In this document: piece after piece, positions 1-41,635 of the stretch
Position numbering within the stretch: the first letter of the stretch is position 1
Layout of the letters: the number at the start of each line of letters is the position of its first letter
Virus record (IMG/VR): IMGVR_UViG_3300045988_169872
Span: 1-41,635 of that record
Length of the DNA: 41,635 bases
DNA from: a virus
Reading direction: 5' to 3' (one strand)
Notes under the pieces: generated by a model
The model's database searches: none
Seen by the model: only the letters and a program-made list of their open reading frames with translations
What the model was told of the DNA's origin: nothing
Position numbers and translations under genes: made by a program

Positions 1-119
1 GCTCGGGACATCTGAATGGATTCTATCAATTTCCTATGAATACTGGTGGAAATACTGGTGGAAAAATTAGACAGCGACCTGCAAGCCTTGCAATTATTGG
101 TTGTTAAACGTCCCGTAAA
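1..119. repeat. Terminal direct repeat, copy 1 (identical to 41517-41635)
   Basis: Read directly: gctcgggacatctgaatggattctatcaatttcc...gttaaacgtcccgtaaa occurs at both window ends. Confidence 0.95.
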
Positions 120-283
120 AACGCATTCTTATTGTGCGCAGGTAGTTTAAGGTGGTACAAGGTATTATAAGTTTTTCGTTCAAAATCAGGCGCAAGGCCT
201 CGTCAATTCCTACTCGTCACTTTAAGGTAGTGTAAGGTAGTTCATTTCGTTGTAAAGTAAGGCTGGTGGAAAAACTGGTGGCA
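41..283 (+). repeat. attP-like field of short phased direct repeats upstream of int (candidate arm-type Int/Xis/IHF sites)
   Basis: TACTGGTGGAAA x2 in tandem (41-52, 53-64). CTGGTGG x2 spaced 12 bp (263-269, 275-281). AAGGT(A/G)(G/T)T-like motif at about 10-bp phasing (139-166: aggtagt, aaggtggt, aaggtatt; 223-240: taaggtag x2; 252-262). Confidence 0.55.
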
Positions 284-319
284 GAACTTCTTACCACCAC
301 CTCCCAGGAGGTCTACTTT

Positions 320-1624
320 ATGGCGCGTCTCACACAAGCAAAACTCGCTTCTCTTCCCGATGGTCTCCATAACGACGGGTCGGTAGTCGGCCTTTATTAC
401 CGTGTCCGCGGTGAGTATCGCTCATGGGTCTTCCGGCGACAGATTGCCGGCAAGCGCATTGAACTCGGCATGGGCGGCGCGACAATGGATTTAGCCACTG
501 CCCGGCGGGAAGCCTCAAAACTTCGGGCACTCTCCGCAGACGATTTCTTGAAGCATCTTGAGGAGAAGGCCGCGGCCAAAGAGGAGGCGAAGCAGCAGGA
601 GAAGGCGTCCAAGATTCCGACGTTCAAAGAAGCCGCTCTTCTATATAGAGCACATAAACTCGAAGTTGGGGACTGGACGGAGGGCACTGGTACTGATCGG
701 GACTTTACGTCTAACTGGAAAAACCACGTGTTCCCTGTGTTGGGTGATATGAAGATCGATCAGATTGTCCCGAAGGATATGGTACAGCTTCAGAAAAACC
801 TACTCGATAAGCCCATTGTCTTTAACCGATGCCTTCGCTCAATCAAAGATACCTTCGATTGGATTTATGCCGAAGAGACCGATCGATGGATTAACCCCGC
901 CGATAAGAACGGGCCATTAAAGCACCTCTTGGGAAAGAACGATATTGAGACTGAAAATTATGGCGCGGTAAACGCAGAGGACTTGCCTGACTTTATCAAG
1001 GAATTAACCGAGAATCCGAACGATAGTGCAAAACTCTTTTTATTCTCAATTTTGACCGCTACCCGTTCAAAGACGGCGCGGCTTGCTAAATGGGAAGACA
1101 TTGATCTTAACGAGAAAGTATGGTGGGTTAAGCGCATCGATCTAAAAATAAAATCTAACGGCGCTCTTATTGTTCCGTTATCAGATCAGGCAATTGATAT
1201 TTTAAAAAGCGTTGGTATAAAAAAAGAAGGTTGGGTATTTGTGGGTGAAAAAGGCAATCATTACTGCCAGTCAATATTCTCGACATTAATTAAGGATGCG
1301 AATAAAGCCCGAAAGGCTGCAGGGTTGCCAATATGGATCGACAAAGCCCAGACAAAAGAGCGCGGCAAAAAAGATGATCCGATTATCCCCACCCAGCATG
1401 GCACTGCTCGCGGGACGTTCTGCACCTGGGCACTATCGGACGAATACGACAACGATCAGCGTTTTGATTCGCTGGTGGTGGAACAGGCGCTGCACCACAA
1501 GATCGACAAGAAATACAACGGCGCTTACAACCGGAATAAGTACCTGCGCCGGCGGCGCGAGCTGATGCAGGCGTGGGCGGATTTTTGCTTTAGTAAAGTA
1601 AAAACAGACGGAGAATCTAAATGA
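320..1624 (+). CDS. int: Tyrosine integrase, P4-type (arm-binding N-terminal domain plus catalytic core)
   Basis: Lies in ORF 266-1624. The ATG at 320 is preceded by AGGAGG (305-310); 266 is a GTG inside the repeat field. N-terminus is GLYYRVRGEYRSWVFRRQIAGKRIELGMG. Catalytic-type residues: ATRSKTARL (R), HGTARGTF (HxxR), LHHKIDKKYNGAYNRNKY (H, Y). Confidence 0.9.
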   Translation: MARLTQAKLASLPDGLHNDGSVVGLYYRVRGEYRSWVFRRQIAGKRIELGMGGATMDLATARREASKLRALSADDFLKHLEEKAAAKEEAKQQEKASKIPTFKEAALLYRAHKLEVGDWTEGTGTDRDFTSNWKNHVFPVLGDMKIDQIVPKDMVQLQKNLLDKPIVFNRCLRSIKDTFDWIYAEETDRWINPADKNGPLKHLLGKNDIETENYGAVNAEDLPDFIKELTENPNDSAKLFLFSILTATRSKTARLAKWEDIDLNEKVWWVKRIDLKIKSNGALIVPLSDQAIDILKSVGIKKEGWVFVGEKGNHYCQSIFSTLIKDANKARKAAGLPIWIDKAQTKERGKKDDPIIPTQHGTARGTFCTWALSDEYDNDQRFDSLVVEQALHHKIDKKYNGAYNRNKYLRRRRELMQAWADFCFSKVKTDGESK

Positions 1625-2559
1625 AGTATCTTGCAATCGCCTTGGCGGCCGCGGCACTTTTGTCGGGGTGCTCGTGGACAGGGGAAATCAGTCGGGATTT
1701 TTATGTTGGAAATTCGAGCGTTAATCAATATAAAGAAGATTCTGTAGTTGGCCTTATCCCGATTAAAACTAAAGATGTTAAATATGGTCAGTCGGTGGAT
1801 TATCGACTCGATGTAAATAATTTCATCTACGCGGTTCAGTCGGAATTTTTACAGCATTTTCGAAACGTTGTGGTAATTAAAAACGAGTCTGAATGCTCGG
1901 AGTGTGGATTATTTTCTCGTGCGTCAGCAGGCGTTTCAATAAATCAGAATGCAGAAACTTACCGGTCTTTCTTGCAGTGTGACTTTTACGATAGAAGCGG
2001 ACAATTCTTAACTCGTCTTTCGAGTACGTCCAGTGGCGACGCTTCTCCTTCTGCGGCATTAAATCGAAAGACGGCTGTAAATGGTTTCCTGCTCGGTGCT
2101 TTGGCGGCGTCAACAATCAGCGACTATGGCGAATTCCTCAAAGAGGTGAGCGAGAACGCGATCTCAGAGGTTGTGAGCGAAGTTGGAAGACAGATTCCAA
2201 ATGATCCGAAATTAAATACTTCATTGGCGTTGCAGATGGCGGCTGCAAAGGCAGCGGAAGATGCCGAACAAGAGGAGGCGCGGAAGGAAGCAAAGAAGCG
2301 GCTTGCTGAAATGGATCGCTGCGTTCAACGAACCATTCGGTCGATTGATGATGGGATTTCGGATGCAACGACGATTGCTCAGGAAGCGGGCAGACAGTGC
2401 AGTTTGTTTGTTGAAAGAACGATCAGGACGCTGTGTGCTTCTGAAAAGTTTTCTAGTGAAGAATGCCAAATGCTCGCAGATAGGATGAACACGGAAGATT
2501 TCTTTGAAAAAAGATTTACGAGATTTATTTTAAATTACAGAATAAAAAAGAATTTTTAA
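1621..2559 (+). CDS. Lipoprotein of unknown function (moron, translationally coupled to int)
   Basis: The ATG at 1621 overlaps the int stop (ATGA). Signal peptide with lipobox: MKYLAIALAAAALLSGC. Sampled 60-nt window 1741-1800 is about 38% GC by hand count, against about 65% at 5101-5160. Confidence 0.75.
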   Translation: MKYLAIALAAAALLSGCSWTGEISRDFYVGNSSVNQYKEDSVVGLIPIKTKDVKYGQSVDYRLDVNNFIYAVQSEFLQHFRNVVVIKNESECSECGLFSRASAGVSINQNAETYRSFLQCDFYDRSGQFLTRLSSTSSGDASPSAALNRKTAVNGFLLGALAASTISDYGEFLKEVSENAISEVVSEVGRQIPNDPKLNTSLALQMAAAKAAEDAEQEEARKEAKKRLAEMDRCVQRTIRSIDDGISDATTIAQEAGRQCSLFVERTIRTLCASEKFSSEECQMLADRMNTEDFFEKRFTRFILNYRIKKNF

Positions 2560-2570
2560 AGGATGCGTAA

Positions 2571-2861
2571 ATGTTTAAAAAGGTATTATTGGTAATTGGT
2601 GTAGTGTTCTTCGCTGGTTCTGTGTTTGCAAGCGTACACGTTGGCGGATATGTTCGGAAGAATGGGACTTATGTTGCTCCACATTTTCGAACGAATCCAA
2701 ATTACACACGGAACGATAATTGGTCTACTCGTGGAAATATTAACCCGTACACGGGGAAACGTGGTACAAAATCTCCTGATTACGGATATGGAACATCTCG
2801 CAGATATCGAGGATATTCTTATAAGCCATATTCTCGCCCGTCTTATAAATTCAAATATTAG
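2571..2861 (+). CDS. Small secreted basic Tyr/Arg-rich protein, unknown function
   Basis: Signal-peptide-like N-terminus MFKKVLLVIGVVFFAGSVFA. Contains a recurrent bacterial motif GGYVRKNGTYVAPHFRTNPN...GNINPYTGKRG. Followed by a hairpin terminator. Confidence 0.65.
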   Translation: MFKKVLLVIGVVFFAGSVFASVHVGGYVRKNGTYVAPHFRTNPNYTRNDNWSTRGNINPYTGKRGTKSPDYGYGTSRRYRGYSYKPYSRPSYKFKY

Positions 2862-2866
2862 AAAAT

Positions 2867-2892
2867 CCCCTCCACCCTCTCGGATGGCGGGG
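2867..2892. terminator. Hairpin between convergent genes (bidirectional terminator candidate)
   Basis: cccctccaccctctcggatggcgggg folds with cccc/gggg, cca/tgg and cc/gg pairs. Followed by accatttt on the + strand. Confidence 0.5.
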
Positions 2893-2918
2893 ACCATTTT
2901 CGTGACGCCGCGAAGATG

Positions 2919-3212
2919 TTAGGCTTGTCCGGCTGCGGGGAGGTTTATTGCCGAAGATTCAACCGCCATGCGGTGCAAGAATGCGGCGCAAAGCCCTACG
3001 AGGATAGCCCACTGGTCGTTTGGTTCGCCCGGCCATTTCCAAGCGACTTCGACAAGCAATTGACAAACGCCACCGTTGCCGACAACATTTGCTTTCTCAA
3101 TATCTGCCAAAATATTTGAGAGAAGCGCGGCGAAGTGTTCTTTGTGGGGCGACGGGCCAAACATTTTTTCTAAGTCGCCCGTCAGGGTTTCAATCAGATC
3201 GTCTTGATTCAT
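2919..3212 (-). CDS. Hypothetical protein (97 aa), last gene of the leftward operon
   Basis: ATG at 3212 with an AGGGGG Shine-Dalgarno, 10 nt after the antirepressor stop. No recognisable motif. Confidence 0.55.
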   Translation of the reverse strand: MNQDDLIETLTGDLEKMFGPSPHKEHFAALLSNILADIEKANVVGNGGVCQLLVEVAWKWPGEPNDQWAILVGLCAAFLHRMAVESSAINLPAAGQA

Positions 3213-3222
3213 GGTTCCCCCT

Positions 3223-4020
3223 TTATGCCGCCAATTCGAGATTGTCGTTTTTAGAAATTAACCCTTCTTTGAGAAGGCGTCCATAGAAGTAGAAGAGTCC
3301 TTTCCCGGTGATGTGCGGATACGGTTTCTTCTCAACGGAATCATCGTCGTGCGTGATTTTTGCGAAGCGCGTCACCATGTAGCCCTTTTCGATGGCGTAC
3401 TGAGTCGCCTGGTTCGCCTGCTTATATAAGAAACCGTTCAAGCGAAGCCAATCGAAAAATTTGCGCGGGCCGATGCCCAGGGTTTTTGCGGCCACAGTGA
3501 TGGTGACTTCGGTGTCGCCGGACGTAACGGAATTGGCGAAGGTAACCTTTGGCGCGTTGACTGAGGCTTGTTCAACTAACTTCTGATTGGCGGCTTCAAG
3601 TTCTTCATTCTTTTTGCTGATTTGGCTCAACTCTAAGAAGAGTTCGGATTTCGGCTTCGCCAACATTGCGGCCATAGGATTGCCATAACTTCCCGTCTTT
3701 CGGATCGTGGGGAGAACTTCACCGCATACCCAGTCTTGGAATCGTTCGGCGGACTCAAGTTGAGACCGCATAATCAGGCGGTAGAGGTTTTGTTCGTTGA
3801 TGAAAGAAGTGCTTTGTTTTCTACCGAGATTATCGATGGCCTCACGTTTCGTGATGCCATCTTTGCGGCAGTGCTTCCGGAGGGCTTCGCTCGGATTGCC
3901 GTAGCCGAGAGCCTTGCAAACATCGGCGGCGCAGAAAAGCGGTTCGCCGTTTTCAACGATGATGCGGATGTCGTAGGCTTCGAAAGCGAAGGTCTGGGTG
4001 AGTTCGTTTGTCATTTTCAT
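3223..4020 (-). CDS. Antirepressor, Bro-N domain plus KilA-C/ANT C-terminal domain
   Basis: Bro-N-like FAFEAYDIRIIVENGEPLFCAADVCKALGYGNPSEALRKHC...NEQNLYRLIMRSQLESAERFQDWVCGEVLPTIRKTG. C-terminal VAAKTLGIGPRKFFDWLRLNGFLYK...YAIEKGYM. The ATG at 4020 overlaps the upstream stop (ATGA); the ATG at 4014 has better SD spacing. Confidence 0.85.
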   Translation of the reverse strand: MKMTNELTQTFAFEAYDIRIIVENGEPLFCAADVCKALGYGNPSEALRKHCRKDGITKREAIDNLGRKQSTSFINEQNLYRLIMRSQLESAERFQDWVCGEVLPTIRKTGSYGNPMAAMLAKPKSELFLELSQISKKNEELEAANQKLVEQASVNAPKVTFANSVTSGDTEVTITVAAKTLGIGPRKFFDWLRLNGFLYKQANQATQYAIEKGYMVTRFAKITHDDDSVEKKPYPHITGKGLFYFYGRLLKEGLISKNDNLELAA

Positions 4021-4289
4021 TTCTCCGTCTCGTTTACAAGGAGTTCGGCGCATTCGAGGATCGATGCGGCGGATTTGATGACGCTGAGAAGCCCTGCGGT
4101 GGAAAGCATCTGGCTATCGCTTTCGGCCGAATCGGCTGCGGCGATGAGGATGTTCTTGGCTTCGGAACACGACATAACCGCGTAGTCCTTGGCTTCGCCG
4201 GAGGTCAGCTGGTGTTTGATGAGCGCCGTGATGGCGAACGGGAGATTGAATGTTGACGGCTGCGTTTGAGCAGCAGAGATCACTTGCAT
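4017..4289 (-). CDS. Hypothetical protein (90 aa); the track ORF extends to 4562 but the upstream part looks non-coding
   Basis: ATG at 4289 with GGAG 8 nt upstream. Hand-counted GC3 is about 70% for 4017-4289 and about 55% for 4290-4562. Confidence 0.5.
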   Translation of the reverse strand: MQVISAAQTQPSTFNLPFAITALIKHQLTSGEAKDYAVMSCSEAKNILIAAADSAESDSQMLSTAGLLSVIKSAASILECAELLVNETEK

Positions 4290-4555
4290 AGCAAGACTCC
4301 AATGTAAGCTGATGGAGCCTCGCGCCATTTTCTCAGGATGGTGAGCGAGGCACGGCGGGTTGAGAAAACCGCTACATTGGAAACGGCCACCATAAAGGTA
4401 TCCGCCGGCCTCACTCGTCAAGAAGTGATGTCCACGCACAAAAAATCCGCTCATACGAACGTAAGGCGGCTGTGCGCCAATGCATTCGGGTTTCTCAGGC
4501 CCGGTTCGGTAGTTCAACCGAACGCGGGCATTATGCGCGGATTCCTGTGCGTTTG

Positions 4556-4768
4556 TCAACATCCGAGATCTCTCCGGAATCGCTCAAGGTCAGGTGCTGC
4601 AATGCGAAAGCCTTTCCCAAACTTTGTCGCCTTCAGGCGAATGTCGCTTTTGTACGCGCGGGCTTTACCCTTGTCGTAAAAGATTCCTTTGATCCAATTG
4701 CGCACGGTCTGTTCGCAGACTCGGAACATCTCAGCGACTTCTTTAACTGTGTACCAAACGGTCTGCAT
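4556..4768 (-). CDS. Excisionase/AlpA-like helix-turn-helix DNA-binding protein
   Basis: MQTVWYTVKEVAEMFRVCEQTVRNWIKG matches the excisionase-type (MerR-like) HTH pattern. GAGGAG Shine-Dalgarno upstream. Confidence 0.7.
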   Translation of the reverse strand: MQTVWYTVKEVAEMFRVCEQTVRNWIKGIFYDKGKARAYKSDIRLKATKFGKGFRIAAPDLERFRRDLGC

Positions 4769-4815
4769 CTTTACTCCTCAGGTGGGGTACAAGTTGTACC
4801 CCGCCTCTTCAGTTG

Positions 4816-5676
4816 TTAGGCAGGTTCTGCGACGGGAGCGGGTTCTTCCTCTTCCGGAAGAATCTCGATGCCTACGCCCTTCTCGGTAGCGATCCCGTCG
4901 ATCACGTCGGACGCGGTGACGGCTTCGCCGCGGTCGGTCTTCTCGTCAACTTCTACGGCGCGCTGCGCTTCGATGCTGACGGGGAGGAGCTTGAACAACC
5001 GGCGTATCACAGTCTTTTTCGCCATTTCGTCCCAGTGAGTAGCCCACGGGCCTTTTGTGCCGGCCTTCGACTGAGTGCGCACGGCTTCGATTTCAGCGCG
5101 GCTCATCACGTCAAACTGGAAGCCGCCGCCGACAAGACGGGCCACGGCGTAGACGTGGGTCACGGGGCCTCGGTCGGCCATAGCTGCAGGGACGTGCCGG
5201 CAGTCCTCGTGCAGGCCGAATTCGTAGTGGAACTCGTCGGCCTCGTGCACGCAGTGAGCGGAGATCGAAACGATCTGTCCGGAACGGCGGGCAAGGTCGA
5301 TCATGCCGCGGTAGCCGATAATCAGCTGCGCATTCGGGCGGCCGTCGGAAGCCTTGCCATTGCCGAAAGGGAGCAGGTAGCAGTGGCCCAGGGCCGAGCC
5401 GGGTTCAAGCCCCAACTGGGCGCACTGCAGTACGCACCCGTAGAACGACGCCGGGGAACAATTGAGGAGCGCCGGCGTCTTGCGGCATTCGCTCATGACG
5501 ATACGTGTCAGGCGTTCCGGGGTGAGGGACTTCGGCAGGGCCAAGGCCATTTGCTTCTGAAACGCTTTACCGGTCACCACGTCCAGCAGAGAGCCTTCGT
5601 TCGTGGCCTTGACGGCGACGGCCTTCTTAGCCGCAGCGGGGTTGACTTTTTCAAGGAGAGCGTCGGTAGTAGACAT
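4816..5676 (-). CDS. recT: RecT-family single-strand annealing recombinase
   Basis: LGLEPGSALGHCYLLPFGNGKASDGRPNAQLIIGYRGMIDLARRSGQI is a typical RecT core. Adjacent to a YqaJ exonuclease. Confidence 0.9.
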   Translation of the reverse strand: MSTTDALLEKVNPAAAKKAVAVKATNEGSLLDVVTGKAFQKQMALALPKSLTPERLTRIVMSECRKTPALLNCSPASFYGCVLQCAQLGLEPGSALGHCYLLPFGNGKASDGRPNAQLIIGYRGMIDLARRSGQIVSISAHCVHEADEFHYEFGLHEDCRHVPAAMADRGPVTHVYAVARLVGGGFQFDVMSRAEIEAVRTQSKAGTKGPWATHWDEMAKKTVIRRLFKLLPVSIEAQRAVEVDEKTDRGEAVTASDVIDGIATEKGVGIEILPEEEEPAPVAEPA

Positions 5677-5743
5677 TATGTGTACCTTCTAAAATGGGCG
5701 GGGCTGGAAGCCCCTGCCCTGAGTGAGTGAAAAGGGATTGCGA

Positions 5744-6766
5744 CTAAAACACCCGGAGAATCCGAGACGGCTCAGACCGTCCTGCGTACTTGGCCCAAAG
5801 TTCGGGGTCATCAGCCTTCAGATGTTTGGCGTTGAACGTCGCGCGGGACTGAGACTTGAAGGTGGCTGCCTTCTCGCCACCGATGAGGATTCCTTCGTTT
5901 TCACCGATGAACCCTGCAATCTTTGTGGCGACGGCCTCCATCTGATCTTTGATGCTGGTGGCCTTGTCCTTCAGCTGGCGGTATTCGCCGATAGCGATGG
6001 CCGCTTCCGGAGTGGCTTCAACCATGGGGCCGACTTCCCGGCGGTACAGGTGCCGGATGTCGTCCAGGTCTTTCGGTTCCGGTGCCTTGCCTCCGAGGAC
6101 GTTGTCGAACCAAAAAGCCCGCAGCGTGGAAACGATGGCGTTGATGGCGTCTTCGTTTCGGTCGACCTTGTACATACGGAAGTCGTTTCCTCCGATGAGG
6201 ACGGCTACGTAGCAGACGTGAACCCCGGTTAGTCGCATGTACCACTGAACCTGCGTTTCGTAGTACAGCGGGATTTCGTGTTCGGTGACGATCTTTCCGG
6301 CCTTGATCTCGTCTTCCTGGGATTCGCCCCAGAGTCCGGACGCATAGGCGGACGCGGTCTTGCATTCCAGGATTGCGTCCGTCGTGATGAGCGCTTCGCC
6401 CTCCTTCGGATTTTTGGCCGGCCGCACGTTCTTCTGAATCTCCGGCATGACGACGGCGCGGTCGATGTTGGCCCGCATCCAGTCGCCTTCACCGTCGACG
6501 AACGTGTAGCCCACGCGCTGAACCCGCATGCCGGTGCGTTCCTGAAATTCCTTGGCGACGATGTCTTCCAGGATGGTGCCGAAGTGCATGGAATCCGTGG
6601 CCGGCTGTGGTTCGCCTTCGCCGCGTTTGTCATGCCACAGTTCGACCGGCGTGCGCCACGGGGAAAGCCCCAGGGCTGCAGCCACGTCAGAGCCGCCGAT
6701 GCCCTTTGTTCGCTGTTGCAACCACTCTTCGCGGGCGAGTCCGGTGATGGGGATGAGTCTTGTCAT
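5744..6766 (-). CDS. YqaJ-like (lambda Exo-type, PD-(D/E)XK) recombination exonuclease
   Basis: N-terminal WLQQRTKGIGGSDVAAALGLSPWRTPVELW is the YqaJ signature. Paired with recT. Confidence 0.88.
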   Translation of the reverse strand: MTRLIPITGLAREEWLQQRTKGIGGSDVAAALGLSPWRTPVELWHDKRGEGEPQPATDSMHFGTILEDIVAKEFQERTGMRVQRVGYTFVDGEGDWMRANIDRAVVMPEIQKNVRPAKNPKEGEALITTDAILECKTASAYASGLWGESQEDEIKAGKIVTEHEIPLYYETQVQWYMRLTGVHVCYVAVLIGGNDFRMYKVDRNEDAINAIVSTLRAFWFDNVLGGKAPEPKDLDDIRHLYRREVGPMVEATPEAAIAIGEYRQLKDKATSIKDQMEAVATKIAGFIGENEGILIGGEKAATFKSQSRATFNAKHLKADDPELWAKYAGRSEPSRILRVF

Positions 6767-6775
6767 TTTTTTTAC

Positions 6776-6826
6776 CTATGCCGCTTCGCGGCTGTCTTCG
6801 TTGATTGCGTTGTGGTAGTTGGTCAT
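6776..6826 (-). CDS. Possible 16-aa micro-ORF (MTNYHNAINEDSREAA)
   Basis: GGAG 5 nt upstream of the ATG at 6826. GC3 12/16 by hand count. Below the ORF-track threshold. Confidence 0.25.
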   Translation of the reverse strand: MTNYHNAINEDSREAA

Positions 6827-6834
6827 GGGGGCTC

Positions 6835-7074
6835 CTAGTCGAGGTTGAGTTCGTCCATCAGGCGTGAGAACTCGTCTTCTGTTAAGGCGTAGGAGTTCGA
6901 TACTTCTCTGCGGCTTGCGTCGCTCACTGAAACGGTATGCAGCTCGGTGTAGACGAAGTAGCTTTGGCTGCCGCTCTCGAACACCATCACGCGTTCAAGC
7001 GGGTAGACGTTGAGCGGCTTCCAGGAGCTGGCGTCTCGGATCAAATCTTCGTTGTGGTTGCTGAGATCAATCAT
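6835..7074 (-). CDS. Hypothetical early protein (79 aa)
   Basis: ATG at 7074 with GGAG 6 nt upstream. No recognisable motif. Confidence 0.6.
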   Translation of the reverse strand: MIDLSNHNEDLIRDASSWKPLNVYPLERVMVFESGSQSYFVYTELHTVSVSDASRREVSNSYALTEDEFSRLMDELNLD

Positions 7075-7113
7075 TTCTTTCTCCGGTAAGGCAGGGCGCT
7101 CACCATCTCGTTT

Positions 7114-7197
7114 CTAGTAGCCGGGCAGGGAAAGCAGGGTGTACATGAGGACGATGAAGCCCGCGGCCGCAATGGCGTTCTCGAACCATTCGTTCAT
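7114..7197 (-). CDS. Possible 27-aa hydrophobic peptide (MNEWFENAIAAAGFIVLMYTLLSLPGY)
   Basis: Not in the ORF track (too short). The ATG at 7197 overlaps the stop of the upstream gene (ATGA). GC3 24/27 by hand count. One predicted membrane helix. Confidence 0.45.
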   Translation of the reverse strand: MNEWFENAIAAAGFIVLMYTLLSLPGY

Positions 7198-7652
7198 ACC
7201 AGCCCCCATTTGATCCTGTAGAGCGTCGTCACGTTTTTAATCAGCTCTCCGAGGATGCCGACGGCTTTGTTTGCGTCCTCTGGGATGCTGCGGCCTTCTT
7301 CGAGCGTTGAGGCCAGGTGCGAGAGCTCGGTCGTCAGGGTGTAGATGCTGTGGCAGGCGGCTTCCTGATCGATCGCGATTACTTCTTCGTCTTTGGCCTG
7401 AGTTACCGGTACTTCGCCTTCCGGCGGGATCGGCGCACCTTCGGGCTTGCTGCTTTCGCCGACGCCGCAAAGGTTGGTGATGTCGTTCAAGTGGTTAACG
7501 GCTTCCCAGATGCGGTTTTCCAGCGTCCGCAGGGCGGCGCGCCAAATATCTCGGTGCTTGGGCTCGCACTTCTGGTTGACGAGCTCCTGGAGTTCGTTTG
7601 CGCGGTCAACGATGAGACGCGCGGTTTCACGGGGTGTGAGGGTGATGGTCAT
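7194..7652 (-). CDS. Hypothetical protein (152 aa), first gene of the leftward early operon
   Basis: ATG at 7652 with AGGAGG upstream. Lies downstream of the PL-like promoter. No recognisable motif. Confidence 0.65.
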   Translation of the reverse strand: MTITLTPRETARLIVDRANELQELVNQKCEPKHRDIWRAALRTLENRIWEAVNHLNDITNLCGVGESSKPEGAPIPPEGEVPVTQAKDEEVIAIDQEAACHSIYTLTTELSHLASTLEEGRSIPEDANKAVGILGELIKNVTTLYRIKWGLV

Positions 7653-7700
7653 GTTGCCTCCTGGTGGTTTTGTTTAGATGAGTTCGAATTACTCATCGGT

Positions 7701-7712
7701 GTACCCGAAATT
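7701..7712 (-). promoter_or_regulatory. Candidate operator copy at PL (AATTTCGGGTAC on the minus strand)
   Basis: 10/13 identity over the 13-nt stretch 7701-7713 to GTACCCATAATTG at 8649-8661. Overlaps the -10 and start region of the PL-like promoter. Confidence 0.4.
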
Positions 7713-7739
7713 AAACCACAGCACTAACCTGCTTGTCAA
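7710..7739 (-). promoter_or_regulatory. PL-like sigma70 promoter for the leftward early operon
   Basis: Minus strand reads TTGACA (7739-7734), an 18-nt spacer ending in TGg, then TTTAAT (7715-7710). Confidence 0.55.
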
Positions 7740-7803
7740 CTATAAAAGATGACTTCAGGGTATTCTGGTTAGGTGACCGGTTTTTGATAGGAGTCAAAAA
7801 GGC

Positions 7804-7830
7804 AACAAAAAAGCCCGCAGTGCGCGGGCT
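7804..7830 (-). terminator. Rho-independent terminator after the repressor gene
   Basis: Minus strand: AGCCCGC-GCACU-GCGGGCU followed by UUUUUUGUUG. Confidence 0.75.
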
Positions 7831-7857
7831 TGAGATTTGATGAACAATGGAATTTTA

Positions 7858-8529
7858 TTAGAGCGAGTGCGTGTTACAGCAGCCGACACACCGTCCAACT
7901 ATCACGATGTTGGACGTGTCCTTCACTACCATCTTTTCATATTTTGGATTATCCGACAAAAAATATACTGATCCGTCAGGGTTCATCTGTATCCGATATA
8001 TGAATGCCGAACCCTGATACGTCATGGCGTATATGCCGTTGGCGGTGAAAGTGTTTTGCGAGATGTCAACGACGACTGATCCGCCTTGGAGAATTTCTGG
8101 CTCCATGTTGTCCGATGGCGCAGAGAATAGCTTTAGCGCACTGGGCTTGGATGTGGAAAGAGCTTGTTCGTACAGCCAATCTTCTTTGCACTCCATCAGC
8201 CTGATTTTGCTCAATTCCTGAATGCGCATCAGGTTGTACTCTTTCCGCGCCTCAAGCGCTGTAATGCGCACGTACCCCGTAGCTTCAGGCGTTTCCGCTG
8301 CAACTACAAAATTTGGCGCTTCCTTATCCAGGCTTTGCAGGGGAAGCCCCAGTTTAGGTTCTATGTCACGAGCGATCTTTGAGCCGAAGGACTTGGTGCC
8401 GTTGAGCATACTGCTTATTTGTTGGACGCTCTTTTGAGTCTTCCTGGCAACAGCAGCGGCTCCACCTAACTCATCGGCGATACGTCGCAGATTAACCCGG
8501 CGACGAGCTGTCAGTTCATCATCAACCAT
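7858..8529 (-). CDS. CI-like repressor: N-terminal HTH plus C-terminal S24 (LexA-like) fold that appears catalytically inactive
   Basis: HTH region AAAVARKTQKSVQQISSMLNGTKSFGSKIARDIE. The C-terminal S24-like fold shows SDNMEP where GDSMxP is expected, and AFIYRI where FKKL/VKRL is expected. GAGGAGG Shine-Dalgarno upstream. Confidence 0.8.
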   Translation of the reverse strand: MVDDELTARRRVNLRRIADELGGAAAVARKTQKSVQQISSMLNGTKSFGSKIARDIEPKLGLPLQSLDKEAPNFVVAAETPEATGYVRITALEARKEYNLMRIQELSKIRLMECKEDWLYEQALSTSKPSALKLFSAPSDNMEPEILQGGSVVVDISQNTFTANGIYAMTYQGSAFIYRIQMNPDGSVYFLSDNPKYEKMVVKDTSNIVIVGRCVGCCNTHSL

Positions 8530-8560
8530 TATTTGTCCTCCTCTTAGTCCGGCTAGGTCA

Positions 8561-8659
8561 AATTATGGGTTAGATTGTCGCACAAAGTCTAGGAAAGTTT
8601 TGCGCCGTATTGGTTGACTTTTGGGGAATGTGTGGGGTAGTATTCCAGTACCCATAATT
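8561..8659. promoter_or_regulatory. Immunity-region operators: 10-bp inverted pair AATTATGGGT (8561-8570) and ACCCATAATT (8650-8659)
   Basis: Exact reverse complements. One lies 32 bp upstream of the repressor ATG; the other lies immediately downstream of the PR-like -10. Confidence 0.5.
8614..8643 (+). promoter_or_regulatory. PR-like sigma70 promoter for the rightward early operon
   Basis: TTGACT (8614-8619), 18-nt spacer, TAGTAT (8638-8643), upstream of the cro-like gene. Confidence 0.55.
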
Positions 8660-8681
8660 GAACTAAAACGGAGTAGCTCTC

Positions 8682-8915
8682 ATGCTTCCCTCTGCATCGC
8701 AGTATTTCCGCTCCCTTGCGTCGGTCGAGAAAAAGGCCATTTGCAAAAAGTGCGGGATCAAACTCAACTATTTTTACAACATCGTCAACCACCCGGAACG
8801 TCGTGTGTCCGTCACGCTTGCTTGCAAACTCGAAGAGGCAACGCGCCGGCAGGTTTCCCGTCGGGCGATTCTTCCTCAGATCGATTGGGAACTCATTGAA
8901 AGCACGGGCAAGTAG
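8682..8915 (+). CDS. Cro-like / YdaS-family small DNA-binding protein
   Basis: Divergent from the repressor. KKAICKKCGIKLNYFYNIVNHPERRVSVTLACKLEEAT resembles YdaS/Cro-type HTH proteins. Confidence 0.7.
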   Translation: MLPSASQYFRSLASVEKKAICKKCGIKLNYFYNIVNHPERRVSVTLACKLEEATRRQVSRRAILPQIDWELIESTGK

Positions 8916-8929
8916 CCGGGAGGCTCGCC

Positions 8930-9742
8930 ATGAACTACGTTCAGTTTCACGTAGGTGACTGGGATTCGAGCACGCGACTTTTGTCGCCACTCGAAAAGGG
9001 TGTCTACATAGATTTGTTGATGCTCTACTACTCGGTCGAGCGTCCGCTTATGCGTTCGGAATGCGAACGCATCTCCCGAGCATATGCGCCGGAAGAGAAA
9101 GCCGCACTGGAATATGTGCTTGACCGCTTTTTCCATCGTGAAGGTGACGTTTATGCGCATCGCCGGTGCGATGAAGAGATTGCCAAGGCCGCGGAGAAGT
9201 CCGAGAAGGCCGCGAAGTCTGCTCAAGCCCGATGGAATAAGGGCTCAAGGGGAAAGAAAGCCTCAGACGCAAATGCAAACGACATGCAAAACGGATGCAC
9301 TTGCAATGCGGACGCAGATGCGAACGGAATGCAAACGCATAGCGAACGCAATGCGGACGCAATGCTAACCAATAACCAAGAACCAATAACCAACAAAGAG
9401 ACAGAAAGAAAGAAGAAAGAAAAGCGGCAGGCAATCACGCACGCATTCAACCTCGACACCCTGCCCGAAGACTGGCGGACGTTCTGCGAGCAGCTTCGGC
9501 CTGACCTCAACCCCGACACAGTCTTTGCCAGCTTCTCGGGCTACTACCGTATCGGCAAGGGCAAGGACACCATGCGTAGCGGCAAGGGATGGAATCAGTC
9601 GTGGCTCAACTGGGTCAAGCGCGAGAAAGAAATCACATCGAGAAAGCCCGCGGGATCAAACGCACACCAACAACCTGAAGTTTTTGACGAGGCCTACTAC
9701 CAGGGATCGATGAATCCGGACGGTACGGCCAATTGGGGGTAA
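8930..9742 (+). CDS. DUF1376 (YdaU-like) replication-associated protein with a low-complexity linker
   Basis: N-terminal MNYVQFHVGDWDSSTRLLSPLEKGVYIDLLMLYY is the DUF1376 signature. GGGAGG Shine-Dalgarno. Followed by a DnaC-like loader. Confidence 0.8.
   Translation: MNYVQFHVGDWDSSTRLLSPLEKGVYIDLLMLYYSVERPLMRSECERISRAYAPEEKAALEYVLDRFFHREGDVYAHRRCDEEIAKAAEKSEKAAKSAQARWNKGSRGKKASDANANDMQNGCTCNADADANGMQTHSERNADAMLTNNQEPITNKETERKKKEKRQAITHAFNLDTLPEDWRTFCEQLRPDLNPDTVFASFSGYYRIGKGKDTMRSGKGWNQSWLNWVKREKEITSRKPAGSNAHQQPEVFDEAYYQGSMNPDGTANWG
9273..9365. repeat. Iteron-like array: about 9 tandem units of about 11 bp (consensus AATGCRRACGC)
   Basis: ATGC recurs at 9273, 9284, 9295, 9306, 9318, 9329, (ATAGC at 9339), 9351 and 9362. 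An exact 14-mer GCAATGCGGACGCA occurs at 9303-9316 and 9348-9361. Confidence 0.7.
9367..9424. repeat. AACCAATAACCAA x2 (9367-9379, 9381-9393) followed by a 30-nt polypurine tract
   Basis: Read directly: aaccaataaccaagaaccaataaccaac, then aaagagacagaaagaaagaagaaagaaaag. Confidence 0.7.
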
Positions 9743-9748
9743 GCAACC

Positions 9749-10588
9749 ATGCAGACATTTTCAGCCATCATCGAATCCTCGCAGGACGCAGTCCCTCTGC
9801 CGATCCGCAGGGGCGCCGTTTTGAACTGCGCAATTCACGGACCGTATAACGGTATTCAGACAGTTTTGGGCGGGCAGGTCGTGTGTGAGTCTCAGTGTCC
9901 TGAGTGCGCACTGATCGAACGTAAACGCCGCCAGGCAGAGCGTGAGGCCTACGAAAAGGCTAAGAAAGCGGCCGAAGCCCGCGACCGCATCGAGGAGGCA
10001 TTACGGCGCTCCTGCATCCCGGCCGAATACCGCACCAAAACATTCTCGAACTTTCTGGCCGAGACGAAAAACCAACAAGGCGCGCTGGACCTCGCCTGCC
10101 GGTTCGTGCGCGGTTGGGAAAAAGCGAAAGAGACCGGCTACGGACTCTTTTTCTTCGGTAACCCGGGGACCGGCAAAAGTCATTTGGCGTGCGCCATTCT
10201 TCATGCCCTTTTGCCGCGGTCAGAAGGCGTCTATACGCGCGCTACAGACATCATCCAATACGTCCGTAGCACCTGGAGCGGAAAAAGCGACAGAACGAGT
10301 TTTGACGCAATTCGGCTTTTCTCGGAGGTCTCCCTGCTTGTGATTGATGAGGTCGGTGTCCAGGCCGGCACCGAAAACGAGAAGCAGATTCTTTTTTCGA
10401 TCATCGACAGCCGGATTTCAGAAAACCGCCCGACGATTTTCCTCTCGAATCTGCGCCCGGCAGACCTTAACAACGTTCTCGGGCCGCGCCTTGTGGACCG
10501 CATCCGCGGCAAGTGCGTCGCTTATCAGTTTTTAGGTAACTCAATGCGCCGGCCGCTTTCGGCTGACGTTTTCGGAGAGGCGGCATGA
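9749..10588 (+). CDS. DnaC/IstB-like AAA+ helicase loader
   Basis: Walker A FFFGNPGTGKSHLACAI, Walker B LLVIDEVG, plus an N-terminal Cys-rich segment CESQCPEC. Confidence 0.88.
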   Translation: MQTFSAIIESSQDAVPLPIRRGAVLNCAIHGPYNGIQTVLGGQVVCESQCPECALIERKRRQAEREAYEKAKKAAEARDRIEEALRRSCIPAEYRTKTFSNFLAETKNQQGALDLACRFVRGWEKAKETGYGLFFFGNPGTGKSHLACAILHALLPRSEGVYTRATDIIQYVRSTWSGKSDRTSFDAIRLFSEVSLLVIDEVGVQAGTENEKQILFSIIDSRISENRPTIFLSNLRPADLNNVLGPRLVDRIRGKCVAYQFLGNSMRRPLSADVFGEAA

Positions 10589-10866
10589 GCGCCGAAACTT
10601 TTCTTGCCCCTAACGCGAGTCTGATTTCGTGCGACGTCTTTGTCAGAGAAAAAGTACTCGGGCCGGAAGACGTGGTGTACGACTCTTGGCTCGTCGTTAT
10701 CAGCATTCCGGCGTACGTGCAGTGGACGCCTGCCGTCTGGGTGGGGCTCGATGAGGGCGAACGCAGACTGTGGCCGGTTCCGGCGGACTGGCGCATGACA
10801 GCAAAGGACTGCGAAAAGGTCGCTGTGGAATTTATCGAAAAACTCAAAAAGGAGGGATTGGCATGA
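10585..10866 (+). CDS. Hypothetical protein (93 aa)
   Basis: ATGA overlap with the dnaC-like stop. Confidence 0.6.
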   Translation: MSAETFLAPNASLISCDVFVREKVLGPEDVVYDSWLVVISIPAYVQWTPAVWVGLDEGERRLWPVPADWRMTAKDCEKVAVEFIEKLKKEGLA

Positions 10867-11048
10867 GCAACCCGAGGCACGTGCAGTTGAAGCCTGAGGA
10901 CGCCGCCAAGATCGTGGAAGTTCTCGCGGATGTTGAAACAACTGCGCCGCGATATTTCAAAAAACATGGTTTGTCTTTGCAGTTGATGCGGCTGAAGAGA
11001 GAAGTCCGTCGCGTTCACGCTCAGTACGGAAGGGAGGATGAGGAATGA
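10863..11048 (+). CDS. Hypothetical protein (61 aa, MSNPRHVQLKPED...)
   Basis: An internal ATG of track ORF 10770-11048 forms an ATGA overlap with the upstream stop. Confidence 0.55.
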   Translation: MSNPRHVQLKPEDAAKIVEVLADVETTAPRYFKKHGLSLQLMRLKREVRRVHAQYGREDEE

Positions 11049-11245
11049 AAACGCCTACCGGGGTCTCCCGTGCTGTCGCAGAGAAGCTGACTCGCGCTTA
11101 TAAGGTCGGCCACGACGTAGGGCTTAAAGGCTGGGCGCCGTCCGTAGAGGCTGAACAGTTCAAGACGAAATTAGAGCAGCGGTATTTCTGGCTGGGCGTC
11201 TGCGACGCTCAGGTCGAAAAGAACCACAGGGAGGACGAAGAATGA
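11045..11245 (+). CDS. Hypothetical protein (66 aa)
   Basis: ATGA overlap with the upstream stop. Confidence 0.6.
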   Translation: MKTPTGVSRAVAEKLTRAYKVGHDVGLKGWAPSVEAEQFKTKLEQRYFWLGVCDAQVEKNHREDEE

Positions 11246-11607
11246 AGCCCGCAATGAAACGTCTCTACGCCAAAGGGCGGCTGAAGCCCGGTGAGATGAA
11301 CGCGACTGAATCCGCCTACGCGGCTTTTCTGAAGGCAGAACAGCAGGCGGGGCGCATTGAGAAGTTTTGGTTCGAGTCCATGAAAGTCAAGATTGCCGCC
11401 GGGAAGTGCTGGTACACGCCCGACTTCATGGTGCTCCGGCCAAACGGTGAAATTGAACTTCACGAGGTCAAAGGGACGCTCGCCGTGTTTCAGGACGACG
11501 CCCGGGTAAAGGTGAAGGTGGCTGCGTCTCAGTACCCGTTCCGGATGTTTGTGGTCTTCCCAAAGGCGAAGCGTCAGGGGTGCGGGTGGAACATAGAGGA
11601 GTTTTAA
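11242..11607 (+). CDS. PD-(D/E)XK-type nuclease, DUF1064-like (candidate junction or nin-region nuclease)
   Basis: CWYTPDFMVLRPNGEIELHEVKG matches the D...E-x-K motif arrangement. ATGA overlap with the upstream gene. Confidence 0.6.
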   Translation: MKPAMKRLYAKGRLKPGEMNATESAYAAFLKAEQQAGRIEKFWFESMKVKIAAGKCWYTPDFMVLRPNGEIELHEVKGTLAVFQDDARVKVKVAASQYPFRMFVVFPKAKRQGCGWNIEEF

Positions 11608-11782
11608 ATGAATGAATCCATCGGAGTTAGCACTGTTCTCCCGCCCTTGGCTGCAGCTCTCCTTGTTTCAGCTGCCGATCATGCCCGAACGCTCCCCGTC
11701 GGAAGCCTGCAACGTGCCAAGATCATCGCCACGGCCGAAACCAAAGCACGCAACCTGTGCCCGTACGCATACCGTCGTGACG

Positions 11783-12013
11783 ATGATTGCGACAGTAGCC
11801 GACAACGGCGCGGTTATCGGTGAGGATCATTGGAACGCGAAGTACCTGGATTCGGATATTGAGCACGCCATAGAACTGAGGCAGGAGGGCTACACCTTCC
11901 GGGAAATTAGCCTGATGCTGGATATGCCGATTCGGACAATCCGGAGTTATGTGGATGGCTCCCGGCGCTGCCAATCTGTCGCCGGGTGGAAAAAGATCAA
12001 GAGGAGCGTATGA
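11783..12013 (+). CDS. Small HTH DNA-binding protein upstream of the terminase genes
   Basis: GEDHWNAKYLDSDIEHAIELRQEGYTFREISLMLDMPIRTIRSYVDGSRR is a recurrent phage HTH pattern. The start is uncertain: the track ORF begins at 11612 but its first 57 aa look non-proteinaceous. Confidence 0.55.
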   Translation: MIATVADNGAVIGEDHWNAKYLDSDIEHAIELRQEGYTFREISLMLDMPIRTIRSYVDGSRRCQSVAGWKKIKRSV

Positions 12014-12474
12014 CGGAAAAGAAACTGACGGTGAAGCAGCAGAAGTTTGCGAAGGCCGTCGCCGCTTCGAAGTCAGCGACTGAGGCGGCGATTAAGGCCG
12101 GATATTCGAAAAAGACGGCCGGGGCGATTGCCAGCGAGAACTTGAAAAAACCTAACATTCAAAAGGCCGTAGAGGAAGAGATCGACCGCGCCGCGGAAGC
12201 CGCCGGCGTCAACCCCGAGTACGTCTACCGAAAGCTGAAACAGATCATTGAAGTCAATACTCAGCTGATAGCGGACGGAGACGATGATGAACAAACGCTC
12301 GACAAGGACGGCAAACAGGTTTGGGTCATGGTCGATCCACTGGCCGCGAATCAGGCCGCCAAAACGCTCGGTGGCTTTCTCAAGATGGGTAAAGACAAGG
12401 CTGAAGAGGCTAAGGACGAAGCCCTTATGTCTTTGGCTGAGATTCTGCGGGAGAGAATAGGTGCCCTCAAGTAA
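12010..12474 (+). CDS. terS: Terminase small subunit (Terminase_2/P27-like)
   Basis: LTVKQQKFAKAVAASKSATEAAIKAGYSKKTAGAIASENLKKPNIQKAV. The ATG at 12010 forms an ATGA overlap, with GAGGAG upstream. Confidence 0.8.
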   Translation: MTEKKLTVKQQKFAKAVAASKSATEAAIKAGYSKKTAGAIASENLKKPNIQKAVEEEIDRAAEAAGVNPEYVYRKLKQIIEVNTQLIADGDDDEQTLDKDGKQVWVMVDPLAANQAAKTLGGFLKMGKDKAEEAKDEALMSLAEILRERIGALK

Positions 12475-14032
12475 GACGAAAAAGAAAGAGGCGGACGCCT
12501 TTTTGGTGCTGGATCGGATTGATTTGGACACGCCGGCGGGCGTCAATCAGGCTCTTGTAGAGGTCGCCGCCCAGACTTCAAAGGATCCTCTGAAGTTTGT
12601 ACAGATTGCCTTCCCGTGGGGCAAAGATACCCTCGCTGGATGGGACGGTCCGGACGTGTGGCAGGTGGATGTGCTCACGAGTATGAGGGACTATCTGCAA
12701 CGCGGGGATGAGGAGGGGGCCATTTCCGCCTACCTGGATGCGACGGCGGCCGGGCACGGTGTGGGAAAGTCCGCTCTCGTGGCTTGGATCACGCTGTGGA
12801 GCATGGCGACGTTCCCGGATACCCGCGGCATCGTCACGGCCAACACCGACACCCAGCTGCGAACTAAGACGTTTGCCGAAGTGACGAAGTGGTTCAATCT
12901 CTGTCTCTTCAAGTCGTGGTTCCGAATCTCGGCGACGTGCGTCTGTAGCCGACAGAAGGATCATGATAAGACGTGGCGCTTTGACGCGATCCCGTGGTCT
13001 GAGTCGCGTCCCGAAGGCTTTGCAGGGTTACACAACGCCCGAAAGCGCATCATGGTGATTTTCGATGAAGCCTCGGCCATTGCCGACATAATCTGGGAAG
13101 TCGTCGAAGGTGCCATGACCGATAAGGACACTCAGATTTTTTGGATGGTTTTCGGCAACCCGACGAGAAACACCGGGCGCTTCTACGAGTGCTTTAACAA
13201 GTACCGGCATCGTTGGGTGCATCGTCATGTGGATGGGCGGACGGCTATCGGTACGGACAAGAAAAAGATTGCGACGTGGATTCAGGACTACGGCATCGAC
13301 TCGGACTTTGTGCGAGTGCGTGTGCTGGGGCAGTTCCCGTCGGCGTCTTCGCTGCAGTTTATCCCGCGTGCCATAGTCGATGAGGCGATGCAACGACAGT
13401 TGGAGCACTGTTCCTACTATCGGCAGGTGGTGATTCTTGGCGTGGACGTGGCGCGGTTCGGTGACGACGCGTCTGTCATCTGTTGCAGGATCGGGACCGA
13501 TGCCCGGTCTTATCCGGCAAAAGAGTTCCGCGGACTGGACGGTTGGGAGTTGGCGGCGAAGATCGCTGAGGTCTACAACGAATTCCGACAGAAGGGCGCC
13601 CGAAAGGTTGTTATCAATGTGGACGCCGGCGGTGTGGGGGCGTCCCCGATTGACTGGCTGCGGCATAACGGTTATCCGGTGAACTCCATCAACTTCGGTG
13701 GCGGGGCAACGAATACCGAACGCTACAAGAATCTTCGAGCGGAAATGTGGGGGCGTGGGCGCGAATGGCTGAAGGCCGGCGGCTGTATCGAACAGAACGA
13801 CGATCTTGTGACGGACTTGACCGGGGTTGAGTACGGCTATACGCCGACGAATCAGATTCTGCTTGAAAGCAAAGAGAGTATGAAGGATCGCGGCCTGTCG
13901 TCTCCCGATCGCGCGGACGCGCTGATGCTCACGTTTGCCGTTCAAATGAATGAGTACCTGTCGGAGATGGGGCACGCTCAGCCGCGTAACGGTCGTCTGG
14001 GGGCGCATACCGTTCGGGACCCGTATGCATGA
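12461..14032 (+). CDS. terL: Terminase large subunit
   Basis: Walker A-like ATAAGHGVGKS, Walker B-like MVIFDEAS, and a C-terminal nuclease-like region ending DRADALMLTF. GTG start overlaps the terS end. Confidence 0.9.
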   Translation: MPSSKTKKKEADAFLVLDRIDLDTPAGVNQALVEVAAQTSKDPLKFVQIAFPWGKDTLAGWDGPDVWQVDVLTSMRDYLQRGDEEGAISAYLDATAAGHGVGKSALVAWITLWSMATFPDTRGIVTANTDTQLRTKTFAEVTKWFNLCLFKSWFRISATCVCSRQKDHDKTWRFDAIPWSESRPEGFAGLHNARKRIMVIFDEASAIADIIWEVVEGAMTDKDTQIFWMVFGNPTRNTGRFYECFNKYRHRWVHRHVDGRTAIGTDKKKIATWIQDYGIDSDFVRVRVLGQFPSASSLQFIPRAIVDEAMQRQLEHCSYYRQVVILGVDVARFGDDASVICCRIGTDARSYPAKEFRGLDGWELAAKIAEVYNEFRQKGARKVVINVDAGGVGASPIDWLRHNGYPVNSINFGGGATNTERYKNLRAEMWGRGREWLKAGGCIEQNDDLVTDLTGVEYGYTPTNQILLESKESMKDRGLSSPDRADALMLTFAVQMNEYLSEMGHAQPRNGRLGAHTVRDPYA

Positions 14033-14066
14033 TGTGCGCGTAGCCTGGTGAACGCTGTTGACAATG

Positions 14067-14091
14067 CCTCTCATCTTTGAGGGGCTTTTTT
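14067..14091 (+). terminator. Hairpin plus T-run directly before the tail-fibre genes
   Basis: CCTCTC-atcttt-GAGGGG followed by cTTTTTT. The 3' arm also serves as the SD for the ATG at 14092. Confidence 0.45.
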
Positions 14092-15105
14092 ATGGCTGTA
14101 GGGTATATCAAACGATTGGCAGGGCCTTATACCGGTGCCGGCACTACTGAGCTTCCGTTTGGATTCAAGATTTTTGAGCCGACGGATGTGTACGTTGCCG
14201 TTGCGGCTAATTCGGCAGATCCGCCCGTGCACCTTGTCTACGGCACGGATTACACCGTTTTCATGAACGAGAGTCAGGATGCTACACCCGGCGGTACCGT
14301 GACGCTGGTGGCTGCGCTCTCAGGAACTCAGGTTGCCGTGGTAGGTTCCGCTTTAGCGTATACCCAAGAAACGCAACTGACCAATTACAACCGATTCCCT
14401 CCGGAGATCGTCAATACGGCTTTAGACCGCATTGTCGTTCAGATTCAGCAGATTATCGAACAACTCGGACGCGTGCTTAAAGTCCCTGAAACGGCCGACA
14501 TAACGCCGGAAGAGTTGATTAAAAGCCTTCAGGACGCGGCTGAAACTGCAACGGTCATCGCTAAGGGCTACGCGGAAGCCGCCGCCGCGAGTGCGGCGGA
14601 TGCGAAGAAAAGTCGGGACGACATTCTCGAACATCAGCAAGAAGTCATCGACGCCATTACAACGGAAGGCGATAGGCAGTATCAGCGCCTTGTCACCGAG
14701 GGTAATACTCAGATCGACCGGATCAAGGCTGAGGCTGACAACACTCTGATCGTCAACGGCACGGGATGCGCCGAGAAATTTTGGGCGCTGTCGGCTGATA
14801 CGCCCGCTGGCACAGATATCGTCATCCCGTCAGGTATCAAGTACCTCGTGGACCGTCACCATCTACGAGTTGCTTGGAACGGCCTCGTTCTTGCTATCGG
14901 GCAGAACTTCACGGAAGTCGGGGCGCAGGATACGTTTTCCACCACGTTCCGCCTGACGTTTGACGCGAAGGCCGGGGACGAGCTGGATATTTGGATCGGC
15001 GCTCTCGGCAAGGGTGATGTGGCTGAAGCGCTGGCTTTGGCGGGCGAAGCGTCGGCGGCTGTGGCCGACTTGAGCCGTAAGGTTGTATACAAAGAAGAGG
15101 TTTAA
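14092..15105 (+). CDS. Tail fibre/spike protein with a conserved N-terminal anchor domain
   Basis: MAVGYIKRLAGPYTGAGTTELPFGFKIFEPTDVYV...GTDYTV...TQETQLTNYNRFPPEIVNTALDRIVVQIQQI matches the common podovirus fibre N-terminal pattern. Confidence 0.65.
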   Translation: MAVGYIKRLAGPYTGAGTTELPFGFKIFEPTDVYVAVAANSADPPVHLVYGTDYTVFMNESQDATPGGTVTLVAALSGTQVAVVGSALAYTQETQLTNYNRFPPEIVNTALDRIVVQIQQIIEQLGRVLKVPETADITPEELIKSLQDAAETATVIAKGYAEAAAASAADAKKSRDDILEHQQEVIDAITTEGDRQYQRLVTEGNTQIDRIKAEADNTLIVNGTGCAEKFWALSADTPAGTDIVIPSGIKYLVDRHHLRVAWNGLVLAIGQNFTEVGAQDTFSTTFRLTFDAKAGDELDIWIGALGKGDVAEALALAGEASAAVADLSRKVVYKEEV

Positions 15106-15107
15106 GA

Positions 15108-16079
15108 ATGGCAGAAAATCTCGTTAAGACTCAGCTGTACTCGCACGAAGGCAACGCGAATACGCCGCTTGCGCCATATACCGTTGCCGAAGCGGTGAAG
15201 GTGAACGACGTTGACGGCAACGCGTCTACCGTCGAAGCAGAAATCGTCGCGCTCCGAAAGGCTGTCGAAGCCACCGTCTCAAAGGGGCAGCACTTCCAAG
15301 GCGTGGTGAACTCTACGAGCGGCCTCCCGACTGTGAACTACAAAGCCGGTTGGCTTTACTCGGTGCAGGAAGCCGGCACCTACGCGGGTAATGTCTGCGA
15401 AGTCGGGGATTTGATTATCTGCATCAAGGATTACGCCTCTGGCGCTGCGAGTAACGCCGATTGGGCAGTGTTGCAGGCGAACTTAGACGGCGCAGTGACA
15501 GGGCCTTCCGCGAGTGTGGCGGCGCACGTCGTCGTCTTCGACGGCACGTCGGGCAAGCGAATCAAGGATTCGGGCTTTACGATCGCCGCAAACGTGCCCG
15601 CCAACGCGAAGTTCACCGACACGACGTACAACGCCGCCACTGATTCCGCCGATGGCCTTTTGACTGCCGCGCTTCATAAGAAGCTGGTAGGCATCGAGAC
15701 GGGCGCGGACAAGACGGACGCGGACAATGTGAAGGCCGCCGGTGCTTTCATGACGGCCACGAATACCGCCGACGATATCGCAGACGGTACGACGAAAGTC
15801 GTGATGACGGCCGCCGAGCGCACAAAACTCACGGGCATCGCGACGGGGGCAGAGGTCAATCAGAACGCTTTTGCCAAAGTGAAAGTCGGCACGACGACGC
15901 TCACGGCTACGGCGAAGCAAGACACCCTCGAAATCGAAGCCGGTGAAGGCGTAACGATCACCGCGTCCGGCAAGAAAGTGACGATCAAGGAAACGTACGT
16001 TGACTCGTGCGTCGTCTCGTCGCTTGACAACGTGCCCGCGAATCTCCGGAACGGCGGGCTTGTGATTCTCAAGAGTTGA
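15108..16079 (+). CDS. Tail fibre protein with phage fibre repeats
   Basis: Repeated LLTAALHKKLVGIETGADKTDADNV and MTAAERTKLTGIATGAEVNQNAF motifs. Confidence 0.65.
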   Translation: MAENLVKTQLYSHEGNANTPLAPYTVAEAVKVNDVDGNASTVEAEIVALRKAVEATVSKGQHFQGVVNSTSGLPTVNYKAGWLYSVQEAGTYAGNVCEVGDLIICIKDYASGAASNADWAVLQANLDGAVTGPSASVAAHVVVFDGTSGKRIKDSGFTIAANVPANAKFTDTTYNAATDSADGLLTAALHKKLVGIETGADKTDADNVKAAGAFMTATNTADDIADGTTKVVMTAAERTKLTGIATGAEVNQNAFAKVKVGTTTLTATAKQDTLEIEAGEGVTITASGKKVTIKETYVDSCVVSSLDNVPANLRNGGLVILKS

Positions 16080-16083
16080 CGCT

Positions 16084-16692
16084 ATGGACTCGTTGTACGT
16101 CAAAACTGCGGACGGATTGCAGAAAGTTGAGATTGAAAGTACCGGCGGTGGCGGTGATTACCTCCCGCTTTCTGGCGGGACGCTGTCTGGAGACGTATCT
16201 CTTGGCGGGCACCACATCAAAGACGCCAACTATTGCTACGCCAATTGGTACGCTATCAACGCGGACATTAAGAGTGATGTGGCGGCAAATGAGTTTTTGG
16301 TGAAGAGGGGCGGCTGGATTTATTCCAGAACGGGCGAACAGCTTCTCTCAGACATTGGGGCGGCGAGATCTGTGAACGTTTACTCTAAGGCCGAAGTTGA
16401 CGAAAAGCTAAAGGCAAATTCCGGCAACAGAGTCAGTGTTATTCGTGAGCGACAGGTGCTTACATCCGCAATCCCTGCGGGTACGGCGTATGCAGTGCCC
16501 GAGCATGTGGTTGGTGGCTCTGACCTTGTCGTGGTCTTCAATGGCGTTCTGTGCGTTGAAGGAGCCACAGAGCAGTACACCGACGTAAATACCACAAGTA
16601 TTCAATTCAATTTCAATTTACCGATTGGGTCTGAAATTGATGTGATTCAATTCGACGGAGGCCTCTATGAGCTATCCAAAAATTTATCGTGA
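16084..16692 (+). CDS. Tail fibre component
   Basis: DYLPLSGGTLSGDVSLGGH motif is typical of fibre proteins. Confidence 0.6.
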   Translation: MDSLYVKTADGLQKVEIESTGGGGDYLPLSGGTLSGDVSLGGHHIKDANYCYANWYAINADIKSDVAANEFLVKRGGWIYSRTGEQLLSDIGAARSVNVYSKAEVDEKLKANSGNRVSVIRERQVLTSAIPAGTAYAVPEHVVGGSDLVVVFNGVLCVEGATEQYTDVNTTSIQFNFNLPIGSEIDVIQFDGGLYELSKNLS

Positions 16693-17092
16693 TCTTTTCC
16701 AAAATGACGGGGCGGGGGACAAGCTCAGAGAAGACGTGATTCCGGACACTGTGGTGAAGACGTCGGGGCTGACGGCTGTGACTAACGGGCTTATTCCGAA
16801 AAGCGGCAACGCCGGAACACTCACAACATCAGAGGCCATCGCTACGGCAAGCACTGTTAACGACAAGTCTGCACGCTCAATGAATCTTGCCTCGGGAGGT
16901 TCGCTGACGGTTGCGAACGGCTCGGCGAGCATGGCTTGGATTACGGTCGTTGCGCTTAACGGCTCGGCAACCATCACGCTCGGGAGCGCTTGGGCGTGGA
17001 GCGGGTCGAGTCCTACGCTAGCGAAGGGCTTAGTAACCCTTGCATGGTACGGCACGTTCGGGGTGGCAAACTTTCAGAAATTCGGAGAGTAA
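16667..17092 (+). CDS. Hypothetical tail-associated protein (141 aa)
   Basis: GGAGG 5 nt upstream. Overlaps the previous gene by 26 nt. Ser/Thr/Gly/Ala-rich and apparently beta-rich. Confidence 0.5.
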   Translation: MSYPKIYRDLFQNDGAGDKLREDVIPDTVVKTSGLTAVTNGLIPKSGNAGTLTTSEAIATASTVNDKSARSMNLASGGSLTVANGSASMAWITVVALNGSATITLGSAWAWSGSSPTLAKGLVTLAWYGTFGVANFQKFGE

Positions 17093-17095
17093 GGG

Positions 17096-17653
17096 ATGCA
17101 GGTCTTTTACACATATAACGGCACGGACTACCACAGCGAGTGGGAAGTCCGTATGGCGATTCAAAAGAATGAGAACAAGCGGCTCGGGGAGGTCGAGGGC
17201 AAGCCGAGCGAGTTTTGGCCGAAAAATGGCGTGGCCTACACCGAGCGGCCTGACCCCGAACCTACGCTGGATGATCTGAAAGCGGCGAAGAAAACGGAGC
17301 TTGAAGCGGTCTATTTGCTGTGGCGTAATGAGACCGGATACTTCACCAGCTCGATGGGCTTTAGGGCTAACGGCAACAGCCGCGCCATGATGGATATCGT
17401 GGGACTTGACCGCATGGCGGACAAACAGCCGAAGGCAGCGATTACGTTCAGGGATTACGACAACAAGTATCGGCAGTTAACCGCTGAACAGGTGCACATT
17501 CTCGCGGATGAAATCACGGCGGCGGCGAATGACGGGTATCAGCAAAAATGGGAGTATGAAAAGGCGATCAATGAGGCCGCCGACAAGAACACCATTAAGG
17601 GCATGAAGATTGAATTTAAGCCCGCCGATTACAGCACTCAGGCTGAGGTGTAA
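17096..17653 (+). CDS. DUF4376-like protein (fibre-associated or assembly)
   Basis: LDDLKAAKKTELEAVYLLWRNETGYFTSSMGFRANGNSRAMMDIVGL resembles DUF4376. Confidence 0.55.
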   Translation: MQVFYTYNGTDYHSEWEVRMAIQKNENKRLGEVEGKPSEFWPKNGVAYTERPDPEPTLDDLKAAKKTELEAVYLLWRNETGYFTSSMGFRANGNSRAMMDIVGLDRMADKQPKAAITFRDYDNKYRQLTAEQVHILADEITAAANDGYQQKWEYEKAINEAADKNTIKGMKIEFKPADYSTQAEV

Positions 17654-17655
17654 TT

Positions 17656-17901
17656 ATGCGGGCTTATTTAAAGCAGGTTCTAATAGGGTTGGATCAGCTT
17701 TTGAACACACTCATGGGCGGCTGGGCTGATGAAACACTTTCTAGCCGGGCATGGCGGCATTACGTCAAGGGTGATTACAAGTGGCCGAAAGTGTTGATCG
17801 ACGGGATTTTGTTCTTTGACAAAGATCACTGCCAGCGCTCTTACGAGAGTGAAATCAAGCGCAGTCAGTTGAAACCAGAGATGCGGGGGAAGGTATGCTG
17901 A
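17656..17901 (+). CDS. Hypothetical protein (81 aa)
   Basis: LDQLLNTLMGGWADETLSSRAWR is a recurrent small phage/plasmid protein motif of unknown function. Confidence 0.5.
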   Translation: MRAYLKQVLIGLDQLLNTLMGGWADETLSSRAWRHYVKGDYKWPKVLIDGILFFDKDHCQRSYESEIKRSQLKPEMRGKVC

Positions 17902-18704
17902 ATAAAGCCATTCTCGGAAGCCGCCCCACGTTCCGCATTACCGTTTCAGCCGGATCAGGCGGCACGGCCTCGGTTAACAAGCAATATGCCGCCGAAGGTG
18001 AAACGGTAACAATCAGCATCAGCCCGTATTCGAACTATGTAATTTCCTCGGTATCAGTACCCGGCGCGACTGTTTCAGGCAGTGGCTACACACGTACATT
18101 TAAAATGCCTGCGCAAAATGTGACGGTATCCGTCATGTTTACCTACGTTGCCCCAACCTATTCAATCAGTCTCAGCGCTGGCACAGGCGGAACGGCTAGC
18201 CTAAGCACCTACAGCGCAACGGCTGGCACGCGTGTTTACATTTATGTGAGTCCGTCCACAGGTTATGAGGTTGCCAGCGTATCAGCCAGTGGCGTTAGCG
18301 TGTCAGGCTCAGGAACTACCTACTATTTCACGATGCCTAGCAGATCGGTAAGCGTGAGCGTGAGCTTTCAACTGTACGCAACTCATACGGGAACTGTTAA
18401 TAAAGTATATGACGGGGCCAGATATGTTTTTAGAGCAGATGTTGGTAAAGCAGATGTTGCAGGATACTATCCTCTGCGGTTAGATGTACGCGTGGATAAT
18501 CCAAAAAAGGTTTATTGTGTATATTATCAGTCCGCCCCACTCGACGGGAGAAGGAAAGTTACAAGACTAGATTCCGGGTTATCAGTTTTATGCACGACAA
18601 ATGAACTTAGCGATTACTCAGCATTTACCGGTTATTCGGACTCTGATTTTTTCACAGCAAAAGATGTTGGCAAAACAATAAGGTTTGCGATTCAAAGTAT
18701 TTAA
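17895..18704 (+). CDS. Protein with two divergent InlB B-repeat-type domains plus an AT-rich C-terminal domain
   Basis: Two repeats of about 85 aa: ITVSAGSGGTASVNKQYAAEGETVTISISP...FKMPAQNVTVSVMF and ISLSAGTGGTASLSTYSATAGTRVYIYVSP...FTMPSRSVSVSVSF. Window 18481-18540 is about 40% GC by hand count. Confidence 0.6.
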   Translation: MLNKAILGSRPTFRITVSAGSGGTASVNKQYAAEGETVTISISPYSNYVISSVSVPGATVSGSGYTRTFKMPAQNVTVSVMFTYVAPTYSISLSAGTGGTASLSTYSATAGTRVYIYVSPSTGYEVASVSASGVSVSGSGTTYYFTMPSRSVSVSVSFQLYATHTGTVNKVYDGARYVFRADVGKADVAGYYPLRLDVRVDNPKKVYCVYYQSAPLDGRRKVTRLDSGLSVLCTTNELSDYSAFTGYSDSDFFTAKDVGKTIRFAIQSI

Positions 18705-18934
18705 ACTAATACAATTACCCTGTCATTTGCTCATGTGTTTGGCGACACATGAATGGCAGGCAATGATTTTCTATAAAGGGCAGGCGGCGGCATGGGAGGG
18801 CTGCATAGCCGCTCCCATGGTGGCGGTTCTTTCCTTGCTCGATGCGGGCAGGACACGAGCGCTGAAACAGGACAATCGGATATCGTCTGTCGTTTTTATC
18901 CGGACAAATATGTTTTTTGGTAGTGCCTAATGCG

Positions 18935-18959
18935 AAACCCCGGCTCGACCGGGGTTTTA
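18935..18959 (+). terminator. Strong hairpin terminator ending the fibre operon
   Basis: AAACCCCGG-ctcga-CCGGGGTTT followed by Tac. Confidence 0.75.
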
Positions 18960-19010
18960 CGTGCGCGTACTTCCTGACTCTGCGCCGATCATGCTGGCAT
19001 AGGAGGCGCT

Positions 19011-19451
19011 ATGGAAATACGTAGAACGACTTGGGCGGAAACGTTCGCACGCCCTGAATTTCAGCAGATTATCAAGGACTACGCAGAAGAAAGCGGAAGT
19101 CCTTTCATGCGTGGCGCGCCGAACCCCGACGAATACATAACGGCCGAAAAGGCTGGGGCCGTTATTCCTATTGGCGCCTTTGACGATGGGCGCATTGTCG
19201 GCGGGGTCAACATCATGATCCACCGCATCCCGCACTATCAAGAAGTTCTGGCGTCCGTGGAGTCCATCTTCCTCGCCAAAGAGTTCCGGCATGGTACGGC
19301 GGGGCTGCGGCTTTTGCGTGAGGCCGAGAAGGTGGCCCGTGAGGCCGGCGCCCAGGTGCTGATGGTAGGGACGCGCTGCGGTTCTCGGTTTGAGGAACTG
19401 TGCCGGCGCCTCTATACGCCCGTCAACACGGTTTTCCAGGTGCAGTTATGA
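19011..19451 (+). CDS. GNAT-family N-acetyltransferase
   Basis: Acetyl-CoA-binding-type segment IFLAKEFRHGTAGLRLLREAEKVAREAGAQVL. AGGAGG Shine-Dalgarno upstream. Confidence 0.75.
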   Translation: MEIRRTTWAETFARPEFQQIIKDYAEESGSPFMRGAPNPDEYITAEKAGAVIPIGAFDDGRIVGGVNIMIHRIPHYQEVLASVESIFLAKEFRHGTAGLRLLREAEKVAREAGAQVLMVGTRCGSRFEELCRRLYTPVNTVFQVQL

Positions 19452-19876
19452 CGGCGGCACTGCAATCTCGCGGAGAACTGCCTCCGACAACGGCGGCAGG
19501 GATTGCCGAAGTGAAAGCCCTTGAGGCGTTCAACGAAACGATGCCGCCGGCGGACGTGCCGACGGATCACTTTATCCACGCCGGCTGCTATGTGCGGACG
19601 TGCCGAATCGCGGCCGGGGTGCTGCTTACCTCGGCCCTTATCAAGGTGCCGACGGTGGTCATCATCAGCGGCGATGTGGTGATTCGCACGGATGGCGAGT
19701 CTCATCGGGTGACGGGCTACACGGTACTACGGGGCATGGCAGGGCGCAAGGTGGCCTATCACGCGCTTCAAGACACGGTTATCACCATGATTTATGCGAC
19801 TCAGAAAGCGGTCCCGGAAGACTGTGAACCTGAGTTTACGGACGAATACGAACATCTTCTCACTCGGAGGAAATAA
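19448..19876 (+). CDS. Hypothetical beta-rich protein (142 aa), coupled to the GNAT gene
   Basis: ATGA overlap with the GNAT stop. No confident family call. Confidence 0.55.
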   Translation: MTAALQSRGELPPTTAAGIAEVKALEAFNETMPPADVPTDHFIHAGCYVRTCRIAAGVLLTSALIKVPTVVIISGDVVIRTDGESHRVTGYTVLRGMAGRKVAYHALQDTVITMIYATQKAVPEDCEPEFTDEYEHLLTRRK

Positions 19877-19878
19877 CA

Positions 19879-20196
19879 ATGTCAGGTGCAACAACGGCGG
19901 CAATGGTTGGCATGGCGGCAGTGGCTGCGGCGGGTACGGCCGCTTCGATGTACTCAGCCAATAAGCAGGCGAAAGCACAAGATCGCGCAACGCGTCAGGC
20001 GGAAGATAACGCTAAAAAGCAGGCGGAACAGTCCGCGCAGGCTACGCGGCGCCAGCAACAGAATCGGGCGGACGTGTCCGGCATTCTCTCGATGAATCAG
20101 GACGGCGGTTTGTCCGGCGGGTCTACGCTTCTGTCCGGGGCCGGCGGCGTCAATAAGAATCAGATGAGCTTAGGCGGTGGTTCTACGTTGGGGTAA
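19879..20196 (+). CDS. Small Ala/Gln/Gly-rich protein preceding the portal gene
   Basis: GGAGGA Shine-Dalgarno. Hydrophobic N-terminus MVGMAAVAAAGTAA, then a charged helix and a Gly-rich tail. Confidence 0.55.
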   Translation: MSGATTAAMVGMAAVAAAGTAASMYSANKQAKAQDRATRQAEDNAKKQAEQSAQATRRQQQNRADVSGILSMNQDGGLSGGSTLLSGAGGVNKNQMSLGGGSTLG

Positions 20197-20199
20197 GCC

Positions 20200-21885
20200 A
20201 TGAGCGACGGTAAGGACTTACGTGAAACAATCCTGCGGCGCTGGGTGGTGCTCTGCAATGAGCGTGAGCCCTACGAATCTCAGTGGCTTGAGATTTCACG
20301 CCACATAACGCCGGCAAGTGGGCGTTTCCTGGGGACGGATGTTAAGAATCAGTCCCGTAGTCGGTGGAACAAAATCTACGACAATGCGGCGACGTACGCG
20401 GCGACGATTCTGTCGTCCGGGCTACAGTCGGGGATGAACGATCCTTCGACGCAGTGGTTCGCGCTCACGACGGGAACGCCTGATTTGGACGAAAGCCACG
20501 AGGTCAAAGTTTATCTCGACCGTGTGCAGCGCATTTTGGAAATGGCGTTTGAAAGCACAAACGTCTATCAGGCGTTGCACCACGGTTGGCGTGAGGTCGG
20601 GGTCTACGGAACGTGCGCCATGATTATCGTGGAGGACGCGAAGGCTGGCTTCCACTGCTATCCGTTGGTCTGCGGTGAGTACTGCATTGGCGTAGATGCC
20701 TGTAATCGCCCCAATACGGTTTATCGTCGTTTCTCTATGACGGCGGCGCAGATGATTGAGCAGTATGGCCGTGCCAAGTGTTCTAAGGCCGTGCGGGACG
20801 CGTACGATCAGGGCCGCCCGGATAAGTCCTTCAAGTGCATTCATGCCATTGAGCCGCGCTTTGATCGTGACCGCACTAAGAAAGACAATCTCAATATGCC
20901 GTGGCGGATGGTGGTGTTGCAGATTGACTGCGACGAAGGCGAAGACGGAATTCTCCAGGAGTCAGGCTACAACGAATTTCCGGCGGTGGTGGGACGCTGG
21001 GGTGCGAACGCTTCGGACGTTTATTCCGAAGAAGCCCCCGGCATCATTGCTATCGGCGATACAAAACAGCTGCATCACGAGTGCCTGCAGAAGGGGAACG
21101 CCATTGATTACGCGGTGAACCCACCGTTGATCTTCCCGGTATCCGCGAAGGAATCGGAACTTGATTTCCTGCCTGGCGGCCGAAACTTCATTGATATGCC
21201 CTCTCAGGCGAATCAGGTGCAGAGTGCTTGGGCGGTTAGACCTGATCTCACGGCCCTGGCGGCGGATATGCAGGATATTCGTCAGCGTATCAATCAGGCG
21301 TTCTGTGTCGATATGTTCCTCATGGTGTCGTCCGCGAACAAGCATCAGATGACGGCTGAAGAAGTGGCGCGGCGCAATGAGGAAAAGTTGATGCTCCTGG
21401 GGCCGGTGCTGTCCCGTCTCAATAACGAGGTGCTGAAGTCCCTCATTGAACGAGCTTTCAACATCCTCGCCCGTGCCGGACAATTGCCGCCGGCGCCTCC
21501 GGAACTGCAGGGGCAACAGCTGAAAATCCGCTACATGTCGATGTTGAGTCGGGCGCAACGCTCGCTGCGGGCCAATAGCCTCGATCAGTACCTGATGCGT
21601 ATCGGCAATCTCGCTCAGTACGACAATCGGGTGATAAAGAAGATTGACCCCTTTGCGGCGGCCGACGAATATGCCGATTACCTCAGCGTGGCTCCGTCGG
21701 TGGTGGTGCCGACCGAGCAGGCGATGCAGGCCGTGGAAGCAGAGAATCAGGCGATGCAGCAGCAGGCTCAGCAAGCCCAGATGGCTCAGGGCGTGGACTC
21801 TCTCGCCAAACTGGGAAAGGTGCCGGCGGATGGTTCGACGATGGCCGGAAAGGTGGTGCAAGGCATGATGGCGGCGCAACAGTAA
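20200..21885 (+). CDS. Portal protein, T7-type head-to-tail connector family
   Basis: N-terminal LRRWVVLCNEREPYESQWLEISRHITPASGRF pattern. The 561-aa size fits a portal. Confidence 0.85.
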   Translation: MSDGKDLRETILRRWVVLCNEREPYESQWLEISRHITPASGRFLGTDVKNQSRSRWNKIYDNAATYAATILSSGLQSGMNDPSTQWFALTTGTPDLDESHEVKVYLDRVQRILEMAFESTNVYQALHHGWREVGVYGTCAMIIVEDAKAGFHCYPLVCGEYCIGVDACNRPNTVYRRFSMTAAQMIEQYGRAKCSKAVRDAYDQGRPDKSFKCIHAIEPRFDRDRTKKDNLNMPWRMVVLQIDCDEGEDGILQESGYNEFPAVVGRWGANASDVYSEEAPGIIAIGDTKQLHHECLQKGNAIDYAVNPPLIFPVSAKESELDFLPGGRNFIDMPSQANQVQSAWAVRPDLTALAADMQDIRQRINQAFCVDMFLMVSSANKHQMTAEEVARRNEEKLMLLGPVLSRLNNEVLKSLIERAFNILARAGQLPPAPPELQGQQLKIRYMSMLSRAQRSLRANSLDQYLMRIGNLAQYDNRVIKKIDPFAAADEYADYLSVAPSVVVPTEQAMQAVEAENQAMQQQAQQAQMAQGVDSLAKLGKVPADGSTMAGKVVQGMMAAQQ

Positions 21886-21990
21886 CGAATCTCTCCTGAG
21901 AACCGTGGGCGGTCTTATGCCGCCGCCCTTTCCCCCTGCGCGTATGCGCCCTGACCTGTCTTAGGGTGCGGACAATCAGGGGGATTTTTT

Positions 21991-22710
21991 ATGGCAACAA
22001 CTCCGACAACTTCAGGAAGCACCGGACTCACGCCGGCTCAGGCAGGGTACGGAACGTTATGGATGCAGGCCGCGGCGGGCCTTATGAGCGCTTTTGGCGG
22101 CATGAGCGTTGCCCGGCATCAGAACTCTATCGCGAAGGCTCAGGCCAATATTGCCAGAATCAATGCGCAGTCCATGGAACTGCAGGCGCAGGCTGTCTTG
22201 CGGGCTAATGAGTCCGCGACAGTGCGAAAAACGATGGAAGCCGGGCAGCTGAAGTCGGCTCAGCGGGCGGCCTTGGCGGCGAATGGCGTGGCAGTAGGCG
22301 AAGGTTCGGCAGCAGAAGTGCAGGCTTCGACTGATATTGTCAAAGAAATGGACAAGAATCAGATGAAGGAGAATGCCGTCCGGAACGCCTGGGGCTACCG
22401 GATGCAGGCGGCGAACTACGAGGGGCAGGCGCTGATGGCGGAAGCCTCAAAGCAGAGCGTTGGTCTGAACTTCGCTACGTCCATTCTCAATACGGCGTCT
22501 CAGGTCGGCAGTAATTACATGCTCATGTCCGCCAACGGCGTTTTCAAGGATGCCGGCAATGGGACGCAGACCGCTCAGCCGGGCGACTCCCTCACGCTCA
22601 AAAAGACGCCGACTATCGAAGTGGGTGGCGCAAAGATTCCGATGCTGGGTAGCACTCAGGCCGCGCCGACGTTCCAGTACGGCGTCTTTAACGGCGTCAA
22701 ACTCTATTAG
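21991..22710 (+). CDS. Putative internal virion/ejection protein (239 aa)
   Basis: Position after the portal. Helical Ala/Gln-rich sequence similar to podovirus internal proteins. Confidence 0.5.
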   Translation: MATTPTTSGSTGLTPAQAGYGTLWMQAAAGLMSAFGGMSVARHQNSIAKAQANIARINAQSMELQAQAVLRANESATVRKTMEAGQLKSAQRAALAANGVAVGEGSAAEVQASTDIVKEMDKNQMKENAVRNAWGYRMQAANYEGQALMAEASKQSVGLNFATSILNTASQVGSNYMLMSANGVFKDAGNGTQTAQPGDSLTLKKTPTIEVGGAKIPMLGSTQAAPTFQYGVFNGVKLY

Positions 22711-22721
22711 GAGAAGGCACG

Positions 22722-24926
22722 ATGCCGATGGTTCCGATGTATCAGGGCGGCGTGCCGTCCGTTGTGGATTCCGGACAGACAGGGCGGCAGGTGGCCCAAC
22801 TTCCGAATCAGACGATTAACTACGCGAAGTTGATGCAGGATGCGCAACAGCCCTTGCAGGACTTTGCGAACAATGCCGGTAAGGCGCTTCAGACGATTGC
22901 TGCACGGAATATCAAGGCGGAAAGCGACGAGGCCGAAATGAAGTACATGGAGGCGGTGCAGACGCGCCTCTATGATCCGGAAGCCGGCTACTTCAATCAG
23001 AAGGGTAAGAATGCCGTAGACGCCTACGACGGCGCGATGCAGGGGCTCAAGAAGGATGCCGACGACATTCTCGGCAGTTTGTCGCCTTGGGCCCGTGAGG
23101 CGGTACAGTCCCGCATTCAGGATCGTCTCCGGTCGGCTCAGGGGCAGTCCATGCAGTGGATGAGCCGTCAGCGGGACGCCTGGCACATCGGAACGTCTAA
23201 AGCCCGTATTGATTTGCTTGTGGAAAGCATCGGGCAGAACTACGGCAACAAAGACTACTGCGGCGCGTCCTATCAAAGCCTTGACGATGAAATCACGGCC
23301 CTTGCCAAAATGCAGGGTCTTGGTGAGGAACAGACGAAAGCCTTGCGCGAAGGTTACTGGGATATGGCTCAGGCTCAGCGCTATAACACGTGGGGGCAGG
23401 ATGACGCTGTGGCGGCCTTGACGGACTTTCAGAACAACCGAGGTTCCATCGGCAATGACGTGGCGGCCAAGATCGGGACTCAGCTGTGGCAACAGGCCAA
23501 ACAACCGCTCGCGATGATGCTCGCCGGTTCCGTCGGCGAGACGATGCTGAACAAGAAAGACTTCATCAAAGAGTCCCTGAAGCCCGGGCATCGTACCGGC
23601 ATCCCGGCGATTGACGGGCTTAATCAGGCGCAGAAGGTGGAGCTTTTCTCGGCCGCCTATTCCTATGCGGCACAGAACCGGGCGGCGGCTCAGGCGGATT
23701 TGCGGACGGCGGTGCAGAACTCAGTGAAGACGGCGGCAGATCATGGCTATGACGAGAACGAATTGTCCGAAGAGGATTTCGTCAGGGCGTTTGGCGAGAA
23801 AGCAGGCAAAGAACGCTACAACGATTACAAGGCGGCCTTCGATACGAATACGGCGGTCTATACCTATCAGTTCATGGACAATGAGCAGATTCAGCATGAC
23901 CTTGCGAATGCGAAACCCGTTCCGGGTTCTCCGTCCTATGCCGATGACCGAAAGCTGTATGACGCTCGTGTGAAGGCGGCTCAGAAAATTGTGAAACTCC
24001 GGGCTGCGGATCAGGTGGGCGCTGCCATTGCCACAAAACAATTTGGCTATGAGCCGTTGAATTTTGAAGTCCCGGACAAGATGATGGCTCAGCTTGGCGA
24101 ACGCGTGGCCCAGGCTGAGAGCGTTGCAAGAGATTGGGGTGGGGCGCCTCGCATTCTCTCTAAAGATGAGTCGGCGCGGCTGGTGACGGCGCTCAATGCA
24201 GCGGACGTGGACGGCAAGGTGGCGCTTCTGTCTCAGATTGCAAACGCTGTGGGGCCGAACGGTATCCGGATGGTGTCGGATCAGCTGAAGGCGAGTGACA
24301 AAAAGTACGCCGTGGCGATGGCCGGATTTGACATAACGCCGGGTGACGGCGGCATTACTTCCGGAGAAATGTACCTTCGAGGGCTGCAGCTCATCGCCGA
24401 AAAGCAGGTCAAAGATGATCCGGCAGTGGAAACCGGCAATGTGGCACGGCTTTACGCAACTATCAATCCGGACAACGATGGGACGCAGTGGCTGTTTAAG
24501 TCGGATGCGGCCCGGGCCGATACGGTGGAATTGGCACGCGGCATCTTGGCCTATCAGCAATGGGCGGGCTCCGGAAGCATTGAAGACGCCATAGCAGCGG
24601 CCGTCGGGGGCGATGTTGAAAAGTACAACGGCAAGAAAACAGTGATGCCGAAGGGAATTGACGCGTCGGCCATTTTCTCGGAAGACTTGGAGAATCTCGT
24701 AGAAACCCAGGCGCAAAAAGTCAAAAAGGCCCGTGGCACGTTTTACGTCAGCGGACTGGCGATGACCGGCGCAGAGTTGGCCGCCAAGATGCCGAAACTC
24801 GCCCTGCAGACTGAGAAGGTGAACTCAGACGGCAGTGTGACCTACAGCCTGATGCTTAATGGGGAATCGGTGTTTGGTGACGACGGCTCCCTCTATACGT
24901 TCGATTTGGTGAAGACGAAGGAATGA
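22722..24926 (+). CDS. Putative internal virion/ejection protein (734 aa)
   Basis: AGGAGAAGG Shine-Dalgarno. Large helical protein in the block between the portal and the polyvalent protein. Confidence 0.55.
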   Translation: MPMVPMYQGGVPSVVDSGQTGRQVAQLPNQTINYAKLMQDAQQPLQDFANNAGKALQTIAARNIKAESDEAEMKYMEAVQTRLYDPEAGYFNQKGKNAVDAYDGAMQGLKKDADDILGSLSPWAREAVQSRIQDRLRSAQGQSMQWMSRQRDAWHIGTSKARIDLLVESIGQNYGNKDYCGASYQSLDDEITALAKMQGLGEEQTKALREGYWDMAQAQRYNTWGQDDAVAALTDFQNNRGSIGNDVAAKIGTQLWQQAKQPLAMMLAGSVGETMLNKKDFIKESLKPGHRTGIPAIDGLNQAQKVELFSAAYSYAAQNRAAAQADLRTAVQNSVKTAADHGYDENELSEEDFVRAFGEKAGKERYNDYKAAFDTNTAVYTYQFMDNEQIQHDLANAKPVPGSPSYADDRKLYDARVKAAQKIVKLRAADQVGAAIATKQFGYEPLNFEVPDKMMAQLGERVAQAESVARDWGGAPRILSKDESARLVTALNAADVDGKVALLSQIANAVGPNGIRMVSDQLKASDKKYAVAMAGFDITPGDGGITSGEMYLRGLQLIAEKQVKDDPAVETGNVARLYATINPDNDGTQWLFKSDAARADTVELARGILAYQQWAGSGSIEDAIAAAVGGDVEKYNGKKTVMPKGIDASAIFSEDLENLVETQAQKVKKARGTFYVSGLAMTGAELAAKMPKLALQTEKVNSDGSVTYSLMLNGESVFGDDGSLYTFDLVKTKE

Positions 24927-27900
24927 CAATGCTGTTTTCGGAAATCTATAGCCCGTCCTCTCAGCAACCGCAGATGAGCGAAGAACAGATGCGGCAGGCG
25001 AGAATCAACCGCTGGGGCACGGATGCCGTTGGCCCTCGTGATGCGTTCTCGGAGGATTATTCGGATAAGTTCAATACCGTTTTGTCGCCTGATGAGGAAG
25101 AAAAATATCAGGCATGGGCGACAGAGAATCACCGCGAAAAGGACGTTTACGACTACGACTTGCGCGGTGCCTGGAAAGAGATGCAGTCCGGCACGATGTC
25201 TGAGGATGAGCGCGGCCACTTTGGCGACAAATACAAAAAGCCGAATCATCCGACTTTCTCGGATCAGTCGATTTACAGCGGTCAGGACGGTGTGACGGGT
25301 GGCGTATGGTCTCGGAATGCTGAGGGAAAGGACGTTTACACCCCGGGGCGGAAACTGTCGTCGGTTGAGGCAGATCGGCTGCGCCGTTACTTCCTGCGCA
25401 ATGAGCCCGGCGTCGTGCTCGATCTGAAGGACAAGGTGTTTGAAGAACGTCCGCTTCCGGGCGTCAATATGCCTCTCGGCGTCTTCTCAGGGCTTGGCGA
25501 TACGTGGAAGGGCATTCCCGCTGCGGTGCTGCAGACGGCGAGTTCCGCTATCACGGCTTTTAAGAACACCGGGGCCGATGTTCTCTCCCGTATGGGCAGG
25601 GACGAAACCCGCGCCTGGTGGGAGGGGCAAAAGGCGGTCATGGATCAGGCCGCCCGGGATATTCGCGATTACAACAAGGTTCACTTTGAGGTCGATCCCG
25701 AAACGATGGGTACGGCTTCTCAGATTGTCTACGGGCTTTTCAAGACGCTTCCGAAGGCAATTGGTTACGGTTTGGCGGGCGGCGTCGCCGGCGGCGCACT
25801 GGCTTTCGGCGCTGACGTGGGCATCGATGAGACGAATCGCCTGATGGATGAGGGCGTAGACCGCGACACGGCTATCAATGCCGGCCTGGTGTCGTTCGGG
25901 ATGAACGCAATAGGTATGCGGCTTCCGGCGGTTCTCGGTGCGAGTCGCGGTATGTCCATGGCGTACGGCGCTGCGGCGAATGCCGGGACGAATGTGGCCG
26001 AAGTCGAGGGGATCAAATTCATCCTCGAACATCAGGATTACAACCAACTGGCTCAGCAGTACGACTTGAACGGCGTGGACTTGGCGGTAAGCGCTGCGAT
26101 GGGCGCAGCCTTCGGCGGGGCGTTTTGGCGCAGTCCTGAGCAGATTCGTACGCAGAAGTATCAGGACGCGGCCCGTCTTGTCTACGAGGATCAGCGGACG
26201 GCTCTTTTCAACAAAGGACAGAGTCAGTTCAACTTCCAGCAGGCGGGCGTACAGGCGGCGATTAACTCCCGCGCCGTGGTGGCCCTTGCGAAGAATCTAG
26301 GGATTGAACCGGACAAGGTTCGGGACTTCTCGGCAAAGATCGTGTGGTCGGAGGATGGAAAGTCTGCGGAGGTACCGAAAGAAGCCTTCAATATGCCGGT
26401 GACCCAGGGGCAGAACTGGCAATACGGGGATCGTGCAGCGAAGAACCCAGATTACAGGGTAAGGGTAACGCGCATAGAGAGCGACGATTCTGCGGTTCCG
26501 GATAACAAGGGGCTGGCTCAACTTATCAAGCCGTATCGCGGTGATAACGCAGTTCCGTTGGATAATGAAGTTACCGGGTGGCGTTTCACTATTGGCGCCG
26601 ATGATTCTGATGAGATCGTTCACGGTATTTCCCGTTTAAAGCGCGGTACCGAAAGCCGGGCGGCTAACGCAGTAGTTTTGAAAAATCTCCCTGAAGTGGT
26701 GAAGCACGCTTTCCCTGCGGAAAGTTACCGAGACATAAAAGCGTCTCAGGGGGTTAAATCCGCGGACAAAACCCTGCGCGGAATGCACCGGTTCTACTCT
26801 CCGGTGGTTATCGACGGAAAAGAGTTTCTTGTCAAAATCACTGTAAAAGATCGGATTTCGGACGGCGGGAAAGGAAGCAAAGATCGACTGGCGGCTTATC
26901 AAATTACCGGGATAGAAACAGAAAAGGCTCAACCAATTGTTGAGCCCTCTGTCCGCGGAGGCGATGCTTCGGCGGGGGGAAGCCCTTCAGAGGTTTTGCG
27001 CTCCGACGATTCATCCCCAAATGATCCTATTGCATCGCGTTATACCGAGGATGAAATCACTGTACGCGATATGTTGACGGGTGTCAAGCGCGATGGGGAT
27101 GTTGTTTACAAAAAGGAAACAGGTGCGGACGGCAAAGAATCCTGGGTGAAGGATGAGGATAAGCGTTCTCGTTTCTTCGTGGATGAGCCGAACGAGTGGG
27201 CTTATGCCGAAGATGGCGGCTATTGGCGTAACCCGGCAGACCCTGCGTTCGATATGGAGTTCAATCAGATCATCGGCGAAATCCGCGGTTCCTTCAACCT
27301 GCAGACGAACACTATCAAACTCACGCCGAATGCGAATCTTTCCACGTTCTCGCACGAACACTCGCACTGGTACCTGACGAATCTCTTTGCGCACGCGGCC
27401 GACAAAAACATTTCCCCGGAAGCGCGGGCCGACATTGACGCCTTGCTGAAGGCATTCGGTCTCAAGTCCGTTGAGGAATACAACGCCCTGCCTTTCGAGA
27501 AGATAGTCAAGCTGCAGGAGCAGTACGCAGCTTGGACGGAACGCTATCTCGCTGAAGGTGAGGTGCCGGCAGGGTATTTGCAGGGTATGTTCCGGAACTT
27601 CGCCCGGTGGTTGATGGATATGTACCGTGACCTCATAGGCGAAGGTGCCGGCGACGATGCAGCAAAGAAGGAAATCGGGGAACGCTACAAGGCACAGTTC
27701 GGCGAAGATCTACCGGAACTTTCGCCCGATGTTCGCCGGGTGCTTAACCGGATGTACGACGCCGAAAAGAAAATGGCGTCCTTCCGGTCGAATTCCAAGC
27801 AGGTGACGGCGGCTCGTGTCATTCAGGCTCAGCGTACGAATAATCAAAAGGTTACGGCTCCCCTGCAGAATGGTTCGGCTCCTGACCACTTCATGGCGGC

Positions 27901-29752
27901 GATTCGCTCTCAGCAGCAAGCGGCCCAGGCGATGAACTCCGGCGAGCAGGTGGATGTTTCTCAGACGATGAAAAACGTCCCGGTGAACGATGCAACGGTT
28001 CGGCAGGCGCAGAACGCCTTCGCGAAGTCCTTCCAGATAGGCGACACGGGGACGATTGTGGTGCTTCAGAACCGTGACCGCACGGGCGCAGTGTCTGTCG
28101 GACAGATGAACGCCATTGCCACGACCCCGGACTACACGCGCCTTTCAGTTTCCCGCACGACGGATTCCGGTGCGCCGATTGTGTCCTACGGGACGGTGCC
28201 TGATTCTCGGTATCTTGGAAACACGGAAACCGTGGCTGACGGCAGCCACAAAATCCCGATGACCTACGCAGTGGTCGAGGCGGATTCGGTGCTCCGCTCC
28301 AATAACTTTGATGGGACGCCAGTTCCGGAATACGGTACTGATCCTTCCCGGATGCACGCGATAGCGGGTAACGGGCGCATGGCGGGGCTTTCTGAAGCCT
28401 ATAACCGTGGAACGGCTGAGCAATATCGACAGGATTTGATGGCCGATGCGCAGTCCGTGGGGATCAATCCGGAAGTAGTGGCAGGGATGCAGCACCCGGT
28501 GCTGGTGCGCATCATGCCGCCGGAAGCTGTGACGACGGGATTTATCGAGCGCTCGAATTCTTCGAACGTCTTGGAAAAGTCGGCTCTCGAAACGGCGGTG
28601 CAGGATTCGCCGCGGATCCGTAACAATGTTTGGAAGTATCAGTTCGATGAGGACGGCGCGCCGACTCCGGAGACGGCGCGGCAGTTCACGATTGACATTG
28701 GTGAACCGAATTCCCTCGGGAAGCTCCTCACGGCAGACGGGCGGCCGACAGAGACCGCGACGAATCGACTCCGTGCGGCTGTCTTCTATGAAGCCTACCG
28801 AGATCGGATGTTGACGGCCCTGGTGGCGGACGATACCGATAAGCAGGGTATCAAGCGCATTTTGAACGCAATGGCGGCTTTCGCGCCTCACGTTATCAAC
28901 ATCCGAGAAGCCTCGAACGACGCGGTTGACCTGGGGCCGGTGTTGGTGGACGTGGTGAACCGCATCCGTAACGCGAAGATCGAAGGGACGCCGCTTGAAA
29001 GTATCGTCGGACAGGGTGACGTATTTGGCGATAACCCGGCGGTGCAGCAGCTTTTAGGCTTCATCGCTGAGAATCAGAACTCGGCCGCTGCCATTGCTCG
29101 GGTGCTTGAACCGTTCGCAGCTGCGGTGGAAAACCGGCTGAAGTCGTCCGGCAATGGGCCTCAGGCAGGTTTGTTTGGTGAAGCAGAAAACGTTACGACA
29201 GACCTCGCCGACGTGATGGGTATCTTCCGGGATACGCAAAACCGCCTGATTGACGAAGGCAATGCGGCGATGCGCGAGAAGGGGGCTACCGAGGGCTTCC
29301 GTGAGGCACTCCCTGCGGTGGATGTTATGGCGATGCGCAATACCTTGCAAGCGATGCAACAGGCAGAAAAACCGGCCGAAAACGTGGTGAAGTCGGTCGT
29401 AGAGACCGTGGCCGAAGATGCCGGAGTTGCGTCAGAACCTCCGACCGATATTCCGCCGGATGCAGGGTTGGACGCTGAGGCGAAGGCTGCGGCTGAACTT
29501 GAGGCGCATCAGGCTCACGAACTCGAAGGACTATCCGAAGAAAACTCCGAACGTGTGCAGGTCGAGGATTTGGCTGCGCTTAATCCTGATTTTGTCTATA
29601 AATTCAAGGATGAAAATGGCATTGAGCACCAAATGACGGCTGCTGCGATTTTGGCGGATGAAGCCTCGATTGATAAGCAGGCGGATACGGATATGGCTGG
29701 GTTGGCAACGGCCGCAATGTGCATCATCAGAAACAACGGGATTCCGGCATGA
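24923..29752 (+). CDS. Polyvalent virion protein (1609 aa) with glycine-zipper membrane segments, an RNase-like (PBECR/MuF-C-like) module, an HExxH module and a DdrB-ParB-like module
   Basis: ATGA overlap with the upstream gene. Motifs: GYGLAGGVAGGALAFGADVG; LKNLPEVVKHAF...FYSPVVIDGKEFLVKITVKD; FSHEHSHWY (nt 27353-27367) with EQYAAWTERYLAEGEVPAGYLQGMFRNFARWL; VVLQNRDR (from nt 28067), SGAPIV and AGNGR (nt 28367-28378). Confidence 0.8.
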   Translation: MTMLFSEIYSPSSQQPQMSEEQMRQARINRWGTDAVGPRDAFSEDYSDKFNTVLSPDEEEKYQAWATENHREKDVYDYDLRGAWKEMQSGTMSEDERGHFGDKYKKPNHPTFSDQSIYSGQDGVTGGVWSRNAEGKDVYTPGRKLSSVEADRLRRYFLRNEPGVVLDLKDKVFEERPLPGVNMPLGVFSGLGDTWKGIPAAVLQTASSAITAFKNTGADVLSRMGRDETRAWWEGQKAVMDQAARDIRDYNKVHFEVDPETMGTASQIVYGLFKTLPKAIGYGLAGGVAGGALAFGADVGIDETNRLMDEGVDRDTAINAGLVSFGMNAIGMRLPAVLGASRGMSMAYGAAANAGTNVAEVEGIKFILEHQDYNQLAQQYDLNGVDLAVSAAMGAAFGGAFWRSPEQIRTQKYQDAARLVYEDQRTALFNKGQSQFNFQQAGVQAAINSRAVVALAKNLGIEPDKVRDFSAKIVWSEDGKSAEVPKEAFNMPVTQGQNWQYGDRAAKNPDYRVRVTRIESDDSAVPDNKGLAQLIKPYRGDNAVPLDNEVTGWRFTIGADDSDEIVHGISRLKRGTESRAANAVVLKNLPEVVKHAFPAESYRDIKASQGVKSADKTLRGMHRFYSPVVIDGKEFLVKITVKDRISDGGKGSKDRLAAYQITGIETEKAQPIVEPSVRGGDASAGGSPSEVLRSDDSSPNDPIASRYTEDEITVRDMLTGVKRDGDVVYKKETGADGKESWVKDEDKRSRFFVDEPNEWAYAEDGGYWRNPADPAFDMEFNQIIGEIRGSFNLQTNTIKLTPNANLSTFSHEHSHWYLTNLFAHAADKNISPEARADIDALLKAFGLKSVEEYNALPFEKIVKLQEQYAAWTERYLAEGEVPAGYLQGMFRNFARWLMDMYRDLIGEGAGDDAAKKEIGERYKAQFGEDLPELSPDVRRVLNRMYDAEKKMASFRSNSKQVTAARVIQAQRTNNQKVTAPLQNGSAPDHFMAAIRSQQQAAQAMNSGEQVDVSQTMKNVPVNDATVRQAQNAFAKSFQIGDTGTIVVLQNRDRTGAVSVGQMNAIATTPDYTRLSVSRTTDSGAPIVSYGTVPDSRYLGNTETVADGSHKIPMTYAVVEADSVLRSNNFDGTPVPEYGTDPSRMHAIAGNGRMAGLSEAYNRGTAEQYRQDLMADAQSVGINPEVVAGMQHPVLVRIMPPEAVTTGFIERSNSSNVLEKSALETAVQDSPRIRNNVWKYQFDEDGAPTPETARQFTIDIGEPNSLGKLLTADGRPTETATNRLRAAVFYEAYRDRMLTALVADDTDKQGIKRILNAMAAFAPHVINIREASNDAVDLGPVLVDVVNRIRNAKIEGTPLESIVGQGDVFGDNPAVQQLLGFIAENQNSAAAIARVLEPFAAAVENRLKSSGNGPQAGLFGEAENVTTDLADVMGIFRDTQNRLIDEGNAAMREKGATEGFREALPAVDVMAMRNTLQAMQQAEKPAENVVKSVVETVAEDAGVASEPPTDIPPDAGLDAEAKAAAELEAHQAHELEGLSEENSERVQVEDLAALNPDFVYKFKDENGIEHQMTAAAILADEASIDKQADTDMAGLATAAMCIIRNNGIPA

Positions 29753-32286
29753 AACAAGAATGTAAGGACTTGATCGGGCAGACGCTCGGTCGCAAAGAAG
29801 GCACAATCAGCGAAGACGAAGGCAACAAGATTATCGCGGCCTTCGAGTCCAAAATGAACACGCTTTCCAAACGCAAAGATTTTTGGGAACGCTGGGGCTC
29901 AATGACTCAGGCGGAACGCATTCAGGCCGCCGGTGGTGAGCTGGCGAAGGATTTACAGGAGCAGGCTCGGCAAAAGAAGGCTGCGCGTTATAAGCAGGTT
30001 CTCGCACAAAACCGCTCGCTGCGAGAATTGGATCGCCTTGCGCGGGAAGAGGACATTCACGCTCACGCGGGCGTCGCCAAACTGATGCTCGGTGTCGAAC
30101 GCGCTGCGAAAGGTATTCGAAATGAGTACCTGACTTCGATGCTCGATACGCTTAACGGCATTCGCTCGAAATGGCTTGGTTTTATGGAAAACGCCGAAGA
30201 TGCTCGCGATTTCGCACGTGAGGTCTATGGTGAAGACACAAAGAATGCCCGTGCGAAGGCCGCGGCTGAGGCATGGGCAAAGACGGCGAAGGATATGCGG
30301 GGCCGTGCCTTACATGCAGGTGCAAGGATTGGTCTTATTGACTATGGCTATATTCCGCAGTCGCACGATTGGGCGAAAGTCCGAAATAAAAAAGGCGGCG
30401 GGAAGAATGCGTGGATTGATGAGGTGTTCCCGCTTATGGACAGAACCCGCTATAAGCAGGACAACGGTCAGCGAATGACCGACAGTCAGTTGCGGGACTT
30501 CCTTGGTGAGGCATGGGAAGACATTGTGACTTCCGGCCATAACGCAGATAATCTGTGGGACGCCTTGGAAACTCCGGTAGAACCGAGTTTAGTGGGTTAC
30601 AAGAAGTATCCTCATCGTGAGCTGCATTTCAAGGATGCGGATTCGTACCTGCAATACGAAGCGAAGTATGGTCAGGGTAGTTTGACGAGTACGCTCATCG
30701 GGCACGTTTCCAAGATGAGCCACGACATAGCGATGATGGAGGGGTTCGGGCCACAAGCGGAGACGACGTTCAAATTTCTCAAAGAGATTGCCGACGCTCA
30801 GGCGCTTGATGCTCGGCGCGAGAAAAGTAGCTGGGAACTTCTCACGAAATATTCAGATCACCACGGCCTGACGCGGGTTACGTTGGATGAAATGTGGCGC
30901 GTGCTTTCCGGTGAGGCTAGTGCGATGGCGGTCAATTCTGAACCCGCCGTGCGTTTCCTCTCTGGGTGGCGAAATCTCGAAGTTGCCGGCAAATTGGGGA
31001 AAGCGTTTATTTCGTCCTTCTCCGATATTGCGACGTATTTTGTGGCTACCGGTTTCAGCCGTATGGATTTTGGACAGGGGATGCGTTTTCTCTTTTCGGC
31101 CTACGGCTCTGACTGGAAAGACTATGCGAATCGTTGCGGCCTCATTGCCGACAGTATCTCGTCCGACTTCATTCGGTGGGGTAGCGATAATTTGGGACAA
31201 GGGTGGACAGCCAAACTGGCGAATGCCTCCATGAAGGCTTCATTCCTGACGGCGTGGACTGATGCGGTGCGCCGGGCGTTCAACCTCAATATGCTGGCGT
31301 CCCTCGGTAAACTCATTGAGAAAGATTGGTCGGCGTTGGATGATTATGATCGGGCGCGTCTCCAAGACGGCGGTATCGGCGAAGCCGAATGGCGGCTGAT
31401 GCAGGAGGCTGGAACGGAAGAGTTCAAGGGAGTCAAGTTTCTCTCCTACAAGCGGTTGAAAGAGATTTCTTCGGATCCGAAGAGGATGATCGTTGACGAG
31501 AACACCGAGTCCCTTGCGAGTAAGGTTATCGGCTTTATCCTTAATGAAGGCGAAATGGCATCCCTCAATCCCGACTTGATTACTCGGACGGAAGCAAGCC
31601 GTGGTAATAAGCGCGGAACCATGTCGGGCGAGTTATGGCGTGCTGCAATGCTCTTCAAGTCGTTTCCTTTGTCAATGATGGAGCGGCATTGGCGGCGCGT
31701 TCAGTTTCTGAACCGCCACGGGAGTTTTGTGGATCAACTGGGATATGTGGCGGGTGTCACTGTGGCGACGACGGTCATGGGGGCATTGTCTCTTCAGATT
31801 CAAGACTTGCTCAATGGCAAAGATGCCGAAGATGTGTTCTCCGGAAAATTCTGGGCGGCTGCGCTGACAAAGGGTGGCGGCTTAGGCTTCCTTGGGGACT
31901 GGATTGTGAACGGGCTCTCGGATGATTCGCGTTACGGTGCAATGTCTGGCGCGGCTAACATTCTTGGCCCTCAGCTTGGTTCGGTGATTGAGGCTTCGGA
32001 CGCGGCGTTTGCTTGGGCTCGTGCACCTATCTACGACAAGGACACAAAACCCGGTGCGAAAACTGTGCGTTCAATCCGCTCGCACCTTCCGTTCCTCAAT
32101 ATGTGGTACACGTCAACGGCGATTGACCGCGCCTTTATGAACGAGTTCAATGAGTGGATGTCGCCGGGATACCTGTCGCGGATGGAAAAGAAGCTGCGCC
32201 GTGGGACTGGACAGGACTACTGGTTGCCGCTTGACAGTCTCACGCCGACGCGCGCGCCGAGAATGGCGGATCAACCGAGAAAATAA
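29749..32286 (+). CDS. Large virion/ejection protein (845 aa)
   Basis: The ATG at 29749 forms an ATGA overlap with the polyvalent protein stop. The track ORF begins earlier, at 29719. Confidence 0.6.
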   Translation: MKQECKDLIGQTLGRKEGTISEDEGNKIIAAFESKMNTLSKRKDFWERWGSMTQAERIQAAGGELAKDLQEQARQKKAARYKQVLAQNRSLRELDRLAREEDIHAHAGVAKLMLGVERAAKGIRNEYLTSMLDTLNGIRSKWLGFMENAEDARDFAREVYGEDTKNARAKAAAEAWAKTAKDMRGRALHAGARIGLIDYGYIPQSHDWAKVRNKKGGGKNAWIDEVFPLMDRTRYKQDNGQRMTDSQLRDFLGEAWEDIVTSGHNADNLWDALETPVEPSLVGYKKYPHRELHFKDADSYLQYEAKYGQGSLTSTLIGHVSKMSHDIAMMEGFGPQAETTFKFLKEIADAQALDARREKSSWELLTKYSDHHGLTRVTLDEMWRVLSGEASAMAVNSEPAVRFLSGWRNLEVAGKLGKAFISSFSDIATYFVATGFSRMDFGQGMRFLFSAYGSDWKDYANRCGLIADSISSDFIRWGSDNLGQGWTAKLANASMKASFLTAWTDAVRRAFNLNMLASLGKLIEKDWSALDDYDRARLQDGGIGEAEWRLMQEAGTEEFKGVKFLSYKRLKEISSDPKRMIVDENTESLASKVIGFILNEGEMASLNPDLITRTEASRGNKRGTMSGELWRAAMLFKSFPLSMMERHWRRVQFLNRHGSFVDQLGYVAGVTVATTVMGALSLQIQDLLNGKDAEDVFSGKFWAAALTKGGGLGFLGDWIVNGLSDDSRYGAMSGAANILGPQLGSVIEASDAAFAWARAPIYDKDTKPGAKTVRSIRSHLPFLNMWYTSTAIDRAFMNEFNEWMSPGYLSRMEKKLRRGTGQDYWLPLDSLTPTRAPRMADQPRK

Positions 32287-32290
32287 ACTA

Positions 32291-32311
32291 AGCCCCCGGC
32301 GTGCGGGGGCT
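32291..32311. terminator. Bidirectional hairpin terminator between convergent structural blocks
   Basis: AGCCCCCG-gcgtg-CGGGGGCT followed by TTTTaa. Confidence 0.8.
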
Positions 32312-32337
32312 TTTTAATTCGGGCGAAATCTACAGAA

Positions 32338-35019
32338 TTAGACGATTTCCAACTGCGTCGTAATACTGACAATCTTCATCGGCAAGGGCTGGTTTTGCCG
32401 GATACAGATTTGTCCGCCGTCTCCCCAACGGGGATTGACCTGCGTCGTCACTTCGCCCGTGATGGGTGTCGGCGGTGTGCCGGCAAGTTCCGTGCCGCGT
32501 GCGGGGTAGTCTGTGAGTTTATCGAACGTCGGGCCCGTCTGCAGCCCTGACGTGTTGACAAGACGTACGGAAACCTTCTGAACGTTCTTCATGTGGCCTG
32601 AGCCGAAAGAACCGTCCTGCAGCGCCAAGGCAATCGGCAAAGTTTGAAGGTCGGCGGTGTACGGCAGTCCGATATGCACCAACGACGCTGGCTCCTGCAA
32701 CTTGATTTTCCCGTCTTTCACTACTTGGTTCGGTTCTACTGAGCCGTCGGCCAAGATGGAAACAGTGGCGCCTTCGAGCCACGTCAGCCCGGAAATCTCG
32801 TTCTTGGCATCGCCGCGATAGGTCCCGCAACAATCCAGGTGCACACTCTCTTCGAGTTTGTTGTACTTGCGCTCGTGCATTCGTTCGATAAAGCGGCGGG
32901 TGGCGCCGTTGATCGTACGGCGAACGACGACGTAAAGCGCGTCCTCTTCGCCTTCCGGAACGACGGCGCACGACTCAAAGGTGCCGTCCGTAGTAAGGGA
33001 AGAGAATGCGCCGACGGACTGTTCCGGAACGTAGGTGAACGCAATCAGGTTGCCGGCAGAGCTGACACACCAAATGATCGGCCACGGGGCTTTTGAGTAA
33101 GAAAGGTCGATAGGTTCCAGGTTGTCGAAAAGGTGGTTTGCCCGGAGGCAGACGTCATTTGTGACGAAACCGCCGGCTTCGTACGAGTAGCCGCATTCCC
33201 GAAGGTGTCCGCCACGGGCGCTCGCGTAAATGCAGGCGTTGTTGATTACCAACGGTTGCACAGAATTGGCGCCGACATACGACTGGGGGCGCACGGACAT
33301 TGACGTTGGGGTGATGGCGTCTGAGTTTAACGGACTGACTCGCCATTCGGCTGCGGCCGTGAAAAGCATCAGCTGAGACAGTGGCACAAAGTGCTGAATG
33401 CGGTTGGCTTCACGGGCGGCGACGCGGATGGCGATGCGGTCGTCATCCTGCGACGGCAGGCTGTAGCTCATATCAGACTCAGTGCCGGACTTGGTGGCCC
33501 AGATGTTATTGGGGCGGTTGTAGGTGCCGCCGAACCAACGACGCTGCTCGAAGTACGTTACGGCTCCGGGAAAGTCGCCGGATTGACCGACGGTGGCGGT
33601 AGCTGTAGCCCCTGATCCGCCTGACTTACTTCCGTCAATGTGTACGACAGGATTGGTGTATCCCGAGCCTGGCTTCTTGATTACGATGCTGACTATGACA
33701 CCGTTTTGGACGACGGCCTCAAGTTCAGCCCCTGAGCCGGTGGCGTCGGTGACGTAGACGTTAGGGGCGGGGGCCGGTTCCAAGACGACGGGGAAATAGT
33801 AGTCGCACCTTGCTCCTTTAGAGCCACACTCCAAACTTGCGTGAAATTGGGCTCCCTCCGTATAGCCTTCCCCGCGAGATGTGAGGGAAACGCCCGTCAG
33901 GTAAGCGTTCACCCAAGTGCCAAAGACCCTATTGTTGTTTACGTAAGTTAGGCGCCCTTTCCCTCCGGAGCCGCTGCCTTCGACAGTTCCATCAACGTAA
34001 AACACTTGAGAAAGTGTTGGGTTGGGGTAGGGAATACCTTGCTTGTCGTCATGATGGAATTTTTCAGCGGCTAAGTTTACGGATACGGTGTTTCCGTTTG
34101 ATCCGACGATTCGTCCTTTTTGCGAAATATATGAAACGCTTCGCAATAAACCATACCCGCTCCCGCCATTGGTGACTTTGACCGATGTGATGCCGCCGGA
34201 TTGCCCGAAGGGGTCGTCGTAAATAGGCGGGGTGATTGATGCGTCGGGGTCGATCTGTTCGTCCCGAATGCTGAGAGTTTTCGTCTGGCCAATGAAGCAC
34301 CAAACGCCGCCCTGATTGCGATACACGCGATAAAGTTCTGCGCCGGATACGGCGTTCCAATATATGGTGTTGTATGCGCCGGTTCCATACGGATTACAGC
34401 GGATGGAAGTCGCCGGGCCTGCTGCGGACTCGCTTGAGCCGTCAGACTTCAGGGCAGTGATGCAGTATTCCCGGGTGTAGTCCTCTTTATTCTGCACGTC
34501 ACCATTGATGGACTGTTCGACGGTAGGAGCACCCGGTGAGGGCAACGCGCCTTTAAAGTTGATTTCCACAAGACGCCAATCAACGACGCTGTAGCGGCGT
34601 AGTTCTCTCGGTGCATAGGCCGGATGAACGATGGTGAGAACGTCGGCGGATTGAACATAATGCAACGAGAAAAGATCGTCGGCACTGTATGGCGTAGCGA
34701 CTTCGTACGGCTGTCCGTTGCTGCCTAACAGGGTCTGCCCGTCCGTGTGAAAGCGGATGTACTTTTCTCCGAATTCGAGCACCATGGATTGATCCGTTGA
34801 GAAAGTGAACGGGATCAGCCTCACGCGTTTGTCGGCGTATTTGGCGTAGTTGACGTAAGCGAACCCAGGTCGATTCTCTGCCGGGCCACGGGGATCGATG
34901 AGGAAATTACGGCATTTGGCGAGTCCGGACTGATACTTCGGATCGCCGGCACGTCCGTACATTTCCGGTGACAATTCCCCGCCGTTGCAGGATTGCTGAT
35001 AGGTGCGGATGCTTGCCAT
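32338..35019 (-). CDS. Tail tubular protein B-like / large tail hub protein (893 aa)
   Basis: The ATG at 35019 overlaps the upstream stop (TAATG), with GGGAGG 7 nt upstream. The pairing with a gp11-like gene and the size support the call. Internal GGSGYG/PGSGYT Ig-like inserts. Confidence 0.6.
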   Translation of the reverse strand: MASIRTYQQSCNGGELSPEMYGRAGDPKYQSGLAKCRNFLIDPRGPAENRPGFAYVNYAKYADKRVRLIPFTFSTDQSMVLEFGEKYIRFHTDGQTLLGSNGQPYEVATPYSADDLFSLHYVQSADVLTIVHPAYAPRELRRYSVVDWRLVEINFKGALPSPGAPTVEQSINGDVQNKEDYTREYCITALKSDGSSESAAGPATSIRCNPYGTGAYNTIYWNAVSGAELYRVYRNQGGVWCFIGQTKTLSIRDEQIDPDASITPPIYDDPFGQSGGITSVKVTNGGSGYGLLRSVSYISQKGRIVGSNGNTVSVNLAAEKFHHDDKQGIPYPNPTLSQVFYVDGTVEGSGSGGKGRLTYVNNNRVFGTWVNAYLTGVSLTSRGEGYTEGAQFHASLECGSKGARCDYYFPVVLEPAPAPNVYVTDATGSGAELEAVVQNGVIVSIVIKKPGSGYTNPVVHIDGSKSGGSGATATATVGQSGDFPGAVTYFEQRRWFGGTYNRPNNIWATKSGTESDMSYSLPSQDDDRIAIRVAAREANRIQHFVPLSQLMLFTAAAEWRVSPLNSDAITPTSMSVRPQSYVGANSVQPLVINNACIYASARGGHLRECGYSYEAGGFVTNDVCLRANHLFDNLEPIDLSYSKAPWPIIWCVSSAGNLIAFTYVPEQSVGAFSSLTTDGTFESCAVVPEGEEDALYVVVRRTINGATRRFIERMHERKYNKLEESVHLDCCGTYRGDAKNEISGLTWLEGATVSILADGSVEPNQVVKDGKIKLQEPASLVHIGLPYTADLQTLPIALALQDGSFGSGHMKNVQKVSVRLVNTSGLQTGPTFDKLTDYPARGTELAGTPPTPITGEVTTQVNPRWGDGGQICIRQNQPLPMKIVSITTQLEIV

Positions 35020-35672
35020 TACCATACCTCCCGAGCACGAAGTTGCGACGCAATATAGGGTGCTTCCCGGCGTCTCATGGAAATCTGAGCGTCTTCGGTC
35101 TTAGCTTTTGTCAGTGCCGCTTCGTACTGTTTCATGATGTTGACAACGGTCTGAGATGTTGTATCAGCTCGCTTAACCGGACCGTAAAGGTAACTAGCGA
35201 GAAGCAACATCAGTGCGTCAACAAAATACCCAGGAAAGAGATCGGCATTGTCTACGTAGGCGACGTAGGTCAGCACCGGATCAGTGACATTGCAGAAAAG
35301 TACGCGATGGGAGTTGTTTTCAACAAGGCCTAGTTCAAAATGGCCAAGCTCGGGGTAAAGGGCGGAATCAATGCCTTCCGACAGATATTCCGCCGATTCG
35401 ATTTTTAGCGCTCGCATGAATTGGCTCGGCAGGGCGTAGGCGCCTTTGTAGCCGTAGATCGAGGCATCGACATTATTGAGTTTTGTCAGCTGACTGCGTT
35501 TGGTGGCGAAGCTCCACGGGTTTGATTCCAGGATTCGCCGAAGGGCTACAGGGTACCAACGGGCGCAGTGTCCGGCTTGGTCTGAGCCGGCCGGCGGGGT
35601 GATGGAAACTACCGTGGCGTCATCGCCAAGAATCGACAGAGCGAGATTACAAATATCAACGGATGTAGCCAT
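35019..35672 (-). CDS. Tail tubular protein A-like adaptor
   Basis: MATSVDICNLALSILGDDATVVSI...CARWYPVALRRILESNPWSFA matches the gp11-like N-terminal pattern. Confidence 0.6.
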   Translation of the reverse strand: MATSVDICNLALSILGDDATVVSITPPAGSDQAGHCARWYPVALRRILESNPWSFATKRSQLTKLNNVDASIYGYKGAYALPSQFMRALKIESAEYLSEGIDSALYPELGHFELGLVENNSHRVLFCNVTDPVLTYVAYVDNADLFPGYFVDALMLLLASYLYGPVKRADTTSQTVVNIMKQYEAALTKAKTEDAQISMRRREAPYIASQLRAREVW

Positions 35673-35693
35673 TTCAGGCCTCCTAAAGAAAAG

Positions 35694-35713
35694 GGGGCGG
35701 TTTAACCGTCCCC
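35694..35713 (-). terminator. Rho-independent terminator/attenuator after the capsid genes
   Basis: Minus strand: GGGGACGG-UUAAA-CCGCCCC followed by CUUUUCUUU, then the TAGGAGG Shine-Dalgarno of the next gene. Confidence 0.65.
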
Positions 35714-35736
35714 TCAGAGTTTGCCTTTAAAGCAGG

Positions 35737-36156
35737 TCAATCAACCGTCGGCGCGGGATCGTAACCTTCTGTTTTCGTCGTGCGCGGCAATTCATAACCG
35801 TTATCAAGTACGGCACGCTGCAGCGTTCCCGTCACGGTGCCGGTAACGGCCGTGATGAGTTTCAGGTAGCGACGATGCTTCAGCGGCATCGGAATTGCCT
35901 GGTTGGCCGGAATCATCGACCCCGTCTGTGTGAAGGTCAGTAAGTCGGCGAAAGTCGATCCGTCTGCGGAATCCTGTAACTTAAAGGTTACGGTACCTTC
36001 ACCGCCGGCATCTTTAACCTGCAGGATGAGATTGAATCGAGGAGTCAGCGAACCGAGGTTCGGATACTCCTGTTTCAGGTCAATGACTTTGCCCGTCGTA
36101 ATGGCGGACGCTAAAGCCTTGTCAGAGCAAAACTTCAAAAGTGCATCGGTAATCAT
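35737..36156 (-). CDS. Capsid decoration/cement-like protein (Bbp16-like by position and size)
   Basis: 139 aa and beta-rich, immediately downstream of the major capsid gene. Confidence 0.5.
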   Translation of the reverse strand: MITDALLKFCSDKALASAITTGKVIDLKQEYPNLGSLTPRFNLILQVKDAGGEGTVTFKLQDSADGSTFADLLTFTQTGSMIPANQAIPMPLKHRRYLKLITAVTGTVTGTLQRAVLDNGYELPRTTKTEGYDPAPTVD

Positions 36157-36166
36157 TGCGTCCTCC

Positions 36167-37210
36167 TTAGCCCAGAGACAAAACCGGCATCGTGTTGGTG
36201 ATGACGTCCGTGCCCAAACGATGGATAGGAATGCCGTCCCAGGTCACAACCTTGCGTCCGGCAACTTCTCCGGTCGTGAGTTGCACGTTTTCCTTGTTGT
36301 TGATCTGACGACGAAGAATGCCGGTAACTGCTTCGTTGCAATAGAACGCGCAACGGCCCTTGTATTCGTCCGGAAGCAGGTTCACGGCCTGCGTCATGAG
36401 GTCGATCAGATCGGGGCTACCGGAAGTCTTCGAAGACTTACTCCACTTCGTCGTATCGATGTTGGCAATACGAACGACGGTGAGCGGATCGTAGATAGCG
36501 ACGCCGATGTCCCAACGGAAATCGGTTTCCAGCGCCCAGTAGTGCTTAGGATTGTCCGACGTACCGGCGGTTACTCGTACGGCTTCAGGGTGGACAGTGG
36601 TCTGGAAGCCGCCAAGATTCTCTCCGTACTGCGGATAGAACAAATAGTTCGAGGCCAGGTCCCAACCGACGAGAAGAATTTCCGTCTGCTTGTTTTCCGT
36701 GGTGCCGCCGGCGTCGATGATTCGATCCTTGAAGACGGGATCGGTCGGCGTCACGATGTTGAAGAGCCCCTTGCAACTATTCGGGTCTTTCGCGGGGTCG
36801 CCGTAAAAGAGATTGCGTACCGTAGCGCGGGCGAAGCCGCGGCTAAAGGCCTGATCGCGACGCAAGCGCCAAGAAGCGCGGTCGCTTTCCTTCTGGTCGT
36901 TGAACTGATCGCGGTCGATGGTCGAGCTCGAAGAACGGCGGCTGCAGGTGTAACGAACATTGTTGCCCGTCACAACATCAGAGCCCCAGCCCTCGTTGTA
37001 TCCGTGAAGATCGCCTTCCGGGTAGCGGGTGACGATCTGCCCCTTGTCCCCCATACCGTCATTGCCTCGAACAATAACGGCCTGGTCGAAGAAGGGCATA
37101 TAGTCGCGGATGGTGTGCAAAAACACCTTGCGGGCCACATCCTTGTCACCGACAAGGCCTTCGAATTCGGCCAACGACGTCGGTGCAACGTTGCTGACAA
37201 TATCTGCCAT
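36167..37210 (-). CDS. Major capsid protein
   Basis: 347 aa, between scaffold-like and decoration-like genes. Strong codon bias. Terminator placed downstream of the capsid pair. Confidence 0.75.
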   Translation of the reverse strand: MADIVSNVAPTSLAEFEGLVGDKDVARKVFLHTIRDYMPFFDQAVIVRGNDGMGDKGQIVTRYPEGDLHGYNEGWGSDVVTGNNVRYTCSRRSSSSTIDRDQFNDQKESDRASWRLRRDQAFSRGFARATVRNLFYGDPAKDPNSCKGLFNIVTPTDPVFKDRIIDAGGTTENKQTEILLVGWDLASNYLFYPQYGENLGGFQTTVHPEAVRVTAGTSDNPKHYWALETDFRWDIGVAIYDPLTVVRIANIDTTKWSKSSKTSGSPDLIDLMTQAVNLLPDEYKGRCAFYCNEAVTGILRRQINNKENVQLTTGEVAGRKVVTWDGIPIHRLGTDVITNTMPVLSLG

Positions 37211-37232
37211 TTCTGTACCTCATTAAAAATTA

Positions 37233-37916
37233 TTAGACTGCGTAAACGTCTTCTGCGGTGATTTGTCGCGGCGCGGGTTTCCCCGTCGGGAAGCCGCCTT
37301 CGCCGAAACGCGCACCGACACGGGCAAGGAGCTTCAGCACGCCAGGATGGTTGCCGGCAGGGGAGTTGATGAACTCCGCAATATCCGGGTCGAGATTCCC
37401 GTCACTGCCCTTGCCGAACATATCTCGGATGCGGGCAATGTCATTGAGGTGGTCGGCAATTTCCGGATCATTGGACGATTTTTCAGCCCACTGTTTGGAA
37501 ATTCCCGCAATCTGTTCCATCTGGCGCTGCACCATGATCGGGGCCATTTTGTTGACCACGTCTTGGGCTTTGTCCTGCGGCAGGTTGAGTTCCTTTGCCA
37601 CTTCTCCGAATTGCTGCATAACGGCGGCGTCGAGCATGGTGCCTTCAGGCGCCTTGAACTCTTCGTACTTTTCTGGCGCACCTTCAGCGGGCTTGTCGGC
37701 CTCGCTGTCTTTCGGCGCCTTTTCACCGTCCTGCTTTTCTTCGGGCTTAGTTTCGGTGGCAGTGTTCAGCAAGGTCTCAGGCATTCCGGTTGCAGGCTTG
37801 TCGGTCTGCGGCTGGCTTTCCTGACCTGCGGACTGAGCCGCCGGGTTGGCTGCAGGCTGATCTGCAGCGGGGGCATCGTTTGTATTTTCAGCCCCGGTCG
37901 TTGTTTCGTCGTTCAT
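37233..37916 (-). CDS. Scaffolding protein
   Basis: Acidic, Ala/Pro/Glu/Lys-rich low-complexity N-terminus and a helical C-terminus, directly upstream of the capsid gene. Confidence 0.6.
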   Translation of the reverse strand: MNDETTTGAENTNDAPAADQPAANPAAQSAGQESQPQTDKPATGMPETLLNTATETKPEEKQDGEKAPKDSEADKPAEGAPEKYEEFKAPEGTMLDAAVMQQFGEVAKELNLPQDKAQDVVNKMAPIMVQRQMEQIAGISKQWAEKSSNDPEIADHLNDIARIRDMFGKGSDGNLDPDIAEFINSPAGNHPGVLKLLARVGARFGEGGFPTGKPAPRQITAEDVYAV

Positions 37917-38217
37917 GAGATTCCCTCAGCATTTCTTGATAAGAAGTCGGGTCTATGAGATTGAGCAGAGCGAGTCCGACACTGCGGCGTCCTTCGGCGT
38001 AAGCCATTGAAAGCGCGTTTGTGTTGAAAGACGGTCGATAAAGCCCGGTTGCATCCAAGATGATTTCCATAGCTTCGCGGCCTTCTTTCGTGTCCATTAC
38101 GTAGGCGATGGACTTCTTCACGCGGCGCATATAGCGCTCCGTGCTTTCGCGGCGGGTGGTTTCTTCGGCCTTGATGTCAGCCGGATTGAAGGGGTCTCTG
38201 CTCATCATGAACGGCAT
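37888..38217 (-). CDS. Bbp19-like small phage protein (start uncertain)
   Basis: MDTKEGREAMEIILDATGLYRPSFNTNALSMAYAEGRRSVGLALLNLI pattern. The track start at 38247 lies inside a 9-bp inverted repeat, so a downstream ATG (38217, 38208 or 38205) is preferred. Confidence 0.5.
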   Translation of the reverse strand: MPFMMSRDPFNPADIKAEETTRRESTERYMRRVKKSIAYVMDTKEGREAMEIILDATGLYRPSFNTNALSMAYAEGRRSVGLALLNLIDPTSYQEMLRESHERRNNDRG

Positions 38218-38238
38218 CTTCAAGCAGGCCGATGTGTG

Positions 38239-38264
38239 TACGCGCACAAAAGCTCGTGCGCGTA
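38239..38264. promoter_or_regulatory. Perfect 9-bp inverted repeat in the divergent capsid/lysis control region
   Basis: TACGCGCAC (38239-38247), 8-nt spacer, GTGCGCGTA (38256-38264). Confidence 0.45.
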
Positions 38265-38316
38265 AGCCGGGGATCGTCGTTGATACTGCAGGCTACAAAA
38301 GAGTTGAGGGATTTCG

Positions 38317-38604
38317 ATGCAGGACTACCACGAATACTTTCGATACCTCTTTGCCTTTGCGGTGGGTGCCATGGCTCAGTGCTTGATGTATTTGAACTCG
38401 TTGGATAAAGCGAAACCGTTCCTTTGGTGGGAATTCTTTGTGTCGGTAGCTCTGTCGGGGTTTGTCGGCTTTCTGATCTGTATGGCTGCACACTCTCACG
38501 GTTTGCCGGATGAGGCCGCAGGGGCTCTTGCTGGGTTGGGCGGCATGATGGGGAAAGACGGCGTGAGCATTCTGAAAAGTTTTTTAGAAAGAGGCGGCCG
38601 ATGA
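38317..38604 (+). CDS. Holin candidate (two transmembrane segments)
   Basis: FRYLFAFAVGAMAQCLMYL and WWEFFVSVALSGFVGFLICMAA, with a charged C-terminus. Immediately upstream of, and overlapping, the endolysin gene. Confidence 0.6.
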   Translation: MQDYHEYFRYLFAFAVGAMAQCLMYLNSLDKAKPFLWWEFFVSVALSGFVGFLICMAAHSHGLPDEAAGALAGLGGMMGKDGVSILKSFLERGGR

Positions 38605-38978
38605 AATATGGTTTCTTTGACGAAAAGGAGTTGCAGAGTCCGAAGGACCCGTACAAGTCTCCTTTTCCGCACGTGGTGCGCGATGAACTTTTGAACCTTT
38701 TGAACCGCATCCGCCGGGAGTGGGGAAAGCCGGTTCTCGTGAATTCCGGCTACCGCAGTCCGGAATACAACGCGACGATTCCCGGGGCCGTGCCTAATTC
38801 GTATCACACGAAAGGCATGGCGGCGGACATTCGGCCTGATGATCCGCAATTGATTCCGGAGTTTCAGGACTTGTGTCTGGAAATCAACGCTGACGGCGGC
38901 GTTGGCCTTTACGACGGTTTCGTTCATGTTGACGTGCGTGGTCATCACGCTTATTGGGACTACAGGAGTCGCAAATGA
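38601..38978 (+). CDS. Endolysin, peptidase M15 (zinc D-Ala-D-Ala carboxypeptidase-like) family
   Basis: SGYRSPEYNATIPGAVPNSYHTKGMAADI...GFVHVDVR, giving the H, D, H zinc-ligand pattern. Confidence 0.85.
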   Translation: MKYGFFDEKELQSPKDPYKSPFPHVVRDELLNLLNRIRREWGKPVLVNSGYRSPEYNATIPGAVPNSYHTKGMAADIRPDDPQLIPEFQDLCLEINADGGVGLYDGFVHVDVRGHHAYWDYRSRK

Positions 38979-39223
38979 TGGAGCTCAAAGACACTGCCGC
39001 GCTGATGTGTAGCGATGACTACAAAGATCGCTTCAAGGCGGAGTACCTGCAACTGAAGATTCGCCGAGACAAACTCGCTGCAATGCTTGTTAAATGGGAC
39101 ACTGGGAAATTAGGCTTTACGCCGACTTGTTCCCGTGGCCTTTATACGTTCCAGCTCTACACGATGGACGGCTATCTCGACATATTACGAAATCGCGCGA
39201 AACTCGAAGGGGTTGAGTTGTGA
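38975..39223 (+). CDS. Conserved hypothetical phage protein (82 aa)
   Basis: ATGA overlap with the endolysin stop; CAGGAG Shine-Dalgarno. Pattern FKAEYLQLKIRRDKLAAMLVKWDTGKLGFTPTC...YLDILRNRAKLEGVEL recurs in many phages. Confidence 0.6.
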   Translation: MMELKDTAALMCSDDYKDRFKAEYLQLKIRRDKLAAMLVKWDTGKLGFTPTCSRGLYTFQLYTMDGYLDILRNRAKLEGVEL

Positions 39224-39630
39224 AAGATTACGTCTACATGGTGGCGGTCGCCCTGGCTTTCGGGGCGGGGGGCTGGCTTACTTCTGCCCACTACGACAGA
39301 GAAATCGCACTCATGGAGGTAGCGCAGTCTGATGCGCTACGTGCGGCGGAGAGAAAGAATGCAGAAGGACTTTCGAAAGCAACGGACACGATTAACCTGG
39401 CGCAGGCTGAGTACAACGATTTGCGTGCTGAGCTTGATCGGGCTCGCGCCCGGCTGCGCCACGCGGACGGTCACAGCTCCGCCGGCGGAGATTCCGCAGA
39501 CGCTCTTGGTCGAAGAGTTGCCGAGCTGGAAGGCTTGGTTCAAAGACTGGCTGACTCTGGTTCAGAGTGCGGCCGACTCTATCAGCGATGCGCCGCAAAC
39601 CACGACGCACTGACGGAGATTCTTAAATGA
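39220..39630 (+). CDS. i-spanin (Rz-like)
   Basis: N-terminal TMD YMVAVALAFGAGGWL followed by a coiled-coil periplasmic region. GTGA overlap with the upstream gene. Confidence 0.7.
   Translation: MKDYVYMVAVALAFGAGGWLTSAHYDREIALMEVAQSDALRAAERKNAEGLSKATDTINLAQAEYNDLRAELDRARARLRHADGHSSAGGDSADALGRRVAELEGLVQRLADSGSECGRLYQRCAANHDALTEILK
39332..39613 (+). CDS. o-spanin (Rz1-like) lipoprotein fully embedded in the i-spanin gene in another frame (start uncertain; 39359 also possible)
   Basis: ICVLSLIGLAPGC lipobox-like signal, then a Pro-rich mature part CATRTVTAPPAEIPQ. The lipobox is not canonical (Pro at -2). Confidence 0.5.
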   Translation: MRYVRRRERMQKDFRKQRTRLTWRRLSTTICVLSLIGLAPGCATRTVTAPPAEIPQTLLVEELPSWKAWFKDWLTLVQSAADSISDAPQTTTH

Positions 39631-39995
39631 CCGATCTTGTAAATCATCCTCAGCACTACGCCGAGCATTACGACCACGAGGTGATTGAGCTTACTCAGCA
39701 TCTGAGTTTTTGCCTGGGGAATGCCGTGAAGTACATACTGAGAGCGCCTTTTAAGGGCACAGAGCTTTTGGATTTACAGAAGGCTGAGTGGTACGTGCGG
39801 CGCATGGTCGATGAGTTCTCTGCAGACGAATGCCGCGCCCAAGTGATCACACGCCGAGGAAACTTCTCTGGCATTTTGTGTTCTTTCCGGAACGCGCTCG
39901 TGACCGAGCTAGTCTTGGCCTGTGGCCGCGGTGACAAAGCATCGCTCAACACGGTTCTTTCTGATCTTCGAGAGAACATTAGTAGGAGGGAATAA
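39627..39995 (+). CDS. DUF3310-family phage protein
   Basis: VNHPQHY...GNAVKYILRAPFKG...DLQKAEWYV signature. ATGA overlap with the spanin stop. Confidence 0.75.
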   Translation: MTDLVNHPQHYAEHYDHEVIELTQHLSFCLGNAVKYILRAPFKGTELLDLQKAEWYVRRMVDEFSADECRAQVITRRGNFSGILCSFRNALVTELVLACGRGDKASLNTVLSDLRENISRRE

Positions 39996-39996
39996 G

Positions 39997-40200
39997 ATGG
40001 AAGCGGTAAAGGTTGTTTGCCCGAGGTGCGGTAAACGTCTCTTCGATCTTTCGTTAGAACGTCCGCCCGGCGGGACGGTGATGATCGTATGTCGGCGCTG
40101 CAAGACGCTTGATGTGCTTGATCTTTCTGTATACAATGACCCTAGCTTGCAGAACCGTTCGGATTCTGCTTCACACAAGGCCCCTGAGCCTAATCCTTAG
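39997..40200 (+). CDS. com: Mu Com-like zinc-finger translational regulator
   Basis: MEAVKVVCPRCGKRLFDLSLERPPGGTVMIVCRRCKTLDVL carries CxxC...CxxC with Com-like spacing, in a 67-aa protein. AGGAGGG Shine-Dalgarno at 39984-39990. Confidence 0.75.
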   Translation: MEAVKVVCPRCGKRLFDLSLERPPGGTVMIVCRRCKTLDVLDLSVYNDPSLQNRSDSASHKAPEPNP

Positions 40201-40246
40201 CGCCAACCGAGCGCACATTTACTTACGTATAGAGAACCTTTGAGTT

Positions 40247-40272
40247 CCTGTGACAAGGAGTTTTGTCATGGG
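40247..40272 (+). promoter_or_regulatory. Translation-inhibiting RNA hairpin over the start codon of the next gene
   Basis: ccugugacaa-GGAGUU-uugucauggg gives 10 pairs (2 of them G-U). AUG 40268-40270 is fully paired and the SD GGAG sits in the loop. Confidence 0.6.
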
Positions 40273-40918
40273 TGAATTTGCATCTAAAGGTGTCGCCGGT
40301 ACTGGCCTCGGTCTTGGTATCGCGGGAACCGCTCTCGGCGTTTTGGCCGGATCGAACGGTGGAAACGGCGGCCTTCTTGGCGGTCTCTTCGGCAACGGTT
40401 GCGCCGACAAGGTCTCGGCCTTGATGTCCGAAAACGCTATGCTGAAGTCCGAAAACTACAGCGACAAGGTGGCTAAAGACGTCTACGGGCAGTCCCTTAC
40501 TGACAATCGTCGTCTCCGCGACGAAATGTATGCTTTCATCAAGCCTCTGTCTGACGAAGCCGCGAGCAACCGTGAACGTGTCGCTGTTCTTGAAGCCCAG
40601 GTAGCGAAGGACGGCGAAATCGGTAAGCTTCGCGAAGAGCTTGTGCGCTCGCAGCTCGGTGCCCGCATCGATGAGTGCTGCTGCAAGACCAACGCCAAGA
40701 TCGATGCTGTGGCCGCTGCCGCGACTTGCGGTATCTCTCAGAACTCTGCTGCGATCACGTCCTTGCAGAACCTCGTGTCCGGTATCACGCGCACCATCAT
40801 CCCTCGCACGGCCATCTGCCCCGAGGTCATGGAGCGGTGGAACTCTTGGGTAGCGCCGACGGCTACCGCCCCAGCGGTTCAGCCGGTCACGGGTACCATC
40901 GACGTCCAAAAGGGTTAA
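40268..40918 (+). CDS. Glycine-zipper / coiled-coil / Cys-rich protein of unknown function (216 aa)
   Basis: GVAGTGLGLGIAGTALGVLAGSNGGNGGLLGGLFG, then coiled coil, then DECCCKT...ATCGIS...AICPEVMERWNSW. AAGGAG lies 7 nt upstream of the ATG. Confidence 0.65.
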   Translation: MGEFASKGVAGTGLGLGIAGTALGVLAGSNGGNGGLLGGLFGNGCADKVSALMSENAMLKSENYSDKVAKDVYGQSLTDNRRLRDEMYAFIKPLSDEAASNRERVAVLEAQVAKDGEIGKLREELVRSQLGARIDECCCKTNAKIDAVAAAATCGISQNSAAITSLQNLVSGITRTIIPRTAICPEVMERWNSWVAPTATAPAVQPVTGTIDVQKG

Positions 40919-40921
40919 GCC

Positions 40922-41257
40922 ATGAAACTTCCGATCGGAAACGCTCAAGCGGTCGTTGCTGAGTATTTCGAGTCGGTGATCCTGCCGGCTGCTTCGGCAG
41001 TCGGTGGAATGGCTCCGTTCGCCGCAGGGATGGCCGGCGGGCTTATCGCTCGTCGTATCCCGCAGCTGATGGAGCAGTATTCTCCGACATTGAAAGCCCT
41101 GGGTGTCCTGGACGCCGACGGAAAGCTCGATATCGACCTGCTGCACGAGGAGGCTGTCAAGGCACTTGAGAGGGGGCCCGTGATCATTGCGGGGTACCGC
41201 GCCGACCGAGGAGACCTCGATAAGCTGAAATCAATCATGGAAAAGTACGGGGGCTAG
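40922..41257 (+). CDS. Hypothetical protein (111 aa) with a central hydrophobic Gly/Ala segment
   Basis: AASAVGGMAPFAAGMAGGLIA. Starts 3 nt after the upstream stop. Confidence 0.55.
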   Translation: MKLPIGNAQAVVAEYFESVILPAASAVGGMAPFAAGMAGGLIARRIPQLMEQYSPTLKALGVLDADGKLDIDLLHEEAVKALERGPVIIAGYRADRGDLDKLKSIMEKYGG

Positions 41258-41259
41258 AT

Positions 41260-41442
41260 ATGGACGAAAAGGACCTGCGCAAGATGCGAGCCGAGCAGAC
41301 AGAAGACGCGCTTCTCAAGAAAATCGATCGGGTGCTTGATGCGGCAGAGGACGATCATTACCTCTCGCATGATGACATCTGCCTGATCGAAAAGGCATGG
41401 AAGGCCATTTGGTACGCGAAGGCTGTCTGCAAAGAAGCCTGA
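41260..41442 (+). CDS. Hypothetical acidic helical protein (60 aa)
   Basis: Starts 2 nt after the upstream stop. Followed by hairpins. Confidence 0.5.
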   Translation: MDEKDLRKMRAEQTEDALLKKIDRVLDAAEDDHYLSHDDICLIEKAWKAIWYAKAVCKEA

Positions 41443-41444
41443 CG

Positions 41445-41494
41445 CTGCCTTCGGGCAGAATTGAACCCCGGGTACCTTGCGGCGCTCGGGGTTC
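41445..41494 (+). terminator. Two hairpins closing the rightmost operon
   Basis: CUGCC-UUCG-GGCAG (41445-41458) and GAACCCCG-16 nt-CGGGGUUC (41463-41494). Confidence 0.55.
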
Positions 41495-41516
41495 CGTGTC
41501 TCAGGCGCTCGAAGGC

Positions 41517-41635
41517 GCTCGGGACATCTGAATGGATTCTATCAATTTCCTATGAATACTGGTGGAAATACTGGTGGAAAAATTAGACAGCGACCTGCAA
41601 GCCTTGCAATTATTGGTTGTTAAACGTCCCGTAAA
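41517..41635. repeat. Terminal direct repeat, copy 2 (identical to 1-119)
   Basis: Same 119-bp string as the window start. Confidence 0.95.

Follow-up and report, generated by a model that had tools for sequence, protein, structure and literature searches.

A temperate phage of human-gut Sutterellaceae carries a gene of the com type, known from phage Mu, directly upstream of a gene (X) that is unlike mom. The RNA around this junction contains elements resembling those of the Mu com–mom switch: three short hairpins of the Com-target form, followed by a longer hairpin that holds the X start codon. We consider it probable that Com activates translation of X through these four hairpins, a Mu-type switch on a different cargo. 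All coordinates refer to the whole stretch of DNA analyzed (41,635 nt; IMG/VR record IMGVR_UViG_3300045988_169872), hereafter the window.

The window is a complete temperate phage genome of ∼41.5 kb whose two ends overlap. Its integrase, T7-type portal, GP7-type capsid protein, and Bbp19 homologue type it as a BPP-1-like podovirus rather than a Mu-like transposable phage. Close relatives are prophages flanked by an NAPRTase gene that is 99%–100% identical to that of Duodenibacillus massiliensis, indicating that the host is a human-gut member of the Sutterellaceae. A search for the host by scanning species-representative genomes for Com returned only distant zinc ribbons of Clostridia/Oscillospiraceae. 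The genes that concern us here are the following.

266–1624: integrase
38317–38604, + strand: LydA-type holin
38601–38978, + strand: M15 endolysin
38954–39223, + strand: crAss001_48-like protein
39220–39630, + strand: likely i-spanin (weak Rz-like PHROG matches, E 0.05–0.08)
39332–39613, + strand: lipobox ORF embedded within the likely i-spanin gene
39627–39995, + strand: DUF3310 protein
39997–40200, + strand: com-like gene, 67 aa (stop TAG at 40198–40200; its 3' end carries hairpin HP1)
40268–40918, + strand: gene X, 216 aa (start ATG at 40268–40270)
40922–41257, + strand: gene Y, 111 aa, with one hydrophobic segment; always after X
41260–41442, + strand: gene Z, 60 aa; always after Y and closing the cassette

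Promoter and terminator scans found sites no more numerous than in shuffled sequences, and an Rfam search of 39800–41635 gave no family match. A weak sigma-70-like match lies within com, at 40109–40137.

The com-like ORF, an exact match to the 67-aa CxxC…CxxC protein ending at 40200 that the first-pass annotation had described, has AGGAGG 7 nt upstream of its ATG, and its product includes MEAVKVVCPRCGKRLFDLS…IVCRRCKTLD…. Com-family proteins are small, with four cysteines spaced as CxxC-(about 16–20)-CxxC in a single zinc finger and a variable tail behind it. The window protein is a zinc ribbon whose Cys8, 11, 32, and 35 align with Cys6, 9, 26, and 29 of Mu Com (AF083977 35768–35953), and the two proteins have the motifs C-x2-C-x-K-x-L-F and (I/V)xCxRCK in common. 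Conservation of the four cysteines predicts that they coordinate zinc, and the tail after the ribbon is expected by analogy to be unstructured. Assignment to the Com family, as claimed in that annotation, was supported only through relatives and profiles more sensitive than that of Pfam, whose cut-off the window copy does not reach. Its BLASTP match to Mu Com is weak (E 0.03), it scores below threshold against PF10122 (Zn_ribbon_Com; E 0.25, 11.3 bits vs. a cut-off of 22.9), and its matches to many generic zinc-ribbon families of Pfam equal or surpass that to Com. Yet PF10122 is matched by five of the seven X-linked Com proteins (best E 3.3e-5), PHROG 6417 ("translational regulator") by all seven (window copy E 1e-4), and phrog_13819 ("gpCom") by four. 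A profile of the seven homologues aligned to Mu Com over the zinc finger with an hhalign probability of 96.8% (E 2.8e-10). The protein encoded at the same genomic position in lineage L003, 37%–43% identical to the window protein, is 36% identical to Mu Com (E 7e-8). Sequence comparison thus places the window protein in the Com family. In several related contigs, automated gene calls list no com gene, so Com gates are probably under-counted.

The RNA elements from the 3' end of com to the start of X are listed below, with hairpin loops in square brackets.

40178–40191, + strand: HP1, AGGC[CCCUGA]GCCU; loop C-N3-GA, closing C-G; inside com, in codons A-P-E-P
40200–40214, + strand: HP2, GCGC[CAACCGA]GCGC; 7-nt loop variant CC-N4-GAG; its first base is the last one of the com stop codon
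40234–40247, + strand: HP3, GAAC[CUUUGA]GUUC; abuts the start-codon hairpin, with C40247 in both
40247–40272, + strand: start-codon hairpin (translation inhibition structure), arms CCUGUGACAA and UUGUCAUGGG
40255–40260, + strand: Shine–Dalgarno sequence AAGGAG of gene X; its AA is part of the stem, its GGAG of the loop

The start-codon hairpin had been described to the base: it begins 47 nt after com, and its 5' arm (40247–40256), 6-nt loop GGAGUU (40257–40262), and 3' arm (40263–40272) form 10 pairs that take in all three bases of the AUG (40268–40270). Two of the three AUG pairs are G·U (U49·G70 and G50·U69, by the last two digits of the coordinates). RNAfold adds a G57-U62 pair, leaving a 4-nt loop, and in short contexts also predicts an outer helix (40242–40246 with 40275–40279). 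The GAG of the Shine–Dalgarno sequence is predicted to be unpaired with a probability of ∼0.97. The core hairpin has an energy of −11.7 kcal/mol; in a 41-nt context the value was −12.9 kcal/mol (z = −3.16), which none of 200 shuffled sequences equaled, and in a 100-nt context z was just −1.59. The X start codon (pairing 0.88) ranks only sixth among 47 plausible gene starts in this G+C-rich window, so the hairpin by itself is not convincing. The case that it exceeds chance rests on its compensatory conservation in relatives and on the Com-target-like hairpins that adjoin it. A terminator at this position was rejected, as no U-run follows the hairpin and the terminator scan finds none there.

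The adjoining hairpins had escaped the first-pass annotation, which had otherwise read the Mu-type architecture correctly: all three of its elements are present, and the topology is that of Mu, in which the loop presents the Shine–Dalgarno sequence and the 3' arm contains the start codon. We detected the additional hairpins as stems of at least 3 bp, including a closing C-G pair, around a loop C-N2–4-GA. Applied to Mu com–mom as a positive control, the detector returned a single match, the established site AUGC[CUGCGA]GCAU, which precedes the GUG by 17 nt. HP1 and HP3 fit the Mu Com recognition form exactly, and HP2 is an N4 variant. The motif is not rare as such, with nine occurrences on the whole + strand and about seven expected from shuffles. 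Three of the nine, however, fall within the 70 nt upstream of the X hairpin, far above the ∼0.012 expected per such stretch. Individually weak (−1 to −4 kcal/mol), HP1–HP3 are candidate Com-binding sites by their match to the published Mu Com motif.

We collected further lineages by scanning IMG/VR, metagenomes, and assemblies with protein and DNA patterns: the window with the L038/L048/L060 group; L003; L072 and L094; L093 and L160; L108; L158; and L241. In eight divergent Com lineages (33%–53% identical to the window Com where measured), com lies directly upstream of an X homologue, always co-oriented, with 14–95 nt between the com stop and the X AUG. HP1, HP2, and HP3 occupy the same relative positions in seven of the eight; the exception, L108, retains just one HP2-like hairpin. 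At X loci that have no com, a status upheld under a looser CxxC scan, such a hairpin was found in none of 25 distinct loci (region −85 to +24), and the Com-type hairpins are thus associated exclusively with com. Distant Com-like zinc ribbons, whether encoded in overlap with a 498-aa gene of Oscillospiraceae-type phages or occurring as the double zinc ribbons of Clostridia, are without Mu-type hairpins and were rejected as members of the same system. A DNA-pattern scan of IMG/VR for the HP1–HP2 array gave 119 matches, of which 12 had an adjacent com-like ORF; the rest are presumably chance.

Within the conserved hairpins, the 5' C and 3' GA of the loop and the closing C-G pair are invariant across lineages, and the loop interiors vary. 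The stems covary: HP2 changes from GCGC/GCGC to AAGC/GCUU in L072, L094, and L241, and HP3 changes from GAAC/GUUC to AAGC/GCUU (L003), AAAAC/GUUUU (L072), or AAAC/GUUU. G·U stem pairs occur in L003 (GGGC/GCCU) and L158 (GGGC/GUCC). A formal count of pairs over HP1 and HP2 in a MAFFT alignment found 96% of cells paired and five pairs with double changes, a result reached by none of 500 shuffles, although misalignment of L108 inflates helix 1 slightly. HP3 and the inhibitory hairpin, which MAFFT misaligns owing to differing loop lengths, were left out of the formal count and tabulated by script. Because independent lineages are few, the compensatory changes amount to a handful of events. HP2 is read as RQPSA in L003 and L093, as KP(I/T)ELH in another frame in L072 and L094, and is untranslated in the window, L038, and L108, which argues that the constraint acts on nucleotides.

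The inhibitory hairpin also covaries (GAC…GUC to AGC…GCU), and in L093, L158, and L160, it has two compensatory pairs beside the AUG:

Window: 5' arm CCUGUGACAA, loop GGAGUU, 3' arm UUGUCAUGGG
L038 group: 5' arm CCAUGACAA, loop CAGGAGUU, 3' arm UUGUCAUGG
L093, L158, and L160: 5' arm CCAUAGCAAA, loop AGGAG, 3' arm UUUGCUAUGG

The probability that the AUG is paired is 0.7–1.0 in most folded Com-X lineages, with lower values for individual AUG bases in L072 and L094. There UCAUGG pairs with the HP3 loop itself (CC·UGA), making the Com hairpin and the inhibitory structure mutually exclusive; the competing folds have energies of −8.2 and −3.4 kcal/mol, the latter with the AUG freed. Similarly, the start codon in L108 is paired by a strand that consists of the Com-type motif (CCCGUGAG), CCCGUGA against UCAUGGG.

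Gene X, as first proposed, is not Mom- or methyltransferase-like. We found no match of X to Mom or methyltransferases, and none in Pfam, NCBIfam, PHROG (including all 36 aligned homologues), PADLOC, or a PDB profile search. A large protein collection contained 3707 homologues, none with a Pfam domain or a name beyond "hypothetical protein." The conserved N terminus of the homologues (MGEF/MAEFASKG) upholds the X start. Further features are a Gly-zipper hydrophobic N terminus, a CCC motif with additional cysteines, and a conserved C-terminal ICPxVMxRxNSWxAPT tail. The AlphaFold model, of low overall confidence, is essentially one long coiled-coil helix (residues 67–175; pLDDT 64.6, pTM 0.24). 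X is predicted to be a membrane-anchored coiled-coil protein; speculatively, it might be bitopic in the inner membrane, with its coiled coil in the periplasm. X always comes first in the X-Y-Z trio, and the com-X-Y-Z unit occurs in three contexts: closing the lysis operon in the window, following an integrase gene in L158, and oriented divergently from a holin gene in L160.

Many X homologues have no com and a different hairpin in the start region, which means that X can be expressed without Com. At 14 of 20 com-less X loci, a different stem of 9 bp places the AUG in a 3-nt loop, with several different 5' arms set against the conserved codons GGU GAA UUC. These AUG-in-loop stems provide independent support for tight control of X.

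Bringing these observations together, we propose the following sequence of events. The genes com, X, Y, and Z would be co-transcribed as the last genes of the lysis operon. As long as the mRNA has no protein bound, translation of X would be poor, its start codon and part of its ribosome-binding region being held in the hairpin. Com would bind HP1–HP3 through their C-G-closed C…GA loops, the last of which abuts the inhibitory hairpin, and binding would shift the RNA toward a form with an accessible AUG. X, and by coupling probably Y and Z, would then be made only once Com has accumulated late in infection. A simple alternative-folding switch that would open the hairpin works in silico for L072 and was rejected for the window lineage, in which forcing HP1–HP3 to form or blocking 40232–40249 left the AUG paired in thermodynamic models.

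That last result is one of three that speak for the best-surviving alternative, in which the hairpin merely damps or couples translation of X and Com is not its activator but has another role (e.g., autoregulation or RNA stability). The hairpin would then be opened by ribosomes terminating on com or by general unfolding, or would hold X at a constitutively low level. In L003, a mere 14 nt separate the com stop, which falls within the 5' arm, from the X AUG, so that terminating ribosomes could open the hairpin, and the 9-bp stems of the com-less loci suggest that a structured start is a Com-independent trait of the X family. In the window and most lineages, however, the com stop lies 32–95 nt upstream of the AUG, out of a terminating ribosome's reach. 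Moreover, the Com-type hairpins, which conform to the Com target established by experiment, are confined to loci with com, and in L072 and L094, the Com-type loop is the very strand that masks the AUG. We regard this alternative as unlikely.

Less probable still is that the inverted repeats are not Com operators and serve as DNA sites or in RNA processing, recognized by a transcription factor or an RNase or forming part of an internal promoter or attenuator. Their short palindromic stems (AGGC/GCCU, GCGC/GCGC, GAAC/GUUC), nucleotide conservation that is independent of coding, and the sigma-70-like match inside com would suit such a role. But the conserved loop letters and closing C-G pair lack symmetry, which fits a signal specific to one RNA strand and not a DNA palindrome; the stems of L003 and L158 include G·U pairs; no U-run follows any of the hairpins; and scans for promoters and terminators did no better than shuffles. 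Finally, the coincidence of a generic zinc ribbon beside a chance hairpin in a G+C-rich genome, to which the many gene starts predicted to be paired in the window and the generic Pfam matches might point, is effectively refuted by the linkage in eight divergent Com lineages, by three conserved hairpins with compensatory changes in seven of them, by the absence of these hairpins from com-less loci, and by an operator common to bona fide com–methyltransferase operons.

Known Com cargos are dangerous if made early, comprising Mom, nonspecific methyltransferases, bacteriocins, and lytic enzymes (PMC3299994, PMC6240691). By analogy with these kinds of cargo, X may be a harmful or strictly late product, as the first-pass annotation had suggested. 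A bolder composite, which we offer tentatively and would not yet favor, is that com-X-Y-Z is a mobile four-gene cassette carrying a late-acting, harmful envelope effector of a kind not recognized before, and that the Com family across Proteobacterial phages shares a readable RNA code. The effector might serve in accessory lysis, exclusion, or a bacteriocin-like activity, with its cysteines facing the periplasm; it may be restrained by Com or, where com is absent, by the hairpin with the AUG in a 3-nt loop, and the code may consist of arrays of C-G-closed C…GA loops.

If activation of X by Com is borne out, the sole well-studied phage translational activator of this type extends to a new cargo and to prophages of human-gut Sutterellaceae. 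To our knowledge, no structure of a Com–RNA complex is available yet. The loci assembled here constitute a comparative data set for Com–RNA recognition, with invariant loop ends and closing C-G pair, variable interiors, and covarying stems. X, with its ∼3,700 unannotated homologues and its predicted tight post-transcriptional control, is a sensible target for functional study. Should the RNA code prove true, Com regulons and cargo swaps would be predictable from sequence alone.

Com ahead of genes other than mom is already in the literature (PMC6240691, PMC3299994), so this aspect is less novel than was first implied. The principle that Com can precede unrelated genes is known; what is new is the cargo family and the host group and, as comparative sequence evidence, the definition of a multi-hairpin Com operator and the indication that it is common to methyltransferase and non-methyltransferase cargos.

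In Mu, Com recognizes 5'-CC(N)2–3GAG-3' displayed in a loop of six bases by a short, C-G-closed hairpin; this hairpin adjoins, on the 5' side, the translation inhibition structure in which the mom GUG is held, and the C-terminal tail of Com has been suggested to be needed for hairpin opening (PMC6483171). The window resembles Mu com–mom in several respects. A small CxxC…CxxC protein is encoded immediately 5' of the target on the same transcript, and the regulatory RNA overlaps the com 3' end. The inhibitory hairpin has GGAG in its loop and the start codon in its 3' arm (UCCCAC[GGAGAAACAUU]GUGGGA in Mu), and just 5' of it a C-G-closed hairpin of 4 bp presents a C-N3-GA loop (AUGC[CUGCGA]GCAU in Mu, GAAC[CUUUGA]GUUC in the window). 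The differences are three tandem hairpins rather than the one detected in Mu; a com–target spacer of 67 nt rather than an overlap of 50 nt; a temperate BPP-1-like podovirus with an integrase rather than a transposable phage; a cargo predicted to be a membrane coiled-coil cassette rather than the Mom DNA-modification enzyme; and, unlike in Mu, a com gene directly after lysis genes with no dedicated promoter evident.

A second group of known loci is found in Pseudomonas, where com-like genes precede llpA and other bacteriocin genes, genes for tailocin lytic enzymes, and levansucrase genes, with a presumed regulatory role for Com (PMC6240691). As in the window, a Com homologue in these late regions of prophages or tailocins lies directly upstream of a cargo that has no part in DNA modification; the cargo family differs, and the window phage has a host in the Sutterellaceae. 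RNA targets are absent from the account of the Pseudomonas loci in the review text consulted, whereas in the window system the cis elements are defined comparatively.

The closest likeness in RNA is to operons in which com precedes a methyltransferase-type cargo, an arrangement documented, among others, for FluMu and Pnm1 (PMC3299994). Besides the eight lineages with X, the comparison included loci with methyltransferase- or Mom-like genes: com with a Dam methyltransferase gene in Pseudomonas phages B3 and UMP151, com with a Mom-like gene in JD024, and, in L187 (IMG/VR), the array ahead of a gene that by our own reading of its sequence has a C5-methyltransferase-like N-terminal motif. As in the window, com in B3, UMP151, and JD024 has two hairpins in its 3' end, 20–25 nt apart: AGGC or GGGC[C..GA]GCCU (CAGC/GCUG in JD024), then GCGC[C..GA]GCGC. 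The pair in B3 and UMP151 is nearly identical to HP1 and HP2. Unlike in the window, the methyltransferase or Mom-like cargo of these three phages overlaps or abuts com; the window adds a third hairpin and a different cargo. With an array common to com–methyltransferase operons and X, the window cassette looks like a methyltransferase-type gate in which the cargo was replaced by X-Y-Z and a third hairpin was added. The Com gate thus appears to be modular, with exchangeable cargo, and the operator looks older than the cargo it would now control.

We compared Com, the regulatory RNA and X (the cargo gene behind com, encoding a predicted membrane coiled-coil protein) between the window and two sets of loci (L060-L068 and L038-L057). 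Com was 85-96% identical and the regulatory RNA near-identical, but X was only about 50% identical, placing a mosaic joint at or just past the X start codon and suggesting that X alleles are exchanged behind a fixed gate. X can also be interrupted: at L112 (2217-3529), an insert of ~820 nt splits the gene after about codon 17, and the X frame picks up again at 3089, past the insert. Within it lies an open reading frame:

L112 2351-3004: HNH or NUMOD-type endonuclease, assigned by eye from sequence.

The insert also matches the Rfam group I intron model (RF00028; 2875-3083, 41.5 bits, E 5e-9), at a score short of the gathering score of 50, and is probably a homing intron within X.

The X family has a second structured start region, independent of Com, at loci that have no com. 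We inspected positions -9 to +12 around the AUG in com-less X loci (L004-L035). A 9-bp stem flanks the AUG and leaves it as a 3-nt loop in 14 of the 20 distinct loci, as in GGAUUUGCC-AUG-GGUGAAUUC and GGGUUCACU-AUG-GGUGAAUUC; one coding arm is paired by several differing 5' arms.

X has an i-spanin-like layout but is unlikely to be the spanin, because the phage would already have its own, a likely embedded pair:

Window 39220-39630: i-spanin-like open reading frame, whose only PHROG matches are weak, Rz-like ones (E 0.05-0.08).
Window 39332-39613: internal out-of-frame open reading frame with a lipobox (LAPGC), embedded in the former.

The end of com itself differs between loci. Across the region considered (40198-40275), the UAG stop of the window com aligns to a CAG (Gln) codon of L093 (…SQRQPSAK*). 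The window Com therefore looks truncated by a nonsense change, with the RQPSA-coding bases remaining as the untranslated hairpin HP2. Past this stop, another 24 codons can be read in frame before a UGA (40273-75) overlapping the X start; an opening of this length could be chance (p about 0.3).

The same sequence, TTCCTATGAATACTGGTGGAAATACTGGTGGAAAAA, is present at both ends of the window (31-66 and 41540-41580), which marks the contig as either circularly permuted or assembled with overlapping termini. One further feature stands beside the integrase gene:

Window 263-286: ACTGGTGGAAA repeats, resembling the arm-type sites that an integrase binds in attP.

The assembly's gene finder left com uncalled at L158 (5752-5985), hidden in a 235-nt "intergenic" gap, and com was likewise uncalled at L160 and L161; Com gates are therefore likely under-annotated. 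Our hairpin detector can also yield false negatives through its 3-bp stem criterion, because it missed the Com hairpin of Escherichia phage Chuche (L162; com-methyltransferase operon, 1186-1392 and 1337), whose stem is just 2 bp (GC[CAUCGA]GC). Oscillospiraceae-type phage contigs (L073-L091 and L115-L127) carry a Com-like zinc ribbon of 44-53 aa (…CCPVCGKRLFDAD…CKRCK…); Mu-type C…GA hairpins are absent at these loci, and the ribbon gene has an ATGA overlap with the start of a 498-aa gene. A double-ribbon version occurs in Clostridia genomes, where a 163-aa gene lies about 280 nt downstream of it.
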